From contig CAVYTA010000006.1 of the NCBI GenBank assembly GCA_963771355.1, positions 320,322 through 384,321 on the forward strand: DNA of 64,000 bases, in the 5' to 3' direction. The position numbers and the translations under genes were made by a program. Numbering within the stretch: position 1 is the stretch's first letter; each line of letters opens with the position of its first letter. Below the pieces are notes generated by a model. That model saw nothing but the letters and a program-made list of their open reading frames with translations, had not been told where the DNA came from and did no database searches. This document shows, in pieces, positions 1 through 64,000 of this stretch. This DNA is from an uncultured Candidatus Rokubacteria bacterium (GTDB taxonomy: Bacteria > Methylomirabilota > Methylomirabilia > Rokubacteriales > CSP1-6).

Positions 1-66
1 CGATGAGCTTGGCGTTCGGGGTCTTGGACAGCCCAGCGTCATGAGGTAGTCCGTCAGCACCTTCAT
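1..66 (-). CDS. Partial CDS (N-terminal ~22 aa, MKVLTDYLMTLG...) running off the window start; function unknown
   Basis: ATG at 64-66 on the minus strand is preceded by a strong SD-like GGGGAGGGG (rev-comp of 70-78). The ORF is open to position 1. The overlapping plus-strand ORF 65..826 looks like a spurious antisense reading. Confidence 0.3.
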   Translation of the reverse strand, partial: MKVLTDYLMTLGCPRPRTPSSS

Positions 67-106
67 GGCCCCTCCCCGCCGCGCATCGTGCGCGGCGAAA
101 CCGAGC

Positions 107-685
107 TTACGGCAAGAGATCGGCGACGCGGATCCCCGCGTTCGGCGCCGCGAGGGGGGTGGCGAGCATGGAGGGATCGAGCACCTCGCGGCGCGCGTAG
201 CCCCAGCCGAACGGCGCCTCGGGGTCGCGGACGGGCTCGCGATAGACCTCGAGCACGCGGTCGACCAGATTCACCACCCAGTAGTCGTAGAGACCGGCGC
301 GCGCGTAGAGGCTGCCCTTGTGGCGCCGGTCCATGGCGAGGCTCGATTCGGACACCTCAACCGTCAACACTGGACGCGCCGGGTGCTCGCGGAGGTAGTC
401 GTCGAGGGTGCCGGGCACCACCGCCACGTCCGGCTCCGGCTCCGATTCGTCGTCGAGCCCGATCGGTCCCTGCGTGCGCACGTCCCAGCCCGGCCCGAAT
501 GCCGCCTCGATGGCTCGCGCGGTCCTCCGGATTGCCCCGTAGTGGTACGCACCTTGAGGCTCGGCGATCATGAGCTGGCCGCCGATCAGCTCGATGGGCT
601 CTCCGGGCTGAAAGACCCCCAGCTCGATGAGGTGGTCGTACTCCTTCCGCGTGAACCGCCGCGTCTGGATCACGTACTCCGCCAT
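107..685 (-). CDS. Uma2-family (DUF820) putative restriction-endonuclease-like protein
   Basis: 192 aa. The C-terminal motif ...KGSLYARAGLYDYWVVNLVDRVLEVYREP matches the Uma2 signature (K...Y..aG..eYWivd...v.vyr). High-GC third positions. Confidence 0.8.
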   Translation of the reverse strand: MAEYVIQTRRFTRKEYDHLIELGVFQPGEPIELIGGQLMIAEPQGAYHYGAIRRTARAIEAAFGPGWDVRTQGPIGLDDESEPEPDVAVVPGTLDDYLREHPARPVLTVEVSESSLAMDRRHKGSLYARAGLYDYWVVNLVDRVLEVYREPVRDPEAPFGWGYARREVLDPSMLATPLAAPNAGIRVADLLP

Positions 686-744
686 GCGCCCATCGTAGGG
701 GCGCGGGACGAGCGCGTCAACGTATCGGGACGGATACGCAGCCG

Positions 745-973
745 CTACAGCGCGGCGTACACCAGGTCGATCAGATGCCGCACGTGCTTGTGCTGCCAGC
801 CCATGCGGCCCTGTTTCATGGCGTAGCCGATGGCGACGCGCGCGTCGGGATCGGCGAAGCCGAGCGAGCCGCCCGCGTCGAGCGCCCGCCCGCGCGCGTC
901 CTGCTCGGGGCTGGGCGGCGGCGGGATGTAGTCGGCGCAGCGCGCGTCGTGCTCAGGTCCGAGCCCCCAGTGC
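745..973 (-). pseudogene. 5'-truncated, internally deleted duplicate of the beta-lactamase-family serine hydrolase gene (paralog of 1771..2925)
   Basis: Minus-strand translation HWGLGPEHDARCADYIPPPPSPEQDARGRALDAG/GSLGFADPDARVAIGYAMKQGRMGWQHKHVRHLIDLVYAAL* aligns at ~85-90% with two segments of the 1771..2925 protein (HWGLGPEHDARCADFIPPPPSPEQDERVRALDAG ... GGSLGLADPDARVAIGYAMNQGRMGWQHKHVRHLIDLLYAAL*). About 120 aa are deleted in frame between them. The N-terminal ~190 aa, including the SxxK catalytic motif, are absent. The nucleotide similarity is visible directly (ctacagcgcggcgtaca.caggtcgatcag...). Confidence 0.6.
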
Positions 974-1231
974 GCTAGCGCTAAAGGTGTGCGGGCCTCG
1001 TATGAATTCGGCGGCAGACACCGGGGGCCGGAAGGTATGCCGAGCCAGGGTAGGTCCTACACACTAGGAAAATGGATACCCAAGATGGATCTTGACGGGA
1101 CGCGTACTTACGAGGGGACCAGCGCTGGCATATCTGATGCTGCCCCAGGAGTGCAGCCCGCGTCGCCAGGTTTCGTCAGTGCGCTGACACCTTCGACGCC
1201 TGGGCGATTCCAGTAACCCAGGAGGTCTGGC

Positions 1232-1669
1232 ATGACAGCATATCGGTCATTCGTGCTCGCGCTCGCAGTCACGGTCCTGGCGGCAGGGCCGGCGCTCGCC
1301 AAGGGCGGGGGTGGGGGCGCTGGTGGCGGGGGTGGGGCGGGAGGCGGTGGCGGTGCCGCCGGCGGAAACGCGGGAGGCAACGGGGGCGGTAACGGTAACG
1401 CGGGCGGCAATGGCAACGGCGTCGCTGCCGGCCAGGGTGGCGGGAACGGTCAGTCAGTGGGTGCCGGTCAGTCAGGAGGCCCTGGCCACACAGTGGGCGC
1501 TGGGCGCGGCACCGCGCTCACCGCACCCGGCAGCCAGCATCGTTCCGATACCGCCACCGGGCGCCTTTCCAGCCCGACGCCGGGACACGCGAATCCTCCC
1601 AGTGGGGTGACACCGGGCTTCGGTCACGTCGGCACCGTGCCGACGACTCCCGGCCACCAAGCGCCGTAA
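1232..1669 (+). CDS. Secreted glycine-rich low-complexity protein (signal peptide + GGxGG/GGNG repeats + Thr/Pro/His-rich tail)
   Basis: AGGAGG Shine-Dalgarno (SD) 7 nt upstream of the ATG. N-terminus MTAYRSFVLALAVTVLAAGPALA|KGGGG is a classical Sec signal with an AxA cleavage site. ~60% Gly over residues 25-95. The C-terminal 50 aa are rich in T/P/H/G. It lies downstream of an unusually AT-richer 250-bp stretch (985-1230, ~52% GC). Confidence 0.7.
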   Translation: MTAYRSFVLALAVTVLAAGPALAKGGGGGAGGGGGAGGGGGAAGGNAGGNGGGNGNAGGNGNGVAAGQGGGNGQSVGAGQSGGPGHTVGAGRGTALTAPGSQHRSDTATGRLSSPTPGHANPPSGVTPGFGHVGTVPTTPGHQAP

Positions 1670-1688
1670 GCGATAGTTGGACGGCCTT

Positions 1689-1745
1689 GAGCGTGACCGC
1701 GGGACGGGAGGGCGTTTCCCGCGTCTCCGACCTGCGGTCACGCTC
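1689..1745. terminator. Large inverted repeat (15-bp arms GAGCGTGACCGCGGG / CCTGCGGTCACGCTC) between convergent genes; putative bidirectional terminator hairpin
   Basis: Arms at 1689-1703 and 1731-1745 are complementary with one G-U pair, enclosing 27 nt. It sits between the stop of the Gly-rich gene (1669) and the stop of the minus-strand hydrolase (1771). No U-tract, so an intrinsic-terminator assignment is tentative. Confidence 0.4.
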
Positions 1746-1770
1746 AGGCTAGTAGCTCGGGCGCGCGGGG

Positions 1771-2925
1771 CTACAGCGCGGCGTACAGCAGGTCGATCAG
1801 GTGGCGCACGTGCTTGTGCTGCCAGCCCATGCGGCCCTGGTTCATGGCGTAGCCGATGGCCACGCGCGCGTCGGGATCGGCGAGGCCGAGCGAGCCACCC
1901 GCGCCGAAGTGCCCGAAGGCACGCGGCCCGGGGCCGAGCCGCCGCTCGGGCATGGTGAGCTGAAAGCCGAGCCCGTAGCGCGTAGGGCGCTCCAGCACGA
2001 CGTCCGGCCCATTCACCTGCTCGGCGATGGCGCGGGTCACCGTCTCCGGCGCCAGCACGTGCACGCCGTCGAGCCGGCCGTCCGTCGCCAGCGCCGAATA
2101 GAGCCGCGCGATCGCCCGCGCATTGCCGTGCCCGTTGGTCGACGGTACCTCCGCGGCCCGCCACGCGCGCGTGTTCACGATGCGCATCCCGGATAGGCCC
2201 GGCGGGTTCCAGTAGGCGTTGAAGCGCATGAGCGGCAGGCCGCTGAGGTCGCCCGGGCCCGCGTCGAGCGCCCGGACGCGCTCGTCCTGTTCGGGGCTGG
2301 GCGGGGGCGGGATGAAGTCGGCGCAGCGCGCATCATGCTCGGGCCCGAGCCCCCAGTGAAAGTCGATCCCCGCGGGCCCGGCCAGGTGTTCGCGGAAGTA
2401 GGCGCCGATCGACTGGCCGGTGACGCGGCGGATCACCTCGCCGATCAGGAAGCCCTGCGTGTTCACGTGATAGCCGTGGCCCGTGCCCGGCACCCACCAG
2501 GGCGCCTGGGCGGCGAGGGCCTCCGTCATCAGCGCCCAGTCGCTCCAGGCCTCGGGGGGCAGCGTGCGGGCGACGGCGGGGAGCCCCACCTGGTGGGTGA
2601 GGAGGTAGCGCACGGGGACCTGCGCCTTCCCCGCCTGGGCAAACTCGGGCCAGTAGCGCGTCACGGGCGCATCCAGATCGAGCCGGCCGGCCTCGACCAG
2701 GCGGAGGAGGCAGACCGCGCTGATCGCCTTCCCCACGGAGAAGAGGTTGACGAGGGTGTCGCGGGCCCAGGGGCGCGTGCGGGCGGCGTCGGCGTGGCCG
2801 GCCCAGAGGTCGACGACACATTGCTTATCGACGTAGACGGTGAGGGCGGCGCCGACTTCAGTGGCGGAAGCGATCGTTGCGGCGAGCGCGTTCTCGACCG
2901 CTACGAAGCGTGGGTCGAGGGACAC
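1771..2925 (-). CDS. Serine hydrolase, beta-lactamase / penicillin-binding-protein fold (class C / EstB-like esterase family)
   Basis: 384 aa. S-V-G-K (SVGKAIS) matches the SxxK active-site motif near the N-terminus, with overall family resemblance. GTG start at 2923-2925, only 10 nt after the top6A stop (2936-2938), so it is co-transcribed with the Topo VI genes. Confidence 0.85.
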   Translation of the reverse strand: MSLDPRFVAVENALAATIASATEVGAALTVYVDKQCVVDLWAGHADAARTRPWARDTLVNLFSVGKAISAVCLLRLVEAGRLDLDAPVTRYWPEFAQAGKAQVPVRYLLTHQVGLPAVARTLPPEAWSDWALMTEALAAQAPWWVPGTGHGYHVNTQGFLIGEVIRRVTGQSIGAYFREHLAGPAGIDFHWGLGPEHDARCADFIPPPPSPEQDERVRALDAGPGDLSGLPLMRFNAYWNPPGLSGMRIVNTRAWRAAEVPSTNGHGNARAIARLYSALATDGRLDGVHVLAPETVTRAIAEQVNGPDVVLERPTRYGLGFQLTMPERRLGPGPRAFGHFGAGGSLGLADPDARVAIGYAMNQGRMGWQHKHVRHLIDLLYAAL

Positions 2926-2935
2926 AAGGCGGACC

Positions 2936-4045
2936 CTAGTCCAGCCAGTCCTCGTCCTTCAGTTTCTTCGGTAGGTACGTCTTCGTGAGGTAGCGGAAGT
3001 CCTTGTTCGCCAGCGCGTCGAGCTCGTACTTGAGCCCGCTGCCGAGCATGCGCTTGATCTCTTCCTGCCAGGGTTTCTTTTCGAACCAGCGATACTTCAG
3101 GAGCTCCTTGGCTCGGCTGATGTCCTTGTCGTTGAGCTTGATGCCGACGTTGCGGGGCAGGCCGTAGGCGTCCGCGTCGGCGCTGGAGAGGCCGATGAAC
3201 TTGGCTTTGGGGATGGCCATACGCTCGCTCTCGAAGGCGAGGTTGATGGAGCCCTGCTTCACCACCGAGTAGATGTAGTAGCCCCAGGGGTCGTTGTCCA
3301 CGAGGACGTAGACGGGCAGCCTGTACTCCTCGTGGAGGCGCCGGGCCAGGCGGCGGACGCCGCGCGGGGGCTGGCCGTTGCCGGTGAGGAGCACGCAGTT
3401 GTAGCGGCGCCAGAACTTGTCCTCGGAGAGGCGGTTCCACTGGGTGCCCTTCTCGACGAGGAGGACGAAGTCGGCCGTGCAGCGGCGGATCTCGATGTAC
3501 TCGGGCTCCACGATGGACGGCACGGAGTAGCCGCCCTTGCCCAGGCGCGCGCAGTCCACCCGGTCGCCGTCGTCGCCGAACACCACCGGCCCCACGATGC
3601 TGCCGGCGTTCTCCGCGCGCACGTGGAGCTCCTCGCGGAGGGCGGCGAGCGTGACCTCCAGGTCCTCGATCAGCGGATCGGACTCGTTCTGGTTGTCGAA
3701 GGTGTTCTCGTGCGAGCCCTTCATGGTGTGCTTGGTGCGGTAGTAGATCTCGCGGAGCGAGGTGGTGAGGTTCGCCCGCTGGAGCTCCGAGAGCGCGTCC
3801 GCCACCAGCACGGTCTGCATGAACTTCTTCGCCATGCCCACGTTGAAGAAGTTGCGCGCCTGCTTGCGCTTGCCCAGCTCGATGATGCCGCGCTTGGCGT
3901 TGAAGTTGATGTTGGCCAGGCTCCGCACGGGGATGGCCAGCGTCGGGTCCTTGCTCTTCTCCGCCGCGGTGATGACCGTGTCGGCCACGCTGATGAGCTT
4001 CTTCTCCACCGCGCCCGTCTTCTTCGCCGCCGCCGCTTTGGCCAT
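2936..4045 (-). CDS. top6A: DNA topoisomerase VI subunit A (Spo11/Top6A; type IIB topoisomerase catalytic subunit)
   Basis: 369 aa. Conserved catalytic-tyrosine motif REIYYRTKH in the CAP-like domain. Toprim DxD motif in VLVDNDPWGYYIY. Size typical of archaeal Top6A. AAGGA SD upstream of the ATG at 4043-4045. Confidence 0.85.
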   Translation of the reverse strand: MAKAAAAKKTGAVEKKLISVADTVITAAEKSKDPTLAIPVRSLANINFNAKRGIIELGKRKQARNFFNVGMAKKFMQTVLVADALSELQRANLTTSLREIYYRTKHTMKGSHENTFDNQNESDPLIEDLEVTLAALREELHVRAENAGSIVGPVVFGDDGDRVDCARLGKGGYSVPSIVEPEYIEIRRCTADFVLLVEKGTQWNRLSEDKFWRRYNCVLLTGNGQPPRGVRRLARRLHEEYRLPVYVLVDNDPWGYYIYSVVKQGSINLAFESERMAIPKAKFIGLSSADADAYGLPRNVGIKLNDKDISRAKELLKYRWFEKKPWQEEIKRMLGSGLKYELDALANKDFRYLTKTYLPKKLKDEDWLD

Positions 4046-4057
4046 GAGTTCTGTCCT

Positions 4058-5041
4058 TTACTCGACGATCTGGTCCGCACGCAAGAGGAGCGTCTGGGGC
4101 AGCGTGAGGCCGAGCGCCTTGGCCGTCCGGAGATTGATGGCGAGGTAATAGCGGCTGGGCCGCTCGACGGGGAGGCTGCTCGGGGTGGCGCCCTTGAAAA
4201 GTCGGTCCACGTAGCTCGCGGCCCGGCGGTAGTTTTCGTCCGGGCTCGCGCCGTAAGACATGAGGGCGCCGTCCTGAACGGGGACGCTCACCTCGTACAT
4301 GGCGGGGATCCGGTGCATGACGGCGAACTCGATGACGCGCTTGCGATTGAGCAAGGTGAGCGCGTCCGTCACCAGGAACATGGCGTCGGGACGACGCTGC
4401 GTCATGGCGGCGAAGGCCACGTCGAAGTCATTCGGCTCGCGGACGCCGAGGGCCTGCACAGTGACGCGGAGGACCTGGGCGGCCTTCTCCACGTTCTGAT
4501 AGCGCATGGTCATGCCCAGGTCGTCGGCGTTCCAGAGGACGGCGATGCGCTCGGCCTTCGGCACGGCCTCCTTCAGGATCTCCAGGCGCTTGGCGCTGAG
4601 CTCGGCGGACTGATCAGTCACGCCCGTCACGTTGCCGCCGGGATGGGCGAGGCTGTTGATCAGGCCGAGGCCGTCGGCATCCCCCACGAGGGCCATCACG
4701 ATAGGAATGGTGGAGGTCGCTTGCCTGGAGGCGGCGGTCGCGGGCCCGCCGGCCGTCACGATGACGTCGACCTTCTCCCCCACCAGCTCGGTCGCGAGCG
4801 GAGGGAGCCGCTCTTGTCGCGCGTCGGCCCACCGGGCGACGTACACGACGTTCTGCCCCTCGACGTAGCCGAGATCCTTCAAGGCCTGCCGCAAAACTGA
4901 AGGCGCGGCGCCGTCCGGTGGCCGCGCGTTACCGGACAGGAAGCCGACGCGCCACGTCTTCCCCCGCTGCTGCGCATCGGCAGTGGCCGGCGCGGCGAGG
5001 AATGAGAGGGCGAGGAGGAGCGCAATCGCGGCGCGCAGCAT
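4058..5041 (-). CDS. Periplasmic ABC-transporter substrate-binding protein, PF04392 (ABC_sub_bind) family, orphan (no permease or ATPase adjacent)
   Basis: 327 aa. Signal peptide MLRAAIALLLALSFLAAPATADA. Family-typical segments (VGFLSGN..., KVDVIVTAGGPATAA..., IPIVMALVGD..., NVTGVTDQS...). Its ATG (5039-5041) overlaps the top6B TGA (5041-5043) as TGATG. Its stop lies 12 nt before the top6A start. Confidence 0.8.
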   Translation of the reverse strand: MLRAAIALLLALSFLAAPATADAQQRGKTWRVGFLSGNARPPDGAAPSVLRQALKDLGYVEGQNVVYVARWADARQERLPPLATELVGEKVDVIVTAGGPATAASRQATSTIPIVMALVGDADGLGLINSLAHPGGNVTGVTDQSAELSAKRLEILKEAVPKAERIAVLWNADDLGMTMRYQNVEKAAQVLRVTVQALGVREPNDFDVAFAAMTQRRPDAMFLVTDALTLLNRKRVIEFAVMHRIPAMYEVSVPVQDGALMSYGASPDENYRRAASYVDRLFKGATPSSLPVERPSRYYLAINLRTAKALGLTLPQTLLLRADQIVE

Positions 5042-7029
5042 CACTTGCGCTTGGCGGGCTTGGCCTTGCGCTTCGCGGCCTTCGCGGGCTTGGGCGCACG
5101 CTTGGTGGCCGTCGCGGTCTTCGTACCCTTCGCCTTTGCGCCTTTCGCCTTCACGGCCTTCGCCTTCTTCCCGCGCGCGGGCTTGGCGGTATCCGGCTCG
5201 GGCGCTTCGATCGCCGCCGGCTCCACCACCCCCGCCGCCTCCGGGAGCACCGGCGCCTCGCCCTCCGCGCCCTCCGGCGTCACGATGATCGAGTGCGGCA
5301 GGCCCTCGGGCCCGCTGTCGTGGCCGAGGATCTGGTCGGTCTTGGCCCCGCCGGTGCGCTTCATGGCGATCTTCTGGAGCTGGGCCTTGAGCTTCTCCTT
5401 GGGCAGCTTGCCGCCCTTGAGCCGGGCGCAGGCCTCCACGACCTCCTCGATGTAGAGCTCGAAGATGTTGCGCCGGCGGAACTCGCCCTTGGCCCGCTCG
5501 CGCCGCCGGAGGAAGACGCCGAGCCGCCGCCCGCACTCCTGCAGCGCGAGCTTGATCTCCTTCCGGATCTCGTCGTAGTCGGCGATGGCTTCCTTGGACT
5601 CGCTGGTGAACGGCACCCAGACCGAGGCCATGTGGACGAAGATCACCATGGGGCCGGCGGGGAGCGCGCCCCGCGACTGGGCGATGCCGTAGTTGCGCCA
5701 CGCGGTCTCGAGCGCGGCCTTGAAGGTGGCGCAGGCCGACTGCTGGTAGAGGAGGGGCACGCGGTTGGCGTAGCGGATGACGCGGGCCAGCTCACTGTCC
5801 TCTTCCGCCTGCTCGCCCTCGGCCAGCGGCACCGCGGGCGCGTCCAGGGCGGCGGCCTGGCCCGGGCCCTTGCCGAAGGCCAGGCCCGCCTCGATGACGA
5901 ACGGGTTGCCGCGGTACACCGACGGCGGCCGGGTCACCGCCGTGTAGAACTCCCCTTTGATCTGCTTGTAGAGGCCGTGGAGGATCGCCTTCTCGCCGAT
6001 GGGCGAGATGCAGTTGGACGGCGGCGCCATGATCTTGGTGGCCTGGATGGCCTTGTAGAGCGCCTCCGCGTCGGCGCCGTGGATGTTGCGGGGGCGCGCG
6101 TTCGGGTTGAGCTTGGCCGTCTTGCTGATCTCCTGGGCCAGCGCGGGAGACACCCGGCTGAAGTCGCCCGAGAGAAAGCCGGAGAGCCAGTGGCTGCGCG
6201 TGTCGTGGAGCATGCGCAGGAGCACGCCGAACTCGATCCCATAGGGATGCGGCTTGATCTCGCTCGGCTGGGGCGGCAGCTCCTCGATCGTCCGCGGGTA
6301 CTCGCGGGTCTCGCCGTCCGGGGCGTGGTAGACGAGCTGCACGTGCGGGTTGGCGATGGCGACCTGCTCGAGGAACTCGTCCACCGAGGCGCGGCCCTTC
6401 TGGTAGCGCCCCTCGATCTCGAGGGTCACCTGGGTGCCGCGCTCGTGCGCCCAGTCGATCTTCTTGCTCTCGAAGATCCGGGGCTCGTTCTTCTTGGTGT
6501 CGATCTGCACCTCGAAGTAGTGCGCGGCCGCCCGCGCGCCGGTGCGCGAGGTGATCTGCACCGGCTTGCCGGTGGTGATCTGGGCATACATGCCGGCCGC
6601 GGAGATGCCGATGCCCTGCTGGCCCCGGCTCATGCGGAGGCGATGGAACTTCGAGCCGTAGAGGAGCTTGGCGAAGATGGGCGGGATCTGCTGGCGGACG
6701 ATGCCGGGGCCATTGTCGCTGACGGTGACGCGGAACCGGGTGGCCTGGCTGGCCGGCGGCGGCGGCGCGCCATTGCTCGACGCCACTTCCAGCGTGACGA
6801 CCACCTCGGGCAGGATGCCGGCTTCCTCGGCGGCGTCCAGCGCATTGTCGACGGCCTCCTTGACGCAGGTGAGGAGGGCCTTGCGCGGATTGTCGAAGCC
6901 GAGGAGGTGGCGGTTCTTGGTGAAGAACTCGGAGACGGAGATGTCGCGCTGGCGGGCGCCCATCTCGGCGGCGGACGGCGGCGCCACCTTCGGCGCGGCG
7001 GGCGGAGCCTTGGCGAGCGCGATGGCCAT
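5041..7029 (-). CDS. top6B: DNA topoisomerase VI subunit B (GHKL ATPase + transducer) with a C-terminal Lys/Ala-rich histone-H1-like basic tail
   Basis: 662 aa. Bergerat-fold motifs are present: N-box EAVDNALDA, G1 VSDNGPGI, G2 GQQGIGIS. N-terminal region resembles Top6B (ISVSEFFTKNRHLLGF). The last ~60 aa are ...AKPARGKKAKAVKAKGAKAKGTKTATATKRAPKPAKAAKRKAKPAKRK. Confidence 0.85.
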   Translation of the reverse strand: MAIALAKAPPAAPKVAPPSAAEMGARQRDISVSEFFTKNRHLLGFDNPRKALLTCVKEAVDNALDAAEEAGILPEVVVTLEVASSNGAPPPPASQATRFRVTVSDNGPGIVRQQIPPIFAKLLYGSKFHRLRMSRGQQGIGISAAGMYAQITTGKPVQITSRTGARAAAHYFEVQIDTKKNEPRIFESKKIDWAHERGTQVTLEIEGRYQKGRASVDEFLEQVAIANPHVQLVYHAPDGETREYPRTIEELPPQPSEIKPHPYGIEFGVLLRMLHDTRSHWLSGFLSGDFSRVSPALAQEISKTAKLNPNARPRNIHGADAEALYKAIQATKIMAPPSNCISPIGEKAILHGLYKQIKGEFYTAVTRPPSVYRGNPFVIEAGLAFGKGPGQAAALDAPAVPLAEGEQAEEDSELARVIRYANRVPLLYQQSACATFKAALETAWRNYGIAQSRGALPAGPMVIFVHMASVWVPFTSESKEAIADYDEIRKEIKLALQECGRRLGVFLRRRERAKGEFRRRNIFELYIEEVVEACARLKGGKLPKEKLKAQLQKIAMKRTGGAKTDQILGHDSGPEGLPHSIIVTPEGAEGEAPVLPEAAGVVEPAAIEAPEPDTAKPARGKKAKAVKAKGAKAKGTKTATATKRAPKPAKAAKRKAKPAKRK

Positions 7030-7058
7030 GCCCCACTTGATACCAGACCCGTGCTCGA

Positions 7059-7853
7059 TTGGCCCCCCGAAAATGTCCGTGGCAGAATGACGGCATGAGT
7101 ACCTCGACTCGCCTGGCCGTGCTCAGCGTGCTCGTCGCGATCGGCGCCGTCGCGACCTACGTGCTCCTCCTCGGGGTGGCGGTGGTGCGGAACCACCCGG
7201 AGGGCTATGTGATCGCGTTCGCGGTGGCGACGGGCCTGGCGGTGCTCGCCGTGGTTCGCGCGCGGACACGGCGCTGGCCCGCCTGGGTGGCGCTGGGCGT
7301 CACGAGCCTCCTGCTGATCGCCGGCGCCTGGTTCAACTTCGTGGTGACGCGGGTGCCCGATGCTCCGGTGGCGTTCAAGGTGGGCGAGCCGGCACCGGAC
7401 TTCACCTTGCCCGATGCGGCGGGCCGTCCCGTCGCGCTGGCGGACTATCGCGGCAAGAAGCCGGTGGTGCTCGTCTTCTACCGCGGCTACTGGTGACCGT
7501 TCTGCGTGTCCGAGCTCCAAGGTCTTGGAGCCCAGCTTTCGGAGGCCGAGCAGGCGGGCGTCGAGATCATCGCCATCTCGCCCGATCCCAACCAGCGCAG
7601 CCAGGAGCTCGCCGAGGGCCTGCGCCTCGGCTATCGGTTCGTCGCCGACGGCGATCTCGCGGTGGCGCGGCGCTACGGGCTCGTCCACGCGGGCGGGGGG
7701 CCGGAGGGAAAGGACGTGCCGCGCCCGGCCACGGTGGTGCTGGACAAGCAGGGGGTCGTGCGCTGGTTCTCGGCCAGCCACAACTTCCAGGTGCGGCCCG
7801 CTCCCGGCGAGGTGCTCCGCGTGGTTCGTTCCCTCGTGGCGGAAAAGGGCTAG
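7059..7853 (+). CDS. Candidate selenoprotein: membrane-anchored peroxiredoxin/redoxin-family (AhpC/TSA-like) protein with in-frame UGA (Sec) at 7494-7496 in a U-P-F-C redox motif
   Basis: ORFs 7059..7496 and 7506..7853 share a frame and are separated only by TGA. The combined translation gives 2-3 N-terminal TM helices, then ...FKVGEPAPDFTLPDAAGRPVALADYRGKKPVVLVFYRGYW-U-PFCVSELQGLGAQL..., the canonical peroxiredoxin/BCP architecture. The TGA sits exactly where the peroxidatic Cys belongs. A SECIS-like hairpin lies 17 nt downstream. An alternative start is the ATG at 7095 (MSTSTRL...). Confidence 0.65.
7514..7531 (+). promoter_or_regulatory. Putative bacterial selenocysteine insertion sequence (SECIS) hairpin: 7-bp stem GCUCCAA/UUGGAGC with GGUC apical loop
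   Basis: Perfect 7-bp stem (7514-7520 pairing with 7525-7531) closing a 4-nt loop GGUC (7521-7524). It begins 17 nt after the in-frame UGA (7494-7496). This position and the G/U-containing apical loop resemble the E. coli fdhF SECIS upper stem-loop. Confidence 0.5.
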
Positions 7854-7862
7854 AATCGCCCC

Positions 7863-8744
7863 ATGAAGATCCGCATCGGGGTGGGAGCGTCCGGCGCATC
7901 GTCCACGCCGGAGGCGCTGGGCGAGCTGGTGGCGTCGATCGACGAGCTGGGGTTCGACTCGCTCTGGCTCTCGGAGGTGCTGACGGGGCCCGTGATCGAT
8001 CCCGCGGTGGGGCTGGCCTGGGCGGCGGCGAGCAATCCGCGGGTGAAGCTCGGGACCACCATGCTGCTGCCGGGGCGCAATGTGCTGCGGCTGGCCAAGC
8101 AGCTCGCCAGCCTCGACGTGCTCTGCCGGGGCCGGCTCCTGGTGACGCTCGTGCCCGGGCTCACCTATCCGCCGGAGCGCGAGGCCATCGGCGTGGAGCC
8201 CAAGCAGCGCGGCGCCGTCATCGACGAGGCGCTGCCGCTGCTGCGTCGCCTCTGGGCGGGGGAGACGGTGAGCCACGAGGGCGTCGCCGGGACCTTCCAG
8301 AACGTCAAGCTGTCGCCGCTGCCGGTGCAGCAGCCGCTGGAAGTCTGGCTGGGCGGCAACGTGCCCTCGGCGCTCGAGCGCTGCGGGCGCTTGTCGGACG
8401 GCTGGCTGCCGTCGCTCTGCACGCCCGAGGAGGCGGCCGCGGGGCGCGTCGTGATCGAGGAGGCGGCGGCCAAGGCCGGCCGCTCGATCAGCGGCGAGCA
8501 CTTCGGCATGAGCATCGGCTACGCCAGCAAGCCCATCGACCCGGCCACCGCGCGGGTGATGGCGGCGCGGCGCCCCCGGGCCCTCGAGCTCACGCCGGTG
8601 GGCTTGCCGGCCCTGCGCCAGCTCATCGAGCGCTTCATCGCCGTGGGCTTCTCCAAGTTCGTCCTGCGGCCGGTGGCCCCGCCGGCCTCCTGGCGCGCCG
8701 AGCTGGATGCCCTCGCCGGTGCCGTCGGCGACCTTCAGACCTGA
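7863..8744 (+). CDS. LLM-class F420-dependent oxidoreductase (luciferase-like monooxygenase family)
   Basis: 293 aa. LLM TIM-barrel family resemblance throughout (ELGFDSLWLSE..., LLPGRNVLRLAKQLASLDVLCRGRL). Confidence 0.85.
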   Translation: MKIRIGVGASGASSTPEALGELVASIDELGFDSLWLSEVLTGPVIDPAVGLAWAAASNPRVKLGTTMLLPGRNVLRLAKQLASLDVLCRGRLLVTLVPGLTYPPEREAIGVEPKQRGAVIDEALPLLRRLWAGETVSHEGVAGTFQNVKLSPLPVQQPLEVWLGGNVPSALERCGRLSDGWLPSLCTPEEAAAGRVVIEEAAAKAGRSISGEHFGMSIGYASKPIDPATARVMAARRPRALELTPVGLPALRQLIERFIAVGFSKFVLRPVAPPASWRAELDALAGAVGDLQT

Positions 8745-8752
8745 CTTCCACT

Positions 8753-9367
8753 GTGCCCCGTATCTTCGTGATTCGCCACGGGGAAACCTCTGGCAATGCG
8801 GCGCGTATCGTCCAGCGTCCGGAGATCCCCCTCTCGGCTCGCGGCGAAGCGCAGGCGGAGGCGCTGGCGCGACGGCTGGCGCGCGAGGGCATCGCGCGCA
8901 TCGTCTCCAGCGACCTCGCGCGCGCCGTCGGTACCGCCGAGCGGCTGCAGCGCGCCACCGGCGCCCCGCTCACCTTCGACCCGCTGCTGCAGGAGCGGAA
9001 CTTCGGCGATGTTCGCGGCACCGCCTATGACGAGCTCGGCCTGGACCTCTTCGCGCTGGATTTCGCGCCGTCCAACGGCGAGACGTGGGACGTCTTCCAC
9101 GCGCGGGTGGATCGTGCCTGGGAGGCCGTGCGGGCGCTGGCGGCGGCCACGAGCGGGACCCTCGCGGTGGTGACCCATGGCCTCGTGTGCCGCTCCCTCG
9201 CGGCCCGGCATCTGAGCCTCGCCGACGGGGAGGTGGTGCCGGAGCGCTGGGAGAATACCTCGGTGACCATCGTGGAGGCCGGGGCGCCCTGGCGTGTGAG
9301 CCTGCTGAACTGCATCGCTCACCTCGAGGATCCCGAGGTCAGGCCGGCCCGCGGATCCGCCGTCTAG
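8753..9367 (+). CDS. Histidine phosphatase family protein (phosphoglycerate-mutase-like)
   Basis: RHGET catalytic motif at the N-terminus (PRIFVIRHGETSGN) and a later catalytic His in TLAVVTHGLV. The start is assigned to the in-frame GTG at 8753 just after the upstream stop (8744). The exact start is uncertain. Confidence 0.7.
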   Translation: MPRIFVIRHGETSGNAARIVQRPEIPLSARGEAQAEALARRLAREGIARIVSSDLARAVGTAERLQRATGAPLTFDPLLQERNFGDVRGTAYDELGLDLFALDFAPSNGETWDVFHARVDRAWEAVRALAAATSGTLAVVTHGLVCRSLAARHLSLADGEVVPERWENTSVTIVEAGAPWRVSLLNCIAHLEDPEVRPARGSAV

Positions 9368-9391
9368 GCGCGACGGCGCGGGCGGCCGCGC

Positions 9392-10420
9392 TCAGCGCAG
9401 GCTGGCCATCAGCTCCATGGCCTCGGGCTGCTCGGTCACGACCGTGAGCCCGGTGATGCCGCTGTCGGCCCAGGCGCGGTAGCGCTCGCGGATGCGCTCA
9501 ACCGGGCCCACCAGCGCCATCTCGTCGCAGAACTCGTCGGGCACGGCGGCCTCGGCCTCGACTTTCTTCTTCGCCAGGTAGAGCTCCTGGATACGCTGGG
9601 CGGCTTCGCCGAAGCCGCGGCGGATCATCATCTCCTTGTGGAAGTTCTTGTCGCGGTGGCCCATGCCGCCGGCGTAGAGCGCGACGCGCGGCTTCATGCG
9701 CGCCAGCGCAGCGCGCACGTCGTCGGTGATGACGACCTGGATGCTCGGCTGGATCTCGAAGCCGGCGGGCCCCTTGCCGCCGCCCGCGCGGCGAAAGCCC
9801 TCCTCGAGCCAGGGCCGCAGCATCGGCATGAGGCGCGGCACGAAGCCCAGCGGCAGCCAGCCGTCGGCGATCTCGGCGGTCAGCTTCACGTTCGCCTCGG
9901 TGCCGGTGCCGAGCCAGATCGGCAGCCGCGGGTTCATGTGGAGGATGGAGGTGAGCGGCTTGCCCACGCCGAGCGCGCCGGGCCCGGTGTAGGGGAGCGC
10001 GATCTCGCGCCCGGCATGCGCCACCGGCTCCTTGCGCTCGAAGATCTTCCGCATGATGGCCACGTAGTCGCGGATGCGGGTGGTGGGCTTGCCCCAGGGC
10101 TGGCCGTACCAGCCCTCCACGATCTGCGGCCCGGAGACGCCGAGCCCGGCGATGACGCGCCCGCCGCCCGCGAGGGCGTCCAGCGTGCCCGCCGCCATGG
10201 CTGCCGCCGCGGGCGGGCGCGCGGCGAGCTGCATGATGCCGGTGCCCAGGCGGATGCGCTTGGTCAGCGCGGCGAGATAGGCGAGCGGCGTGATCGCGTC
10301 CGAGCCGTAGGCCTCGGCCGTCCACACCGAGTCGAAGCCGAGCCGCTCCGCCAGCAGAACCTTCTCCACGGGCAGCCGCAGCTCCGCCCCCGAGTAGCCG
10401 ATGTAGAACCCGAGCTTCAT
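9392..10420 (-). CDS. LLM-class F420-dependent oxidoreductase
   Basis: 342 aa from the internal ATG (MKLGFYIGYSG...). The start is 4 nt after the upstream gene stop, i.e. operonic. LLM family motifs (GFDSVWTAEAYGSD..., GGRVIAGLGVSGPQIVEGWYG). Confidence 0.85.
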   Translation of the reverse strand: MKLGFYIGYSGAELRLPVEKVLLAERLGFDSVWTAEAYGSDAITPLAYLAALTKRIRLGTGIMQLAARPPAAAAMAAGTLDALAGGGRVIAGLGVSGPQIVEGWYGQPWGKPTTRIRDYVAIMRKIFERKEPVAHAGREIALPYTGPGALGVGKPLTSILHMNPRLPIWLGTGTEANVKLTAEIADGWLPLGFVPRLMPMLRPWLEEGFRRAGGGKGPAGFEIQPSIQVVITDDVRAALARMKPRVALYAGGMGHRDKNFHKEMMIRRGFGEAAQRIQELYLAKKKVEAEAAVPDEFCDEMALVGPVERIRERYRAWADSGITGLTVVTEQPEAMELMASLR

Positions 10421-10424
10421 GGCG

Positions 10425-12260
10425 CTAGCCCAGCGCGCGCTGGGCCCGCAGCGCGTCCACGTCGGCGGGAGACAGCCCGAGCACCTCGGCCAGCACCTCC
10501 GCGGTGTGCTCGCCCGCCAGCGGCGGGGGCGTGGTCGGTGACTCGGAGGCGGACAGGCGCACCGGGCAGCCCGGCAGCCGGAATCGGCCGCGGGTCTTGT
10601 GCTCGATGGTGTGGACCTGGCCGCGCGCATTGAGGTGCGGATCGTCCAGGATCTCGGCGGTGTCCAGCGTGGCGCCGCAGGGCACGCCGGCCTTGCCCAA
10701 CGTCTCCATCACCTCGTGCTTGGTGCGGGCGCCCGTCCATTCACGGACCAGGGCGTTCAAGGCGTCGCGGTGCTCCCAGCGTGACTTCGCGTCCCCGTAG
10801 CGCGCATCCGCGAGGAGATCCTCGCGGCCGATGGCGGTGACGAAGTCGCGCCACATGTCGGTGTTCATGGGCTGCACGTAGATATAGGCGTAGTCGTTCG
10901 GCCCGCCGGGCGCGCAGAGGTAGGCGCCGCCGGGCACGCCGCCGGTGATCTCGTTGTCCTTCCGCATGCTGGGCTTCCCGTCTCGATAGTGGTCGACGTA
11001 GCGGCCGCGCAGGAAGTTGGCCACCACCTCCTGCATCGCCACCTCCACGAGCTGGCCCTGGCCGGTACGCTGGCGCTGGATATAGGCGGCCATGATGGCG
11101 CCCGCGGCGTGGACGCCGGTGCCGGTGTCGCCGATGGCGGCGCCGCAGCGCACGGGCTCACGGTCGGCGAAGCCGGTGACGCTCATCACGCCGCCCATGG
11201 CCTGGGCGATCATGTCGAAGCTCTTGTACTCGTGATAGGGGCCCGAGAGCCCGAAGCCCTTGATGCGCGCCACGATGATGCGGGGGTTCGTGGCCCGGAG
11301 CCGCTCGTAGTCCAGCCCCAGCCGCTCCATGAGCCCGGGCGCGAAGTTCTCGACCACCACGTCCGCCTTCTCCACCAGCTGGAGAAAAAGCTTCTTTCCA
11401 GCGGCTTGCTTGAGGTCGATGGTGACGCTGCGCTTGTTGGCGTTGAAGACCAGGAAGAACATCGCGTCGAGCCCGGGCACCTCGGGCCGGTTGCGTCGCG
11501 ACTGCTCGCCGCCCGGCGGCTCGATCTTGAGGATGTCGGCGCCCAGCCACCCCAGGAACTGCGTGCACGTGGTGCCGGCCTCGAACTGGGTGAGGTCGAG
11601 AACCCGCATGCCGCTGAGCGCGCGCTCGGTCATGGCTGTCATCCGCTCGCTGACGATGTAGTGCTTGTTGTAGGTGTACGGCCGCACCTCCGGCTTCCAG
11701 CGGCCGATGTCCGAGGTGTCGTTCCAGAGCTTGGACATGGGCAGGTCGGTGCGCTCCACCTCGTAGACGCAGAGATAGCGCGCCTCGCCCGGCGCCTTGG
11801 TGCGGTAGCGCACCGCGTTCACCGAGCCGGGCAGCTTCATCAGCAGGGGCAGGTGCTCGTTGTCGTAGAGATCGTTGAAGAGCGCCTCGCGGTGCGGCTC
11901 CACGTCCATCATGACCCAGAACACATAGGGGGTCTTGCCGGTGAGCGCCGCCGCGCCGCCCGCCCACTCGTAGACCGTGAGGTGGCGGTTCATGGTGTGC
12001 GGCCGCACCGCCGTCGGCCAGCGTCCCGCCTCACCGGCCGCCTTGAACGCCGCGCTCTCGATCACGGCGGCGCTGTCCAGCTCGTACGCGGCGTGGTAGC
12101 GCGGATAGGTGGGCGACGGCTGCCGGTGACGGCTGGCCCGGCGCACCCCGGGAACGGCCCGGAGGTTGGGGAGGTGCTCGCGGTCGTACACGTCGTTGAA
12201 AGTGGCCTCGTGGTCGTGGGCCACGTCCATCCGGACCAGGTAGAGCGCGTGCGCCGCCAT
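10425..12260 (-). CDS. Family III CoA-transferase (CaiB/BaiF-like) fused to an N-terminal tandem pair of ~95-aa EthD-like (ferredoxin-like alpha+beta) domains
   Basis: C-terminal 400 aa: MRVLDLTQFEAGTTCTQFLGWLGADILKIEPPGGE... is the CoA-transferase family III signature. N-terminal 200 aa hold two internal repeats (DHEATFNDVYDREHLPNLRAVPGV...RY / PHREALFNDLYDNEHLPLLMKLPGSVNAVRYR). GGGAGG SD 7 nt upstream of the ATG. Confidence 0.75.
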   Translation of the reverse strand: MAAHALYLVRMDVAHDHEATFNDVYDREHLPNLRAVPGVRRASRHRQPSPTYPRYHAAYELDSAAVIESAAFKAAGEAGRWPTAVRPHTMNRHLTVYEWAGGAAALTGKTPYVFWVMMDVEPHREALFNDLYDNEHLPLLMKLPGSVNAVRYRTKAPGEARYLCVYEVERTDLPMSKLWNDTSDIGRWKPEVRPYTYNKHYIVSERMTAMTERALSGMRVLDLTQFEAGTTCTQFLGWLGADILKIEPPGGEQSRRNRPEVPGLDAMFFLVFNANKRSVTIDLKQAAGKKLFLQLVEKADVVVENFAPGLMERLGLDYERLRATNPRIIVARIKGFGLSGPYHEYKSFDMIAQAMGGVMSVTGFADREPVRCGAAIGDTGTGVHAAGAIMAAYIQRQRTGQGQLVEVAMQEVVANFLRGRYVDHYRDGKPSMRKDNEITGGVPGGAYLCAPGGPNDYAYIYVQPMNTDMWRDFVTAIGREDLLADARYGDAKSRWEHRDALNALVREWTGARTKHEVMETLGKAGVPCGATLDTAEILDDPHLNARGQVHTIEHKTRGRFRLPGCPVRLSASESPTTPPPLAGEHTAEVLAEVLGLSPADVDALRAQRALG

Positions 12261-12447
12261 GTAAAACCTCCCGAGGTGCCGGTCCCTCCGGCCGCCGTCG
12301 TTCGGGATTCTACCGGAGTCTCAGGGGTCAAACAATCAAGCGAGCGATCAAGCGAGCGATTCCTCGACCTTATAGGGGCGAAAATCCGTTTGGTAGGGAT
12401 CCTGCATCGTAGAGAGTGCGCGACGGTGTCGTCATTGGGAGGAGAGA

Positions 12448-13113
12448 ATGAGCGCCACTGATAGCTTGCAGTTTTTCGAGAACTACGGCCTGATCATCCT
12501 GCCGGCCTTAGCCGTCGCCGAGCAGATCGGCATTCCGATCCCCGCCGTGCCGGCTCTGCTCGCGGTCGGCGCCCTGGCCGCGGACGGCCGCATCAGCATC
12601 CCGTACGTGCTCGGGGCGATGTGCGTGGCGGCCCTGGCCATCGACTTCGCCTGGTATGAGCTCGGCCGCCGTCGCGGGGCGTGGCTGCTGGCGAGATTCC
12701 GCCTGGTGTCCGCCGAGCCGGACGCGTGCGTGCGCCGCGCCGAGAGCATCTTCGCCCGCCACGGCGCCCGGGGCATGCTCGCCGCGAAGTTCCTCCCCGG
12801 ACTGACCACGCTCATGCCGCCGCTGGCCGGCGTCTTCGCGGTCTCGCGCGTGCGCTTCGCGCTCTATGACCTCGCGGGCGTGCTGCTCTGGGCGGGCACG
12901 TGGCTGGCGCTGGGCTACTCCTTCAGCGACGCCATCGTCCTGATCGCCGCCCGAGTCACCACGCTCGGCCGGCTGCTCAGCCTCGTCCTCGTGGCCGCGC
13001 TGGCCGCGTACCTCCTGGTCAAGTACGGGCGCCGCTACCTGTTCCAGGCCCTCACGCCACGAGGCCACGCACCACTGAAGGCGTCTCACGCCGTGAGGCC
13101 GCGCTGCCTCTAG
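12448..13113 (+). CDS. DedA/SNARE-associated (VTT domain) family membrane protein
   Basis: 221 aa, multi-TM, DedA-like conserved core (G.P.P...LL.G...G). Confidence 0.75.
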   Translation: MSATDSLQFFENYGLIILPALAVAEQIGIPIPAVPALLAVGALAADGRISIPYVLGAMCVAALAIDFAWYELGRRRGAWLLARFRLVSAEPDACVRRAESIFARHGARGMLAAKFLPGLTTLMPPLAGVFAVSRVRFALYDLAGVLLWAGTWLALGYSFSDAIVLIAARVTTLGRLLSLVLVAALAAYLLVKYGRRYLFQALTPRGHAPLKASHAVRPRCL

Positions 13114-13137
13114 CCGCGCCGTGCTAGGCTCGGGACG

Positions 13138-14964
13138 ATGGCGAATCGCTACGCGCCGATCGGCGACTACGGCGTCATCGGCGACCTCTATACCGTCGCC
13201 CTGGTGGGCATGGACGGCTCCATCGACTTCCTCTGCCTGCCCCACTTCGACTCTCCGTCGGTCTTCGCCGCCCTCGTCGACGCGGAGCGCGGCGGCCGCT
13301 TCCAGATTGCGCCGATCCTGGAGGGCGCCGCGCGCAAGCAGCTCTATCTGCCGGACACCAACGTCCTGCTGACGCGGTTCCTCGACGCTGACGGCGTCGC
13401 CGAGCTGTCCGACTTCATGCCGGTGGAGGACGCGGGACAGGCGCACAACCTCGTGCGGCGGGCGAAGACGGTGCGGGGCGAGGTGCGCTTCCAGATGCGC
13501 TGCGAGCCGCGCTTCGACTATGCGCGCGCCACCCACACCGCCGAGCGCCGGAGCGAGACCGAGGTGCTCTTCGTCGGGCGGTCCGGTGACCGCGAGCTGG
13601 TGCTGCGGCTGCGGTCGTCGGTCCCGATGCGTCTCGAGAACGGCGCGGCGCTGGCCGAGTTCACGCTGGGCGCCGACACCTCGGCCTGGTTCGTCCTCGA
13701 GGTGGTGCTCCCCCAGGAGCCGTCGCCCTCGGAGCAGCCCGACTACCCGAGTGACGCCTTCAAGCGGACGGTGAACTTCTGGCGCCGCTGGGTCGCGCGC
13801 AGCACCTACGCGGGCCGCTGGCGGGAGACGGTGAACCGCTCGGCATTGACCCTGAAGCTGCTCACCTCGCGGCAGCACGGCTCGATCATCGCCGCCCCGA
13901 CCTTCGGCCTCCCCGAGACGATCGGGGGCGGGCGCAACTGGGACTATCGCTACACCTGGCTCCGCGACTCGTCATTCACTCTCTACGGGCTGATGCGCCT
14001 CGGCTACACGGACGAGGCGGCCGCCTTCATGCGCTGGGTGATGGCCCGCTGCGAGGAGCTCGCGCCAGACGGCTCGCTCCAGGTCATGTACGGGCTCGAC
14101 GGCCGTCACTCGCTGCCCGAGGAGGTCTTGCCCCACCTCGAGGGTTACATGGCGTCCAGTCCGGTGCGCATCGGCAACGCCGCCTTCGACAACCTGCAGC
14201 TCGACATCTACGGCGAGCTGATGGACTCCGTCTACCTCTACGACAAGTACGGCTCTCCCATCGGGTACGACGCCTGGGCCGCCATCCTGCGGCTGATGGA
14301 CTGGGTCTGCGCGAACTGGCGTCAGCCGGACGAGGGGATCTGGGAGGTGCGCGGCGGACGTCAGGAGTTCCTGTTCTCGCGGGTCATGTGCTGGGTGGCC
14401 GTCGACCGTGCCATCCGGCTCGCCACCAAGCGCTCGTTCCCCGCCCCCCTGGCTCGCTGGTACGAGACGCGGGACACGATCTACGGGGACATCTTCACCC
14501 GCTTCTGGGACCCGACCCGGCGCGCGTTCATCCAGCATGCGGGCGCCACCACGCTGGATGCCGCGACCCTGCTGATGCCGCTGGTCCGCTTCGTGTCTCC
14601 CACCGATCCGCGGTGGATCTCGACACTGCGCGCGATCGAGGCCGAGCTGGTGAGTGACTCGCTGGTCTATCGCTACCGCCTCACCGGCGGATTCTCCGAC
14701 GGGCTCACCGGAGAGGAAGGCACCTTCTCGATGTGCTCGTTCTGGTACGTCGAGTGCCTCTCCCGCATGGGGGATCTGCACCAGGCCCGCCTCGTCTTCG
14801 AGAAGATGCTGGGCTACGCCAATCACCTGGGGTTGTACGGCGAGGAGCTGGGGCCGCAGGGGCAGCATCTCGGCAACTTCCCCCAGGCGTTCACGCACCT
14901 CGCGCTCATCAGCGCCGCCTTCGATCTCGACCGGCGGCTCTCGGTCGCGGGCCACGCCGGCTGA
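13138..14964 (+). CDS. Glycoside hydrolase family 15 protein (glucoamylase/trehalase-like)
   Basis: 608 aa. GH15 bacterial glucoamylase-related N-terminus (YAPIGDYGVIGDLYTVALVGMDGSIDFLCLPHFDSPSVF) and (alpha/alpha)6 catalytic domain features (NWDYRYTWLRDSSF). Confidence 0.85.
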   Translation: MANRYAPIGDYGVIGDLYTVALVGMDGSIDFLCLPHFDSPSVFAALVDAERGGRFQIAPILEGAARKQLYLPDTNVLLTRFLDADGVAELSDFMPVEDAGQAHNLVRRAKTVRGEVRFQMRCEPRFDYARATHTAERRSETEVLFVGRSGDRELVLRLRSSVPMRLENGAALAEFTLGADTSAWFVLEVVLPQEPSPSEQPDYPSDAFKRTVNFWRRWVARSTYAGRWRETVNRSALTLKLLTSRQHGSIIAAPTFGLPETIGGGRNWDYRYTWLRDSSFTLYGLMRLGYTDEAAAFMRWVMARCEELAPDGSLQVMYGLDGRHSLPEEVLPHLEGYMASSPVRIGNAAFDNLQLDIYGELMDSVYLYDKYGSPIGYDAWAAILRLMDWVCANWRQPDEGIWEVRGGRQEFLFSRVMCWVAVDRAIRLATKRSFPAPLARWYETRDTIYGDIFTRFWDPTRRAFIQHAGATTLDAATLLMPLVRFVSPTDPRWISTLRAIEAELVSDSLVYRYRLTGGFSDGLTGEEGTFSMCSFWYVECLSRMGDLHQARLVFEKMLGYANHLGLYGEELGPQGQHLGNFPQAFTHLALISAAFDLDRRLSVAGHAG

Positions 14965-14989
14965 TCTCACCCGCCGCGGCCGCTAGCGT

Positions 14990-16360
14990 TCACGGCACCC
15001 AACCGAGCAGCCGCCACCACAGATAGTCGAGAGGCATCAGCACCAGCACCGTCACCGCCGCTAGCGCCAGCGTCATCTTCGTCGCGTCGGCGAAGCGAAC
15101 CTCGCCGAGCGCCATCGCCACTACCAGGGGCGGCCCCTGATAGGGGAAGAGCAGCGTCGAGAAGCTCAACACCTGCACCATCAGCACCGTCTCCACCGGC
15201 AGCCCCGCCGCGCGCGCAAAGTCATCGGCCAAGGGCGCCAGCACCGCCGGCACCGCCGGGATGGTGACGACGGCGCTGAGCGCCATGCCGGCCATGGCGA
15301 GCGTGGCGAAGCCTCGGGCGGGCGCGGCGGCGTCGAGCGGCAGGACCGCCATCATCCCCGCCGCCAGCGCGTCGCCCAGCCCCGGGGCGGCCACCAGGGC
15401 CGCGAAGCCGAGAATGCCGGCGATATAGAGAACAGGTCCCCAGTTCATGTCCGCGAACGCTTTTTGGGGCATGATGCCCAGCGGCGGAAAGAGGCAGAGC
15501 ACGGCGGCGGCCAGCCCGACCCAGGCCGGCGACACCTGGTGCGCGAAATCCGTCGCCCAAAACGCCAAGGCCAGCGCCAGCACGATGGCGAGCCGCCGTT
15601 CGTCGCGCTTCATTGCGGGGCGCGTCGGCGCCGGCGGTGGTGTCGTGGAGCGGTCGGGAAAGAACCACAGGATCAGTGCCGCGATGGCCGCCGCCTTGCC
15701 GAGCCCCAGCACCGGAAAATGCAGCAACAGGTAAGTGCCATAGGTCAGGCGCAGGCCATATTGCTGTTCCGCCGCCCCCGCCAGCACCAGGTTCGCCACA
15801 TTCGCGGTCAGAATGCCGAACGCAGGAACGAAGCACCCCATCCCGGCGGCGAGCGCGATGCCGGTGCGGCCATTGCGGCCGGGGGCGAAGCCGAAGCGGT
15901 CGGCGATCGCCATGGCGATGGGCATCAGCAGCATGACGCGCCCCAACGCCGCCGGCATGACGAAGGCGAGCAGCGTCCCCACCGCCACCAGACCGACGAT
16001 CACCGCGCCGTAGCGGCTGCCGAACCAACCGGTCAGCCGCTGCGCCAGCCTTTGGCCAAGCCCGGTGCGGTTGACCGCCATGCCGATGACGACGCCGGCG
16101 AAGACCAGCCAGAACGCCGTCGAGGCGAAGCCGCTGAAAACGGTGGCCGGAGGCGCCAGGCGGGCGAGCACGGCGACCAGGAAGAACAGCAGCGCCGGCA
16201 AGTATTCCGGCACCACGCCCGTGGCCCACAAGCCGATGACGAGCAGCCCCAGTCCGGCGGTCCCCGCCGCTTCCCGGCTCATCCCCAGTGGTTGAGCGAG
16301 CACCACCGCCAGCGCCACCAAGGTTGTGGCCGCGACCACAAGCCACGGCCAGCGGCTCAC
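14990..16360 (-). CDS. Anion permease (DASS/ArsB-NhaD/CitMHS superfamily) membrane transporter
   Basis: 456 aa, ~12 predicted TM helices, with the Pro/Gly-rich re-entrant-loop-like segments typical of this superfamily. Confidence 0.65.
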   Translation of the reverse strand: MSRWPWLVVAATTLVALAVVLAQPLGMSREAAGTAGLGLLVIGLWATGVVPEYLPALLFFLVAVLARLAPPATVFSGFASTAFWLVFAGVVIGMAVNRTGLGQRLAQRLTGWFGSRYGAVIVGLVAVGTLLAFVMPAALGRVMLLMPIAMAIADRFGFAPGRNGRTGIALAAGMGCFVPAFGILTANVANLVLAGAAEQQYGLRLTYGTYLLLHFPVLGLGKAAAIAALILWFFPDRSTTPPPAPTRPAMKRDERRLAIVLALALAFWATDFAHQVSPAWVGLAAAVLCLFPPLGIMPQKAFADMNWGPVLYIAGILGFAALVAAPGLGDALAAGMMAVLPLDAAAPARGFATLAMAGMALSAVVTIPAVPAVLAPLADDFARAAGLPVETVLMVQVLSFSTLLFPYQGPPLVVAMALGEVRFADATKMTLALAAVTVLVLMPLDYLWWRLLGWVP

Positions 16361-16400
16361 CGGCAGTGGGGAGCGGCAGACGCCGATGCGGTGCTCACGC

Positions 16401-17348
16401 TCACGGCCGGTCGACGTACAACGCCGCGCGATGCGTGGCGGGCAGGAACGCGCCCACGAGCTGCCGCCCGGGGTCGAATGCCAGCGTGTGCGCGCCGGCC
16501 TCGGTCGACACTGTCTCGTGCCGCCGCAGCGGCGCCGTGTCGAAGACCTCGATCACGCCGGGGTCCCCGATCGCCACGTAGACGCGCCCCCGCGCCGAGT
16601 TGAAGAACACCACGTCCGGCACGCCCGCGAGCGCCGCCGTGGCCACGACGCCGCCCGTGTCGGCGTCGAGCTCGACGAGGACGCCGGCATCGCAGGCGCA
16701 GAACAGCCGCCGCCGGGCGACGTCGAGGTCGAGGCCGTGCGGCCCCGCGTGCGGTACGCTCACTACGCGGCGGATGCGGACCGGGTGGGCGGACTCGACG
16801 ACCACGATCTGCGGCGGGTCGGCGATGTTGACGTGGAAGGCGTCCGCGCCCGGGTCGAACACCGCCCACCGCGTCCGTCCCGCCACCGGCACATCGGCAA
16901 GGCGCCGGCGTTCGGCGACATCGACGATCGAGACCGTGTACGAACCCGCGATGGCAGGGTCGCCGACATGCGCCGACAGGAGGCGCCGCCGGCCCGGATC
17001 GTACGCGAGCCCATTCGGGCGCCGGCCAACGCTGACCTTCTCCACCTCCCCGCCGGTTGGCGTGAAGATCCCGATCGTGTCCTCGCCCCGGTTCGAGGTG
17101 AAGACGAGGTCGGGCGCCTCCGCAACGAGCGCGCCGGCCACCGCCGCCAGCCCGGAGATCGAGCCGACGTACGTCCGTGCGACGAGATCGATCACGTCGA
17201 TGGCGTCGTTCGCGGTGTGCGCGACGTAGCACCGCCCGGTCGCGGGATGAACCGCGGCGTGGTCGAACCCGCCGCCACCCACGTGCGAAGGAAGGTCGAC
17301 GAAGCCTAGGAGCTCGAGTGGCACGTCAGCGCCCGCCGGCGCCGGCAT
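16401..17348 (-). CDS. YVTN/NHL-type beta-propeller repeat protein
   Basis: 315 aa with repeated ~40-aa units containing ...P.G.A.DP...R.YV... patterns (PNGLAYDPGRRRLLSAH; PHGLDLDVARRRLFCAC; GRVYVAIGDPG). Confidence 0.65.
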   Translation of the reverse strand: MPAPAGADVPLELLGFVDLPSHVGGGGFDHAAVHPATGRCYVAHTANDAIDVIDLVARTYVGSISGLAAVAGALVAEAPDLVFTSNRGEDTIGIFTPTGGEVEKVSVGRRPNGLAYDPGRRRLLSAHVGDPAIAGSYTVSIVDVAERRRLADVPVAGRTRWAVFDPGADAFHVNIADPPQIVVVESAHPVRIRRVVSVPHAGPHGLDLDVARRRLFCACDAGVLVELDADTGGVVATAALAGVPDVVFFNSARGRVYVAIGDPGVIEVFDTAPLRRHETVSTEAGAHTLAFDPGRQLVGAFLPATHRAALYVDRP

Positions 17349-17466
17349 ACGGTGAAGGGGCAGCCCCTCGCATCACGTACGGACCAAGCTTGTTCATATG
17401 TACCCAGATGAAACAGTAGTTTCAATACCATGTCAATACGGTTGTGCCTTGAACCTGGGCTGATTC

Positions 17467-18216
17467 TCACCCGGCGCGGCCGAATCCCGCGGTCAGGTAG
17501 TCCCGGTTCATCCGGGTGATGACGCCGAGGCCGATGCCCTTGGGGCAGACGGCCTCGCACTCGCCGTGGAGCGAGCACCCGCCGAAGCCCTCGCGGTCGG
17601 CCGCGGCCACCATGGCGCGCCCGCGCCGCGCGCGCTCGGGCTGCCCCTGAGGCAAGAGCCCGAGGTGGGTGAGCTTGGCGCCCACGAAGAGCGAGGCGGA
17701 GCCATTGGGGCAGGCGGCGACGCAGGCGCCGCAGCCGATGCACTCGGCCGCGTCCAGGGCGCGCTCGGCGTCCTCGCGCCGCACCGGGATCGTATTGGCC
17801 TCGGGCGCGCTGCCGGCGCGCACGGAGATGTAGCCGCCCGCCTGTATCACCCCGTCCAGCGCGCGCCGGTCCACGACCAGGTCGCGCACGAGGGGGAAGG
17901 CGCCCGTGCAGAAAGGCTCCAGCGTGATGGTGGCGCCGTCGCGGAAGGCCCGCATGGGCAGGAGGCAGGTGGTGGTGCCTGGGAGGGGTCCGTGCGGGCG
18001 GCCATCCACCACGATGCCGCAGGCTCCGCATATCCCCTCGCGGCAATCGCTGTCGAAGGCGACCGGCGGCTCCCCGGTCGCGGCCAGCTCCTCGTTGAGG
18101 CGGTCGAGGACCTCGAGGAGGGTCATCTCGGGGCGCACGTCCTCGATCGGGTAGCGGACGAAGCCCCCCGCCTCGCGCGGATTGCGCTGCCGCCAGATCC
18201 GGAGCGCGACCTTCAT
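17467..18216 (-). CDS. sdhB: Succinate dehydrogenase / fumarate reductase iron-sulfur subunit
   Basis: 249 aa. 2Fe-2S Cys cluster (CREGICGACG), 4Fe-4S CIGCGACVAACP and 3Fe-4S CSLHGECEAVCP motifs. The start is 7 nt downstream of the sdhA stop. Confidence 0.85.
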   Translation of the reverse strand: MKVALRIWRQRNPREAGGFVRYPIEDVRPEMTLLEVLDRLNEELAATGEPPVAFDSDCREGICGACGIVVDGRPHGPLPGTTTCLLPMRAFRDGATITLEPFCTGAFPLVRDLVVDRRALDGVIQAGGYISVRAGSAPEANTIPVRREDAERALDAAECIGCGACVAACPNGSASLFVGAKLTHLGLLPQGQPERARRGRAMVAAADREGFGGCSLHGECEAVCPKGIGLGVITRMNRDYLTAGFGRAG

Positions 18217-18223
18217 GACGGCC

Positions 18224-20136
<1,913 letters not shown>

Positions 20137-20149
<13 letters not shown>

Positions 20150-20805
20150 CCCGCGAGCACGGCCAGCGGCACGGCGGCGAAGCCCAGCGCGACCGCCGCC
20201 GACACCGCCGCCACCGCCGGGCGGCGCCGCCGGCCCGCGCCGTCGGGCCAGACACCCAGGCTCCGCCCGGCCGCCCAGAGGCCGTGGAAGAGGTGAAGGC
20301 CCAGCAGCAGCGCGGCGCCCGCGTAGATCAGGGCGACCGCGGGCGAGCGCAGGCCGAGCACCACATTGGCGTAGACGTGACCCGGGAGGAAGCCGGGGTG
20401 GCCGACGCCCCACGTGAGGTGGAGCAGGTGGTAGACGATGAAGGCGAGCAGCAGCGCGCCGCCTACCCGCATGCTCCGGGCGGCCCAGCCCTCGGCCCGA
20501 TGTGCCGCCCCGCGCGCAGACCGCGCCTGGCGCCGCGGTCGCGCCGCCCGGTCGGCGCGCGTGAGCGACACCACGCCGGCCACGTGGACGACCGCCGCGG
20601 CGGCGAGGCCGAGCCGCACCGCCCACAGGGCCAGGGGTATGCGCCGCAGGGCGGCCGCGTAGCCGTCCGCGGCCTCCGGCCCCGAGAACACCGTGAGGTT
20701 CCCTGCCACGTGGAGGACCACCCAGAGCCAGAGGAGCAGCCCGGAGGCCGCCACCAGGGCCTTCCGGCCGACCGTCGAGCGCCAGAGCCCGAGGAGCGTG
20801 TCCAT
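20137..20805 (-). CDS. sdhC: Succinate dehydrogenase cytochrome b subunit (single 5-TM, dihaem type-B anchor, SdhC-like)
   Basis: 222 aa from MDTLLGLW... Five hydrophobic helices with conserved His residues. The stop overlaps the sdhA start region. Gene order C-A-B. Confidence 0.7.
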
Positions 20806-20880
20806 GGCGTCATGGTGCCTGCCCGGCCATTCATCAGCCACATGCATTCGCGATCGGTCATGATTAAGGTAAACTTATGA
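20806..20880. promoter_or_regulatory. Divergent promoter/operator region between the sdhCAB operon and the LysR regulator gene; AT-rich island with ATTCAT...ATGAAT inverted motifs
   Basis: 75-bp intergenic region containing the most AT-rich stretch locally (gattaaggtaaacttatgaatga) in a 70% GC background. It contains candidate T-N11-A-like dyads expected for LysR autoregulation. No precise sites called. Confidence 0.3.
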
Positions 20881-21798
20881 ATGACCATGCACGTGGAGAC
20901 CCTCAAGACCTTCTGCGACCTGGTGGAGACGGGCAGCCTCTCGCGCGCCGCCCGCTTGAACCTCGTGTCGCAGTCCGCGGTGAGCCAGCAGCTCCGCGCG
21001 CTCGAGCGGCGCTACGGGCGGCGGCTCATCGAGCGCGCGCCGCGCATCGGCGCGCGGGCCACCGAGGCCGGGCGGCTGCTCTACGAGGAGGTCAAGCCGC
21101 TGCTCGATCGGCTGGGCACGCTCGAGCAGCGCCTGCGGGCGCGGCCGGACGTGGTGGCGGGGACGGTGCGGGTGGCGACGGTGTACAGCGTGGGGCTACA
21201 CACCCTGCCGCCCACCATCAAGCGGTGCCTCGCCGAACATCCCGAGGTCAACGTGCGCCTCTCGTACCGGCGCACCAACGAGGTGTACGCGGCCTGTCTG
21301 GACGGCGAGGTGGACTTCGGCATCGTGGCGGTGCCGACGCGCCGGCCCGGGCTCGAGATCGCGCCGCTGGGCCACGACGAGCTGGTCATCGCGGCGCCGC
21401 CCAGCCATCCCATCGCGCGGCGGGCGCGCTGTCCGCTCGCCGCCCTCGACGGCCAGCCCTTCATCGGCTTCGACCGTGACATTCCCACGCGCCGCCTGGT
21501 CGACAGCCTGCTGCGCCGTCACGGCGTGCGCGTCAGCTACACCATGGAGCTCGACAATATCGAGACGATCAAGCGCTCGGTCGAGGCCGGCCTGGGCCTC
21601 TCGCTCCTGCCCGCGCCCACCCTCGTCGCCGAGGTGCGCGCGCGCAGCCTGGTGGCCCGCCCGCCCGCCGAGGGCCCCTTTCGGCGGCCCATCGGGGTGA
21701 TCTACCGGCGCACACGAGAGATGTCCGCGGCGGGCCGGGCCTTCCTCGCCCTGCTGACCTCCGAACTGGGCTCGCTCCGCGCGCCTAGGCGCCGATAG
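20881..21798 (+). CDS. LysR-family transcriptional regulator
   Basis: N-terminal HTH (LKTFCDLVETGSLSRAARLNLVSQSAVSQQLRALE) and a C-terminal LysR substrate-binding domain. Divergent from the sdh operon. Confidence 0.85.
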   Translation: MTMHVETLKTFCDLVETGSLSRAARLNLVSQSAVSQQLRALERRYGRRLIERAPRIGARATEAGRLLYEEVKPLLDRLGTLEQRLRARPDVVAGTVRVATVYSVGLHTLPPTIKRCLAEHPEVNVRLSYRRTNEVYAACLDGEVDFGIVAVPTRRPGLEIAPLGHDELVIAAPPSHPIARRARCPLAALDGQPFIGFDRDIPTRRLVDSLLRRHGVRVSYTMELDNIETIKRSVEAGLGLSLLPAPTLVAEVRARSLVARPPAEGPFRRPIGVIYRRTREMSAAGRAFLALLTSELGSLRAPRRR

Positions 21799-22765
21799 CC
21801 GCGGCCAGGTCCGAGTAGTCCGCGTCCGGCAGCTCGGCGAACACGGGGTTGGAGAGGTACCGCTCGCCGAAGTCGCAGACGATGGACACGACCAGCTTCC
21901 CGCGGTTCTCCGGCCGGGCGGCGACCTGCAAGGCCACCCAGGTGATGGAGCCGGAGGAGATGCCGGCGAAGATGGCCTCCTCGCGTGCCAGGCGCCGGGC
22001 GGTGGCGATGGCGTCGTCCGTGGTCACCGTCACGATCTCGTCATAGACCTTCCGGTCGAGGTTCTCCGGGATGAAGCCCGCGCCGATGCCCTGCTGCTTG
22101 TGCGGCGAGGGGGCCCCGCCCGAGATCACCGGGCTCTCCGCGGGCTCGACGCAGACGATGCGGATGCCGGGCTTCTTCTCGCGCAGGAAGCGGCCGGCGC
22201 CGGTGATGGTGCCGCCGGTGCCCACGCCGGCCACGAAGACGTCCACCTGGCCGCCGGTGTCGGCCCAGATCTCCGGCCCCGTGGTCTGGTAGTGAATGGC
22301 GGGGTTGGCGGGATTCTCGAATTGCCGGGGGATCCAGGCGCGGTCCCCGAGCTTCTCGGCGATCTCCTCCGCCCGCGCGATGCAGGCCTTCATGCCCTTG
22401 GGGCCTTCGGTGAGCACCACCTTGCAGCCCAGGGCGCGGAGCATGTGCTGCCGCTCCACCGTCATCGTATCCGGCATGGTGAAGATGCAGCGGTAGCCCA
22501 GCGCCGCCGCCGCGTAGGCGAGTCCGATCCCGGTATTTCCGCTAGTTGGCTCGACGATGATCATGCCGGGCTTGAGGCGGCCCCGGTCGATCGCGTCCTT
22601 GATCATGGCGTACCCGATCCGGTCCTTGACCGAGTTGAACGGGTTGTGGCCCTCGTGCTTGATCGCGACGCGGGCGGGAAGGCCGGCGGCGAGCCGGTTG
22701 AGATAGATGAGGGGGGTCCCGCCCACCGTCTCCGTGATGTTCCCGTAGATCTTGCCGTGTGGCAT
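21785..22765 (-). CDS. cysK: Cysteine synthase A (O-acetylserine sulfhydrylase)
   Basis: 326 aa. PLP-lysine motif NPFNSVKDRIG, the TSGNTG phosphate-binding loop, GTGGT(ITG) motif. The 3' end overlaps the convergent LysR gene by 14 nt. Confidence 0.9.
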   Translation of the reverse strand: MPHGKIYGNITETVGGTPLIYLNRLAAGLPARVAIKHEGHNPFNSVKDRIGYAMIKDAIDRGRLKPGMIIVEPTSGNTGIGLAYAAAALGYRCIFTMPDTMTVERQHMLRALGCKVVLTEGPKGMKACIARAEEIAEKLGDRAWIPRQFENPANPAIHYQTTGPEIWADTGGQVDVFVAGVGTGGTITGAGRFLREKKPGIRIVCVEPAESPVISGGAPSPHKQQGIGAGFIPENLDRKVYDEIVTVTTDDAIATARRLAREEAIFAGISSGSITWVALQVAARPENRGKLVVSIVCDFGERYLSNPVFAELPDADYSDLAAAIGA

Positions 22766-22809
22766 GCGCGGCTCCTTTCGAACTCTCTGGGGAGTATAGT
22801 CAGCGAGCC

Positions 22810-24314
22810 ATGGCTGGGCGCAAGCGGTTCATCATCGTCTTCGTGGTGGACGGCCTCCGACCCGACGCCATCACCGCCGAGGACACGCCGACGCTCCACC
22901 GACTGCGGGCCGAGGGCGTCGACTTCGCGAACAGCCACGCGGCCTTTCCCACCGTGACCCGCGTCAATGCCGCCGTCATCTCGACCGGCACCCAGCCGGG
23001 TACCAACGGTATCGTCGGCAACCAGATCTATGTTCCCGCGGTGGATCCGCGCCGGGCGCTGGATACCGGAAACGTGCGGAACCTGATCCGGGTGGACGAG
23101 ACGACCGCGGGGCAGCTGTTGCTGGCGCCGACCCTGGCCGAGCGGCTCCAGGCGCATGGCCTGCGGCTCGTCGGCGTCAGCTCGGGCTCGACCGGCAGCG
23201 CGTTCCTCCTCAATCCACGGGCGCCGGCGGGCGTCGGCGCCCTCGTCAACGGGTATCTCGACCCGGGCCGGACGGTCGCATATCCAGCCGACGTGAGCGC
23301 GGCCGTGCTCGCCAAGTTCGGACCGGCGCCCCCCAAGGCCGGCGCGGATCGGTATGACGAGCCGGTGGCATGGACCCAGCGGGTGCTCCGCGAGTACGTG
23401 CTGCCCGAGCTCGCTCCCGACGTGGTGATCAACTGGCTGACGGAGCCGGATCACAGCCAGCACACGCGCGGCGTGGGCTCGCCGGCCGCCCGCGCCGCGC
23501 TCCGGCACGACGACACCGAGATCGCGCGCGTGCTGGCCGCCATGGACGCGCTCGGCCTGACCGCAGCGGCCGACGTCTTCGTCGTCTCGGATCACGGGTT
23601 CACCACCAATACTGCCGGCGTGGACGTGGGCCGCGAGCTGATCGAGGCGGGGCTCAAGGCCGCGGCCGACTCCGCCGACGTGGTGCTCGCCAGCAGCGGG
23701 CAGTCAGTGGGACTGCACGTCGAGGGGCAGGCGCGCGAGCGCATCGCCGCGATCGCGCGCTTCGTGCAGTCGCGCGAGTGGGGCGGCGTGGTGTTCACCG
23801 AGGGCCGGGCCCCCGGCGATCCGCATGGAGCGGTCGAGGGGACCTTCGCTCTCGAGCTGATCCATCTGGCGCATCCCGGGCGCGCGTCCCGGACCTGCTG
23901 CTCACGTTCCCGTGGAGCTCGCGGCCGAATGCCTTCGGCGTGCCCGGCTCCGACCTGGCGAATGTGAGCGGGGGCGCCGCGCCCTACTTCAGCGACCACG
24001 GCAGCATGAGCCCCTGGAACATCCGCAATGCCGGCCTCGCCTGGGGCGTGGACTTCAAGAAGCGAGTCGCGGTGCGGACGCCCAGCGGCAACGTGGATCT
24101 GGCGCCGACCATTCTCTGCCTGCTCGGCCTTGGAGAGGCCGGCGGCCTCGACGGACGGGTGCTGGCGGAGGCCATCGAGGGCGGCCCGGACCCGGAGCAG
24201 ATGGCGGTGGAGACGCGCGTTCATATGGTTGAAGCGGCGGCCTATCGCGCCGCCGTCCAGGTGAGCACGGTGGCCGGCCACCGCTATGTCGACAAGAGCT
24301 GGCGCATTCTCTAG
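22810..24314 (+). pseudogene. Nucleotide pyrophosphatase/phosphodiesterase (alkaline-phosphatase superfamily, NPP family) gene interrupted by a frameshift near 23880-23895
   Basis: Frame 1 (from ATG 22810, MAGRKRFIIVFVVDGLRPD..., VSDHGF) ends shortly after ...ELIHLAHPG. The conserved NPP C-terminus (...PDLLLTFPWSSRP...YFSDHGSMSPWNIRNAGLAWGVDFKK...VDLAPTILCLLGL...) continues in another frame to 24314. The switch maps to the GC run cccgggcgcgcg. Confidence 0.65.
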
Positions 24315-24328
24315 GAGGGGGAGGACCC

Positions 24329-25183
24329 ATGGACTTCGGCGCGGCGATCTTCTTCACGGATTACTCGATGGGCCCGGTCGAGCTGGGGCGCGCGCTCGAG
24401 GAGCGGGGATTCGGCTCGCTGTGGGCGCCCGAGCACTCGCATATCCCGCTCTCGCGCCGGACGCCGTTCCCGCAGGGCGGGGACCTGCCGAAGAAGTATT
24501 ACGACGTCATGGATCCCTTTGTCACGCTGGCGGCGGCCGCCGCGGCGACCACGCGCCTGCAGGTGGCCACCGGCGTGTGCCTCGTCGTCCAGCGCGATCC
24601 CATCCAGACCGCGAAGGCGGTGGCCAGCCTCGACCAGGTCTCGGGCGGGCGCGTCCTCTTCGGCATCGGCGCGGGCTGGAACGCGGAGGAGATGGCGGAC
24701 CACGGGACGGAGTTCAAGACGCGCTTCCAGGTCATGCGGGAGCGGGTCGAGGCGATGAAGGCGATCTGGACGAAGTCCAAGCCGGAGTATCAGGGCGAGT
24801 TCGTCAACTTTCCCCCGATGATGACCTGGCCCAAGCCCGTGCAGAAGCCCCACCCGCCGGTGATCGTGGGCGGCGCCTATCCCCACGGCGCGCGGCGGGC
24901 CATCGCCTTCGGGGACGGCTGGGTCCCCCATGCGCGCCGGCCCGCCTATGGCGACGTGCTCGGGCTCCTGCCGGATTTCCGCAAGCTCGCCACCGAAGCG
25001 GGCCGCGACCCAGCCACCCTCCCGATCACGATCTTCGGCGTGGCCGAGGACCCCGACCTCGTGAAGCGGTATCGCGATGCCGGGGTGGCGCGGGTGGTGT
25101 TCAACCTGACGCCCGCGGGCGCGGATGAGGTGCTGCCGGTGCTGGACCGGTGCGCGGGGCTGATGCGAGGGGTGGGTGCGTGA
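24329..25183 (+). CDS. LLM-class F420-dependent oxidoreductase
   Basis: 284 aa. GGAGGGGGAGG SD. LLM motifs (GFGSLWAPEHSHIP; GGRVLFGIGAGWNAEEM). ~55% identical to the 33926..34765 product. Confidence 0.85.
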   Translation: MDFGAAIFFTDYSMGPVELGRALEERGFGSLWAPEHSHIPLSRRTPFPQGGDLPKKYYDVMDPFVTLAAAAAATTRLQVATGVCLVVQRDPIQTAKAVASLDQVSGGRVLFGIGAGWNAEEMADHGTEFKTRFQVMRERVEAMKAIWTKSKPEYQGEFVNFPPMMTWPKPVQKPHPPVIVGGAYPHGARRAIAFGDGWVPHARRPAYGDVLGLLPDFRKLATEAGRDPATLPITIFGVAEDPDLVKRYRDAGVARVVFNLTPAGADEVLPVLDRCAGLMRGVGA

Positions 25184-25246
25184 ATGATGTTCTCTGAAGT
25201 ATAGTGAAGCGGTCGGCAGCCGCGACACAGGGGGAGACCAGGACTG

Positions 25247-26107
25247 ATGCGATACGAGGCACCAGAGTCGGTGGAAGGAGCGGTCGCGCTTCTCGCGAGC
25301 GCGACGGGCGAGGCACGGGTACTGGCGGGGGGCACCGATCTCCTGGTCCAGATGCGCGCGGACGTGGTGGATCCCGAGCTCATCGTCGACATCAAGAAGA
25401 TCGCCGAGACGCGCGCGATCACGGAGGAAAAGGGCGGCTGGCGCATCGGCGCCGCGGTGACGGGCGCCGAGCTCAAGGAGCATGCGCGGCTCAAGCAGGC
25501 CTGGCCGGGCGTGGTGGAGGCGGCGAACCTCATCGGCTCCACCCAGGTGCAGGGTCGGGCCACGCTTGGGGGCAATCTCTGCAATGGCTCTCCTGCGGCC
25601 GACAGCGTGCCCGCGCTCATCGCGGCGGGGGCAATGGCCACTCTGGCCGGTCCCAAGGGCAAGCGCGATCTGCCGGTCGAGGACGTCATGCTGGGGCCCC
25701 GCAAGCTCGCGCTCACCAAGGGTGAGATCGTGGTGTCCTTTCTCCTGCCGCCCCGCCCGCCGCGCTCCAGCGACGCCTACCTCCGTTTCATTCCCCGGAC
25801 CGAGATGGATATTGCCGTGGTGGGCGCCGGAGTGAGCCTGACCCTCGATGCCGGCGGGACCATCACCGCGGCGCGGGTGAGCCTGGGGGCGGTGGCGGCG
25901 CGGGTGCTGCTGGTGCCCGAGGCGGCCCAGGCCATCATCGGGAGCCGGCTGGACAAGCCGGCGCAGGACCGGCTCGAGGCGGCCGCGCGGGCAGCCTGCC
26001 GGCCCATTGACGACAAGCGAGGCACTACCGAGTTCCGCATCGACGTGGCAGCCGTGCTGACCCGGCGCGCTGCCCTGATCGCGCTGGACCGAGCGAGGGC
26101 GAGCTGA
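25247..26107 (+). CDS. Xanthine-dehydrogenase-family FAD-binding subunit (CoxM/CutM-like)
   Basis: 286 aa. FAD-binding molybdopterin dehydrogenase fold (LAGGTDLLVQMR; ATLGGNLCNGSPAADS). Confidence 0.85.
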   Translation: MRYEAPESVEGAVALLASATGEARVLAGGTDLLVQMRADVVDPELIVDIKKIAETRAITEEKGGWRIGAAVTGAELKEHARLKQAWPGVVEAANLIGSTQVQGRATLGGNLCNGSPAADSVPALIAAGAMATLAGPKGKRDLPVEDVMLGPRKLALTKGEIVVSFLLPPRPPRSSDAYLRFIPRTEMDIAVVGAGVSLTLDAGGTITAARVSLGAVAARVLLVPEAAQAIIGSRLDKPAQDRLEAAARAACRPIDDKRGTTEFRIDVAAVLTRRAALIALDRARAS

Positions 26108-26583
26108 TGGCCAAGCACCATATCGGGGCGACGGTGAACGGAGATCCGGTCGAGTTCCTCTGCGAGACGGAGGACACGCTTCTCGACGTGCTCCGCGACA
26201 CGCTGAATCTCACCGGCAGCAAGGAAGGGTGCTCCTCCGGGGACTGCGGCGCGTGCAGCGTGATGCTCGACGGCCGGCTGGTCTGCTCCTGCCTCGTGCT
26301 GGGCTGCGAGGTGGGCGGGCGATCGGTCGAGACCATCGAGGGCATGGCCAAGGGCGAGACGCTGCATCCGCTTCAGAAGCGGTTCCTGGAGAGCGCCGCG
26401 CTCCAGTGCGGCATCTGCACCCCGGGCTTCCTGGTCGCCAGCAAGGCGCTTCTCGAGCGAACGACCAGCCCGACCGAGCACGAGGTGCGCTACTGGCTGG
26501 CCGGCAACCTCTGCCGATGCACCGGGTACGACAAGATCGTGAGCGCGGTGATGGACACGGCCGCGGCAATGAGAAAGGGATAG
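26107..26583 (+). CDS. (2Fe-2S)-binding small subunit of molybdenum hydroxylase (CoxS/CutS-like)
   Basis: 158 aa. Plant-type ferredoxin cluster CSSGDCGACSV and the second cluster QCGICTPGF...CRCTGY. ATGA start/stop overlap with the upstream gene. Confidence 0.9.
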   Translation: MAKHHIGATVNGDPVEFLCETEDTLLDVLRDTLNLTGSKEGCSSGDCGACSVMLDGRLVCSCLVLGCEVGGRSVETIEGMAKGETLHPLQKRFLESAALQCGICTPGFLVASKALLERTTSPTEHEVRYWLAGNLCRCTGYDKIVSAVMDTAAAMRKG

Positions 26584-26586
26584 ATC

Positions 26587-28881
26587 ATGGCCGAGACGAA
26601 TGGGCATTCCCAGGGGAATGGGCAGCACGTTGTCGGTACCCGCACCGTCCGCCCGGACGGACTGGACAAGGTCACCGGTCGCGCCCGCTTCGGCGCCGAC
26701 TTCAACCTGGCCGGCCAGCTCATCGGCCGGGTGCTGCGGAGCCCGCACCCGCATGCGCGCATCGTCTCGATCGACACCTCGAAAGCGGAGGCGCTGCCCG
26801 GCGTGAAGGCCGTGGTGACCCGGGACGATTTCCCCGACCAGCCGTCGGAGTTCATCCCCGCCGGCGAGATGATGATGAACTACAAGGACGTGGTGCGGAA
26901 CGTCATGGCCCGCGAGAAGGTGCTGTACGAGGGGCACGCGGTGGCCGCGGTGGCCGCCACCAGCACCGCCATCGCCCGGCGCGCGGTCAAGCTCATCGAC
27001 GTGAAGTACGAGGTGCTGCCCCACGTCATCGACGTGGTCGAGGCCATGCGCCCCGACGCCCCGCTGCTCCACGACGATCTCTTCACGGCGGGGGTCGAGC
27101 CCAAGCCCGAGAAGCCCTCCAACATCGCCAAGCGCGTGGAGGTCAAGCAGGGCGACGTCGAAGCCGGCTTCAAGCTGGCCGACATCATCGTCGAGCGCGA
27201 GTTCAAGACCGCGCCGGTACACCAGGGCTATATCGAGCCGCATGCTGCCCTCGCCACCGTCTCCGAGGATGGCTCCGCCGAGGTTTGGACCACCACCCAG
27301 GGCCACTTCATCGTGCGCGCCCACTGCGCCCGGCTGCTCGGGCTGGACATCGGCAAGGTCCGCGTCACCGCGACCGAGATCGGCGGCGGCTTCGGCGGCA
27401 AGACGGTGGTTTATCTCGAGCCGCTGGCCATCGCGCTGTCCCGGAAGGCCAATCGCCCGGTGAAGATGGTCATGTCGCGCGAGGAAGTGTTCAAGGCCTC
27501 CGGCCCGACCTCCGGCGCGACGGTGCGGGTGAAGATGGGCGCCACCAAGGGCGGCAAGTTCGTGGCGGGCTTCGCGGAGCTCAAGTACCAGGCGGGCGCC
27601 TTCCAGGGCTCGCCGGTGCAGCCCGGCACCATGTGCGCCTACGCGCCTTACGACATCGAGCACGTGTACGTGATCGGCTACGACGTGGTGTCGAATCGGC
27701 CGAAGGTGGCGGCGTATCGGGCGCCCGGCGCGCCGATCTCGGAGTACGCGGTCGAGAGCGTGGTGGACGAGATCGCCAAGAAGCTCGACATCGACCCCAT
27801 CGACCTCCGCATGCAGAACGCCGCGCGCGAAGGCACCAAGGCGGCCTACGGCCCCAAGTTCGGCCCCATCGGGCTCGAGGAGACACTGAACGCGATCAAG
27901 AAGACCGAGCACTGGAACGCCCCGCTGCGGAAGTGGCAGGGCCGCGGCGTGGCCTCCGGCTTCTGGTTCAATATCGGCGGCGAGACCTGCGTCTCGCTGA
28001 CGGTGAACGAGGACGGCACGGTCTCGCTGATGGCGGGCACGCCCGATATCGGCGGGCTGCGCGCCTCCCTGGCCGCGGTGGCCGCGGACGAGCTGGGCGT
28101 GCCCTACGACAAGGTGCGCCCCATCATCGGCGACACCGGCTCGCTGGGCTTCAACTTCCTCACCGGCGGCAGCCGCTCGGCCTTCTCGGGCTCCATGGCC
28201 ATCGTGGAGGCGGCCAAGCAGATCAAGGCGGACCTCTGCGCGCGCGCCTGCAAGCTGTGGGAGGCCAAGCCGGACCAGGTCGAGTTCTCGGAGGGCCACG
28301 TGCGACCGCTGGGCGCGCTGGCCGAGAAGGTCAAGCCGATGTCGGTGGTGGACTTCGCCAAGGTGGCCGGCAAGACCGGCGGGCCCATCGGCGGCGTGGG
28401 GCGCATCAATGCCCAGGGCGCCGGGCCGAGCTTCGGGACCCACCTGGTGGACCTCGAGGTGGATCCGGAAACCGGCCGGACCACCATCCTGCGCTATACC
28501 GTCGCCCAGGACGCGGGGCGGGCGCTGCACCCCGCCTATGTCGAGGGACAGTACCAGGGCGGCGCGGTGCAGGGGATCGGCTGGGCGCTGAACGAGGAGT
28601 ACATCTACGGCGAGGACGGCAAGCTGCAGAACGCCGGCTTCCTCGACTACCGCATGCCGGTGGCCTCCGACGTGCCGATGATCGACGCCATCCTGGTCGA
28701 GGTAGCCAACCCCAAGCATCCGTATGGCGTCCGCGGCGTCGGCGAGACGCCCATCGTCCCGCCGCTGGGGGCCATCGCCAACGCCATGGAGGCCGCCACC
28801 GGCATCCGCTTCACCGAGCTGCCGATGTCGCCGCCCAAGGTGCTCAAGGCACTCAAGGACAAGGGCCTCGCCAAGGTCTGA
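26587..28881 (+). CDS. Molybdopterin-binding large subunit of xanthine-dehydrogenase/aldehyde-oxidoreductase family (CoxL/CutL-like; not a bona fide CO dehydrogenase)
   Basis: 764 aa. Ald_Xan_dh_C and C2 domain resemblance (GGGFGGK, ...VGETPIVPPLGAIANA...). Lacks the VAYRCSFR CODH active-site loop. Confidence 0.85.
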   Translation: MAETNGHSQGNGQHVVGTRTVRPDGLDKVTGRARFGADFNLAGQLIGRVLRSPHPHARIVSIDTSKAEALPGVKAVVTRDDFPDQPSEFIPAGEMMMNYKDVVRNVMAREKVLYEGHAVAAVAATSTAIARRAVKLIDVKYEVLPHVIDVVEAMRPDAPLLHDDLFTAGVEPKPEKPSNIAKRVEVKQGDVEAGFKLADIIVEREFKTAPVHQGYIEPHAALATVSEDGSAEVWTTTQGHFIVRAHCARLLGLDIGKVRVTATEIGGGFGGKTVVYLEPLAIALSRKANRPVKMVMSREEVFKASGPTSGATVRVKMGATKGGKFVAGFAELKYQAGAFQGSPVQPGTMCAYAPYDIEHVYVIGYDVVSNRPKVAAYRAPGAPISEYAVESVVDEIAKKLDIDPIDLRMQNAAREGTKAAYGPKFGPIGLEETLNAIKKTEHWNAPLRKWQGRGVASGFWFNIGGETCVSLTVNEDGTVSLMAGTPDIGGLRASLAAVAADELGVPYDKVRPIIGDTGSLGFNFLTGGSRSAFSGSMAIVEAAKQIKADLCARACKLWEAKPDQVEFSEGHVRPLGALAEKVKPMSVVDFAKVAGKTGGPIGGVGRINAQGAGPSFGTHLVDLEVDPETGRTTILRYTVAQDAGRALHPAYVEGQYQGGAVQGIGWALNEEYIYGEDGKLQNAGFLDYRMPVASDVPMIDAILVEVANPKHPYGVRGVGETPIVPPLGAIANAMEAATGIRFTELPMSPPKVLKALKDKGLAKV

Positions 28882-28889
28882 GATCGGAC

Positions 28890-29147
28890 ATGGCGAAGGT
28901 GGTGCTGATTGGCAACCTCGCCCAGCTCACGGGGGGCATCGCCGAGTTTCAGCTTGCGGTTTCGTCGGTGAAGCAGCTCTTCGATCAGCTCGGCGCTCTG
29001 CATCCGGAACTCCGCCGCCACCTCGATGACGGGGTGGCGGTGGCCATCGACGGCCAGATCTACCAGGACTCGCTGCTGGAGCCCATCGCGCCCGACAGCG
29101 AGGTCTATCTCCTCCCGCAGATCGCGGGAGGAGCGATGTCCCCCTGA
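28890..29147 (+). CDS. MoaD/ThiS-family ubiquitin-like sulfur-carrier protein with a 4-residue extension (AMSP) after the Gly-Gly motif
   Basis: 85 aa, beta-grasp-like (MAKVVLIGNLAQLTGG...VAIDGQIYQD...EVYLLPQIAGG-AMSP). Starts 9 nt after the CoxL stop. Confidence 0.65.
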   Translation: MAKVVLIGNLAQLTGGIAEFQLAVSSVKQLFDQLGALHPELRRHLDDGVAVAIDGQIYQDSLLEPIAPDSEVYLLPQIAGGAMSP

Positions 29148-29176
29148 TCCGCCGCGGTCTCGCCGCGCTCGCCCTC

Positions 29177-29827
29177 GTGGTGCTCGGCGTGCTGGCCGTC
29201 CGCGCGGACGCCCAGAGTCTCTTCGACTACATCTCCTTCGACGGCGTCGACTATGTTCGGTGGGCGGAGGAGCCCGGCCGGTTGCTGGAGCGGGGCGACC
29301 TCGGGCCCGAGTTCGGCGTGGTCACGTGCTCCTTCGGAGAGGACTCCCGGAGCTGTCCCTACGGGATCGACGCGGGTGCGGCATACATGCCGGCGGGGAC
29401 GCGCATCCATGCCGTCCGCGGCTACGCGACGGATTTCCGGCTCGCCGCGGTGTGGAAGGACCGGATCTTCCTCTACCAGGCCTGGCGGAACCCGCGCGCT
29501 CGGACGGGCCGTGACCTCTTCGACATCGGCGGCAAGGTGCGGGCCATCGACGTGCAGCGCGGCGAGGCGGCGGCGTCTGGGGTAGGGGTGCACGCCACCA
29601 TCGCCGGGCCCCGGGACGTCGAGGCGCTCGTGGACCTGATCGTGCGCGCGGCGGTGCGACGGCCGTCTCCGCACGCGGTGGGCGAGCCGCGCTACTGGCT
29701 CACCTTCTGGCTGACCGACGGGACCACCCTGGGCCGGCCCTATTTCCCCGACTCGGGCGAGCTGCTGGGCGGGGTGGTACTGCCCGCGGAGTTCCGCGCC
29801 CTCGTCGAGGGCCACCTCCCCGACTGA
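29177..29827 (+). CDS. Hypothetical protein, probably secreted (function unknown)
   Basis: 216 aa ORF from GTG 29177. The in-frame upstream sequence (from 29144, LIRRGLAALALVVLGVLAVRA|DAQS) is a textbook signal peptide but has no ATG/GTG/TTG start. This suggests a CTG start at 29144, which would overlap the MoaD-like stop, or a mis-called start. Confidence 0.45.
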   Translation: MVLGVLAVRADAQSLFDYISFDGVDYVRWAEEPGRLLERGDLGPEFGVVTCSFGEDSRSCPYGIDAGAAYMPAGTRIHAVRGYATDFRLAAVWKDRIFLYQAWRNPRARTGRDLFDIGGKVRAIDVQRGEAAASGVGVHATIAGPRDVEALVDLIVRAAVRRPSPHAVGEPRYWLTFWLTDGTTLGRPYFPDSGELLGGVVLPAEFRALVEGHLPD

Positions 29828-29843
29828 CTACGCGCGCGGGCGC

Positions 29844-32837
<2,994 letters not shown>

Positions 32838-32849
32838 GTCCGCGATTGA

Positions 32850-33914
32850 CTACGCGCGCTGGAGATCGCGCGTGAGCGCCGGGGCCACGTCGGACGCGAA
32901 GAGCCGCATGGAGCGGAGCGCATGCCGGGTGTCGAGCCCGGGCAGCGCCATCAGCAGCAGCACTCGCTGATAGCCGGTGGCCTGGAGATAGGACTGCAGC
33001 CCCTCCCGCACCTCGCCCGGCGTGCCGACCAGGGCCCAGCCATCGTCCAGATAGCTCTGGAAGGAGCGCAGGCGCAGCAGCGAGCGGTCGAAGGAGCCGG
33101 GGACGGAGCCGCCGGTGGCGTCCGAGCGTAGCGCCGCCATCTTCCGCTGATAGCCCATGAAGGCGGGCTCCACGGCCTCGAGGGCCTCGCCGCGGTCGGG
33201 CGCCACGTGCACCACCCGCATGCCCCAGGATCGGCGCTCGAGAGCCTCGATCTCCGCAGCCGTGCGGCCCGCGGCGGTGGAGGCCTCCCGATACACGGCA
33301 TGCCGCCGGACGAGCTCGTCCACCGGCACGAAGAAGGACGACTGGGTGGGCAGGCCGAGGAGCGCGGCCGAGCGCACGCTGTCCTCGCTGTTGGCGGCGA
33401 TGTAGAGCGGGGGATGCGGGCGCTGCGTGGGGCGCGGGCGCACGTGGAGGCCCTCGGCCGAGTGGAACCGGCCCTGGAAGTCGAAGGGCGCGCCGCTCCA
33501 GCACTGCCGCATCAGGGCGATGCCTTCCTCGACCCGGCCGCGGCTGTCGGCGCGGTCGGACTGGAACGTCTGGTAGTCCTGCAGCGTGCCGCCGCGCCCG
33601 ATCCCCACCTCGAGACGGCCCCCGCTCACCACGTCCAGCACCGCGAGCTGCTCGGCCAGGTCCACGGGATGGTGCAGGGGGAGCAGGCTCACCCCCATGC
33701 CGAGGCGCAGCGTGGTGGTGCGGGCGGCGACGAAGGCAGCCAGGACCGGGGGGACGGGACAGAGGCCGTAGTCGTTGAAGTGATGCTCGGCGATCCAGGC
33801 CGAGGAATAGCCGAGGGCTTCGGCGGCCAGCATCTGCTCGAGCGCGGAGTCGTACACTGCCGCCTCGCTCCACTGCTCGTCGCGCTGCATGAGGAAGAAG
33901 AGACCGAATTCCAT
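32850..33914 (-). CDS. LLM-class flavin-dependent oxidoreductase (luciferase-like monooxygenase)
   Basis: ~354 aa from MEFGLFFLMQ... (the internal ATG; the long Arg-rich upstream extension is rejected). LLM motifs (GYSSAWIAEHHF; SGGRLEVGIGRG). Stop is 12 nt upstream of the GAF-kinase start. Confidence 0.8.
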   Translation of the reverse strand: MEFGLFFLMQRDEQWSEAAVYDSALEQMLAAEALGYSSAWIAEHHFNDYGLCPVPPVLAAFVAARTTTLRLGMGVSLLPLHHPVDLAEQLAVLDVVSGGRLEVGIGRGGTLQDYQTFQSDRADSRGRVEEGIALMRQCWSGAPFDFQGRFHSAEGLHVRPRPTQRPHPPLYIAANSEDSVRSAALLGLPTQSSFFVPVDELVRRHAVYREASTAAGRTAAEIEALERRSWGMRVVHVAPDRGEALEAVEPAFMGYQRKMAALRSDATGGSVPGSFDRSLLRLRSFQSYLDDGWALVGTPGEVREGLQSYLQATGYQRVLLLMALPGLDTRHALRSMRLFASDVAPALTRDLQRA

Positions 33915-33925
33915 GAGTCCCCCGG

Positions 33926-34765
33926 TCAGGATTTCATGACCTTCGCGTAGGCATCGAGCCGCGGCAGGATCGACTCGCGCCCCTCCGACGGCAGCCCGAA
34001 GATCGCGCGCACCACCCCGGCGGCCGCGAGGCCGTCCAGGACCTCGCGCTTGGGGGGAGCGAAGAAGATGGAGACCGGCGCGGAGCGGGGATCGCGGCCG
34101 GCCTGCTTCAAGCGCTCGTGCAGCTCCGCGATGCGCGGCACCGGGTTGGTGTGGGGCCGGAGGATCGGCATCCAGCCGTCGCCGAACTCCACCACCCGGT
34201 CGAACGTCTTCGCTCCGTCGCCGCCGATGATGACGGGCGGGTGGGGCTTCTGCAGCGGCTTCGGGTCCGCCCAGATCTTGTCGAAGCGCACGAACTCGCC
34301 CTGGAAGCTCGCTTCCTTCTGGGTCCAGATGGCCTTCATGGCGAGGACGCGCTCGCGGAGGAGCCGCCAGCGGCTCTTCCACACGGTGCCGTGGTTCTCC
34401 ATCTCTTCCGCATTCCAGCCACCCCCGATGCCGAAGAGGACCCGACCGCCCGACAGGCGGTCGAGGGTGGCCACTTCCTTGGCGGTGACGATGGGATCGC
34501 GCTCGATGACGAGACAGATGCCGGTGCCGAGGCGAAGCCGCTTGGTGGCCCCGGCCGCCGCCATCAGCGCGACGAAGGGGTCATAGGCCGACCAGTACTC
34601 GCGGGGCAGCTCGCCGCCTCCCGGCCAGGGGCTGCGCCGGCTGGCGGGAATATGGGTGTGCTCGGGGAACCACACCGACTCGAAGCCGCGCTCCTCGAGG
34701 GCCCGGGCCAGGTCGTCCGGGGCCATCGAGTACTCGGTGGGGAACATCACGACGCCGTGGTCCAT
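33926..34765 (-). CDS. LLM-class F420-dependent oxidoreductase
   Basis: 279 aa from MDHGVVMFPTEYSM... Paralog of the 24329..25183 product. Stop is 9 nt from the next LLM start (operon with the GAF kinase). Confidence 0.85.
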   Translation of the reverse strand: MDHGVVMFPTEYSMAPDDLARALEERGFESVWFPEHTHIPASRRSPWPGGGELPREYWSAYDPFVALMAAAGATKRLRLGTGICLVIERDPIVTAKEVATLDRLSGGRVLFGIGGGWNAEEMENHGTVWKSRWRLLRERVLAMKAIWTQKEASFQGEFVRFDKIWADPKPLQKPHPPVIIGGDGAKTFDRVVEFGDGWMPILRPHTNPVPRIAELHERLKQAGRDPRSAPVSIFFAPPKREVLDGLAAAGVVRAIFGLPSEGRESILPRLDAYAKVMKS

Positions 34766-34917
34766 GATGGGCCTCCTTGGGCTCGCGGCCAAGCATACGC
34801 CAGGCGGGACCGCCCGTGCTCGCCGGTCAATCGGGCACACGTTCCGGACCCCGCGAGACGCCGTCACGCGCTGAGCGCGTCGCGCGCAGGGCATCCCCGC
34901 TGCGGTAGCATGGGCGG

Positions 34918-36018
34918 GTGACACCGCCCGGCCATGTCGTGGTGTGCGGCGCCGGCGTCGTGGGCGCCGCGGTCGCCTATTTCCTCGCCGAGCGCGGGGT
35001 GGCGGTCACCGTGGTGGAGCGCACGGGGGTGGCCTGCGCCGCCTCGGGCAAGTCCGGCGGCTTCCTCGCCCTGGACTGGTGCGACAGCTCGCCGCTGGGT
35101 CCGCTGGCCCGCGCGAGCTTCGCGCTCCATGCCGACCTCGCCCGCGAGCTCGGTGCCGACTATGGCTACCGGCGCATGGATACCTTCATGGTGGCCGCGC
35201 GCGAGGGGGCGGCCGTGCGCGGCGGCCACCGGATTCCCGCGCCGTCATGGCCCAAGCCGTCATGGATGGACGGCCGCGCCATCGTCGCGAGCACGCTCGG
35301 CTCCACCGAGACCACCGCGCAGGTGCATCCCGCCCGCTTCACCACCGCGCTGCTGGACGCCGCGCGGGCGAAGGGCGCCACCCTGCGCCTGGGCGTGGTG
35401 GAGGGAGTGGCGGTGCGCAACGGCGTGGCCCGCGGCGTCCAGGTGAGCGGCGAGACGCTCGTCGCCGACGCCGTGGTCCTCGCCCTGGGCCCGTGGACCA
35501 GCCGCGCCGCGCGGGGGCTGCGCCTTCCCGCGGTGCGCGGGCTCAAGGGCTATAGCGTGACGCTCGCCGGGGCGGACGTGCCCGCGCACGCGCTCTTCAT
35601 GGACTACCGCACCGCCGACGGCCGCGCGCTGGAGCCCGAGATCATCCCGCGGCCGGACGGCGAGGTCTATGTGTGCGGGATGGCCGATCGGCAGCCGCTG
35701 CCGGAGTCGGCGGAGGGCGTGGAGGTCAGCGAGGCCGCCTGCGCCGTGCTCGCCCGCGCCGCCGGCCAGGTCGCCGCAATCCTCGCCGGGGCGACCGTCA
35801 CCCGGCGGCAGGCCTGCTATCGTCCCGTCACCGACGACGGGCTCCCCCTCATCGGCCCCGTGCCCGGCGTCGCGGGCGCCTACGTGGCGACCGGGCATGG
35901 CCCCTGGGGCATGCTCAATGCGCCCGCCACCGGGCTCGCGCTGGCGGAGCTGATCGCCGGCGGCGCGGCGAAGGTGGTGGACCTCCGCGCCTTCGATCCC
36001 GCGCGCTTCCGCGCGTAG
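34918..36018 (+). CDS. FAD-dependent oxidoreductase (DAO / glycine-oxidase-like family)
   Basis: 366 aa. N-terminal Rossmann GxGxxG (VVVCGAGVVGAAVAYFLAERG) and the C-terminal DAO motif (GLPLIGPVPGVAGAYVATGHGPWGM). GTG start. Confidence 0.8.
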   Translation: MTPPGHVVVCGAGVVGAAVAYFLAERGVAVTVVERTGVACAASGKSGGFLALDWCDSSPLGPLARASFALHADLARELGADYGYRRMDTFMVAAREGAAVRGGHRIPAPSWPKPSWMDGRAIVASTLGSTETTAQVHPARFTTALLDAARAKGATLRLGVVEGVAVRNGVARGVQVSGETLVADAVVLALGPWTSRAARGLRLPAVRGLKGYSVTLAGADVPAHALFMDYRTADGRALEPEIIPRPDGEVYVCGMADRQPLPESAEGVEVSEAACAVLARAAGQVAAILAGATVTRRQACYRPVTDDGLPLIGPVPGVAGAYVATGHGPWGMLNAPATGLALAELIAGGAAKVVDLRAFDPARFRA

Positions 36019-36019
36019 C

Positions 36020-37078
36020 TCAGCGGGGGGCGCGGAGACCGGCGGCGGCGAGGCGCGGGAACACCGTGTCGCGGAACGCGGCCACCTCCGCCTCCGGTGG
36101 GGCGAAGGTCAGGAGCGGCATCAGGTAGAGGTTCCGCACTCCCAGCCTGGCGAGCTCGACCACGCGCGCGGCGCAGTCCTCCGGCGTGCCGATGAGCCCG
36201 ATGGCGTCGCAGAGCTGCGCCACCACCTCGTCGGGGACGAATGACGTGGCCTTGATGGCGGCCTCCCAGTCATGCGCGTGGGAGAGATCGGGATAGACCT
36301 GGTGTACCGCGGCGGGGATCTCGAGCGGAGGCAGCGTGAGGCCGGCGGGCCCGAGCCAGTAGCCGCCCCAGCGCAGGATGCCCCAGTGCACCGCGGTGGG
36401 GCGCGCCATGCGCCGCGCCTCCTCGGTGGTCTTCATGGTCGCCGTCCGCACCGCCCAGATGACCTCGAGGTCGTCGACCTTTCGTCCCGCCCGCCGGGCT
36501 CCGCGCTCCAGATGGCCGAGCGCGGTCTCCACGATGCCGCGATTCGATCCCACCAGCAGGAGCACGCCGTCGGCGACCTCCCCCGCCACCTCGATGGCCT
36601 TGGGGCCGGACGCCGCCATCAGGACGGGGATGCGGCGACCCGAGGCGTAGCCGAGACGTCCCGGCGTGCCTCCGAAGTCGACGGACTTGCCGGCCAGGAG
36701 CTCGCGCACCGACTGGATGCAGGCGCGCATCTCGGCCAGGGTGCCCGGCGCGCGGCCGATGGTGCTGGCCGAGGTGTAGCCGGTGCCGATCACGAACTTC
36801 ACGCGTCCCGGCGCCAGCTCCTCCACGGTCTGGATCGCGCTCGCCAGCACGGACGCGTGACGGGTGAAGGGATTGGTGACGGCGGGAAAGAGCGCCATCC
36901 GCGACGTGTGCGCGGCGGCCTGGCCCAGCACCACGAAGGTGTCGCGGCTGAGGAGCTGGCTGTCGAGGATGCCGGCGCCGTCGAAGCCCGCCGCCTCGAT
37001 GGACTGGATGAAGCGCACGAGGTCGGGCATGGGCGCGGTGCCGGGGACACGGAGGTGGACGCGGACGGGCTCGCTCAT
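36020..37078 (-). CDS. LLM-class F420-dependent oxidoreductase
   Basis: 352 aa from MSEPVRVHLRV... The 5' half of the 617-aa track ORF is a Ser/Ala-rich non-coding-looking extension and is rejected. LLM motifs are present. Confidence 0.8.
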   Translation of the reverse strand: MSEPVRVHLRVPGTAPMPDLVRFIQSIEAAGFDGAGILDSQLLSRDTFVVLGQAAAHTSRMALFPAVTNPFTRHASVLASAIQTVEELAPGRVKFVIGTGYTSASTIGRAPGTLAEMRACIQSVRELLAGKSVDFGGTPGRLGYASGRRIPVLMAASGPKAIEVAGEVADGVLLLVGSNRGIVETALGHLERGARRAGRKVDDLEVIWAVRTATMKTTEEARRMARPTAVHWGILRWGGYWLGPAGLTLPPLEIPAAVHQVYPDLSHAHDWEAAIKATSFVPDEVVAQLCDAIGLIGTPEDCAARVVELARLGVRNLYLMPLLTFAPPEAEVAAFRDTVFPRLAAAGLRAPR

Positions 37079-37184
37079 TGGTCGGGGTCCTCGCTGCGGC
37101 GGAGTATAACCTGCGCGTGATATAGTTGGCGCCGCTCGATCCGGTGAGCCTGGCGCTTCACTCCAATGACGGAGGGCCCCCTCG

Positions 37185-38402
37185 ATGACCGTCCCCGGCC
37201 GCATTCTCACGCTCGCCCTCGCCCTGGCCCTGGCCGTGCCCCTGGTCGGGCCTTCGCCCGCGCCCGCCGTCGACGACGTCAAGATCGCGCTGGTCGCCCC
37301 GCTCTCCGGCCGCTGGGCGCGCCAGGGACAGCTCAAGAAGATGGGCGCGGAGATGGCGATCGAGGAGATCAATAGCCAGGGCGGCATCAAGGCCCTGGGC
37401 GGCGCCAAGATCGTCCTGCGCGAGGCCGACGCGGGGGACAGCGTGGAGAAGGCGGTGAGCGCCGCCCAGCGCGTCCTCACGCGCGAGAAGATCAGCGCGG
37501 GCATCGGCTCCTGGCTCAGCTCGTTCACGCTGGGTGTCACCGAGGTGGCGGAGCGGCTGCAGGTGCCGTGGCTATCGCTCTCGTACGCGGACAGCATCAC
37601 GGAGCGCGGCTTCAAGTACACCTTCCAGACTTCCCCGGTGTCCTCCCAGCAGGCGGAGCAGGCCCTGGACCTGGTGGTGGACCTCGCGAAGAAGAACAAC
37701 CAGCCGATCAAGAAGGCGGCGCTGGTGGGCGACAATACCGCCGCCACCGTATTCTTCTTCAAGCCGCTCCGGGAGAAGCTGCTCAAGGAAAAGGGCATCG
37801 AGCTGGTGGTGGACGAGGTGTGGACGCCGCCGCTGGCGGACGCCACCTCCATCGTGCAGAAGCTCCGCACCACCCAGCCCGACCTCGTCTTCTACGGCGC
37901 CACCAATTTCCCGGACTCCATCCAGGTGCTCCAGAAGGTGAAGGAGTTCGGGCTCAAGACCCATATCCAGGGGGTGGGCGCGTGGCTGGTCACCCCGGAG
38001 TACGTGACCACGGTGGGCAAGGAGCTCCTCGAGAGCATCCAGTCCGTCGTCGCCTCCCATCCGCTCAAGGGCCAGGAAGAGCTGGTGAAGAAGTTCGTGA
38101 AGCGGACGGGCGAGCCCTTCATGACCCAGGATCCGCTCTGCACCTACGCGCATGTCTGGCTCATCAAGGAGGCGGCCGAGCAGGCGAAGTCGGCCGACCC
38201 CAAGGCCATTCGTGACGCCCTGGCCAAGATCGACCTGACCACCGGGCCTGCCGCCGGCGCGCTGGCGCCGGGGCGCATCCGGTTCGACGAGCGGGGCCGC
38301 CGGATCGGCGCAGTACCGCTCATCGTGCAGTGGCAGAAGGGCGAGCCGTACACGGTGGTGCCGGCGAACCTGGCCACGCGGCCCATCGTCTGGACCAAGT
38401 AG
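37185..38402 (+). CDS. livK: Branched-chain amino acid ABC transporter substrate-binding protein (LivK/LivJ family, periplasmic binding protein type I)
   Basis: 405 aa. Signal peptide. Leu/Ile/Val-binding-protein family pattern (KIALVAPLSG...QGGI...). Confidence 0.85.
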   Translation: MTVPGRILTLALALALAVPLVGPSPAPAVDDVKIALVAPLSGRWARQGQLKKMGAEMAIEEINSQGGIKALGGAKIVLREADAGDSVEKAVSAAQRVLTREKISAGIGSWLSSFTLGVTEVAERLQVPWLSLSYADSITERGFKYTFQTSPVSSQQAEQALDLVVDLAKKNNQPIKKAALVGDNTAATVFFFKPLREKLLKEKGIELVVDEVWTPPLADATSIVQKLRTTQPDLVFYGATNFPDSIQVLQKVKEFGLKTHIQGVGAWLVTPEYVTTVGKELLESIQSVVASHPLKGQEELVKKFVKRTGEPFMTQDPLCTYAHVWLIKEAAEQAKSADPKAIRDALAKIDLTTGPAAGALAPGRIRFDERGRRIGAVPLIVQWQKGEPYTVVPANLATRPIVWTK

Positions 38403-38424
38403 CGCGCCGCCCCGGCGCGCCGTC

Positions 38425-39315
38425 GTGGCCAGCGAGCTCACGCAGTACGTCGTGACGGGCCTGCTCGTGGGGGGCGTCTATGCCCTCATGAGCGTCGGGC
38501 TCGCTCTCATCTTCGGCGTCATGCGCGTGGTGAACTTCGCGCAGGGCGACTTCATGATGCTGGGGATGTACCTGACCTATTTCTACGCGGTGGCGCTGGG
38601 CATCGATCCGCTGCTCGGCGCGCTGGTGACCATCCCGCCCTTCTTCGTGGCGGGGCTCGTCCTCCATCGCGTCTTTCTCGCGCGCGTCACCGGGGGCGGC
38701 GACCCGAATCGCGAGATGGATGCCCAGCTCATCCTGACCCTCGGCATGTCGCTCATCATCACCAATGCCACCACCATGATCCTCTCGCCCACGCCGCGGG
38801 CGATCCGGACGGCCTACGCCACCCAGGCGTTCGCGCTCGGGCCGGTGCTGCTCAACCAGGCGCGGACGTATGCCTTCCTCATGGCGATCCTGCTCTCGGG
38901 CGCGATGTACGCCTTCCTCACCCGGACCGATCTCGGCAAGGCGCTGCGCGCGGCGGCGGACGATCCGGAGGCGGCGAGCTATCAGGGGATCAACGTGCGC
39001 GCGATGCACGGCGTCGCCTTCGGGGTGGGGATCGCCCTGGTGGCGGCCGCGGGCGGGCTGCTCGCCACCTACTACCCGATCGAGCCCAATGTCGCCGTCA
39101 ACTTCATCGTGCTGATGTTCGTCGCCGTGGTTCTCGGTGGCCTGGGGAGCATACCCGGCGCTTTCGTGGGGGGGCTCGCGATCGGGCTGGTGCAGTCCCT
39201 CACCCTGCTCGTGCTGCCGCTCCAGCTCCAGAACGTCGGGGTCTTCGTCGCGTTCCTGGGGGTCCTCTACGTGCGGCCGCAGGGTCTCTTCGGCCGCCGC
39301 GCCCGGACCGTCTAG
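38425..39315 (+). CDS. livH: Branched-chain amino acid ABC transporter permease (LivH family)
   Basis: 296 aa, ~8 TM helices, conserved LivH features. GTG start. Confidence 0.85.
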   Translation: MASELTQYVVTGLLVGGVYALMSVGLALIFGVMRVVNFAQGDFMMLGMYLTYFYAVALGIDPLLGALVTIPPFFVAGLVLHRVFLARVTGGGDPNREMDAQLILTLGMSLIITNATTMILSPTPRAIRTAYATQAFALGPVLLNQARTYAFLMAILLSGAMYAFLTRTDLGKALRAAADDPEAASYQGINVRAMHGVAFGVGIALVAAAGGLLATYYPIEPNVAVNFIVLMFVAVVLGGLGSIPGAFVGGLAIGLVQSLTLLVLPLQLQNVGVFVAFLGVLYVRPQGLFGRRARTV

Positions 39316-39317
39316 CG

Positions 39318-41123
39318 GTGATGCCCCGCGCACGCGGCTGGGTGGCCATCGCGGTGGTGGTGGGGGTGGGCCTGGCTCTCTCCCTCGTGATCTCCGAGCG
39401 CTATCACCACCGCGTCCTGACCCTGGTCTTCCTGTGGGCGACGATGGGATTGGCCTGGAACATCATCAGCGGCTACGCGGGGCAGATCTCGTTCGGGCAC
39501 CAGGCCTTCTTCGGGATCGGAGCTTATGTCACCGTGCTGCTCGCCGCCAACTTCAAGCTCATCCCGTGGATCGGCATGCTCGGCGGGGTGGGAGCCGCCG
39601 TGCTCGCCGCGATGCTCATCGGCACGCCGACGTTCCGGCTCGCGGGCATCTACTTCGGACTGGCCACGCTCGCCTATCCCCTGATCTTCCGGATCGTCAT
39701 GGACTACCTGGGCTACCAGGAAGTCGCGATCCCGATGAGGCGCGAGCAGCCGGCGCTCTTCATGCAGTTCGAGGATCCGCGCGCCTTCGACCTCCTCGCC
39801 CTGGGCATCCTGGCCGCCACCCTGGTCCTGTCCCGCCTCGTCGAGACCTCCCGGCTGGGCTACTCGCTCCGCGCCATCAAGGAGAACGAGCAGGCGGCGG
39901 AGGCCATGGGCGTGAACAGCTTTCGCTGCAAGATGTACGCGTACATGCTCAGCGCGGCCCCGGCCGCCGTCGCCGGTGCCGTCTACGCGCACGCCATCCT
40001 CTTCGTGGTGACGCCGGACGCGGTGTTCGGGGTGCTCGTGATCGTCCAGACCCTCACGGTGTGCCTGGTGGGCGGGGCGGGGACCTTGTGGGGGCCGCTC
40101 ATCGGCGCCGCCATCATGATCCCGGTGAGCGAGACCCTGGACACCACGCTGGGCGACCGTCTCCCCGGCATCCAGGGCGTGGTGTACGGCGCCGCGCTCA
40201 TGGCGGTGATGATGTTCGCGCCGGAGGGGCTCTACTGGCGCGTGCGCTCGGTGTGGAGCGGGCGGGGCGGGGAGACGGTGCGGATGGCGCGCGCCGCGCC
40301 GGTGCTCGCCGCCGCGCCCCTCGCGGCGCCGCCGGCGCCGCGGGCATCGGGCGCGCCGCTCCTGGAAGTGCGCGGCGTCTCCAAGGCCTTTCTCGGCCTG
40401 CAGGCGCTGTCCGACGTGAGCTTCGACGTGCGCGAGGGCGAGATCCTCGGGATCATCGGCCCGAACGGCGCGGGCAAGACCACGCTGTTCAACGTCCTCA
40501 ACGGATTTCTCCTGCCCGACCGGGGCGAGGTTCGCTGCCTCGGCGCGCCCACCACGGGCCTTCAGCCCCACGAGATCTGCCGCCGGGGGATCGGGCGCAC
40601 CTTCCAGGTGATGCGAATCTTTCCACGGCTGACCGTCGAGGAGAACGTGATGGTGGGCGCGTTCGTCCGCGACCGCGCGCCGGATCGGGCGCGGGCGCGC
40701 GCCCAGGAAGCACTCGAGCGCGTGGGTCTCCGGGATCGCGCCGGACTCGTGCCCACCGGCCTCACCACGCTCGAGCTGCGCCTGATGGAGCTGGCGCGGT
40801 GCCTCGCCACCGGACCACGCTTGGTGCTTCTTGATGAGCCGCTGGCCGGGCTGTCCACCGACGGCGTGGAGCTCATGTCGTCCATGATCCGGCAGGCGCG
40901 GGCGGCGGGCGTCACCGTGGCCATCATCGAGCACACCATCCAGGCGCTGGTCAAGCTGGCGGACCGGCTGGTGGTCCTGGATCAGGGCCGTCCCCTCGCG
41001 GAAGGCCTCCCCGGCGAGGTCACGCGGAATCCCCTCGTGATCGAGGCGTATCTGGGCAAGCGCTGGCTCGCGCGGCACATGGCGGCTCAGGGAGCGGGCG
41101 ATGCTGAAGATCACCGGTCTTAG
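39318..41123 (+). CDS. Fused branched-chain amino acid ABC transporter permease (LivM-like) and ATP-binding protein (LivG-like)
   Basis: 601 aa. The N-terminal ~330 aa are a LivM-type permease. The C-terminal ~260 aa are an ABC ATPase (Walker A GPNGAGKTT, signature LSTDGVE, Walker B LVLLDEP), joined by an Ala/Pro-rich linker (AAPVLAAAPLAAPPAPRASGAPL). Confidence 0.8.
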   Translation: MMPRARGWVAIAVVVGVGLALSLVISERYHHRVLTLVFLWATMGLAWNIISGYAGQISFGHQAFFGIGAYVTVLLAANFKLIPWIGMLGGVGAAVLAAMLIGTPTFRLAGIYFGLATLAYPLIFRIVMDYLGYQEVAIPMRREQPALFMQFEDPRAFDLLALGILAATLVLSRLVETSRLGYSLRAIKENEQAAEAMGVNSFRCKMYAYMLSAAPAAVAGAVYAHAILFVVTPDAVFGVLVIVQTLTVCLVGGAGTLWGPLIGAAIMIPVSETLDTTLGDRLPGIQGVVYGAALMAVMMFAPEGLYWRVRSVWSGRGGETVRMARAAPVLAAAPLAAPPAPRASGAPLLEVRGVSKAFLGLQALSDVSFDVREGEILGIIGPNGAGKTTLFNVLNGFLLPDRGEVRCLGAPTTGLQPHEICRRGIGRTFQVMRIFPRLTVEENVMVGAFVRDRAPDRARARAQEALERVGLRDRAGLVPTGLTTLELRLMELARCLATGPRLVLLDEPLAGLSTDGVELMSSMIRQARAAGVTVAIIEHTIQALVKLADRLVVLDQGRPLAEGLPGEVTRNPLVIEAYLGKRWLARHMAAQGAGDAEDHRS

Positions 41124-41808
41124 CGTCGCCTACGGCGGCCTGCACGCCCTCGAGAACGTGTCGCTCGAGGTGGCCGAGGGCGAGTTCGTCACCATCGTCG
41201 GCCCGAATGGCGCGGGCAAGACCACGCTCCTGCGGGCCATCTCGGGCTCGGTCCGGGGCGGGGCGGGCCGCCTCGAGTTCCGCGGGCGGGACATGACGTC
41301 GCTCGCGGCGCATCAGCGCGCCGCGCTGGGCATCGCGCATGTGCCCGAGGGACGGCGCATCTTTCCCTCGCTCACCGTCCTGGAGAACCTCGAGCTGGGG
41401 TCGTACCGGCGCGCCGCGCGCGCGCAGCGGGGCCCCGAGCTGGAGGCCGTGCTCACCCTGTTCCCCGTGCTCCGCGCGCGGCGCCAGCAGCTGGCGGGCT
41501 CGCTCTCCGGCGGCGAGCAGCAGATGCTGGCGCTCGGCCGCGGCCTCATGGCGCAGCCGGATCTGCTCCTCCTCGACGAGCCGTCCCAGGGCCTCGGCCC
41601 GCGGATCGTGGAGCTGATCTTCGAGACCATCGATCGCATCCGGAAGAGCCGCCGCCTGACCATCCTGCTCGTCGAGCAGCGCGTGGTCGAGGCGCTGGAG
41701 CTCTGCGATCGCGGGTATGTCCTCGAGACCGGGCGGGTCGTGCTGGAAGGGGCCCACGACGCCCTCCTCGCCGACCCGCGTGTCCAGCGTGCCTATCTCG
41801 GTGTATAA
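41101..41808 (+). CDS. livF: Branched-chain amino acid ABC transporter ATP-binding protein (LivF family)
   Basis: 235 aa. Walker A GPNGAGKTT, signature LSGGEQQM, Walker B LLLLDEP. 23-nt overlap with the upstream gene. Confidence 0.85.
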   Translation: MLKITGLSVAYGGLHALENVSLEVAEGEFVTIVGPNGAGKTTLLRAISGSVRGGAGRLEFRGRDMTSLAAHQRAALGIAHVPEGRRIFPSLTVLENLELGSYRRAARAQRGPELEAVLTLFPVLRARRQQLAGSLSGGEQQMLALGRGLMAQPDLLLLDEPSQGLGPRIVELIFETIDRIRKSRRLTILLVEQRVVEALELCDRGYVLETGRVVLEGAHDALLADPRVQRAYLGV

Positions 41809-41820
41809 GAGGACCCTGCC

Positions 41821-42609
41821 ATGCCCGTCGTCTACGACAAGCGCGGTTCCCTCGGCCTCGTCACCTTGAGCCGCCCCCGGGCGCGCAATGCCTGGGGCCC
41901 GGACTTCAACGAGGGCCTCCTCCGCTCCTTCGCCGCCATGGAGGAGGACGACGAGATCCGCTGCGCCGTCCTCACCGGCGACGAGGCCGGCGGCGCCTTC
42001 TCGGCCGGCGCGAACCTGAAAGACCCGCAGACGCACACCATGGCGTCGGCGGGGGACTTCATCAAGAGCGTCGCCAAGCGGCGCGAGCGGGCGTTCGAGG
42101 TCCTGGACCGGTTCCCGAAGCCCATCATCGGCGCGGTGAACGGCTTCGCCGTCGGGATCGGCTGCATCGTGACCTTCTGCTGCGACCTGCTGGTGGCCTC
42201 CGAGCGGGCGGAGTGGCGGCTCCCGCAGGTGGCGCTCGGGATCCTGCCCGCCTATGGCGGGGCGGTGCGCCTGGCCCGCTGGGTGGGACGCGGTCACGCG
42301 ATGCGCCTCACGCTCGGCTTCCCCCTCGGCGCCGAGGAGGCCCAGCGCATCGGTCTCGCCCAGTGGGTGGTGCCGCATGACCGCCTCATGGACAAGGCGC
42401 TCGAGGTGGCCACCCACGTCGCCGGCCTGCCGCCGCTGGCCGCGCGGCTCGCCAAGGAGTCGCTGCTGCGCGGGCTGGACGTCCCCAACCTGGCCGACGC
42501 GGCGCTGGTCGATCTCTACCGCTTCGCCACGCTCGAGCTCACCGAGGACAAGGCCGAGGGCCATGCCGCGTGGCGCGAGAAGCGCAAGCCCGTCTTCCGA
42601 GGCCGCTGA
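41821..42609 (+). CDS. Enoyl-CoA hydratase/isomerase (crotonase) family protein
   Basis: 262 aa. Crotonase-fold oxyanion-hole region (AVLTGDEAGGAFSAGANL; IIGAVNGFAVGIGC). Confidence 0.85.
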   Translation: MPVVYDKRGSLGLVTLSRPRARNAWGPDFNEGLLRSFAAMEEDDEIRCAVLTGDEAGGAFSAGANLKDPQTHTMASAGDFIKSVAKRRERAFEVLDRFPKPIIGAVNGFAVGIGCIVTFCCDLLVASERAEWRLPQVALGILPAYGGAVRLARWVGRGHAMRLTLGFPLGAEEAQRIGLAQWVVPHDRLMDKALEVATHVAGLPPLAARLAKESLLRGLDVPNLADAALVDLYRFATLELTEDKAEGHAAWREKRKPVFRGR

Positions 42610-42626
42610 GCCGAGAGGAGCCCCCG

Positions 42627-43565
42627 ATGCCGACCGTCACCCCGCCTCACAAAGTGCTCGCGTCCGGGCTTCGCTTTCCCGAAGGCCCGGTGGCGATGCC
42701 CGACGGCTCCGTCCTTCTGGTCGAGATCGAGCGCCGCACGCTCTCGCGTGTCACCCCGGACGGGAAGGTCCACGTGGTCGCCACGCTCGGCGGCGGCCCC
42801 AACGGGGCGGCCATGGGGCCGGGCGGCAAGATCTACGTGACCAATAACGGCGGGCTCAAGTTCGTCGAGCGTCCCGGCCGGCTGTTTCCGGTGCTGCAGG
42901 GCGACGACTACGTGGGCGGCAGCATCCAGATCGTGGATCCGGAGACCGGGAAGTTCGAGACCCTCTACGATCGCTGTGACGGGCAGCGGCTCCGCGGCCC
43001 CAACGATCTCGTCTTCGACCGCGCGGGCGGGTTCTGGTTCACGGACCTGGGCAAGACGCGCGAGCGCGACGGCGACCGCGGCGCAGTCTACTATGCCAAG
43101 GCGGACGGGTCCATGATCCGCGAGGCGATCTTCCCCCTCGAGCGCCCGAACGGGATCGGGCTCTCGCCGGACGAGCGCACCCTCTACGTGGTGGAGACGC
43201 CCACCGCACGGTGCTGGGCCTTCAAGCTCTCGGGACCAGGCGAGATCGAGTCGGCGAACGGCCCCTATCGCGGCGAGAAGGGCCGGGTGGTCGCCGGGCT
43301 GGGTGGCTATCAGATGTTCGACTCGCTGGCGGTGGATGGCGAGGGGCATATCTGCGTGGCGACCCTGATCACGGGGGCGGTGAGCGATATCTGGCCGGAC
43401 GGGAGCCGCGTGGACCAGTACATGCTCCCCGACATGATGGTCACCAACGTCTGCTTCGGCGGCCCGGACCTGCGTACCGCGTACGCGACGCTCTCGATGG
43501 GCGGCACGCTCGTCTCGTTCGAGTGGCCGCGCCCCGGGCTGCCGCTGTCCTATCTCAACCGGTAG
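42627..43565 (+). CDS. SMP-30/gluconolactonase/LRE-like six-bladed beta-propeller protein
   Basis: 312 aa from MPTVTPPHKVL... GAGAGGAG SD. Family features (FPEGP...PDG; PNDLVFDRAGGFWFTD; PNGIGLSPDERTLYV). Confidence 0.8.
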   Translation: MPTVTPPHKVLASGLRFPEGPVAMPDGSVLLVEIERRTLSRVTPDGKVHVVATLGGGPNGAAMGPGGKIYVTNNGGLKFVERPGRLFPVLQGDDYVGGSIQIVDPETGKFETLYDRCDGQRLRGPNDLVFDRAGGFWFTDLGKTRERDGDRGAVYYAKADGSMIREAIFPLERPNGIGLSPDERTLYVVETPTARCWAFKLSGPGEIESANGPYRGEKGRVVAGLGGYQMFDSLAVDGEGHICVATLITGAVSDIWPDGSRVDQYMLPDMMVTNVCFGGPDLRTAYATLSMGGTLVSFEWPRPGLPLSYLNR

Positions 43566-43586
43566 TCATCGCCAGGAGACCCCTCC

Positions 43587-44429
43587 ATGCACATCGTCGA
43601 CTCGCAGGTGCACCTCTGGGCCGCCGAGAGCGCGAGCCGGCCGTGGCCCCCGGGCCGCGCCCCGGAGGCGCAGAAGCCGTACCAGATCCTCAAGGAGACG
43701 CTCCTCTTCCAGATGGATCTGGCGGGCGTGAGCCGCATGGTGCTGGTGCCGCCCTCCTGGGAAGGCGACCGGAACGACATGGCGCTGGAGGCGGCGCGCT
43801 CCTACCCCGACCGCTTCGCGGTGATGGGCCGGCTCGCGCTCCAGGATCCGGCCAGCCGCGCGCTGGTGGCGGACTGGCGCAAGCAGGCCGGTATGCTCGG
43901 CATGCGCTTCACCTTCCACAACGAGCACTACCGCCACTTCCTCACCGACGGTACCGCCGACTGGCTGTGGCCCGCCGCCGAGAAGGCCGGCGTCCCGCTG
44001 ATGGTCCTGGTGCCGGGCGCGCTCGATCACCTCGACCGGATCGCGGGGCGCCACCCCGGGCTCAAGCTCGTGATCGACCACGTGGGGATCGCGGTGCGCG
44101 GCAAGGCGCCCAAGGTGTTCGAGGAGCTGCCCGCGGTGCTGGCCCTGGCCAAGCATCCGAACGTCGCGGTGAAGGCCTCGGGAATGCCCTCGCTCTCCGC
44201 CGAGCCCTACCCCTTCCGCGATCTGCACGGCGCGATCCGCTCGCTGGTGGATGCCTTCGGCCCGCGCCGCGTGTTCTGGGGCACGGACCTCACGCGCATG
44301 CCGTGCACGTACTACGAGTGCATCACGCTGTTCACCCAGCACCTGCCCTGGCTCAAGGGCGAGGACCTCGAGTGGGTGATGGGACGCGGCGTCACGGAGT
44401 GGCTGGGCTGGCCGCTCCCGCGCGGGTGA
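43587..44429 (+). CDS. Amidohydrolase-2 (PF04909) family metal-dependent hydrolase (TIM barrel)
   Basis: 280 aa. Begins MHIVDSQVHLW (HxH-like metal ligands). Conserved later His and Asp (VIDHVGI..., WGTDL). Confidence 0.8.
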   Translation: MHIVDSQVHLWAAESASRPWPPGRAPEAQKPYQILKETLLFQMDLAGVSRMVLVPPSWEGDRNDMALEAARSYPDRFAVMGRLALQDPASRALVADWRKQAGMLGMRFTFHNEHYRHFLTDGTADWLWPAAEKAGVPLMVLVPGALDHLDRIAGRHPGLKLVIDHVGIAVRGKAPKVFEELPAVLALAKHPNVAVKASGMPSLSAEPYPFRDLHGAIRSLVDAFGPRRVFWGTDLTRMPCTYYECITLFTQHLPWLKGEDLEWVMGRGVTEWLGWPLPRG

Positions 44430-44436
44430 GTGTTGT

Positions 44437-45498
44437 ATGCTCGCAGGGATGCGATTCGGTCTCTTCTTCCAGGCGCCGGAGATGGCCGGCCGGACCCATG
44501 CCGAGCGCTTCGAGGAGCTCTTCCAGCTCGCCGAGCTGGCCGAGTCGCTGGGCTTCGACACCGCCTGGCTGGCGGAGATCCACTTCGGCGGCGCCTTCTC
44601 GCTGCTGTCCAACCCGCTGATGGTGGTGCCGGCCATCGCTCAGCGCACGCGCCGTCTCCGCATCGGGACCGCCGTGACCCTGCTCCCGCTGCACCATCCG
44701 CTCGCCTGCGCGGAGCAGGCCGCCACCGCCGACCTCCTCTCCGGCGGCCGGCTGGAGTTCGGAGTGGGGCGCGGCTCCATCCCCAGCCAGTTCCACGGCT
44801 TTCGCGTGCCGGTGGCGGAGAACCGTGCGCGCTTCGACGAGTGCCTGGAGATCATCCGGCTCGCGTGGACCCAGGAGCGATTCAGCTACCACGGCGCGTT
44901 CTACGACGTGGACAACCTCTCCGTGACGCCCCGGCCGCTGCAGCGGCCGCACCCGCCCATCCGGGTGGCGGTGCACAGCCAGGAGAGCTTCGCTCATATC
45001 GGCGACCGGGGGCTCCCCATCTACTCGGGCACCACCACCACGCCCTTGCCCCTTCTCCGCGAGTGCATGGCGACCTATCGCGCCCGGCTCGCGGCGGGCG
45101 GGCATGCGTGGGGGCCGGACCAGATGGCGCTGATGCTGCCGATACACGTGGGCGCCACCAGCGCCGCCGCGCGGGAGGCGATGCGGCCCGGCGTGCGCCG
45201 GTACTACGAGAATCTCGAGACCATCTTCTCGAGCCTCCCCGACTCCTACGGCGAGCACCTGCCGCGGCTCAAGATCATCCGCGAGACGCTGGCCAATCTC
45301 CCGTTCGAGAAGTTCTGCCGCGACCAGGCGGTGTTCGGCGACGCCGCGGAGGTGGTCGAGCGCCTGCAGGCGGTCCGCGAGGAGTTCGGGTTGTCGGAGA
45401 TCATCGGCTGGTTCGATCAGGGCGCCATGCTGCCGCGGGACGAGGTGGAGCGCTCCATGCGCCGCTTCGCCGAGCAAGTGATGCCGAAACTCAGCTAG
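44437..45498 (+). CDS. LLM-class flavin-dependent oxidoreductase
   Basis: 353 aa. LLM motifs (GFDTAWLAEIHF; SGGRLEFGVGRG). Starts 7 nt after the upstream gene. Confidence 0.8.
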   Translation: MLAGMRFGLFFQAPEMAGRTHAERFEELFQLAELAESLGFDTAWLAEIHFGGAFSLLSNPLMVVPAIAQRTRRLRIGTAVTLLPLHHPLACAEQAATADLLSGGRLEFGVGRGSIPSQFHGFRVPVAENRARFDECLEIIRLAWTQERFSYHGAFYDVDNLSVTPRPLQRPHPPIRVAVHSQESFAHIGDRGLPIYSGTTTTPLPLLRECMATYRARLAAGGHAWGPDQMALMLPIHVGATSAAAREAMRPGVRRYYENLETIFSSLPDSYGEHLPRLKIIRETLANLPFEKFCRDQAVFGDAAEVVERLQAVREEFGLSEIIGWFDQGAMLPRDEVERSMRRFAEQVMPKLS

Positions 45499-45512
45499 GG
45501 GAGAGGACTCAC

Positions 45513-45845
45513 ATGGCCGGAGCCGGGATGATCCAGGTGAAGACGAGCACCTTCGACGAGCAGGTCACCGCCAGCAAGGGACCGCTCCTGCTCGACTTCT
45601 GGGCGGAGTGGTGCGTGCCGTGCAAGGCGCTCGCGCCCGTGCTGGACGCGCTCGCCCAGGAGATGGCAGGGCAGGCGGTCATCGGCAAGCTCAATGTCGA
45701 GGAGGAGCCGACCATCGCCGACAAGTTCGGCGTGAAGGCGCTGCCCTCCCTGCTCTTCTTCAAGGACGGCAAGCTCGTGGACACCCTGGTGGGCCGCGTA
45801 CCCAAGGCGGTGATCCAGAAGAAGCTGCAGGAGCTCAGCGGGTAG
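45513..45845 (+). CDS. trxA: Thioredoxin
   Basis: 110 aa. WCVPCK active site (LLDFWAEWCVPCKALAP). GGGGAGAGGA SD. The 3' end overlaps the convergent sGDH gene by 11 nt. Confidence 0.9.
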   Translation: MAGAGMIQVKTSTFDEQVTASKGPLLLDFWAEWCVPCKALAPVLDALAQEMAGQAVIGKLNVEEEPTIADKFGVKALPSLLFFKDGKLVDTLVGRVPKAVIQKKLQELSG

Positions 45846-47046
45846 GCGGCTCCACCCGGAGCACCCGGCCGCGGGAGCTGTCGGTGAGCAGATAGATGGT
45901 GCCGTCCGGAGCCTGGCGCACGTCCCGGATGCGCTCGCCCAGCTCGGCGAGGTAGCGCTCCTCCAGGACCACGCGGCCCGCCTCGAGCCGGACCCGCACC
46001 AGGGCGCCGGGTCGCAGCGAGCCTACCAGCAGGTCGCCCTTCCAGTCGGGGAACGCGTCGCCCGTGTAAAAGGTCGCGCCCGAGGGCGCGATCACCGGAT
46101 CCCAGTAGTACATCGGCTGCTCCATGCCGGGCTGGGCCGTTCCCACCCCGATACGGGCGCCCGAGTAGTCGAGGCCATAGGTGATGACGGGCCAGCCGTA
46201 GTTCTTGCCCGGCTGCGGGTTGTTGAGCTCGTCGCCGCCCCGCGCGCCGTGCTCCACCGTCCACAGCTGTCCGCGCGCGTCCAGCGCGGCGGCCTGAATA
46301 TTGCGGTGGCCATAGGACCAGATGTCGGGCCGGGCGCCCTCGCGACCGACGAAGGGATTGTCGCGCGGGACGGAGCCGTCGGCGTTGATGCGCACGATCT
46401 TGCCCAGGGTGGTGGAGAGATCCTGCGCACGCTCGGGATAGTGGTACCGGTCGCCCAGGGTGACGAACAGCGTGCCGTCGGGCCGGAAGACGAGCCGCGA
46501 GCCCCAGTGATTCGGGCCCGTCACCTTGGGCACCTGGCGCCAGATCACCTGGGTGCCCTCGAGCCCGCGCTCCCCGAGCCGGCCGCGCGCCACCGCGGTA
46601 CCGGCGCCGCCATCGCCGGGCTCGGAGAAGGCCAGATAGACGAGCCGGTCCTGGGCGAAGCCGGGGCTGAGCTCCACGTCGAGCAACCCGCCCTGACCGC
46701 GCGCGTACACCTCGGGCACCCCGGCCAGCGGGTCCGAGAGCTTGCCGTCGCGGCCGATCAGGCGCAGCCGCCCCGGCCGCTCGGTGACGATCATGCGCCC
46801 ATCGGGGAGGAACTCGAGGCCCCACGGATGCTCGAGGCCCCGCGCGACGTCGGTGACGCGCGCGTTCAGCTTCAGGGGCTTCGGCGTCGGGGAGCGCGGC
46901 GCCTCTTGGGCAACGGCGGGGGCAACAACGGGGGCAACGGCGATGGGACCAACGGCGAGTGCGGCGACGGCGATCAGCGTGAGGAGTGCCGGCACGGTAA
47001 GCGATCGGGCCCGGCTATGACGGCGCGGGGGGCTCGACGGGCTCAT
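45835..47046 (-). CDS. PQQ-dependent soluble sugar (glucose/sorbosone) dehydrogenase family protein (PF07995), secreted
   Basis: 403 aa from MSPSSPPRR... with a signal peptide. Family motifs (HPWGLEFLPDGRMIVTER; HRNIQAAALD; GWPVITYGLDYSG). Confidence 0.8.
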   Translation of the reverse strand: MSPSSPPRRHSRARSLTVPALLTLIAVAALAVGPIAVAPVVAPAVAQEAPRSPTPKPLKLNARVTDVARGLEHPWGLEFLPDGRMIVTERPGRLRLIGRDGKLSDPLAGVPEVYARGQGGLLDVELSPGFAQDRLVYLAFSEPGDGGAGTAVARGRLGERGLEGTQVIWRQVPKVTGPNHWGSRLVFRPDGTLFVTLGDRYHYPERAQDLSTTLGKIVRINADGSVPRDNPFVGREGARPDIWSYGHRNIQAAALDARGQLWTVEHGARGGDELNNPQPGKNYGWPVITYGLDYSGARIGVGTAQPGMEQPMYYWDPVIAPSGATFYTGDAFPDWKGDLLVGSLRPGALVRVRLEAGRVVLEERYLAELGERIRDVRQAPDGTIYLLTDSSRGRVLRVEPPTR

Positions 47047-47214
47047 ATCCGGCGCACTCGCGGACGGGCAGGCGCGGATACCGGGGGAACCGTGGATCGG
47101 TAGCCGCGCGCCCGCAGAGGTAGAAGACCGATCCGCGCTCCGACTCCACCCGGCGCGTGTGGCGGCAGCTCGCGCATAGTCCGATGGTATCAGCCTGCGC
47201 AAGCGGCACGTCCG

Positions 47215-48162
47215 TCAGCGGGTCCTGAGGCGCGGCAGCAGGCGGGTCGCGGTCTCGTCCACCTGGGCGAGCTGGTCGCCGCCGGCGAAGCGGATCATGA
47301 GGTGGCGGCAGCCGGCCGCGATCCAGCGCTGCAGCCACTCCACGCAGCCCTCGAGGGGACCCGCATAGGTGGCCTGGCGCGCCATGATCGCGCGCGCGGG
47401 CGCCGCGTAGTAGGTCTCGAGGAAACCGTGAAGCCGGCGCTCGGCGGCGGCGACGTCGGGGTCGAGCGCGAGCGTGACATAGGCCGCGCCGGTGACGGCA
47501 TCCGCCGGACGGCCGGCGGCGCGGGCGGCGGCCTGGATGAGGGGAAACTGCTCCGCGAAGAATTCCACGTGGGGGCCGGTGGGGAACCAGGCGTCGAAGC
47601 GGGCGGCCTCGCGCAGCGCGGTGGGTCCGCTGCCGCCGATCCAGATGGGCGGCCCGCCGGGGCGGTGCGGCTTCGGCTCCATGGTCACGTCCTCGAGCGT
47701 GAAGTGCTTGCCGCGGAAGCTGATGCCGTCACGGCTCCAGAGGGCGCGGCAGATCTCGAGCGTCTCGAGAAAGCGCCCCACGCGGCGCTCGAAGGGCACG
47801 CCCGCCGCCGCGAACTCTTTTCGGATCGGCGGCGCGTCGGCGGCGATACCGACGCCGAGAATCAGGCGCCCCTCCGCCACGCGGTCCAGGGTCCCGATGA
47901 TATGCGCGAGCACCACCGGGGGGCGCAGCGCGGGCAGGAGCACGGCGGTGCCGAGGCGCACCCGCCGCGTGCGGCCGGCCACCGCGGCCAGGAGCGTGAG
48001 CGGCTCGTGACGCGGGCGCGCGGTGAGGGAGTCGCCGATCCACACGGAGTCGAAGCCGCCGCCTTCCGCGCGCTCGGCCATGGCCAGCAGCGGCCCCGTC
48101 TCCATGCGTCCGGACATCACCGCCTCACGGGTGGGCAGCAGGACGCCGAACTCGGTCGCCAT
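47215..48162 (-). CDS. LLM-class F420-dependent oxidoreductase
   Basis: 315 aa. LLM motifs (GFDSVWIGDSL; EGRLILGVGI). Confidence 0.85.
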   Translation of the reverse strand: MATEFGVLLPTREAVMSGRMETGPLLAMAERAEGGGFDSVWIGDSLTARPRHEPLTLLAAVAGRTRRVRLGTAVLLPALRPPVVLAHIIGTLDRVAEGRLILGVGIAADAPPIRKEFAAAGVPFERRVGRFLETLEICRALWSRDGISFRGKHFTLEDVTMEPKPHRPGGPPIWIGGSGPTALREAARFDAWFPTGPHVEFFAEQFPLIQAAARAAGRPADAVTGAAYVTLALDPDVAAAERRLHGFLETYYAAPARAIMARQATYAGPLEGCVEWLQRWIAAGCRHLMIRFAGGDQLAQVDETATRLLPRLRTR

Positions 48163-48176
48163 GGACGGCGTTCCGC

Positions 48177-49358
48177 TCAGAACGTGACCGGCAGCGCCGC
48201 GAGCCCACGCAGGGTCAGGCTCTGGCGAAACTCGGGCCGGTCGGTGGCCAGGGCTAGCCGGGGCAGCTTCCGGATGAGGGTATTGATGGCGATCTGGCCC
48301 TCGACGCGCGCGAGCGGCGCGCCCAGGCAGAAGTGAATGCCCCAGCCGAAGGCGATGTGGCGGTTGTCGGCCCGGCCGATGTCGAGACGGTCGGGGTCGG
48401 GGAACTGGACGGGGTCCCGGTCGGCGGCGCCGATGAAGGGCATCACCATCTCGCCCTTGCCGATGGTCTTGCTTCCGATGGTGATGTCCTCGCTGGGAAT
48501 GCGCGCGGTGCGCTGCACCGGCCCGTCGTAGCGCAGCAGCTCCTCCACCGCGCTCCCGATGAGCCCGGGATCTTCCCGCAGCCGCCGGAGCTGGCCCGGA
48601 TGCCGGAGCAGGGCCAGGGTGCCGTTGCCGATCAGGTTCACCGTGGTCTCGTGGCCCGCGAGCAGCAGCAGGATGCAGGTGGCCATCAGCTCGTCGGTGG
48701 AGAGCTTGTCACCCGCCTCCTCGGCGGCGATCAGGCCGGTGAGCATGTCGTCGCGCGGATGCGCGCGGCGCTCGGCGATGAGCTCGCGGAAATAGGCGGA
48801 CAGCGCGCGCCGCGACTCGATGCTCCGCACCGCCACTTCCGACTCCGGCGGCAGCATGATGGAGTCCAGCCCGCGCGCCACGTCGAGCCCCCAGCCCTTG
48901 AAGCGCTCGTGGTCCGCCAGCGGGACGCCCAGCATCTCGCAGATCACGACCACGGGCAGGGGATAGGCGAATTCCTCGATCAGGTCCATCTGGTGGGCGC
49001 CCGCCACCTTGTCGAGCAGCCCGTCCACGATCTGCTGGATGCGCGGGCGTAGCTGCTCCACCATCCGGGGCGTGAAGGCCTTGCTGACGAGGCCGCGGAG
49101 GCGCGTGTGATCGGGTGGATCGCGGTCCAGCATGGACAGCCCGAGGCCAGGCGGAGTCTGGCCGAGGCGCGCGGCCACGAAGGCGGCGATCGGCTCCTTG
49201 ATCAGCCGCGGATCCCGCAGCGACCACACCACGTCCTCGTACCGGCTGAGCACCCAGAAGCCCAGAGGGCTATGGTGCACGGGATCCTCGGCGCGCAGGC
49301 GATGGTAGGTCGGATAGGGATCCGCCACGAATTCCGGATCCATGGGATTGAACTGCAT
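48177..49358 (-). CDS. Cytochrome P450
   Basis: 393 aa from MQFNPMDPEF... Haem-binding motif FGWGIHFCLGAPLA, I-helix AGHETT, ExxR (EELLRY). In the track it is fused in frame to the upstream reductase ORF. I interpret this as an artefact of a frameshift in that gene. Confidence 0.9.
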   Translation of the reverse strand: MQFNPMDPEFVADPYPTYHRLRAEDPVHHSPLGFWVLSRYEDVVWSLRDPRLIKEPIAAFVAARLGQTPPGLGLSMLDRDPPDHTRLRGLVSKAFTPRMVEQLRPRIQQIVDGLLDKVAGAHQMDLIEEFAYPLPVVVICEMLGVPLADHERFKGWGLDVARGLDSIMLPPESEVAVRSIESRRALSAYFRELIAERRAHPRDDMLTGLIAAEEAGDKLSTDELMATCILLLLAGHETTVNLIGNGTLALLRHPGQLRRLREDPGLIGSAVEELLRYDGPVQRTARIPSEDITIGSKTIGKGEMVMPFIGAADRDPVQFPDPDRLDIGRADNRHIAFGWGIHFCLGAPLARVEGQIAINTLIRKLPRLALATDRPEFRQSLTLRGLAALPVTF

Positions 49359-49372
49359 CTCGGCCACGGCGG

Positions 49373-50342
49373 CTAGCCTTCCTTCCAGGCGCTGGCGCGG
49401 TCGAGCGACGCGCGGGCTTCCTCGTCCAGCTTCAGCGTCGACGCCACCCACCAGCTCCTTGAGCTGGCTCACCGACGTGGCGCTGGCGATGGGCGCGGTG
49501 ATGCCGGGACGATGCGCCAGCCAGGACAGCGCCACCTGGGCGGGCGTGGCGTTGAGCTTCACCGCCACCTTCTCCACCGCTTCCATGATGGCGAAGCCGC
49601 GGTCGGTCATGTAGGCCTTCTGCACGCCGGCCGCCCGCGCGGTGGTCGGGAGCTCCGCCCCGCGGCGATACTTGCCGGAGAGGAAGCCGCTGCCCAGCGA
49701 GGAGTAGGGGATGACGCCCACGCCCTGCTCGAGGCAGAGCGGCTCCAGCTCGCGCTCGTACTCGTCGCGGAAGACGAGGTTGTACTTGGGCTGCAGCGAC
49801 TCGTAGCGCGCGAAGTCGCGCTTGTCGCTTTCCCAGAGCGCGCGGGTGAGGCGCCACGCCACGTAGTTGGAGGCGCCCAGATAGCGCACCTTGCCCTGGC
49901 GCACGAGGTCGTCGAAGGCGCGGAGCGTTTCCTCGAGCGGCGTGTCGCGGTCGTCCCAGTGCGCCTGGTAGAGATCGAGATAGTCGGTCTGGAGCCGGCG
50001 GAGGGAGGCCTCGACGCCTTCCATGATGTGCTGCCGCGAGAGCCCGCTATCGTTGGGGCCCGGGCCCATGGGGCCCATGACCTTGCTGGCCATGACCACC
50101 GCGTGCCGGTTCTTGCGCGCCGCCATCCAGATGCCCAGCGCGGTCTCCGACTCGCCGCCCTTGTTGCCGGGCGCCCAGCGCGAGTAGACGTCGGCGGTGT
50201 CGATGAAGTTGCCGCCCGCCTCCATGTAGGCGTCCAGCACGATCTCCGACGCCTTCTGGTCCGTGGTCCACCCGAAGGTATTGCCGCCGAGACAGAGGGC
50301 GGCCACCTTGAGCCCGGTGCGACCCAGCTTACGCATCTCCAT
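49373..50342 (-). pseudogene. Aldo/keto reductase gene with an apparent 1-nt frameshift near 49405-49425 (the as-written reading runs on into the downstream P450)
   Basis: MEMRKLGRTGLKVAALCLGGNTFGW... is a canonical AKR N-terminus (AAGGAGA SD). The conserved AKR C-terminus ...KLDEEARASLDRASAWKEG* is encoded in the +1 frame and ends at TAG 49373-49375. The written frame instead gives DAEAGRGSPRVARPRQRLEGRLAAVAE and continues into the P450 ATG. Confidence 0.6.
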
Positions 50343-51070
50343 GAACGGTCTCCTTGATGAGCTGGTGCTCGTGCAGCGCGGACAGGATCTCATCGATCCC
50401 CGCCGACGCCCAGAGCCACCAGAAGGGCGATTGCTGGAGGGCTCCCCAGTCGCGGATGAAGCGCGGCCAGGCTTTTTCTTTGGTCTCGCCCGGCTGTGGG
50501 ACCTGCATGGCCCTCGCGAGTCGCTCCTTGTGATAGAGGCGTGGGAATTCCGTGTAGTGGTACAGGTATTCGAAGTCTCGGGTGAAGAAGGCGGCGACGG
50601 GGACGGACTGGAAGGTCTGCCCGTCTCGCTCGAAGAGGAACGCGTTCATGAGGTCGGCATTGGGCGAGTCCGCGGGATTCGCCCGCGGCTCGCGACCGAC
50701 CGTTTCCCCGTCGCGCGTGAAGATCCGGAGCTCGAGCCCCCCGGCCTCGGCCAGCCGCGCCAGCATGGGCACGTCGCGCCGGCAATCCGACGACCACTCC
50801 TCCGAGATCACCAGGATCCGCGCCGGGCCGTGGGGCTGGGCGGCCAGCCACCGGATCGCGGCGGTCTGGGCCTCGCTGAGCCGCGCGCGTTCGTACCACG
50901 CGCGCAGGGGGCCGCTGAAGTCGTGGCGCTGCGGGCCGAGCCACCAGCCCGCCTCGCGCGCGAGATTCTCGGAGCGTGCCGATGAAGTCGAGGTACTGCG
51001 CGATGGTCATCCCGCGGGCGAAGCGCTCCGGGGTGACGACGCCGCGCGCCTCCACCGCCACCGTGGTCAC
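50329..51070 (-). pseudogene. Thioredoxin-like fold protein gene (SxxC variant, EEWSSDC) with an apparent frameshift near 50955-50975
   Basis: The N-terminal part (GTG 51068-51070, VTTVAVEARGVVTPERFARGMTIAQYLDFIGT...) and the C-terminal part (...ENLAREAGWWLGPQRHDFSGPLRAWYERARLSEAQTAAIRWLAAQPHGPARILVISEEWSSDCRRDVPMLARLAEAG...) are in different frames. Both halves show coding-like GC3 and thioredoxin-like-family resemblance. Confidence 0.5.
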
Positions 51071-51474
51071 TTCCCCCGGCCGCCCTTGACCTCGAGGAGC
51101 GCGGAGAGCCCTCGATGGAAGGTAGGCGCGCCGCCCGGGATCATGCAGGTCTCCAGCACCTCGAACAGCTCCTCGCGAGTGGCGCCGAAGCGGATGGCGC
51201 GCTCCATGTGCGCGACCAGCCCGGCCTTCTCGCCTCCGCGAAAGGCCAGCAGCGCGATGGCCACGAACTCGCGCACCTTGGCGGAGACGTGCTTGCCCTC
51301 GCCGAGGCCCAGCTCGTAGATCCGGTTATAGGTCTCGACGAACTCCGGGTCCTGCCGGGCCGCGAACTCCCATTCCGGGTAGATATAGCCGCGCGCCTTC
51401 TTCATGCGCGCGATCAGCGCGTCCGCCTTCTGGGCCGTGCCATTGTCGGAGCCGATCCGCTTGCGTGTCGCCAT
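51067..51474 (-). CDS. Carboxymuconolactone decarboxylase / AhpD-like family protein
   Basis: 135 aa. CMD-family core (YPEWEFAARQDPEFVETYN...HVSAKVREFVAIALLAFRGGEKAGLVAHMERAIRFGATREEL). Its TGA overlaps the GTG of the downstream thioredoxin-like gene (GTGA). Confidence 0.75.
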   Translation of the reverse strand: MATRKRIGSDNGTAQKADALIARMKKARGYIYPEWEFAARQDPEFVETYNRIYELGLGEGKHVSAKVREFVAIALLAFRGGEKAGLVAHMERAIRFGATREELFEVLETCMIPGGAPTFHRGLSALLEVKGGRGK

Positions 51475-51525
51475 CTGAGCACCTCCTGGGCCAGACGTGT
51501 ATCATACCCGGCCGGAGGCCGTCGG

Positions 51526-52887
51526 ATGATCCTCATCGAGCATGCGGTGGTGGTGACCATGGACCCCGCGCGCCGCGTGCTTCGCGATGGCGCGGTGCTG
51601 GTGGACGGCGCGCGCATTCTCCAAGTGGACGGGTCGGATGCGGTCAGGCCGCCGCGGGCGCCGGAGCGCGTGATCGACGGCCGCGGCCGCCTCGTCCTGC
51701 CCGGCTTCGTGGATACTCATGTCCATCTGTCCGAGCATCTCTCGCGCGGTGTCATGCGGGACGAGGTGCCGGTGGACCGCTACGTGCCGGACTGGTACGT
51801 CCCGCTCTATGCCGCCCTCACCGGGGAGGAAGAGGCGGTGGCCGCCCAGCTCGCCTGCCTCGAGATGCTCCGGAGCGGCACCACCACCTTCTGCGAGGCG
51901 GGCACGCTCTTCGATGTGCCGGCGGTGGCGCGGGCGGTGGACGCGGTGGGCCTGCGCGCGGTGCTGGGCCGGTGGAGCTGGGATCTGGCGCGCGGCCCCG
52001 GCCGGCTGACCCAGTCCACCGCGGAGGCGCTCCGGCTGACCGAGGACGCGATGACGCAGGTGAACGGGCAGGGGAGCGGGCGTGTGAGCGCCCGGCCGCT
52101 GCTGATCGGGTTCGGCACGGGATCGGAGGCCCTCATCCGGGGCGCGCATGCGCTGGCGGAGCGGCACCGCACCGGCTGGGGCATGATGCACTTCGCCTCG
52201 CATCCCTCGCGGAAGACGGCCGACACGCTGCCGCTGGCCACGCTGGACGCCTGGGGCGTGCTGGGTCCCCGCGCCAAGCTCGCGCACATGCTCTACGTGG
52301 ACGATGCGGACATCGCGCTCCTGGCCCGCCGGGGCGTGGCGGTCACGCACTGTCCGTCGGCGGCGCTCAAGCACGTGAAGGGCCTCGGCGCCCACGGGCG
52401 ATTCCCCGAGATGCTGGAGGCGGGCGTGCCGGTGTCCCTCGGGGGCGATAGCGCCAATGGCTCGAACCACTTCGACATGCTGCGCCTCATGTATCTCGCC
52501 GCGCTGGCGGCCAAGGACGCGCGGCTCGATCCGGGGGTGCTGCCGCCGGAGACGGCGCTGGAGATGGCGACGCTCCACGGCGCGCGCGGGCTCGGCCTCG
52601 AGGCGGAGATCGGCTCGCTCGAGCCCGGCAAGCGCGCCGATCTCGTGCTCTTCGACCTCGACCGGCCGGAGTGGCGGCCCCTGCTGGACCCGGTGTCGAA
52701 CCTGGTCTACAGCGCCGGCGCGGCCAGCGTGCGCTCCGTGATGATAGACGGACGGCTCGTGCTGGACGAAGGACGGGTGACGACGGTGGACGAGGGGGAG
52801 CTGCTGCGGCGGGTGGAGGCCCTCGCCGCACCCTATCTCGCGCGCGCGGGGCTGGCCGCCCGACCCAAATGGCCGATCATCGGCTGA
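51526..52887 (+). CDS. Amidohydrolase family protein (cytosine/guanine/MTA-deaminase-like metal-dependent hydrolase)
   Basis: 453 aa from MILIEHAVVVTMD... HxH metal motif (GFVDTHVHLSEH), later His and Asp ligands (HCPSA..., GGDSAN). CCGGAGG SD. Confidence 0.85.
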   Translation: MILIEHAVVVTMDPARRVLRDGAVLVDGARILQVDGSDAVRPPRAPERVIDGRGRLVLPGFVDTHVHLSEHLSRGVMRDEVPVDRYVPDWYVPLYAALTGEEEAVAAQLACLEMLRSGTTTFCEAGTLFDVPAVARAVDAVGLRAVLGRWSWDLARGPGRLTQSTAEALRLTEDAMTQVNGQGSGRVSARPLLIGFGTGSEALIRGAHALAERHRTGWGMMHFASHPSRKTADTLPLATLDAWGVLGPRAKLAHMLYVDDADIALLARRGVAVTHCPSAALKHVKGLGAHGRFPEMLEAGVPVSLGGDSANGSNHFDMLRLMYLAALAAKDARLDPGVLPPETALEMATLHGARGLGLEAEIGSLEPGKRADLVLFDLDRPEWRPLLDPVSNLVYSAGAASVRSVMIDGRLVLDEGRVTTVDEGELLRRVEALAAPYLARAGLAARPKWPIIG

Positions 52888-52917
52888 CGCCCCCTCTGCT
52901 ATAGTCCGGAGCAGCCC

Positions 52918-54168
52918 ATGTTCTCGTCCCGCTACTTCTACGGCTGGTGGGTCACGCTCGCCTTTGCCGTGATGGTCTTCGTCTCCGCGGGCGTCCGCCA
53001 CGCGGTGGGCCCCTTCCTCAAGCCCATGGTCGAGGACCTCCATGTCGATCGCGGCAGCTTCTCGCTGGTGATCGCGCTGGGCCTCTTCCTCTACGGGGCC
53101 TTCATGCCCTGGGTGGGCGGCCTCGCCGATCGATTCGGCGCCCGGATCGTCACGTCGGTCGGCTGCGTGCTGCTGGCCGCCGCGCTGGCGCTCACCGGAC
53201 AGTGCCAGAACCTCTGGCAGCTCGCCCTGGTCTATGGCGTGCTCGCCTCGCTCGGCCTCGCCGCCACCGGCCCGGTGGTCGCGAACGCCGTGATCACGCG
53301 CTGGTTCAGCCGTCGGCGCGGCACCGCGGTCTCCATTCTCGGCAGCGCGTCCATGACCGGCATGAGCCTGCTGGTGCCGGTGGTGGCCTGGCTCATCCTC
53401 ACGGTGGGCTGGCGGATGACCTATGGCCTGATCGGGGTGTTCGTCCTGGTCGTCATGCTGCCGCTCTGTCTCTTCGTGGTGCGCGACTCGCCCGAGGCGA
53501 TGGGGCTGGCGCCGGACGGGGCTCCCGCCCTCGCGGGATCCAGCGTCGCCGCGCCCGCGCAGCGGACGTCCACCGGCACCGCGCTGCGCACGGTGGCCTT
53601 CTGGCAGCTCGCGGGGTCCTTCTTCACCTGCGGCTTCTCGATGAGCCTGGTGTCCTCGCACGGCGTGCCCATGCTCACCGATCACGGCTACTCGCCCATC
53701 TTCGCCTCCTGGATCATCGGCGTGCTGGGCGCCTCGAGCATCGCCTTCACGCTCTTGCTGGGCGGGCTCTCCGATCGCTTCGGCGCCCGTCCCGTGCTGA
53801 GCGGGATCTATACCGGGCGCGCCTTCATCTTCGCGGGCCTCTTCCTCATCCGCGACAACCCGCTCGCCATCCTCGGCGTGGCCATCGCGGGCGGCCTCAC
53901 CCTGGCCGGGTCCATGTCCATGACCTCCATGCTGACGGCGGACATCTACGGCCGCTTCTCGGTGGGACGCATCCTCGGCGTGATCTTCCTCGTGCACCAG
54001 ACCGGCGCCGCGCTCGGCTCCTCGCTGGCGGGCGCGCTCTACGAGTCCACCGGCAGCTACGCGGCGGCCTACGTGGTGGCCTGCGCGCTCCTGCTCGCCG
54101 CCGGGGTGGTGAGCCTGCGGGTGGACAGCGGCCGGCGCACGTTCCGCTGGGCCACGAGCTTTAATTAA
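52918..54168 (+). CDS. MFS transporter (oxalate:formate antiporter-like family)
   Basis: 416 aa, 12 TM helices. MFS motif A-like (GGLADRFGAR / GGLSDRFGARP in both halves). Confidence 0.85.
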   Translation: MFSSRYFYGWWVTLAFAVMVFVSAGVRHAVGPFLKPMVEDLHVDRGSFSLVIALGLFLYGAFMPWVGGLADRFGARIVTSVGCVLLAAALALTGQCQNLWQLALVYGVLASLGLAATGPVVANAVITRWFSRRRGTAVSILGSASMTGMSLLVPVVAWLILTVGWRMTYGLIGVFVLVVMLPLCLFVVRDSPEAMGLAPDGAPALAGSSVAAPAQRTSTGTALRTVAFWQLAGSFFTCGFSMSLVSSHGVPMLTDHGYSPIFASWIIGVLGASSIAFTLLLGGLSDRFGARPVLSGIYTGRAFIFAGLFLIRDNPLAILGVAIAGGLTLAGSMSMTSMLTADIYGRFSVGRILGVIFLVHQTGAALGSSLAGALYESTGSYAAAYVVACALLLAAGVVSLRVDSGRRTFRWATSFN

Positions 54169-54171
54169 CTT

Positions 54172-54203
54172 CTGGGGGGGAGCGAGCGCCGCTCCACCCC
54201 CAG
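54172..54203. terminator. GC-rich hairpin (13-bp stem with one bulged A, CUGGGGGGGAGCG...CGCUCCACCCCCAG) between convergent genes; putative bidirectional transcription terminator
   Basis: Located between the stop of the plus-strand MFS gene (54168) and the stop of the minus-strand amidase gene (54220). Preceded by AT-rich ttaattaactt. No canonical U-tract. Confidence 0.45.
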
Positions 54204-54219
54204 GCCCCCCCACCGCTAA

Positions 54220-55470
54220 CTACTCGCGGTTGGCTCGCGCCAGCACTGCTTGTAGCAGGACGTTGACGCCGGGGACGGTGTAGTCCTCTTCTGCGTGCTC
54301 GGCCTCGTTGTGGGAGATGCCGTCGCGGCAGGGCGTGAAGATCATGGCGGTGGGCGCCACGCGCGAGATGTAGTAGGCGTCGTGCCCGGCCTGGCTCAGG
54401 ATGTCGCGGTGCCGGACGCCCAGGCGATCGGCGGCCTCCCGGATGAGCCGGACACAGCCCGGGTCGAACGTCTCGTTGCCGAACTGCCACTCGCTGGCGA
54501 TACGCATGTCCACGTTCGCGCGCCGCGCGCAGTCGGGGATGGCGGCCTTCACCTCCGCCAGCATCTGCTCGGCCACCGCCTTCTCGGCGTGGCGCACGTC
54601 GCAGGTGAGCTGGGCGTACTCGGAGAGGATGCCGGCCTTGTTGGGCCAGGCCACCAGGCGGGCCACGGTGGCCTTGCCCTCGGTGGCGTGATACTTCCAG
54701 CCGACGTCGTTGACGGCCACCGCCAGCATGGCCGCGCCCACCAGCGCATTGCGCCGACGGTCCATCGGGGTAGGGCCGGCATGCGCGGTCTCGCCCAGGA
54801 TGTCCACGTGCATGCCCCGCGTGGCGTACCCGCCGACCACGATGCCGACCGGCACCGTCTCGCGCTCGAGGATGGGCCCCTGCTCGATGTGGAGCTCGAA
54901 GTAGGCGTCGATGCTGCGCCCGCCCACCGCGGCCTTGCCGTTGTAGCCGAGGCGCTCCAGCTCGCTCCCGAACACCTTGCCGTCGTCGTCGCGCAGCCCG
55001 AGCACCCAGTCCACGTCGAACACGCCCGCGAAGGCCCCCGAGGCCACCATGGGCGGGGTGAATCGGGCGCCCTCCTCGTTGGTCCAGCACACCAGCTCCA
55101 GCGGGCGCCGAGTGCGCAGGCGGCGGTCATCGAGCGTGCGCAGCACTTCCAGACCGGCCAGGACGCCGATGATGCCGTCGTACTTTCCCCCCGCGACCTG
55201 GGTGTCGAGGTGACTGCCCATGAGCACTGGGGGCAGGTGGTCCTCCGCGCCGGGGCGGCGCGCGAAGATATTGCCCACCCGGTCCACCTGCACGGTACAG
55301 CCCACCTCGGTGCACCAGGTGATGAAGAGGTCCCGCATCTCCTTGTCGGCGTCGCTCAGCGCCAGCCGGCAGAGTCCGCCGGCCTTGCCCGGCCCGATCT
55401 CGCCCGAGCGCATCACGGTGCTCCAGAATCGGTGGCCGTCGATTGCGGCCGGGCTTCCCGTCGAGGTCAT
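54220..55470 (-). CDS. Zn-dependent amidase of the allantoate amidohydrolase / N-carbamoyl-L-amino-acid hydrolase (M20 hydantoinase-carbamoylase) family
   Basis: 416 aa from MTSTGSPAAIDGHRFW... N-terminus typical of AllC / hyuC-type enzymes (...GGLCRLALSDADKEMRDLF...). Metal ligands (GSHLDT, NEEGARF). The upstream 71 codons in the track ORF are rejected. Confidence 0.8.
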   Translation of the reverse strand: MTSTGSPAAIDGHRFWSTVMRSGEIGPGKAGGLCRLALSDADKEMRDLFITWCTEVGCTVQVDRVGNIFARRPGAEDHLPPVLMGSHLDTQVAGGKYDGIIGVLAGLEVLRTLDDRRLRTRRPLELVCWTNEEGARFTPPMVASGAFAGVFDVDWVLGLRDDDGKVFGSELERLGYNGKAAVGGRSIDAYFELHIEQGPILERETVPVGIVVGGYATRGMHVDILGETAHAGPTPMDRRRNALVGAAMLAVAVNDVGWKYHATEGKATVARLVAWPNKAGILSEYAQLTCDVRHAEKAVAEQMLAEVKAAIPDCARRANVDMRIASEWQFGNETFDPGCVRLIREAADRLGVRHRDILSQAGHDAYYISRVAPTAMIFTPCRDGISHNEAEHAEEDYTVPGVNVLLQAVLARANRE

Positions 55471-55568
55471 GACCGTGCTCCCTTGGTGCGAATCCCCGTG
55501 AAGTATCGACACGCCCGTGCTACTCACGTTATACGGCATTCGACGCTGGTTTGACGAGGAGGGTTGGC

Positions 55569-56825
55569 GTGGCGACAACCGGCAAAGCGGCGGAGCCGTC
55601 CCCCGAGACGAGGGACCGCGTGCTCGCGCGGATCGATGACGGGGAGACCGTTCGCCTCGCGTGTGATCTGATCCGCATCCCATCCTTCACGACCGAGGAG
55701 ACCGCCTGCGCGGAGTGGCTGGCGAGCTACCTGGCCGGCCAGGGCCTCGAGGTGGAGCTGCAAGAGATCGAGCCGGGCCGGAAGCAGACCATCGCCCGGC
55801 TTCGCGGGAGCGGCGGCGGCAAGTCGATCATGCTCAACGGCCACATCGACATCGACCCGCTGGCCTCCGGATGGACGCGCGATCCCTTCGACCCCTGGAT
55901 CGCGGATGGCAAGCTCTTCGGTCACGGCGTCTACAACATGAAAGCCGGCGTCGCCGCCTGCATCATGGCCGCGCTGGCGATCCAGCGCTCGGGTGTCTCG
56001 ATCCGAGGCGACGTGGTCCTGGCCTGCGTGGCGGCGGAGCTGAACGGAGGGACCGGCACGCTCCATGCCATCGAGCACGGCGCGCGCACCGACATGGCGG
56101 TGGTGGCCGAGCCCTATGGCGCCTATACCATCCTCACCAAGCACACGGGCACCATGGACGTGGTCGTGCACACCCTCGGCCGCGCCACCCACATCAGCAA
56201 GAAGGAGCAGGGCGTCGACGCCATCGTGAACATGATGCGGGCCATCGACGCGCTCTACGCGATGCGCTTCACGTCCACGCACGATCCCGATCTGCCCGGG
56301 CTCCCCCGCATGAACATCGGCTCGATCATCGGCGGGCGTGGGCGGGATCACAACCTGCGCGGCGCTTATACCGTGAGCGATTTCTGCACCGCCTACGTGA
56401 ACGTGCGCTTCAACGCGAGCCAGAGCGCCGACACCGTGGTCGCCGACATCCGGCGGACGCTGGAGGCGCTGGCCGCCGGCGACCCGCAGTTCCGGTTCGA
56501 GATCGAGTTCCCGCCCCGCCCGGAGCGCGGGCTCGGGCGGATGGCGAAGGCCGCGGTGGACGTTCCGAAGACGGAGCCGGTGGTGCAGATGGTGCATCGG
56601 AACCTCCAGCGAGTGGCGGGTCGGGCGCCGGAGCATTTCGGTGTGCGATTGCCCCAGAGCTATGCGGGCAACGACACCACCCACCTGTGGGCGGCCGGGA
56701 TCCCGTGCTGTCTCTATGGCCCGGGCGGCGGATATACGGACTATCACGACGTGCACACGTATCTCGAGGATCTCTCCGTCTGTGCCCGGGTGCTCGCGCT
56801 CACCGCGCTCGAAGCGGTGGCATGA
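55569..56825 (+). CDS. M20-family metallopeptidase / deacylase (ArgE/DapE-like)
   Basis: ~418 aa from GTG 55569, which has an AGGAGG SD 6 nt upstream. The track's TTG at 55551 is less likely. M20 metal-binding motifs (MLNGHIDIDP; DMKAGVAA). Confidence 0.8.
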   Translation: MATTGKAAEPSPETRDRVLARIDDGETVRLACDLIRIPSFTTEETACAEWLASYLAGQGLEVELQEIEPGRKQTIARLRGSGGGKSIMLNGHIDIDPLASGWTRDPFDPWIADGKLFGHGVYNMKAGVAACIMAALAIQRSGVSIRGDVVLACVAAELNGGTGTLHAIEHGARTDMAVVAEPYGAYTILTKHTGTMDVVVHTLGRATHISKKEQGVDAIVNMMRAIDALYAMRFTSTHDPDLPGLPRMNIGSIIGGRGRDHNLRGAYTVSDFCTAYVNVRFNASQSADTVVADIRRTLEALAAGDPQFRFEIEFPPRPERGLGRMAKAAVDVPKTEPVVQMVHRNLQRVAGRAPEHFGVRLPQSYAGNDTTHLWAAGIPCCLYGPGGGYTDYHDVHTYLEDLSVCARVLALTALEAVA

Positions 56826-57958
56826 CCTACGTCGACCCCTCCACCGGCCGGACGTATCCGCTCACGGAGGCGCGCTGGTGCGGCGAGGACGGCCACTATC
56901 TCAATCTCGCCCCCGCGCCCGGCCTCGGCCGCCGGGACATCGACACCGCGCGCCACTCGGTGTGGCGCTACGCGAAGGCGCTGCTGGTCGGGACCGAGGA
57001 CGCGGTGTCGCTCGGGGAGGGCTGGACGCCGCTGGTGCCCGGCGAGTGGGGCGGGGCGCCGGTCCAGTGGAAGCTCGAGTTCATGATGCCCACCGGGTCC
57101 TTCAAGGACCGCGGCATGACCGTCATGGTCTCCTATCTCAAGAGCCGCGGCATCGCGCGCGTGCTCGAGGACTCCTCCGGCAATGCGGGCGCCTCGCTGT
57201 CCGCCTATGCCGCTGCCGCCGGGCTCGCCTGTCGCATCCTCGTGCCGGAGACCGCGTCGTATCCCAAGATCGCGCAGATCGCGGCCTGCGGCGCGGACGT
57301 GGTGACGGTGAAAGGCTCGCGCCAGGACGTGGCGGAGGCGGCGCTGCGCCAGAGCGCGGAGATCTTCTACGCCAGCCACAACTGGCAGCCGTTCTTCGTG
57401 GAGGGCATGAAGACCCTGGCCTATGAGCTCTGGGAGCAGCTCGGCTTCCGCGCGCCCGACAATCTCGTGGTGCCGCTCGGCTATGGCAGCAATGTGCTGG
57501 GCGCCCAGCGCGGCTTCGACGAGCTCGCTCGCCGGAGCGAAATCGGCAAGGGCCCGCGGCTCTTCGGCGTGCAGGCGGCGAACTGCGCGCCCTACCATGC
57601 CGCCTTCGCGGCGGGAGCCGAGCGCCTGGTGCCGACCGAGATCACCGCCACGGTGGCGGAAGGGATCGCGACGGCCAAACCCACCCGCGTGGTCGAGGTG
57701 CTGCGCGCGGTGCGGGTGTCGGGCGGCGCCGTGCTGGCGGTGAGCGAGGCGGAGATCGTGGCGGCGTTGCGCGATCTCGCCCGCCGCGGGCTCTACGTGG
57801 AGCCCACCTCGGCCACCGCTGCCGCCGGGCTCACCCGCCTGCTTGCCGCCGGGCTCATCCGCCCCGACGAGAGCACCGTGCTCGTGCTCACGGGCTCTGG
57901 GCTCAAGGCCTCCGCCGTCACCGGCGAGCTGCTCGGACTCCGCGCACGCAGCGAGTAG
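56822..57958 (+). CDS. PLP-dependent threonine-synthase-family enzyme
   Basis: 378 aa. PLP lysine motif PTGSFKDRG. Fold-type II PLP enzyme architecture. ATGA overlap with the upstream M20 gene. Confidence 0.8.
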   Translation: MTYVDPSTGRTYPLTEARWCGEDGHYLNLAPAPGLGRRDIDTARHSVWRYAKALLVGTEDAVSLGEGWTPLVPGEWGGAPVQWKLEFMMPTGSFKDRGMTVMVSYLKSRGIARVLEDSSGNAGASLSAYAAAAGLACRILVPETASYPKIAQIAACGADVVTVKGSRQDVAEAALRQSAEIFYASHNWQPFFVEGMKTLAYELWEQLGFRAPDNLVVPLGYGSNVLGAQRGFDELARRSEIGKGPRLFGVQAANCAPYHAAFAAGAERLVPTEITATVAEGIATAKPTRVVEVLRAVRVSGGAVLAVSEAEIVAALRDLARRGLYVEPTSATAAAGLTRLLAAGLIRPDESTVLVLTGSGLKASAVTGELLGLRARSE

Positions 57959-58027
57959 TCCGTGCTATGACTGATCGCGCACCCCATGCGGCCGGCCCGC
58001 GACGACGCGGGCGGCAAGGAGACCCCG

Positions 58028-58336
58028 ATGGCTGACGTGCTCACCGTGGTGGCGAAGATCCGGGCGGCGAAGGGCAAGGGCGACGCGCTCGCCGCGCTGC
58101 TCAAGGAGCAGGTGGCGGCGGTGCGCAAGGCGGAGCCGGGTTGCCTGGTCTATCGGCCGCACCGGTCCACCAAGGATCCCGAGCTCTTCATCTTCTACGA
58201 GCAGTACAAGGACGACGCCGCCTTCGATCTGCACCGGAAGGCGCCGCACCTGGCCGCCTATCGCGAGCGGCGCGAGAAGGAAGGCCTCACCGAGGGGCCC
58301 GCCGAGGTGGACATCTACCGGTCCATCACCGACTGA
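58028..58336 (+). CDS. Antibiotic-biosynthesis-monooxygenase (ABM) family protein / putative quinol monooxygenase
   Basis: 102 aa from MADVLTVVAKI... AAGGAGA SD. Ferredoxin-like ABM pattern (LVYRPHRSTKDPELFIFYEQYKDDAAFDLH). Confidence 0.7.
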   Translation: MADVLTVVAKIRAAKGKGDALAALLKEQVAAVRKAEPGCLVYRPHRSTKDPELFIFYEQYKDDAAFDLHRKAPHLAAYRERREKEGLTEGPAEVDIYRSITD

Positions 58337-58364
58337 TTGGCGTCGAACTGATCGGGCGCCGCTC

Positions 58365-59918
58365 TCAGAAGCCGGGCGGCGGCCGGAAGCCGCCCAGGAT
58401 GTCGGCGAGCCGGCCGGCCAGGTCGATCGGGGTCGCGTCTTCCATGTAGGGTCCCATGATCTGGATTCCGACGGGGAGCCCGCCGCGGGTGAGCCCCACC
58501 GGGGCGGTGGTCGCCGGCAGCCCCGTCAGCGTCGCGAACGAGATCCAGAAGAGCAGATCGAGATAGGGGCGTGGGCCTCCCGGCGTCTGCAGGACGCGAT
58601 CGAGCACGTTCGGCGAGTGATCGTGCGGGAAGGCCGGGACGAAGGCCGTGGGCAGGAGGAACGCGTCGTGCGTCCGGAAGTACGCCTGCCAGCGGCCGCG
58701 AGCGCCGCGACCACGGCCGTCGGCCTGCATGTGGAAGCCGTAGGGGGCGGTGATGGCGCGGGCGCGCTTGGCCTGGTAGGAGCCATCCTGAGTCGCGGCG
58801 ATCTTCCTCAGGTCTTCAAGCTGATCCTCGCGCTGTGGGCCGGCCATCCGCGCGAAGAGAATGGTGAGATAAGCGTCGTAATGCTCGTCGGGCTTCATGC
58901 CCTGGGGCCAGCCTTCCTCCAGCGTCGCGCCGGCCTTCCGCAGGGCCTCGACGGCCACCCGGAGCGTGTCGCCCACCTCGGGCGAGACGGGACAGAGCGG
59001 GTCGTCGAGCACATAGCCGATCCGGTAGTCAGCCAGACGTGCGGCGCGCGCGGGCGGTAGCGTCCAGCGCCAGGCGCGTCCCTCGTCCTCCATGGGGCCG
59101 CCCATGACTTCGAGCGCGGCGCGAAGATCCGCGGCGGAGCGGGCGAGAGGCCCGGCGACGGACAAGGTCGTGGGCGGACCCGTGAGAATTCCGGGGGGCG
59201 GTGGAATGTGGCCGCGCATGGGCACCACGTCCAGCGTGGGCTTGTGGCCATACACCCCGCAGAAGTGGGCGGGGGTGCGAATGGAGCCGCCGATGTCGCT
59301 GCCCGGCTCCAGATAGGTGAGGCCCGCGGCCAGCGCCGCGGCGCCGCCGCCGGTGGAGCCGCCCGGGGTCCGGGCCTGGTCCCAGGGATTATTGCTCTGC
59401 CCGTACACCGCGTTGTAGCTCTGAAAGTCGCTGGCCCAGATCGGGACATTCGTCTTGCCCAGGATGACGACCCCCGCGCGCTTGAGCCGGGCCACGAGCA
59501 CGGCGTCCCGCGGCGAGAGGTGATCCTTCAAGGTCGGCGAGCCCGCGGTGGTCCGGAGCCCGGTGACCTCGAAGGTGTCCTTCACTGTGCACGGCACGCC
59601 GTGGAAGGGCCCCCACCACTCCCCGCGGGCCCCTGCCTCGTCCGCCGCGCGGGCCCGGGTCCGCGCGGTGTCGGATGCGAGCTCCACGATCGCGTTGAGG
59701 GAGGGATTGTGCCGCGCGATACGCTCGAGCATTCGATTCGTGAGCTCGAGGGACGAGACCTGTCCCGAGCGAATGGCCCGCGCGGCGCCGAGCGCCGTGC
59801 CGAAGTCCAGATCGGCCACGGCCGCGCGCCCCCGGCGAGGCGCCAGGAGCGTCGCGCCGGCGAGCGTCAGGCCACCACCGAGGAACGAGCGACGCGAGAG
59901 GGGGCGGGCGGTGCGCAT
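58365..59918 (-). CDS. Amidase (amidase-signature family, GatA-like), Tat-secreted
   Basis: 517 aa. Twin-arginine signal (SRRSFLGGGLTLAGATLLAP). AS-family Gly/Ser-rich signature (GGSTGGGAAALAAG...GSDIGGSIRTPA) with the catalytic Ser-cisSer-Lys context. Confidence 0.85.
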   Translation of the reverse strand: MRTARPLSRRSFLGGGLTLAGATLLAPRRGRAAVADLDFGTALGAARAIRSGQVSSLELTNRMLERIARHNPSLNAIVELASDTARTRARAADEAGARGEWWGPFHGVPCTVKDTFEVTGLRTTAGSPTLKDHLSPRDAVLVARLKRAGVVILGKTNVPIWASDFQSYNAVYGQSNNPWDQARTPGGSTGGGAAALAAGLTYLEPGSDIGGSIRTPAHFCGVYGHKPTLDVVPMRGHIPPPPGILTGPPTTLSVAGPLARSAADLRAALEVMGGPMEDEGRAWRWTLPPARAARLADYRIGYVLDDPLCPVSPEVGDTLRVAVEALRKAGATLEEGWPQGMKPDEHYDAYLTILFARMAGPQREDQLEDLRKIAATQDGSYQAKRARAITAPYGFHMQADGRGRGARGRWQAYFRTHDAFLLPTAFVPAFPHDHSPNVLDRVLQTPGGPRPYLDLLFWISFATLTGLPATTAPVGLTRGGLPVGIQIMGPYMEDATPIDLAGRLADILGGFRPPPGF

Positions 59919-59964
59919 ATCGGCCTCCTTTTCCTCGCGGAGACTCTAGCAGAGTCGGGGCGCC

Positions 59965-61260
59965 GTGATACGATTCTCGACGAGCCACGTCCTGCCCATG
60001 TCCCCCCTGACAGCGTCGTCAGTGCGTATCGACTCCCGCGCCAAGTTGATGGCCGTGCTGTTCGTGGCCCAGGTGTGCGGGAGCACCGGGCATTCCATCG
60101 GGCTGGCGGTGGGCGGCATCATGGCCGCCAGCATCACGGGGACGAATACGTGGACGGGCCTGCCGGTGGCGCTGGGCGCGCTCGGCACCGCGCTCGCGAG
60201 CTGGCCGCTCGCGCGGCTGATGGATCGCGCGGGGCGGCGCCCCGGCCTCGCGCTCGGCTATGGTCTCGCGGTGGTCGGCGCGCTCCTCGGGCTGGTCGGC
60301 GTGGCCGCGCGGAGCTTCCCGCTCATGCTGGCCGGCATGACGCTCTTCGGGATCGCCAGCACCTCGAATCTCCTCGCCCGCTACGCGGCGGCGGACGTGA
60401 GTCCCGGCGCTCAGCGCGGCCGGGCCATGGGCCTCATCGTCTGGGGCTCCACGCTCGGCTCCATCGTGGGGCCGAACCTGATGGCGCCGGCGCTGCGCCT
60501 GGGCCACTGGCTCGGGGTCGAGGCCACCGCCAGCGCCTTCTTGGTGAGCGTCGGCTCGTACGCGCTCGCGGCGCTCCTCGTCCAGGTCTTCCTGCGTCCC
60601 GATCCGCTCGCCATCGCCCGACGGCTGGAGGCGGACGCCTCGCGGGGGCGTGCCGCCGGCCTCACGCGCGGGTTCGGCGCCATCCTGGGTGACGTGCGGG
60701 TGCAGATCGCGCTCGCCGCGCTCTCGGTCAGCCAGTTCGTGATGATCGCGACCACCTCGACCTCGCCGGTGTACCTCTACGATCAGGGGCACTCGGTGCG
60801 CATCATCGGCATCGGCGTCTCCCTGCATCTGGGCGGGATGTACGTGGCCTCGCCGCTGTCGGGGTGGCTCTGCGATCGCTTCGGCCGCCTGCTCATGATC
60901 GGGGTGGGCGCGCTCATCCTCATCGGGGCGGTGATGCTCGCCGGCCTCGCGCCGGGCACGGATCCCGTCCTCGTGATCGGCGCGCTCTTCCTCAACGGCG
61001 TGGGCTGGAACCTGGCCTTCGTCTCGGCCAGCGCGCTCCTCACCGATGCGCTCGCGCCCGCCGAGCGCGCCTCCGTCCAGGGCTTCGCCGACCTGATCAT
61101 GGGGCTCATGGGCGCGGTGGGCTCGGCAGTGGGGGGGATGGTGCTGGGCATCTGGGGCTTCGCCGCCCTCAATGCCGTGGGTGCCGTGCTCGTGCTCGGG
61201 CCGCTCGCGCTTACCCTGCTTCGCCGCCCCGCGCTCGCCGCGCTCTCCGCCAAGGGCTGA
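59965..61260 (+). CDS. MFS transporter
   Basis: ~12 TM helices. MFS motif A-like (LMDRAGRRPG; WLCDRFGRL). True start possibly at the Met at 59998 (MSPLTASS) or the later MAVLF. Confidence 0.75.
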   Translation: MIRFSTSHVLPMSPLTASSVRIDSRAKLMAVLFVAQVCGSTGHSIGLAVGGIMAASITGTNTWTGLPVALGALGTALASWPLARLMDRAGRRPGLALGYGLAVVGALLGLVGVAARSFPLMLAGMTLFGIASTSNLLARYAAADVSPGAQRGRAMGLIVWGSTLGSIVGPNLMAPALRLGHWLGVEATASAFLVSVGSYALAALLVQVFLRPDPLAIARRLEADASRGRAAGLTRGFGAILGDVRVQIALAALSVSQFVMIATTSTSPVYLYDQGHSVRIIGIGVSLHLGGMYVASPLSGWLCDRFGRLLMIGVGALILIGAVMLAGLAPGTDPVLVIGALFLNGVGWNLAFVSASALLTDALAPAERASVQGFADLIMGLMGAVGSAVGGMVLGIWGFAALNAVGAVLVLGPLALTLLRRPALAALSAKG

Positions 61261-61319
61261 CGCGCATTCTCGGTCTCTCCCTTCTGCGTCTCGGCGAGTT
61301 CCGCCGGCTCTCGGCCGGC

Positions 61320-62471
61320 ATGCTGCTGAGCTCGGTGGGGATGATGGGCGAGGTGGTGGTCCTGGGCTGGCTCGCGCTCGAGCTGACGGACTCACCCTTC
61401 TTCGTGGGGCTCGCCATGAGCGCGCGCGCCCTGCCGCTCTTCTTCGTGGGCGCGCCCGCCGGCGTCCTCGCCGATCGCGTGCCGCGCCACCAGCTCCTGG
61501 TGGCCACCGGCGTGGGCCAGGCCCTCGCCACCGCGACCCTGGGCAGCCTCACGCTCGCCGGCCGGATCACCTTCACGCACCTCTTTCTCTTCACCCTGGC
61601 CTCGGGCGTGCTCCGCGGCGTGGAGCACGCGGCGCGCCAGAGCTACACGCACGACGTGGCGGGCGCCGAAGGGCTGGTGCGGGGCCTCGCCATCCAGGGC
61701 CTGGCCATGCGCTGCGGGTGGTTCGCGGGCTCGCTCGGCGCGGGCGCCATCATCGCGGGCCTGGGACCCGGGCCGGCCTATATCGGCGTGGGAGTCGCCT
61801 ACCTGGTGGGGACCCTGCCGCTGCTCGGCGCCTCGCCGCCCGCGCGCACCGCGCCGCCCGAGCGCGAGTCCCTCTGGCGGGCCGTCGGCGAGTTCCTCGA
61901 CGGGGTGCGGAAGGACCGGACCCTGCTCGTGATCATGATCCTCACCGCGGGCGCGGAGGTGCTGGGCTTCTCGCATCAGGCGCTCCTGCCCAGCCTGGCC
62001 CGCGACGTGCTCCACACCGGGCCCGAGGGGCTGGGGGTGCTGAACGGCGCGCGCTCGGTGGGTGGGTTCGTCGGCCTGGTCGCGTCGATGGGCGGCGCGC
62101 CGCGAGGCGGCGGCACCCTCTTCCTGGCTATCCTCGTCAGCTTCGGGGCCAGCGTGATCGCGCTGGGACTCTCCCCGTTTCTCGTCGGCTTCGGCGGCGT
62201 GGTCATGGTGCTGCTCGTCACCAATGCCGCGGGGGCCATCGCCGATCTCCTCGCGCAGAGCCTCCTCCAGCGGAGCGTCCCCGCGCATCTCCGCGGGCGC
62301 GCCGGCGGCGCGTGGGTGGTGGCCATCGGCCTCGCGCCGCTGGGCCAGATGCAGATCGGCGGCCTGGCCTCGCTGTTCGGCGTCAGCGCGGCGCTGGGCG
62401 CGAGCGGGCTCGCGCTGGTCGCGCTGGTGGCCGCGACCGCGCTCGCCTATCCGCGCCTGCGCCGGCTCTGA
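61320..62471 (+). CDS. MFS transporter (EntS/YbdA-like subfamily), N-terminus uncertain
   Basis: The first in-frame ATG is at 61320 (MLLSSVGMM...). However, the conserved N-terminal segment LTRILGLSLLRLGEFRRLSAG is encoded in frame immediately upstream (61257-61319) with no ATG/GTG/TTG start. A CTG at 61257 overlaps the upstream TGA as CTGA. Confidence 0.65.
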   Translation: MLLSSVGMMGEVVVLGWLALELTDSPFFVGLAMSARALPLFFVGAPAGVLADRVPRHQLLVATGVGQALATATLGSLTLAGRITFTHLFLFTLASGVLRGVEHAARQSYTHDVAGAEGLVRGLAIQGLAMRCGWFAGSLGAGAIIAGLGPGPAYIGVGVAYLVGTLPLLGASPPARTAPPERESLWRAVGEFLDGVRKDRTLLVIMILTAGAEVLGFSHQALLPSLARDVLHTGPEGLGVLNGARSVGGFVGLVASMGGAPRGGGTLFLAILVSFGASVIALGLSPFLVGFGGVVMVLLVTNAAGAIADLLAQSLLQRSVPAHLRGRAGGAWVVAIGLAPLGQMQIGGLASLFGVSAALGASGLALVALVAATALAYPRLRRL

Positions 62472-62500
62472 CCTTCGCTCGCCGCGGGGGCGAGAGCAGA

Positions 62501-63658
62501 TCAGCCGATCGCGCGCTCGAGGCGCCGGGCGGCCTCGACGCAGCCCGGCCGGTCGGGCCGCTCCAGTGCCAGATCCCGCGGCGTCTTGCCGTCCCCGTCT
62601 CGCTGCCGCGGATCCGCGCCGGACTCCAGCAAGAGGTCCACGATCTCGGCGTGACCCTCCCGCGCCGCCTCGTGCAGCGGCGCGCCCCGGCCGTCGAGGA
62701 TACCGGCCAGCGCGCGGTCCGCGGCCAGACGCTGGCGCACCTTCGCCGTCCAACCCCAGCTCGCCGGGAGGCAGATGCCGAAAGCCCGAGGCGTGCACCG
62801 GAGAAAGCCGTCCCGGGCCGTGGGATCAGCGCCCGCACGGAGGAGGAGGTCCACTGCCGCGCGTGAGCCACTCCAGTAGGCCCAGTGCAACGCGGTGCCG
62901 CCCAGGAAGGCGCGGAAGCCGAGATCGGGCGAGCGGGTGAGCAGGTGCGCGACGACCTCGTCCTGACCATTACGGGAGGCGAGGTAAAGCGCGTCAGAGA
63001 TGACTTCTCGGTCGGTGCCGGGGGGGCAGGGAAGGCGCGTGCCGTCCGCGGCATAGCGCGAGCTGCCGGTGCGTGAGGCACCGGGGCGGAGCCGGCCGTC
63101 GGCATCGAAGAAGGCGCTGACGCGGGCCACCTCCCCCAGGCCCGCCGCGCAGAAGAGGTCGGGCTCCACGCCGCCGCGGAGGAGGGCGTGCGCGGCGTCC
63201 AGGGCGCCCGTGGTCAGCGCCCAGGACAGCGGCGTGTGCGCGGAGTGCGCATAGGGCCGCTGCGGGTCGGCGCCCCGTGCAAGCAGGAGCGCCACGATGC
63301 CGGGCTGGTTCCACTCCGCCGCCTGAAGGAGCGGGGTGCTGCCGTCCGCGTCCCTCGCCTGCGCGAGTGGCGGATCAGCCGTGAGCATGGCTTGAACCGC
63401 GGGCTCGTCGCCGCGCTTGATGGCGTCGAAGAGTGTCGGAATCGTCTCGGCGGGCCGGGAGGGTTCGTGTCCGTGTGTGGCTTCGAGCACAGTGAGCCGG
63501 GTCCGCAATGCGCGCCAGCTCGGGAAGCCGTGCTCGCGGGCCACCGCGAGCTGCGCGTCGGCGAGTCTGGCGGTCGGATCGGCCCGGCGGAGGGCCGGCA
63601 GCCGGTCCTTGGCGAGCTTCTTGAGGTACTCGAGGCTGGGACGTTCGGGCAGCGACAT
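62501..63658 (-). CDS. Ankyrin-repeat protein with conserved N-terminal helical domain
   Basis: 385 aa. Multiple ANK repeats (GSTPLLQAAEWNQPGIVALLLARGADP; GAPLHEAAREGHAEIVDLLLESGADP; GTALHWAYWSGSRAAVDLLLRAGADP). The N-terminal SLEYLKKLAKDRL...ADAQLAVAREHGFPSWRAL module is common in actinobacterial ANK proteins. Confidence 0.8.
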   Translation of the reverse strand: MSLPERPSLEYLKKLAKDRLPALRRADPTARLADAQLAVAREHGFPSWRALRTRLTVLEATHGHEPSRPAETIPTLFDAIKRGDEPAVQAMLTADPPLAQARDADGSTPLLQAAEWNQPGIVALLLARGADPQRPYAHSAHTPLSWALTTGALDAAHALLRGGVEPDLFCAAGLGEVARVSAFFDADGRLRPGASRTGSSRYAADGTRLPCPPGTDREVISDALYLASRNGQDEVVAHLLTRSPDLGFRAFLGGTALHWAYWSGSRAAVDLLLRAGADPTARDGFLRCTPRAFGICLPASWGWTAKVRQRLAADRALAGILDGRGAPLHEAAREGHAEIVDLLLESGADPRQRDGDGKTPRDLALERPDRPGCVEAARRLERAIG

Positions 63659-63786
63659 GACGCACCATCCTTCCCTATGCCCGGTGTCCGCGGTTACGGG
63701 CGGAAGGTGGTGAACGGCGCCTCACATGACAGGTGGGTTCAACCCTTCACGCGGACCGTGAGCCGCCTGGACGGCTACGGCCGAGT

Positions 63787-64000
63787 CTACTTCATCATGC
63801 GGGGCAGCCACAACGAGATGATGGGGAAGGCGACCAGGATGGCGAGGCGGATGACGTCGGCCCACACGAAGGGCATCACGCCCCGGAACACGGTGGCGGT
63901 GGAGACCTGGGGCAGCAAGGTCTTGAGCACGAACATGTTCATGCCCACCGGGGGGCTGATGAGGCCGATCTCCACCACGCACACGATGATGATGCCGAAC
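63787..64000 (-). CDS. TRAP transporter large permease (DctM-like), C-terminal fragment; gene continues beyond the window end
   Basis: C-terminal sequence ...VVEIGLISPPVGMNMFVLKTLLPQVSTATVFRGVMPFVWADVIRLAILVAFPIISLWLPRMMK* matches the conserved DctM C-terminus. The ORF is open at 64000. Confidence 0.7.
   Translation of the reverse strand, partial: FGIIIVCVVEIGLISPPVGMNMFVLKTLLPQVSTATVFRGVMPFVWADVIRLAILVAFPIISLWLPRMMK

Follow-up and report, generated by a model that had tools for sequence, protein, structure and literature searches.

The locus analysed here, a stretch of DNA of 64,000 nucleotides (hereafter the window), raises the question of why the two subunit genes of a topoisomerase VI (Topo VI) should be parted by a gene coding for a periplasmic solute-binding protein (SBP) and followed by a hydrolase gene, and of whether these functions belong together. 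All four ORFs are present on the minus strand, in the order top6B, SBP gene, top6A and hydrolase gene, and the coordinates given for them in a preliminary description of this DNA were reproduced. As a whole, the analysis makes it very probable that the cluster consists of a functional bacterial Topo VI core, to which a lineage-specific SBP and a strain-level hydrolase were added as passengers without any mechanistic link to it.

The subunit B gene, top6B (5041..7029, minus strand), codes for 662 aa comprising a GHKL ATPase, an H2TH domain, a transducer and a basic C-terminal tail. Its product scores 658 bits against NF003218 (cut-off 274) and 504 bits against TIGR01052 (cut-off 381), matches PF09239 and PF02518, and aligns continuously from residue 17 to 529 with residues 3-481 of M. 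mazei 2Q2E_B (E=4e-136); the H2TH domain has no separate score and falls inside this alignment. The EAVDNALDA, DNGPGI and GQQGIG motifs (N, G1 and G2 boxes, respectively) and the switch-lysine motif SESKEAIA are conserved with respect to 2Q2E_B, and the tail, from about aa 610 to 662, is Lys/Ala-rich and basic, with 35% of K+R in the last 60 aa. As for top6A (2936..4045, minus strand), its 369-aa product contains a 5Y-CAP domain with the catalytic Tyr and a Toprim domain, reaches 562 bits with NF003333 (cut-off 465), matches PF21180, PF04406 and PF20768, and aligns with S. shibatae 2ZBK_A (E=6e-79) and M. mazei 2Q2E_A, the alignment with the M. mazei subunit starting at residues 11/14. Compared with these two structures, REIYY corresponds to the catalytic Tyr region, and LLVEKG and VDNDPWG to the Toprim E and DxD; the residue-level alignments of the Topo VI subunits also took in 1D3Y, and the catalytic residues are conserved. 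Values of dN/dS are about 0.10 for top6A and 0.16-0.26 for top6B. The motifs quoted in the preliminary description are all present and line up with the catalytic residues in the archaeal Topo VI structures, and its proposal of a complete Spo11-type enzyme with separate A and B subunits stands, both subunits exceeding the NCBIfam equivalog cut-offs and neither ORF falling outside the Top6A/Top6B families. With all catalytic motifs intact, the core of the cluster is predicted to be a functional bacterial Topo VI.

A Topo VIII or mini-A identity was also considered, and rejected on the basis of two separate subunits that both score above the Topo VI equivalog cut-offs. These type IIB enzymes, which belong to mobile elements (PMC7671362), resemble the Topo VI of the window in their Bergerat-fold ATPase and 5Y-CAP/Toprim chemistry; the gene pair of the window, unlike their genes, is not flanked by mobile-element genes.

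Both subunits align over their full length with archaeal Topo VI (2Q2E, 2ZBK), with conserved catalytic and ATP-binding motifs, although the closest match differs between them: Top6B scores best against M. mazei (458 bits vs. 281 bits for S. shibatae), and Top6A against S. shibatae (269 bits vs. 197 bits for M. mazei). The end of Top6B is distinctive, since the window protein has a Lys/Ala-rich basic tail of about 50 residues where M. mazei has an Ig-like domain and S. shibatae no extension; the Ig-like C-terminal domain of 2Q2E_B is unmatched, the alignment ending at about its residue 481. By analogy with the solved archaeal enzymes, the two subunits would form an A2B2 heterotetramer that makes a transient double-strand break with a two-nucleotide stagger and, using ATP, passes one duplex of DNA through it; chromosome relaxation and decatenation are its likely role. 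Outside Pseudomonadota and Terrabacteria, topo IV is absent and Topo VI is the proposed decatenase (PMC11302465). The host lineage probably lacks topo IV, and a search of the 64-kb window for GyrA/ParC and GyrB/ParE motifs gave none.

The enzyme is known from 17 bacterial families, including Nitrospiraceae (PMC11302465), a survey in which the phylum of the present soil host, Rokubacteria/Methylomirabilota, is not named. The view that it is only sporadic in bacteria proved understated for the phyla compared here: at least 584 relatives were confirmed in the genome scan, and the Topo VI of Nitrospira had already been described (PMC11302465). There too, A and B are separate subunits with neighbouring genes, and the window Top6A is 82-86% identical to that of many Nitrospira genomes; an exact-sequence look-up of this Top6A gave no match. 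When 80 related species genomes (Rokubacteria, Nitrospira and Binatia), among the matches listed, were compared, Top6A identity to these species representatives ranged from 82 to 94%, and relatives with adjacent subunit genes and no SBP were indeed found: in 78 of the 80, top6A directly follows top6B. In such SBP-free relatives, the conserved end of top6B reads ...KRKKR*, and the two-gene spacing consists of the stop codon, 2-12 nt and the ATG. In Rokubacteria, Nitrospira and Binatia, the ancestral, or normal, arrangement is a compact top6B-top6A operon; no conserved third gene was found beside the pair across the phyla compared, and the four-gene order is not conserved past the immediate strain. 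Compared with the surveyed bacterial Topo VI (PMC11302465), the window sublineage differs in that an inserted SBP gene parts top6B and top6A.

At the left insertion junction (5039..5043, minus strand), direct reading shows a TGATG stop/start overlap, in which the TGA of top6B (5043-5041) and the ATG of the SBP gene (5041-5039) have the A at position 5041 in common. At the right junction, the SBP stop codon TAA (4060-4058) is followed by the 12-nt spacer AGGACAGAACTC (4046..4057, minus strand), which contains a Shine-Dalgarno-like AGGA for top6A, and then by the ATG of top6A at 4045. Further on, the TAG of top6A (2938-2936) is separated by 10 nt from the GTG of the hydrolase gene at 2925. The overlap and both gaps are those announced in the preliminary description. 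No internal minus-strand terminator was predicted between 1771 and 7029, and the promoter scan of the cluster gave no match to the sigma-70 consensus. On the basis of spacing and of the absence of predicted internal promoters and terminators, the proposed single transcription unit is probable for the four genes, which would be co-transcribed and translationally coupled. None of them had a match in the PADLOC defence-system scan.

The inserted gene itself (4058..5041, minus strand) codes for an orphan periplasmic SBP of 327 aa, whose residues 50-325 match PF04392 with 145 bits (cut-off 25.9). Its N-terminus carries an intact putative signal peptide, MLRAAIALLLALSFLAAPATADA/QQ, so the protein is expected to act outside the cytoplasm. 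Its GC3 is 0.89 vs. 0.96-0.97 in the top6 genes, and a dN/dS of 0.17-0.24 indicates purifying selection. Solved PF04392 structures bind aromatic amino acids, namely L-Trp, L-Tyr and L-Phe (PMC10443332). An identity with TrpX (NF041285) was rejected: at 145 bits, the protein is not a TrpX orthologue because it scores far below the equivalog cut-off of 390. It shares with TrpX-type SBPs the same domain over the whole mature protein and an N-terminal export signal, but, unlike them, it has no adjacent permease or ATPase and belongs to a huge orphan expansion found in arrays. That it is an orphan, as first described, was borne out: no cognate permease (PF02653) or ATPase lies within 30 kb, and the sole ABC system of the 64 kb, at 37.2-41.8 kb, is a Liv-type transporter equipped with a PF13458 SBP of its own.

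The family is abundant: 6956 homologues reach E<=1e-60, and at least 576 came up when metagenomes were scanned. Tandem arrays contain up to eight paralogues (L146, L159); the array copies in L081, L082 and L084 are 75-77% identical and carry twin-arginine signals, and the tandem genes in L081 and L082 are joined by the same kind of stop/start overlap as that of the window. Elsewhere, L174 copies lie behind a molybdenum hydroxylase gene (4-nt overlap) and a CoA-transferase gene (5-nt gap), whereas the copies of P0029 and L171 have ordinary intergenic gaps, the L171 copy standing alone. A comparable case may be that of Bordetella and Cupriavidus, with their orphan Bug/TctC expansions. In the Rokubacteria genome paper, no mention of an SBP expansion or of a topoisomerase was found.

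Between top6B and top6A, the SBP gene was found in only one Rokubacteria sublineage, and always with the same junctions. The left junction reads AAGCGCAAG-TGATG in L161-L170, with variants in L005 (ACG-TGATG) and L006 (AAG-TGATC, with a GTG start), and the right junction is GAR-TAA-(A)GGAC-N6-9-ATG in all SBP-bearing loci. This confinement to one sublineage, together with the identity of the junctions, argues for a single insertion. Two independent insertions were considered because the SBP tree separates the L005-like group from that of the window, and were rejected since both junctions are the same in the two groups. In the neighbour-joining trees of top6A and of top6A+B, SBP-bearing loci do not form a clade and are interleaved with SBP-free ones, the SBP-free L001 being the sister of the SBP-bearing L005 with 100% bootstrap in the top6A/top6B tree; a single gain must therefore have been followed by losses or by allelic recombination. 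Beside the insertion, a sliding-window identity test located no recombination tracts. The insertion is not a very recent neutral event, as it is common to a sublineage that has already diverged (dS about 0.6-0.7), and purifying selection acts on the SBP. Retained at exactly this place, between top6B and top6A, the SBP gene may owe an advantage to the position itself.

The passenger reading can be set out as follows. A single copy of the massively amplified PF04392 family was inserted exactly at the B/A junction, bringing with it the family-typical TGATG overlap, which now supplies the top6B stop codon, and top6A kept its ribosome-binding site. Ribosomes reaching the end of top6B would start again on the SBP gene, translation of top6A would begin from the AGGA in front of it, and all three genes would thus be expressed from the top6 promoter. 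The SBP would then be exported via its signal peptide and capture a solute for an ABC permease encoded elsewhere, in another compartment than Topo VI and mechanistically unconnected to it; selection keeps it as a protein, a passenger using a steadily expressed housekeeping operon.

An alternative that gives selection a larger part is adaptive promoter capture with cassette-like mobility, in which PF04392 SBP genes would enter operons as single-gene units via their conserved 5' and 3' ends, the top6 site having been selected for its steady, growth-linked expression. The array-type overlap brought to the top6 locus, the close packing of L174 family members behind unrelated enzyme genes, the maintenance of the SBP by purifying selection and its patchy distribution inside a shallow clade all fit this alternative. 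It is nevertheless unlikely, given that the junctions showed no recombinase, repeat or attachment site, that just a single insertion event is documented at top6 and that the P0029 and L171 copies have ordinary gaps. Its broadest form is quite improbable: the orphan PF04392 SBP genes of Rokubacteria-type soil bacteria would be self-contained, operon-invading cassettes, whose TGA-ATG overlap and conserved 3' end allow non-disruptive entry, the top6 copy being kept for its replication-linked promoter. If this were true, active gain, loss or allelic exchange of the cassette would lie behind its presence in some very close relatives and its absence from others, and the synthesis of a nutrient-capture protein would be tied to a replication-linked housekeeping promoter.

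At the other end of the cluster, the hydrolase gene (1771..2925, minus strand, GTG start) codes for a 384-aa serine hydrolase of beta-lactamase fold, with 233 bits for PF00144 (cut-off 27) over residues 17-378 and a Ser-x-x-Lys nucleophile motif, SVGK, at residue 63. It has this full-length fold and motif in common with family VIII carboxylesterases/LipL, but stays under every NCBIfam equivalog cut-off, the best being LipL (206 bits vs. 650). Its position after top6A was observed only in the window strain and in the 99%-identical L161; it was found in none of the 68 loci with a downstream flank of 1.5 kb or more, and is absent from the SBP-bearing relatives L167 and L170. In L126, a 70% homologue adjoins SBP paralogues. 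The flank past top6A also contains a Gly-rich ORF and a partial duplicate of the hydrolase gene (744..972, minus strand) that has decayed and lost an internal stretch, and in which aa 190-223 are fused to about aa 326-384, with 91-93% amino-acid identity by tblastn and, by blastn, 87-90% identity to 1770-1945 and 2257-2358. This duplicate, present in L161 as well, marks a local rearrangement; the equivalent flanks of relatives carry a toxin-antitoxin pair, a TetR gene or Uma2. The hydrolase is a strain-level addition, more recent even than the SBP, in a rearranging flank.

It had also been suggested that the genes cooperate; on this reading, the SBP, and perhaps the hydrolase, would work with Topo VI, for example as a topology-tied periplasmic sensor or an accessory subunit. 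Close gene packing, the stop/start overlap and the persistence of the insertion under purifying selection in a diverged sublineage speak for such a role, which the synteny data nonetheless largely refute and which we consider very improbable: 78 of the 80 related species (among the matches listed) lack the SBP despite a near-identical Topo VI, the signal peptide makes the SBP extracytoplasmic, its nearest paralogues belong to SBP arrays or adjoin unrelated metabolic genes, in a family scattered over many unrelated contexts, the hydrolase is limited to the window strain cluster, missing from all 68 flanked loci, and no accessory gene is conserved across phyla. The other suggestion made at the outset, that unrelated functions were captured in one transcription unit, agrees with the comparative data. 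Finally, the notion that the SBP segment (4045-5041) was joined to the top6 locus by chimeric metagenome assembly has practically no chance of being right, for, even though the window (a strain 99.1% identical to ENA ERZ25039531 contig_121) comes from a metagenome-type genome and the highly repetitive SBP family could mislead assemblers, the same B-SBP-A junctions in independent assemblies (a 1.41 Mb ENA contig and, from other samples, five or more short-read contigs) rule out a chimera, six divergent loci (L005, L006 and L167-L170) share these junctions with co-varying sequence, and the ORFs are intact and in frame.

Bacterial Topo VI being already documented, the weight of these observations for topoisomerase biology is small; they extend its hosts to Rokubacteria/Methylomirabilota and Binatia-type MAGs, and indicate that these soil and freshwater phyla commonly possess the enzyme, in a very conserved form (Top6A identity of 82-94% across phyla, among the matches listed), which helps in choosing a bacterial Topo VI for biochemistry. 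As regards the passengers, a translationally coupled, essential operon can apparently take up the gene of an unrelated, secreted protein and remain undisrupted, which calls for caution when function is predicted through guilt by association in genomes with large orphan SBP expansions.

Upstream, the cluster is bounded by a divergent intergenic region of 65 bp (7030..7094), between the ATG of top6B at 7029 (minus strand) and that of a redoxin gene at 7095 (plus strand), which is presumed from the sequence to be the promoter region of the cluster. No tRNA-Sec was found in the 64-kb window; the gene that diverges from the cluster probably codes for a membrane redoxin with selenocysteine (UxxC), and has a SECIS-like hairpin that is energetically unexceptional for such GC-rich sequence (z = -0.43).

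The cluster top6B-SBP-top6A-hydrolase is real and correctly read. Its four minus-strand ORFs, namely top6B (5041-7029), a gene for a periplasmic solute-binding protein (SBP, 4058-5041), top6A (2936-4045) and a gene for a beta-lactamase-fold hydrolase (1771-2925), were confirmed by an ORF check at the positions of the preliminary description. Read directly from the window, the TGA stop of top6B (5043-5041) and the ATG of the SBP gene (5041-5039) have an A in common, 12 nt (AGGACAGAACTC) separate the SBP stop TAA (4060-4058) from the top6A ATG at 4045, and 10 nt lie between the TAG stop of top6A (2938-2936) and the hydrolase GTG at 2925. Since neither promoter-like nor terminator-like sites were detected in a scan of the minus strand inside the cluster, the four genes are likely to be co-transcribed. 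A single transcript would start in the 65-bp divergent region 7030-7094; the SBP would be translated by ribosome termination and re-initiation at the TGATG overlap, and top6A from its own AGGA site.

Concerning the topoisomerase, the claim of a complete Topo VI holds: both subunits are intact, score above the HMM cut-offs (top6B: NF003218, 658 bits for a cut-off of 274, and TIGR01052, 504 bits for 381; top6A: NF003333, 562 bits for 465) and conserve the key residues. As aligned to the solved archaeal enzymes, Top6A keeps the catalytic tyrosine region REIYY and the Toprim glutamate and DxD (LLVEKG, DNDPWG), and Top6B the N, G1 and G2 boxes that bind ATP, together with the switch lysine (SESKEAIA). 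With two subunits, and an A subunit retaining its N-terminal B-contacting part, this is therefore Topo VI proper, and a Topo VIII or mini-A reading is out (criteria of PMC7671362). The enzyme would be an A2B2, ATP-dependent decatenase and relaxase. The nearest solved archaeal relative differs by subunit: Methanosarcina mazei for Top6B (458 vs. 281 bits) and, with the opposite preference, Saccharolobus shibatae for Top6A (269 vs. 197 bits). The Top6B C-terminus (5041-5200, minus strand; residues ~610-662) is a Lys/Ala-rich, histone-H1-like basic tail, unmatched in either solved archaeal Top6B; K and R make up 35% of the last 60 aa. Such tails, variable in sequence, are found throughout the bacterial clade (K+R content with a median of 28% in 79 of the loci L001-L080, the top6 loci of 80 related species genomes) and may be an extra DNA-binding element.

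When Top6A was searched against bacteria and archaea, with each species represented by one genome, at least 584 relatives were confirmed. The best 80 of these, with 82-94% Top6A identity, are hosted by Candidatus Methylomirabilota/Rokubacteria, Nitrospira, Binatia and 'Deltaproteobacteria' MAGs, together with a few other labels that are probably mis-binned contigs. Top6A of Rokubacteria (about 70% GC) shares 82-86% identity with that of many Nitrospira and Binatia genomes, an unusually high value across phyla, which suggests that either constraint is very strong or the top6BA pair passed between phyla relatively recently. Topo VI in bacteria is not new, having been recorded in 17 families, including Nitrospiraceae; in that survey gyrase was always there, topo IV was absent outside Pseudomonadota and Terrabacteria, and Topo VI was proposed as the supplier of decatenase function (PMC11302465). 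The present case belongs to a phylum unlisted in the published survey (PMC11302465).

The conserved unit is the top6 gene pair. In tblastn searches with the four window proteins against all 80 loci, top6B was found directly upstream of top6A in 77, and in L007, which begins just upstream of top6A, the end of the top6B tail immediately precedes top6A; the pair is thus without SBP in 78 of the 80 loci. In these, top6B ends in ...KRKKR* and the top6A ATG follows 2-12 nt on, or the genes overlap. The SBP gene lies between the subunits in L005 and L006 alone. The hydrolase was detected by tblastn in none of the 80 loci, although the sequence extends 1.5 kb or more downstream in 68 of them. Clustering of the neighbouring ORFs gave no partner gene common across phyla, with one exception in the Nitrospira clade, where an unannotated ORF of roughly 540 aa follows top6A in 16 loci. 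The order of the window is hence not kept in these relatives, nearly all of which have B and A adjacent: the SBP is a lineage-specific and the hydrolase a strain-specific addition to the pair. Of the two readings put forward at the outset, cooperation of Topo VI with SBP and hydrolase is not supported by this distribution, and capture stands: the odd gene order is an evolutionary accident in one Rokubacteria sublineage and no new functional system.

SBP-bearing top6 loci comprise the window, a strain cluster from several samples (L161-L166), L167/L168, L169, L170, L005 and L006; the window is also 99.1% identical over 11 kb to a 1.41 Mb ENA contig. At the left junction, the top6B tail meets the stop/start overlap as AAGCGCAAG-TGATG in L161-L170, ACG-TGATG in L005 and AAG-TGATC (GTG start) in L006; the right junction reads GAR-TAA-(A)GGAC-N6-9-ATG in all. 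As both junctions are common to all SBP-bearing loci, in several samples, an assembly chimera at the SBP is ruled out, and they point to one historical insertion. Because the gene is intact in every one of these loci and pairwise dN/dS is low (0.17-0.24 at dS 0.57-0.74; 0.10 for top6A), the predicted protein is, on this coding pattern, maintained by selection. In the top6A and top6B trees, the SBP-bearing loci belong to a single Rokubacteria subclade in which loci without the SBP are interspersed, L001 (SBP-free) being sister to L005 (SBP-bearing; 100% bootstrap). The SBP-free B-A junctions look ancestral, and in the likeliest history the gene was gained once, with later losses or replacement of alleles by recombination.

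The SBP (PF04392, 145 bits for a cut-off of 25.9) belongs to a large family, with 6956 proteins at E ≤ 1e-60 and at least 576 relatives in a metagenome scan. On metagenome contigs L146 and L159, relatives occur in tandem, with up to eight paralogues per array; arrays of 6-8 PF04392 paralogues, whose identity to the window SBP is 34-48%, were seen on L146, L159, L140 and L106, with no permease genes in the examined stretches. In the papers searched, no account of this kind of orphan SBP expansion among soil bacteria was found. The nearest copies outside the top6 context (L081, L082, L084; 75-77% identical) also lie in tandem arrays, carry twin-arginine signals (DRRAF) and abut their neighbours by like stop/start overlaps (GAG-TGATG-GAC, TAGTG). 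The window SBP start, ATG CTG CGC GCC, reads as the array start with the first Arg altered, and L006-type copies retain TRRVL. On L174, relatives are packed closely against the preceding genes, with a 4-nt overlap for a molybdenum hydroxylase and a 5-nt gap for a CoA-transferase; further members are close to a TauD gene or solitary. Unrelated neighbours are thus the norm for this orphan family, and the SBP beside top6 is therefore no pointer to a Topo VI link. That these SBP genes invade operons in the manner of cassettes, or that the top6 position is adaptive, seems very improbable. As for ligands, those of solved family members are aromatic amino acids (PMC10443332), and the SBP scores far under the TrpX cut-off. 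It was rightly described as lacking a permease or ATPase partner, the sole ABC transporter of the window being of Liv type, 32 kb off and equipped with a different SBP; the SBP beside top6 would be exported, with a partner permease encoded elsewhere.

The hydrolase (PF00144, 233 bits for a cut-off of 27) has the Ser-x-x-Lys motif and misses all specific equivalog cut-offs. The window and 99%-identical L161 are the only loci in which it lies behind top6A. Downstream of the intact copy, its middle and 3' parts are duplicated, with an internal deletion, at 744-972 (minus strand; 87-90% DNA identity), and between the two copies lies an ORF (1232-1669, plus strand) for a Gly-rich, low-complexity, signal-peptide-bearing protein without a Pfam match; duplicate and intervening ORF point to a recent local rearrangement. 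A 70% hydrolase homologue lies near SBP paralogues on contig L126; the hydrolase, like the SBP, is part of the variable metabolic gene pool. Farther on, a putative Uma2-family endonuclease gene (PF05685; 107-685, minus strand) matched the PADLOC candidate system PDC-S03 weakly. Uma2 homologues are close to the top6 genes, at differing positions, in L001, L004 and L019; the downstream flank of L001 holds small ORFs and ends in the Uma2 gene, about 0.85 kb from top6A. A Phd/YefM-PIN toxin-antitoxin pair lies upstream of top6B in L002 (2591-3314) and L167 (647-1367), where the window has a redoxin gene, and the L170 flank carries a TetR gene. Judged by this gene content, the sequence flanking the top6 pair is a gene-turnover hotspot.

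The redoxin gene (7095-7853, plus strand), which lies divergently to top6B, codes for a membrane-anchored protein of the AhpC/TSA type and has an in-frame TGA at 7494-7496, in the motif VLVFYRGYW-[TGA]-PFC. Homologues end exactly at ...YRGxW in 70 of the 120 best redoxin clusters, the stop being conserved at 70-89% identity, and 27 more distant homologues have Cys at this position (WCPxC); because of these two features, the redoxin is probably a selenocysteine UxxC protein. No tRNA-Sec was found in the 64-kb window. The TGA is followed, about 17 nt on, by a GC-rich hairpin (7513-7532) that has a GGUC loop and is of unexceptional energy (z = -0.43).

Follow-up and report, generated by a model that had tools for sequence, protein, structure and literature searches.

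A C-terminal lysine-rich basic tail, conserved in charge, on topoisomerase VI subunit B of a bacterium

The closest described counterpart of the protein terminus analysed here is the C-terminal tail of actinobacterial TopA, for example that of Streptomyces coelicolor, whose lysine repeats, K1-2(A/T/N)3-5, bind DNA and stabilise the enzyme-DNA complex (PMC5714199; Strzalka et al. 2017). In eukaryotes, the C-terminal region of topo II-alpha, which includes the ChT domain, has an H1-like affinity for DNA, tethers the enzyme to chromatin and controls its chromosome residence (PMC3824022; Lane et al. 2013). As for topoisomerase VI, the M. mazei enzyme has been described as "slow... highly distributive" (PMC8837201), and it needs basic Top6B surfaces, that of the C-terminal stalk among them, to engage DNA (PMC8837201; PMC5922973). 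Appendages after the transducer stalk include the Ig-like C-terminal domain (CTD) of the M. mazei type and the C-terminal domain of plant TopoVIB, both thought to be accessory or localising rather than catalytic (PMC13040014; PMC9665070; PMC11302465). In bacteria, the cellular role of topo VI has been called puzzling, none of the topo VI-B proteins tested was reported to have the Ig fold, and BIN4 and RHL1 are reported to be absent (PMC11302465). The literature examined reports no biochemistry on a bacterial topo VI; a search for lysine-rich or disordered topo VI tails returned nothing relevant, and we did not find basic tails at either Top6B end described in the searchable literature on topo VI distribution and evolution.

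The DNA analysed, hereafter the window, is a 64-kb stretch from an uncultured Candidatus Rokubacteria bacterium. Its minus strand carries at 5041..7029 a gene for a protein of 662 residues, closed by a TGA stop at 5041-5043, and the tail peptide quoted in the first-pass annotation is the exact C-terminus of this reading frame. The protein matches the NCBIfam equivalog NF003218 over residues 22-564 with 658 bits (cutoff 274) and TIGR01052 with 504 bits (cutoff 381), and aligns contiguously with M. mazei Top6B (2q2e_B; E=4e-136) over residues 17-529, H2TH region included. Its GHKL/Bergerat ATPase region (6502..6882, minus strand; residues ~50-176) is recognised by PF13589 and by PF02518 (HATPase_c; E=4.5e-10, residues 50-166) and is aligned to 2q2e_B together with the conserved DNGPGI and GxxGxG-type motifs. 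The transducer domain (Topo-VIb_trans; 5482..6024, minus strand; residues 336-516) is defined by PF09239 (E=2.8e-55) and by the same alignment. Both DNA-sensing motifs are represented by conservative variants: within the transducer domain, the WKxY motif takes the form WRNY at residues 444-447, opposite WKQY of M. mazei, with W444 and Y447 invariant in the clade; the M. mazei KGRR loop is aligned to QKGRA, in which the fourth arginine is missing. The helical stalk continues through 5326..5481 (minus strand; residues 517-568), where the S. shibatae and M. mazei stalks can be aligned to about residues 529-537 and the NCBIfam profile to 564, and where a low-confidence structure model places helices at residues 522-537, 544-559 and 562-568. 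The partner subunit gene top6A lies on the same strand, as part of one operon (2936..4045; 369 residues; Pfam TP6A_N, Topo_VI_alpha and TOP6A-Spo11_Toprim). Collectively, the ATPase, the H2TH, transducer and stalk regions, the equivalog score and the same-strand top6A identify the protein, at the level of sequence, as a genuine Top6B. The plus-strand reading frames 4918..7098 and 5045..5455 were set aside as the usual shadows of high-GC coding DNA, the Top6B homology being in the minus frame. As a separate observation, an ABC_sub_bind gene (PF04392; 4058..5041, minus strand) lies between top6B and top6A, its ATG at 5041-5039 overlapping the top6B stop as TGATG. Such an insertion is unusual: it recurs in the relatives L081 and L082, and in the other relatives top6A directly follows top6B.

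Beyond the stalk, the protein ends in an extension made of three blocks, an invariant motif, an acidic linker and, last, a basic tail. The motif GPEGLPHSIIVTPEGAEGEAPVLP (5242..5313, minus strand; residues 573-596), also cited as GLPHSIIVTPEG, lies past residue 564, where the NCBIfam match ends, and also past the part that can be aligned with the solved archaeal structures; its likeliest docking partner would be Top6A. Next comes a variable, acidic Pro/Ala-rich linker (5185..5241, minus strand; residues 597-615). The full acidic stretch spans residues 586-613, with 8 D/E and no K/R. The tail proper, K616-K662 (5044..5184, minus strand), counts 47 residues, with 17 K, 4 R, no D/E, about 30% Ala, 11% Pro, a single hydrophobic residue and a net charge of +21; the Lys-rich C-terminus has been scored at 31% K, 30% A and 11% P, and the last 54 residues have a pI of 11.7. 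A Lys-rich basic tail had thus been rightly noticed in the first-pass annotation, but its length of about 60 residues was overestimated, since the interval 5041..5230, which covers residues 600-662 and the stop, takes in part of the acidic linker. With K and R making up 12.7% of the remaining protein, the probability of at least 21 K/R in 47 residues is 6e-8; the K:R ratio is 17:4 in the tail versus 35:42 in the core. Among the GC3-supported reading frames of the window, only two carry a Lys-rich basic stretch, the Top6B tail and the N-terminus of a GAF kinase.

No Pfam family matched residues 572-662 even at E<=10, and no NCBIfam family matched these last 91 residues under permissive thresholds. 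No Ig-like fold was found after the stalk: the alignment with 2q2e_B stops at query residue 529 (chain residue 481 of 621), beyond which come the rest of the helical stalk, a short motif and sequence of low complexity. The earlier statement that canonical Top6B ends with the transducer applies to the S. shibatae type but not to the M. mazei type with its Ig-like CTD, nor to the many other Top6B proteins with acidic or mixed C-terminal tails. In the structure model, built from 86 close homologues, the pLDDT of the tail stays below 50 and the tail forms no secondary structure. The entire model is poor (mean pLDDT 46, pTM 0.31), probably because the alignment of close homologues lacks diversity, so that the low pLDDT of the tail is weak evidence of disorder; together with the composition, it suggests that the tail is probably disordered.

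The tail is not confined to the Top6B protein of the window. All 120 closest homologues (82-99% identical), of which the two with a named source are Methylomirabilota, carry a basic tail of variable sequence. They have the same layout, in which GPEGLPHSIIVTPEG.EGEAP is invariant, the acidic linker comes next and the basic tail is last. Among 86 homologues, P574, E575, G576, L577, P578, S580, I581, T584, G587, E589, G590, A592 and P593 are invariant; Planctomycetota relatives have FGENVLIV at the place equivalent to this motif. Linker and tail were then measured in 116 homologues anchored on the conserved motif. The linker, counted from the end of HSIIVT, has 22-36 residues, 5-11 of them acidic and at most 2 basic; the tail has 17-71 residues, 0-3 D/E and a net charge of +8 to +26 (median +20). 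Net charge is at least +10 in 115/116 tails, acidic residues are almost absent, and a K/R cluster ends the tail in 115/116. The tail is therefore evolutionarily maintained, with its charge kept while sequence and length turn over. Furthermore, K/(K+R) is 0.66 in tails versus 0.43 in cores (pooled over the 120 homologues, p=3e-90 with relatedness not corrected); lysine is thus preferred in the tails against genomic GC pressure.

To place these tails more widely, we used 72 complete Top6B sequences from species genomes, ranked by similarity to the window protein, which make a sample and no census. Among the matches listed, 20 of 52 bacterial proteins and none of 20 archaeal ones have a Lys-rich tail (Fisher p=7e-4, phylogeny not corrected). 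In the 20 tailed bacterial proteins listed, the tail is C-terminal in 11 and N-terminal in 13, 4 having both; outside the closest homologues, bacterial lineages carry it at the N-terminus or without an adjoining acidic block. About 60% of the bacterial proteins among the matches listed have no strong tail, so that topo VI activity in general does not depend on it. Tails occur in both bacterial Top6 lineages, which were told apart by Top6A identity and by C-terminus type, "short" or "extended" according to a regular expression, with L030, L039 and L056 placed by eye. Low-GC genomes (L008, L031 and L076) carry poly-K versions, and the tail is therefore not a by-product of high GC. We tentatively consider, as a possibility less probable than its converse, that Lys-rich tails could be a general and repeatedly evolved adaptation of bacterial topo VI: both lineages would have gained them after transfer from archaea, at whichever terminus was free, and the tails would themselves provide, in cis, an accessory function in DNA or chromosome engagement for which archaea and eukaryotes rely on other means, the Ig-like CTD or BIN4/RHL1. 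Basic tails at either Top6B end in about 40% of bacteria and in no archaea among the matches listed would in any case provide a comparative pattern that is cheap to test.

Compared with the actinobacterial TopA tail (PMC5714199; Strzalka et al. 2017), that of Top6B is likewise a low-complexity, Lys/Ala(/Thr/Pro)-rich stretch of tens of residues at the C-terminus of a topoisomerase from a GC-rich bacterium, and in both cases length varies between species while the character is kept. On the other hand, TopA is a type IA monomer, whereas Top6B works within a type IIB A2B2 assembly; the acidic block precedes the Top6B tail but ends that of TopA; and the Top6B tail has one repeat of the TopA type only (KTATAT), its basic residues being mostly 0-2 apart instead of following K1-2(A/T/N)3-5. 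The two tails have no common ancestry. By analogy, the Top6B tail would thus resemble the TopA lysine repeats in kind while falling outside their motif definition.

AlgP-type proteins are defined by tandem KPAA-type repeats. The likeness to histone H1 and AlgP proposed at first holds for composition: as in the H1 C-terminal domain, AlgP and HupS/Hlp-type HU extensions, the tail is a K/A/P-rich polycation for which disorder and non-specific backbone binding may be expected. It does not extend to family or repeats, with no KPAA (KPAK occurs twice) and no [ST]PKK motif in the tail. Moreover, unlike H1 and HU, the protein has no winged-helix globular domain (no Linker_histone match) and no HU fold, and the tail sits on an enzyme and not on an architectural protein. 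The likeness is thus one of composition only and not of homology. A further putative analogue is the C-terminal region of topo II-alpha, a catalytically dispensable, disordered, basic part of a type II topoisomerase (PMC3824022), as the Top6B tail probably is too. That enzyme, though, is eukaryotic and of type IIA, and its region is several hundred residues long, phospho-regulated and able to bind histone H3, as against the 47 residues of the Top6B tail, which is not known to be regulated in this way. The Ig-like CTD and the plant domain occupy the same place after the stalk; these are folded or act through separate proteins, whereas the Top6B tail is probably disordered and would act in cis.

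These observations lead us to a reading to which we give a probability of roughly 0.6 and which takes up the non-specific DNA affinity suggested in the first-pass annotation, namely that the tail is probably a disordered polycation which binds DNA without sequence specificity and increases the hold of Top6 on DNA or tethers it to the nucleoid. We infer disorder, binding and kinetic effect from the composition, the conservation of charge with turnover of sequence, the preference for lysine, the independence of position and the precedents described above. The acidic, flexible linker would leave the C-terminal stalk at its tip, where Top6B meets Top6A beside the G-segment, and would carry the tail, which would contact the DNA backbone electrostatically, whatever the sequence. 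Local DNA affinity could be raised in this way, either by nucleoid tethering or by capturing a DNA segment through "fly-casting", and dissociation of the enzyme would be slowed. A slow, distributive, crossing-sensing enzyme might thereby become more effective on a bacterial chromosome, and selection would act on charge and lysine content, not on sequence. If the tail does set DNA affinity or residence, constructs designed after the archaeal enzymes without a tail would give a false picture of the bacterial enzyme, and work on how a distributive, crossing-sensing type IIB enzyme is adapted to act as a decatenase in bacteria would naturally begin by deleting or exchanging the tail. By analogy, the "lysine repeat" principle, established with TopA of type IA, would reach a type IIB enzyme and phyla beyond Actinobacteria.

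Acidic linker and basic tail could also act together as one regulatory module, autoinhibitory or ampholytic. The acidic part would mimic DNA on the stalk/WKxY or KGRR surfaces, or neutralise the tail, until displaced by DNA, and DNA-stimulated ATPase and gate closure would be tuned beyond a simple gain in affinity. The acidic-then-basic order kept in 116/116 anchored homologues, the invariant EG.EGEAP segment adjoining the linker, the modulation of TopA lysine repeats by terminal acidic residues (PMC5714199) and the known basic DNA-sensing surfaces of Top6B (PMC5922973) are all consistent with such a module. However, the N-terminal tails and those without an acidic block argue that positive charge itself is the selected feature, and we consider the module unlikely as the main explanation. 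It is compatible with simple DNA tethering, and the two are not exclusive.

Apart from DNA, polycationic tails have RNA, polyphosphate, acidic proteins and membranes among their possible ligands. Given this promiscuity of disordered polycations, the tail might be directed to RNA, polyphosphate, an acidic partner or anionic lipids rather than to chromosomal DNA, or might form condensates, and so localise topo VI in the cell. For the plant enzyme, contacts of the TopoVIB C-terminal domain with the DNA-binding partners BIN4 and RHL1 have been predicted (PMC9665070), which would fit a partner of this sort. Yet duplex DNA is the only known substrate of the host enzyme, the tail contains no conserved linear motif, that of residues 573-596 being upstream of it, and the occurrence of tails at either terminus with very different sequences argues against a specific protein interface. 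A target other than DNA thus appears quite improbable.

Still more doubtful is that the tail is neutral low-complexity sequence, which would arise and turn over through slippage during replication of a GC-rich genome and be tolerated at a free terminus. The tail DNA, first described as visibly repetitive, does contain imperfect tandem repeats with periods of 9, 15 and 30 nt, all multiples of three, though they are weak (69-81% matches); besides, tail length and sequence vary widely in close relatives, and GC-rich bacteria have been described as the typical setting of lysine repeats (PMC5714199). Drift, however, would be expected to give truncations, frameshifts and mixed charge, while every homologue is tailed, nearly all with strong positive charge, and lysine (AAG) is enriched against GC pressure where the core favours arginine; low-GC lineages have poly-K tails too. 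Indeed, every indel seen is in frame: relative to L082 (90% identical), the window tail differs by indels of 3 and 12 nt and a few substitutions, the differing codons being about evenly synonymous (5) and non-synonymous (6). L081, an independent assembly, encodes the same 662-residue protein (99% identical) with one tail residue different, and the TGATG junction is conserved in both relatives. The tail frame is coding-like, with GC3 of 0.91 and 16 AAG to 1 AAA lysine codons, as in the core. The tail is therefore a real in-frame extension beyond the Top6B profile, as first proposed, and an artefact in which a frameshift, sequencing error or read-through masks a true upstream stop is refuted by these two relatives, by the codon choice and junction, and by the same ending in 120 homologues from many samples; no evidence in its favour was found.

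Finally, a multi-GAF histidine kinase of the window had been noted for a similar KR-rich start. Its basic N-terminal motif (residues 1-34; 32736..32837, minus strand), separate from the Top6B feature, does belong to a real start: the ATG lies 12 nt past an upstream stop, and the relatives P0305, P0335, P0344, P0356, P0359 and P0378 share the beginning M-R-R-G-A-K-P-A-K-A-K. In P0350 (76% identical), the coding sequence runs through the alternative start M35. The kinase N-terminus was ruled out as a low-complexity tail of the Top6B kind, since it is a short motif of the M-R-R-G-A-K-P-A-K-A-K-V-E-A type that is conserved in relatives.

The 662-residue product of the ORF at 5041..7029 (-) is clearly a topoisomerase VI subunit B (Top6B). 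The NCBIfam equivalog NF003218 scores 658 bits (cutoff 274) over residues 22-564, Pfam recognizes a GHKL ATPase and a Topo-VIb transducer, the latter at residues 336-516, and residues 17-529 and 29-537 align with the Top6B of M. mazei (2q2e_B, E=4e-136) and of S. shibatae, respectively. The nearest database proteins are 82-99% identical, and both of those with a named source come from Methylomirabilota, so the window probably belongs to this phylum. Conservation extends through P596 and includes the motif GPEGLPHSIIVTPEG.EGEAPVLP (residues 573-596; 5242..5313, -), which is almost invariant in 86 homologues and lies farther towards the C-terminus than the alignment with the solved archaeal Top6B structures reaches; Planctomycetota relatives have FGENVLIV at this position. 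It may be a short docking motif that forms a strand, with Top6A as a possible partner.

An acidic, Pro/Ala-rich stretch with eight D/E and no K/R occupies residues 586-613. It is followed by the basic tail K616-K662 (5044..5184, -), which has 17 K and 4 R, lacks acidic residues and is 30% Ala and 11% Pro, with a single hydrophobic residue; the peptide quoted in the first-pass annotation is exactly the C-terminus of the protein. At the K+R frequency of the remaining protein, the probability of such a stretch is 6e-8, and only one other Lys-rich basic stretch, the N-terminus of the GAF kinase, occurs in any GC3-supported ORF of the window. The tail DNA is indeed repetitive, as had been remarked, with imperfect tandem repeats whose periods, 9, 15 and 30 nt, are each divisible by three; this is consistent with slippage-driven growth and shrinkage.

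The tail had been proposed to be an extension of Top6B, and this holds: it is located outside the curated Top6B profile and both solved archaeal structures, and a basic tail is present in 120/120 of the closest homologues. No family in Pfam or NCBIfam matches it. That canonical Top6B stops at the transducer, as had also been stated, is correct only in part, since M. mazei-type Top6B carries an Ig-like C-terminal domain (PMC11302465; PMC13040014) and in many others the tail is acidic or mixed. At 50% identity, the entire Methylomirabilota-type clade falls into one cluster, and identity to the next relatives, whose termini are heterogeneous, does not exceed about 60%. A scan of species-representative genomes gave at least 80 loci; incomplete genes were removed, and a tail was called from a 25-residue window with a net charge of at least +8 and several Lys. 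Among the matches listed, Lys-rich tails occur in 20 of the 52 complete bacterial Top6B (11 C-terminal and 13 N-terminal, including 4 with both) and in none of the 20 archaeal ones, at either terminus (Fisher p=7e-4, phylogeny disregarded), so that the tail is not common to every Top6B. Poly-K versions are found in low-GC genomes (loci L008, L031 and L076), and Lys-rich tails are thus no side effect of high GC; the window itself has a G+C content of 70.7%.

Two bacterial Top6 lineages can be distinguished, consistent with the two horizontal transfers of topo VI proposed by Allen and Maxwell (PMC11302465). In one, Top6B is extended at its C-terminus, Top6A is 49-91% identical to that of the window, and both C- and N-terminal tails occur; in the other, Top6B ends just past the stalk (...LERSRKL), Top6A is 33-37% identical, and tails are N-terminal only. 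Since tails appear at either terminus and in both lineages, that of the window is one case of a recurrent, position-independent decoration of bacterial Top6B. The N-terminal tail of the database protein P0133, beginning MAAKKTKATAKKAAKKTGKKAAK..., is very H1-like, and similar ones are found in L015, L023 and L031-L033. In many bacterial Top6B that end directly after the stalk, the N-terminus has a Lys-rich extension, 40-90 residues long, and there is no C-terminal tail (e.g. those just named and L035), and the nearest species-genome relatives among the matches listed, L001 and L002, combine a short C-terminal tail with a Lys-rich N-terminal extension.

In the structures solved for archaea, Top6B meets Top6A through its C-terminal stalk, beside the bound G-segment, and the Top6B N-terminus is at the ATP gate. 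A 47-residue polycation on a flexible linker of about 30 residues could therefore contact DNA flanking the gate, and the occurrence of tails at either terminus would speak for a general, electrostatic affinity for DNA or for tethering to the nucleoid rather than for a geometric role. Basic Top6B surfaces, including the stalk, are essential to DNA engagement (PMC5922973), and M. mazei topo VI is a slow, highly distributive sensor of DNA crossings (PMC8837201). We infer, with a probability of roughly 0.6, that the tail is a non-specific DNA-binding or nucleoid-tethering element, because of its recurrence at either terminus and the precedents of other topoisomerase tails; it is probably disordered and may affect enzyme kinetics. 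For instance, topo II-alpha is tethered to chromosomes by its basic C-terminal region, whose affinity for DNA is H1-like (PMC3824022). The C-terminal domain of plant TopoVIB is predicted to be contacted by the DNA-binding partners BIN4 and RHL1 (PMC9665070), both reported absent from bacteria (PMC11302465). A single structure model was obtained for Top6B, and it was poor (mean pLDDT 46). Disordered basic tails that bind DNA are already known from topoisomerases and nucleoid proteins, and the mechanism that we propose is unsurprising; the papers searched on topo VI distribution, evolution and structure describe neither such a topo VI-B tail nor its recurrence in bacteria. The tail is real and conserved, and it lends itself to well-defined experiments on a bacterial enzyme yet to be characterised.

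An additional autoregulatory component is rather unlikely, though the conserved order, acidic before basic, would allow it. Measured from the conserved HSIIVT motif, 116 of the 120 homologues share one layout, with a linker of 22-36 residues (5-11 acidic, at most 2 basic) and a tail of 17-71 residues whose net charge is +8 to +26 (median +20); in 115 of these 116, a K/R cluster occupies the extreme end. Less probable still is that the tail binds another polyanion or a partner. Neutral low-complexity drift is improbable. The tail sequence is hardly alignable among homologues and charge is the conserved property; K/(K+R) is 0.66 in the tails of the 120 homologues versus 0.43 in their cores, and K:R in the window protein is 17:4 versus 35:42, showing that Lys is specifically preferred in tails, against a GC pressure that would favour Arg. 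The 90% identical relative L082 differs from the window tail by in-frame indels of 3 nt and 12 nt and, in codons, by 5 synonymous and 6 non-synonymous changes (about even). The retained charge, the Lys preference and the in-frame variation favour selection acting on a physicochemical property. An artefact, which the first-pass annotation had envisaged as a true stop lying upstream, for example through a frameshift or a sequencing error, is scarcely credible given the equal length of the 99% identical Top6B in the independent assembly L081, the L082 indels, a tail GC3 (0.91) and Lys codon usage (16 AAG : 1 AAA) that match the core, and the tails of all 120 homologues.

The start of the GAF kinase (29844..32837, -), which had been likened to the tail, resembles it only in composition and is of another kind, namely a short family motif conserved in sequence. 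The ORF begins MRKAKRAKPARAKVKP..., 12 nt past the upstream stop. Relatives with an intact N-terminus open alike (P0305, MRRGAKPAKARPE...; P0344 and P0378, MERAAKPAKAKVEA...; P0359, MHRGAKPTKVKVEA...), and P0335 shows the same pattern behind an 11-residue lead. These matching starts, together with the fragment P0350 (76% identical), which is coding through the alternative start M35, indicate that the basic N-terminus is real. Its motif M-R-R/K-G/A-A-K-P-A-K-A-K-V-E/K-A...RK (32736..32837, -) is conserved in multi-GAF sensor proteins of several MAGs. The kinase has at least four GAF modules, each headed by a (S/A)LEQQTAT(S/A)(E/R)IL(R/S)VIS linker, which three of four fit, the fourth being degenerate.

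The partner gene top6A (2936..4045) lies downstream of top6B, separated from it by a gene for a periplasmic ABC substrate-binding protein (PF04392; 4058..5041, -) whose N-terminus, MLRAAIALLLALSFLAAPATADA, resembles a signal peptide. The ATG of this gene and the stop of top6B overlap as TGATG (junction 5039-5043). The same gene is intercalated in L081 and L082; top6A comes directly after top6B in L001-L005, L060 and almost every other locus. An unrelated transport gene translationally coupled within a topoisomerase operon is odd. In L060, labelled Candidatus Rokubacteria, the top6B frame is broken (206-aa ORF), probably by an indel error of long-read assembly, and its Top6A is 94% identical. 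The L077 contig, labelled Lachnospiraceae, encodes a Top6B of archaeal type that has a long CTD and an acidic tail, and P0070 is labelled Bathyarchaeia, an archaeon, yet is 85% identical to the window Top6B; both labels are probably binning or labelling errors. Finally, a Gly/Asn-rich ORF at 1232..1669 (+) (…GGGGGAGGGGGAGGGGGAAGGNAGGNGGGNGNAGGNGNG…) has a signal-peptide-like N-terminus, and the poly-Pro ORF at 1108..1416 (-) is its opposite-strand mirror.

Follow-up and report, generated by a model that had tools for sequence, protein, structure and literature searches.

A predicted membrane-anchored peroxiredoxin-like selenoprotein of Rokubacteria annotated as two genes on either side of an in-frame UGA

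Introduction

In 2004 Kryukov and Gladyshev reportedly predicted a selenoprotein family of peroxiredoxin (Prx)-like thiol:disulfide oxidoreductases with a PF00578 domain and a UxxC motif, and the GOS study is said to have given it the name 'Prx-like 1'. The GPx-type UxxT selenoenzymes, which we take to carry selenocysteine (Sec) at the same position of the thioredoxin (Trx) fold, as the first residue of the motif equivalent to CxxC, differ from the protein described here in having Thr at +3 in place of a predicted resolving Cys. PMC13188914 includes the Prx-like family in its Table 1, and the legend to its Fig. 2 gives the consensus of Zhang and Gladyshev for the bacterial SECIS element (bSECIS). 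Besides the spacing, this consensus asks for an apical loop of 3-9 nt with a G at position 1, position 2 or both (usually G and then G or U), for 4-16 bp in the upper stem, and for a minimum free energy that does not exceed -7.5 kcal/mol. In the same paper 63 selenoproteins are predicted for one MAG of the Methylomirabilota, and Sec-type hydrogenases are reported from this phylum in PMC13582414.

Here we examine a stretch of DNA of 64 kb (hereafter the window), in which a first-pass annotation had drawn two ORFs, 7059..7496 and 7506..7853, that lie in the same frame and on read-through translation are separated only by the TGA at 7494-7496. Judged by domain and motif, the gene would belong to the Prx-like (PF00578, UxxC) family, whose reference sequence is WP_010940744.1: it has a PF00578 domain and a UxxC motif with a predicted Sec/Cys pair, and TGA orthologues occur in other organisms. 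Like the described members, it shows an AhpC/TSA domain, U as the first residue of UxxC, homologues with Cys and a predicted bSECIS directly 3' of the UGA. Unlike them, it appears to have a three-TM N-terminal anchor, and the clade is so far limited to Methylomirabilota/Rokubacteria. The features of the locus are collected in Table 1.

Table 1. Features of the locus, observed and predicted, with positions in the window
Feature	Position	Strand	Basis or remark
TGGCAGAAT, conserved extended -10-like motif	7080..7088	+	orthologue comparison; 6 nt 5' of start codon
Predicted Prx-like selenoprotein, complete CDS	7095..7853	+	252 codons including the Sec codon; stop TAG 7851-7853
Predicted TM helix 1, residues about 7-31	7113..7187	+	hydrophobic stretch
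Predicted TM helix 2, residues about 38-55	7206..7259	+	conserved loop VRNHPEGY precedes helix
Predicted TM helix 3, residues about 62-85	7278..7349	+	basic loop RARTRRW before helix, predicted cytoplasmic
AhpC/TSA (redoxin, thioredoxin-fold) domain, residues 96-224	7380..7766	+	Pfam PF00578
In-frame UGA, predicted Sec codon, residue 134	7494..7496	+	TGA in 97/97 orthologues; corresponds to Cys in WCPFC homologues
U-P-F-C redox motif (U134, C137)	7494..7505	+	alignment with Trx-like and Prx proteins
SECIS-like hairpin, 7-bp stem GCUCCAA/UUGGAGC, apical loop GGUC (7521-7524)	7514..7531	+	agrees with all four bSECIS criteria

Results

One domain across an in-frame UGA

The joined frame reads ...VVLVFYRGYW*PFCVSELQGLG... 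around the TGA. The Pfam AhpC-TSA profile (PF00578; cut-off 26 bits) matches its product across this codon with 110.9 bits and E = 5e-32, covering positions 1-123 of the 124 in the profile, and this bears out the proposal that the two ORFs are a single protein. The expectation that gene callers would split such a gene was also correct, as the source assembly carries two genes, of 133 and 115 aa.

The start of the first ORF at 7059 did not hold. From the comparison of orthologues and from the source assembly, where the N-terminal fragment begins at 7095, the start codon is likely to be ATG 7095 rather than TTG 7059. The 'PWQN' of the TTG start is only seemingly conserved, being a DNA motif that lies in differing frames among the orthologues. 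Most orthologues have TGGCA(G/C)AAT 6-9 nt 5' of an ATG/GTG start, in a region where the reading frame varies and where some have in-frame stops 5' of the motif. The extended -10-like motif of Table 1 has a single occurrence in the window. It is a putative promoter, and a leaderless mRNA is conceivable; a scan of 6900-8000 for -35/-10 (sigma-70) promoters and terminators gave no matches.

A genome-wide reassignment of UGA was considered and rejected because TGA terminates 28 of the 45 confident ORFs in the window, where it is the commonest ordinary stop. When the whole window was scanned for further in-frame TGAs in high-GC3 coding frames, only antisense-frame junk came up apart from the one at 7494. 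Synteny across the orthologue loci revealed neither a conserved partner gene nor an operon partner indicating a substrate, and the topoisomerase VI B gene found upstream is limited to the closest relatives.

A hairpin with the properties of a bacterial SECIS

The stem and the GGUC loop that had been noticed 17 nt after the UGA were confirmed, and the spacing between the UGA and the loop is 24 nt (7497-7520) in this locus and in all orthologues. Spacing and loop had been called typical of a bacterial SECIS, and comparison with the published consensus agrees on all four of its criteria. The loop has 4 nt (GGUC or GGGC) and the stem 7 bp, or 9 bp in two orthologues (L011 and L016); GG stands at the start of the loop in 98 of 98 sequences; the spacing of 24 nt falls within the consensus; and the free energy of the 22-nt hairpin is -10.1 to -13.6 kcal/mol in 18 of 18 sequences. 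In Cys homologues the equivalent stretch gives -0.4 to -6.1 kcal/mol. Taken whole, the 67-nt stretch has no unusual stability (z = -1.4), and therefore thermodynamics alone is insufficient to pick out the hairpin. A search of the whole window against Rfam at gathering thresholds gave no matches, Rfam being uninformative for bacterial SECIS elements.

More can be learned from the pattern of substitution. Across the 98 sequences the stem is invariant except for an A-to-G change in two of them, by which a U.G pair is kept. All four nucleotides occur at the third loop base, the loop being GGGC (or GGAC) rather than GGUC in about half of the orthologues, and the neighbouring four-fold sites are also free to vary. 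The stem codons CAA, CTT and GGA, whose shares among synonymous codons in the window are 5.9%, 2.0% and 5.6%, are fixed across the sequences bar the two pair-preserving changes, and dS is 0.35 over codons +1 to +12 versus 0.63-0.68 elsewhere. As judged from these comparisons, the frozen synonymous sites and rare codons show selection on the stem at the RNA level. Neither RNAalifold nor pair counting found any compensatory change (0), all 7 pairs being the same in the 18 sequences, and covariation is uninformative because the stem is invariant. Each stem pair couples a synonymous with a non-synonymous site, and double changes would therefore alter the peptide.

The hairpin of the E. coli fdhF SECIS offers a useful comparison. 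Both hairpins have the GGUC tetraloop and a short G+C-rich stem, and both lie inside a coding sequence, close behind the UGA. They differ in the distance from UGA to loop, which is 24 nt in this gene and 18 nt in fdhF, and the stem described here is a perfect 7-bp helix, without the bulged U and of unrelated sequence. The hairpin at 7514-7531 is predicted most likely to act as a bacterial SECIS, and we infer that the UGA would be decoded through SelB.

Conservation of the UGA and other ways of reading it

TGA and the same hairpin were found in all 17 orthologues from distinct Methylomirabilota/Rokubacteria species genomes and in all 80 from metagenome contigs (47 distinct 48-mers), which make up the 97 orthologous loci; a recurrence of this kind goes beyond chance. 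The dN/dS is 0.18 before the TGA and 0.23 after it, so that the segment 3' of the TGA is under purifying selection, and there are no frameshifts or extra stops in the gene. As had been suggested, the U of UxxC stands opposite a conserved Cys: 27 Cys-form homologues have WCPFC or WCPYC where this protein has W-U-P-F-C. Cys homologues show TGC at the Sec codon and no such hairpin, and every homologue that is not of the TGA type has Cys at this position. In three further clades of the FYRGxW[U/C]PxC family this codon is likewise TGA, and each clade has a hairpin of its own with G at loop position 1 or 2.

The UGA might be recoded through the hairpin and SelB and yet be read as Cys, by a tRNA-ReC (SelC*)-type tRNA, which would give an ordinary CxxC centre. 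According to PMC13582414, tRNA-ReC decodes SECIS-dependent UGA as Cys and is present in about 13-17% of the genomes surveyed, and the genuine Cys codon of a relative with 74% identity (P0010) indicates that Cys is functionally tolerated. However, that paper ties tRNA-ReC mainly to UXXU-type genes of other phyla, and ARAGORN found no tRNA-ReC in the window or in 19 loci. The retention of TGA together with a costly hairpin in 97 of 97 orthologues would also be hard to explain, because a single TGA-to-TGC/TGT change yields the same protein. We regard decoding as Cys as very unlikely.

The UGA might also be a true stop, leaving either two separate genes or a truncated membrane protein and, 3' of it, an ORF with its own initiation. 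Gene callers do split the gene at the TGA, and a GTG (ATG in many orthologues) is found at 7506, three codons past it. However, this putative start is unconserved, being GCG in L014 and AAC in L017, and the break would cut one thioredoxin-fold domain mid-way, at the active-site motif. Cys-type homologues of full length exist, and whether the ORFs are normally independent genes, a point on which the first-pass annotation had been prepared to give up its proposal, is answered by the orthologues, whose halves are adjacent and in frame with only the TGA between them at all 97 loci. Termination at this codon is, in our judgement, extremely improbable.

Perhaps the hairpin serves mRNA stability, membrane-insertion pausing or regulation, with the UGA read by a near-cognate tRNA (Trp, for example) and not through SelB. 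No covariation links the hairpin to SelB, and certain gene callers give Trp for the homologous TGA. Among the best 120 database homologues, 70 end at ...RG.W, that is, at the Sec codon, and five others have a false Trp there. The Trp calls, however, are code-4 artefacts on short contigs, and Trp at the CxxC nucleophile, where all the homologues that lack the TGA have Cys, would abolish redox activity. The loop sequence and spacing fit the SECIS model, with a GGUC loop in common with E. coli fdhF, and independent clades combine the same TGA with different hairpins that keep G in the first two loop positions. We give this reading hardly any credence. That the gene is a pseudogene, or that sequencing or assembly put TGA in place of TGC/TGT, from which it is one base away, has a negligible probability: the same TGA stands in 97 sequences that were assembled independently and come from many samples and species, the region past it is under purifying selection, and there are neither frameshifts nor additional stops.

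Reading of the UGA as Sec would require the Sec machinery, which did not turn up in the DNA searched: tblastn with E. coli SelA, SelB and SelD found nothing in the window or in any of the orthologue loci and their flanks, and ARAGORN detected no tRNA-Sec (selC) in the window and 19 loci. The absence of sel genes from the window is expected because it represents 64 kb of a contig of at least 1.4 Mb.

Two of the Rokubacteria orthologue contigs carry other selenoprotein candidates, each with a bSECIS-like hairpin and both from known selenoprotein families: L012 has a PrxQ of the TxxU type, and L017 a DsrE-like protein with UxxC.

The redox centre and its scaffold

The UGA had been assigned to the peroxidatic/resolving Cys pair of a peroxiredoxin. 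The CxxC-type site stands, and the roles of the two residues have to be redrawn. U-P-F-C falls exactly on the WCxxC of two Trx-like proteins, 3ia1 (WCTVC) and 3hdc (WCPYC), where U corresponds to the N-terminal Cys, and in the alignment with the peroxiredoxin 2ywn U corresponds to the Thr of TxxC and C137 to the peroxidatic Cys. The Prx active-site motif PxxxTxxC appears here as R130-G-Y-W-U134-P-F-C137, Pro being replaced by Arg and Thr by Sec, and the catalytic Arg of 2ywn (in AKRAVF) aligns with the invariant Pro211. In the alignment, Pro211 also matches the Pro of GQPWTF in 3ia1, which is the cis-Pro position. The change from PxxxTxxC to RxxxUxxC, together with Pro211 at the Arg position, argues that this is probably not a canonical Cys-peroxidatic peroxiredoxin.

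The scaffold is nevertheless of the Prx type. The BCP/PrxQ and AhpE peroxiredoxins (3hjp, 2ywn, 2cx3, 1xvw) are the best matches by sequence (E = 1e-14) and by fold, and their peroxidatic Cys aligns with C137, although their motif and catalytic Arg differ as described. The fold comparison used the structure model of the Cys-type homologue P0082, a proxy of 38% identity and not the window protein, in which the redoxin domain has a pLDDT >93 and the top Foldseek matches are Bcp4, BcpB, PrxQ and AhpE (TM-scores 0.82-0.89, normalised to the target). The ResA/TlpA/CcmG proteins resemble the window protein in the W-C-x-x-C type of motif, the Pro at the cis-Pro position, the anchoring in the membrane and the redox domain, predicted to be extracytoplasmic; they differ in having one TM helix against the three predicted here, a scaffold less close to BCP, and Cys in place of the predicted Sec. 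NCBIfam profiles remained below their cut-offs, with 49.5 against 170 bits for ResA, 25.7 against 230 for TlpA, 37.2 against 270 for PrxU (NF040737), 46 against 120 for the SelL-related profile (NF040769) and 22.2 against 300 for WAxxUGC (NF041054). The joined protein lacks the sequence signature of GPx and gave no match to GSHPx in Pfam.

The N-terminus had been described as having two or three TM helices, and the hydrophobic stretches as well as the proxy model favour the upper figure, since the P0082 model has helices at 18-38, 41-68 and 72-96, followed by the Trx fold. In 62 sequences, loop 2 has a mean of +3.6 K/R and 0.06 D/E, and loop 1 is net neutral. Many Cys homologues have a signal peptide in place of the TM anchor. 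Together with the charge distribution and the model, this makes it probable that the redoxin domain lies on the outer side of the cell membrane.

Discussion

Following these analyses, we consider it highly probable that 7095-7853 is one gene, in which UGA 7494-7496 is decoded as Sec by means of the bSECIS at 7514-7531, and that its product is a TM-anchored redoxin facing outward. We infer the decoding, topology, chemistry and substrate as follows. The hairpin would bring SelB.GTP.Sec-tRNASec to the ribosome while the UGA is in the A site, and the ribosome would read this codon as selenocysteine. The resulting product of 252 residues would have a cytoplasmic N-terminus, three N-terminal TM helices and an extracytoplasmic thioredoxin-fold domain, which would combine a peroxiredoxin-like (BCP/PrxQ) scaffold with an active site of the Trx type. 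In this domain Sec134, the first position of U-P-F-C, would be the exposed nucleophile and Cys137 the resolving residue, with the invariant Pro211 at the cis-Pro position, and the centre would most likely cycle between a selenol/thiol and a selenenylsulfide form. The protein might then serve as a periplasm-facing thiol:disulfide oxidoreductase or as a GPx-like hydroperoxide reductase. A more tentative suggestion, which we hold to be possible but on the doubtful side, is that the three-TM outward FYRGYW-U-PFC protein represents an undescribed subfamily restricted to Methylomirabilota, that is, a periplasm-facing membrane selenoenzyme acting as a GPx-like selenoperoxidase or a selenol-based envelope disulfide reductase.

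Because the selenoprotein family has been known since 2004, the result is mainly a correction of annotation, and the current understanding of Sec decoding and of Prx-like selenoproteins is unchanged by this gene. The mis-annotation is systematic, comprising the split in the source assembly and the truncated or false-Trp proteins in the databases, and therefore distorts the inventories of domains, membrane proteomes and selenoproteomes of Methylomirabilota/Rokubacteria, an abundant soil phylum. The gene is also a clean natural case in which a predicted SECIS constrains both codon choice and the peptide ELQGLG of the helix after the active site. The stem, frozen at the nucleotide level across the clade, could indicate that the SelB of this phylum recognizes it by its sequence, beyond its shape. 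For the phylum itself, recently reported to have the largest bacterial selenoproteome, the gene would add a selenoprotein that is membrane-anchored and probably faces the envelope.

One gene across an in-frame UGA

The first-pass annotation had placed two open reading frames, an in-frame stop and a hairpin in this region, and all of its coordinates were correct when checked on the window sequence. The TGA (7494-7496) lies in frame between the ORFs 7059..7496 and 7506..7853, and the joined translation reads ...KKPVVLVFYRGYW*PFCVSELQGLGAQL.... With the stop replaced by Cys, residues 96-224 align to the Pfam AhpC-TSA profile from its position 1 to position 123 of 124 (E = 5e-32), on both sides of the TGA, and therefore a single thioredoxin-fold domain crosses it. 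No NCBIfam model matched at cut-off, including the selenoprotein models PrxU, SelL-related and WAxxUGC, and therefore no named model captures the clade of this gene.

Among 5.8 billion proteins searched, dozens of close homologues are just 138-152 aa long and span the first 53% of the query. Among the 120 best matches, 70 stop exactly at ...RG.W, five have their first residue directly past the hairpin codons, five carry W at the stop position and 27 carry Cys (WCPFC or WCPYC). The source assembly (ENA ERZ25039531, contig_121, 1.41 Mb) has two genes called, of 133 and 115 aa, with an AhpC-TSA match in each. Given these split calls and shortened database entries, the mis-annotation as two fragments that had been predicted is real and widespread. 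Three homologous proteins (P0001, P0016 and P0073, source 'src') have the look of chimeras that arose in protein-level assembly because of the in-frame stop.

Conservation of the UGA and selection on the protein

Each species was represented by one genome in the first scan; all 17 orthologues, from distinct Methylomirabilota/Rokubacteria MAGs and with 64-80% identity, have TGA at the Sec codon, and the same was found in 80/80 further orthologous loci from metagenomes, which comprise 47 distinct sequences around the site. The codon is TGC in more distant Gemmatimonadaceae and Pyrinomonadaceae homologues, and Cys stands at this position in a relative with 74% identity (P0010). By the Nei-Gojobori method, dN/dS was 0.18 in the redoxin part before the UGA and 0.23 over the 98 codons that follow it, dS being about 0.63-0.68, and therefore the half after the UGA is translated in frame and retained by selection. 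The domain that spans the TGA, the conservation of this codon and the downstream dN/dS together bear out the proposal of one recoded gene, and the gene is genuine. The conservation of the UGA and the purifying selection downstream exclude a sequencing error, a pseudogene and a pair of genes unrelated to each other, and reassignment of TGA in the organism is ruled out because TGA in its ordinary role ends 28 of the 45 confident ORFs in the window.

Five public 'peroxiredoxin' entries (P0088, P0089, P0091, P0104 and P0106) have YWWPFC or HWWPYC at the catalytic position. We examined the DNA of P0088, P0089, P0091 and P0104, on short JGI metagenome contigs (L035-L037 and L039); all four have TGA, so the Trp is the gene caller's code-4 reading. 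Evidently, where a code-4 model is chosen on short contigs, selenoprotein genes are disguised as false Trp proteins. The four genes belong to two further clades, one with three TM helices (~58% GC) and one with a signal peptide (52% GC), and each clade has a distinct hairpin whose loop has G at its first or second position (CCUCG-AGUUA-CGAGG, 16 nt past the UGA, and GCAGCUC-GGC-GAGCUGC, 21 nt past the UGA).

The hairpin as a candidate SECIS

The SECIS-like hairpin was present as claimed at 7514-7531, with stem GCUCCAA/UUGGAGC and loop GGUC; it begins 17 nt past the UGA and is within the minimum-free-energy fold. The bSECIS consensus in the Fig. 2 legend of a review (PMC13188914) has a loop of 3-9 nt, a stem of 4-16 bp, a G at loop position 1 or 2, a UGA-loop spacing of 16-37 nt and a minimum free energy <= -7.5 kcal/mol. 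Loop (4 nt, GGUC or GGGC), stem (7 bp) and spacing (24 nt) are all within these limits, and the free energy fits as well, being -10.1 to -13.6 kcal/mol in 18/18 genome-derived sequences; the matching stretch of the Cys homologues gave -0.4 to -6.1 kcal/mol. In the MG1655 sequence, the SECIS of E. coli fdhF likewise has a GGUC tetraloop, with a UGA-loop spacing of 18 nt.

Neither RNAalifold nor explicit pair counting found any compensatory change in the stem, because all seven pairs are invariant. Every pair links the third base of one codon to the first or second base of a different one, and therefore a double change would alter the peptide. The stem codons are CTC-CAA-GGN-CTT-GGA, of which CAA, CTT and GGA, rare at 5.9%, 2.0% and 5.6% of their own synonymous families in the window, are nevertheless fixed in 18/18 genomes. 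Among the 80 metagenome sequences, just two show any stem change; both have GGG for GGA, so that the pair persists as U.G. Every base occurs at the four-fold site of the loop (T 40, G 30, A 9, C 1), and four-fold sites immediately flanking the stem vary freely. Over codons +1 to +12 past the UGA, dS is halved and dN is 0.034, compared with about 0.13 in adjoining regions. Support for a conserved RNA element thus holds, although not by covariation: the RNA-level signal for this putative SECIS is in its synonymous sites. The peptide ELQGLG shows no variation in the TGA-bearing clade but is variable among the Cys homologues, and therefore the RNA element constrains the protein too.

Fold and redox centre

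By sequence, 2ywn and 2cx3, peroxiredoxins of the BCP type, are the nearest solved relatives (E about 1e-14); next come the Trx-like oxidoreductases 3ia1 and 3hdc, and ResA. The WCxxC of 3ia1 and 3hdc matches W-U-P-F-C exactly in the alignment, whereas in the peroxiredoxin 2ywn the Thr of TxxC aligns with U and the peroxidatic Cys with C137. The peroxiredoxin Pro (FYP) and catalytic Arg positions are Arg130 and Pro211 here; Pro211 is invariant across the family and aligned with the Pro of the Trx-like GQPWTF, the cis-Pro position. As a proxy for the joined protein we used the AlphaFold model of P0082, a Cys-type homologue at 38% identity (pLDDT 84, pTM 0.73), which has three N-terminal helices and then a confident Trx fold. 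Its fold neighbours are Bcp4, BcpB, PrxQ and AhpE (target-normalised TM-scores 0.82-0.89), then ResA. The UGA is therefore at the redox centre of an AhpC/TSA-type protein, as had been proposed, aligned with the first Cys of WCxxC, but the canonical peroxidatic role is not upheld. By the alignments and the proxy model, the protein thus combines a scaffold like that of Prx with a redox centre of the Trx type. In the selenoprotein family table of the review (PMC13188914), such proteins are named 'Prx-like thiol:disulfide oxidoreductase' (PF00578, UxxC), predicted to be a selenoprotein family in 2004 and abundant in marine metagenomes, there as 'Prx-like 1'.

Membrane topology, start codon and upstream motif

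In 62 sequences, the loop between helices 2 and 3 (RARTRRW) averages +3.6 K/R and is nearly without acidic residues, and loop 1 (RNHPEG) has no net charge. The positive-inside rule then predicts a cytoplasmic N-terminus and an extracytoplasmic redoxin domain, which agrees with the N-terminal signal peptide that many Cys homologues have in place of the anchor.

The earlier gene span keeps its TGA and ORF coordinates but not its start, which is the ATG at 7095, since the upstream 'PWQN' is a DNA motif. In most orthologues TGGCA(G/C)AAT precedes the start codon by 6-9 nt, in differing reading frames and sometimes with stops upstream of it, and 'PWQN' was rejected as a conserved peptide for these reasons; gene callers often translate the motif as a spurious N-terminal extension. 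It occurs once in the window, and no Shine-Dalgarno sequence lies between it and the start codon. The motif looks like an extended -10 element, from which we infer that the mRNA may be leaderless or near-leaderless; a promoter scan of the region, with a scanner that requires a -35 element, gave no match. Topoisomerase VI genes are present in this bacterium, and the divergent arrangement of the subunit B gene with the selenoprotein gene is shared only with the closest relatives (L001, L003, L008 and L011).

Features in the window and candidate selenoprotein genes on contigs of orthologues
Feature	Position	Strand	Remarks
Topoisomerase VI subunit A gene	2936-4045	minus	
ABC-type substrate-binding protein gene	4058-5041	minus	between topoisomerase VI A and B genes
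Topoisomerase VI subunit B gene	5041-7029	minus	divergent from selenoprotein gene
Upstream motif TGGCAGAAT	7080-7088		6 nt before ATG 7095
PrxQ/BCP candidate selenoprotein gene, complete	L012:394-867, TGA at 562		Candidatus Rokuibacteriota contig JBOHQB010000118.1; about 6 kb from orthologue
DsrE-like UxxC candidate gene	L017, TGA at 5910	minus	Candidatus Rokuibacteriota contig JBBIIW010000084.1

Other candidate selenoproteins and the Sec machinery

A tRNA-Sec and homologues of SelA, SelB and SelD were absent from the 64-kb window and from every flank examined, which is uninformative as the genome is far larger. Two more candidates, both of known selenoprotein families, are on Rokubacteria contigs that carry orthologues. 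The PrxQ/BCP gene (FFPKADTPG-U-TAEGC) has TGA at the peroxidatic Cys (TxxU type), a Pfam AhpC-TSA profile that crosses it and a 9-bp hairpin, GGGUUGCGG-GUU-CCGCGACCU, 17 nt past the UGA. The second gene (...NWYV-U-GLCC..., UxxC) matches Pfam DsrE positions 6-113 of 116 across the TGA, with a 7-bp hairpin found by eye 19 nt downstream (GUGGAAC-GGGGC-GUUCCAC); DsrE-like proteins are a known selenoprotein family.

Thioredoxin-fold genes with in-frame TGA at the redox position were also seen elsewhere. Those of Planctomycetota MAGs (L025, L026 and L029-L032) have it in FGSFT-U-GPF or FGSYT-U-PPF (deiodinase-like), after a long N-terminal region whose DxDGDGxV motifs resemble EF-hands; L021 (Proteobacteria) has AFTKG-U (Prx, TxxU type) and L022 (Chloroflexi) GFA-U-PYC (Prx-like, UxxC type). 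Two contigs of one Rokubacteria MAG (L027:5599-5694 and L028:10001-10096) share an identical stretch of ~1 kb that ends ...ADYRGKKPVVLVF-stop and adjoins clustered genes for tRNA-Ser and tRNA-Arg; it resembles a redoxin gene remnant or fragment, or an assembly duplication.

A tRNA-ReC that inserts Cys at SECIS-dependent UGA codons has been described (PMC13582414), and the UGA of the window gene might be read as Cys in this way, to which we give a low probability; the same paper reports Sec-type group 4 hydrogenases in Methylomirabilota. The largest bacterial selenoprotein count reported, 63 predicted in one Methylomirabilota MAG, is cited in a 2026 review (PMC13188914). The window gene almost certainly encodes a selenoprotein. 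The original interpretation is supported, with refinement of the start codon, the chemical role of the Sec position and the kind of evidence for the hairpin.

The protein adds a member to a known family, its lineage was already known to be rich in selenoproteins, and its interest is modest. The chief value of the gene is the correction of its annotation, and it is also a clean example of a SECIS constraining coding sequence.
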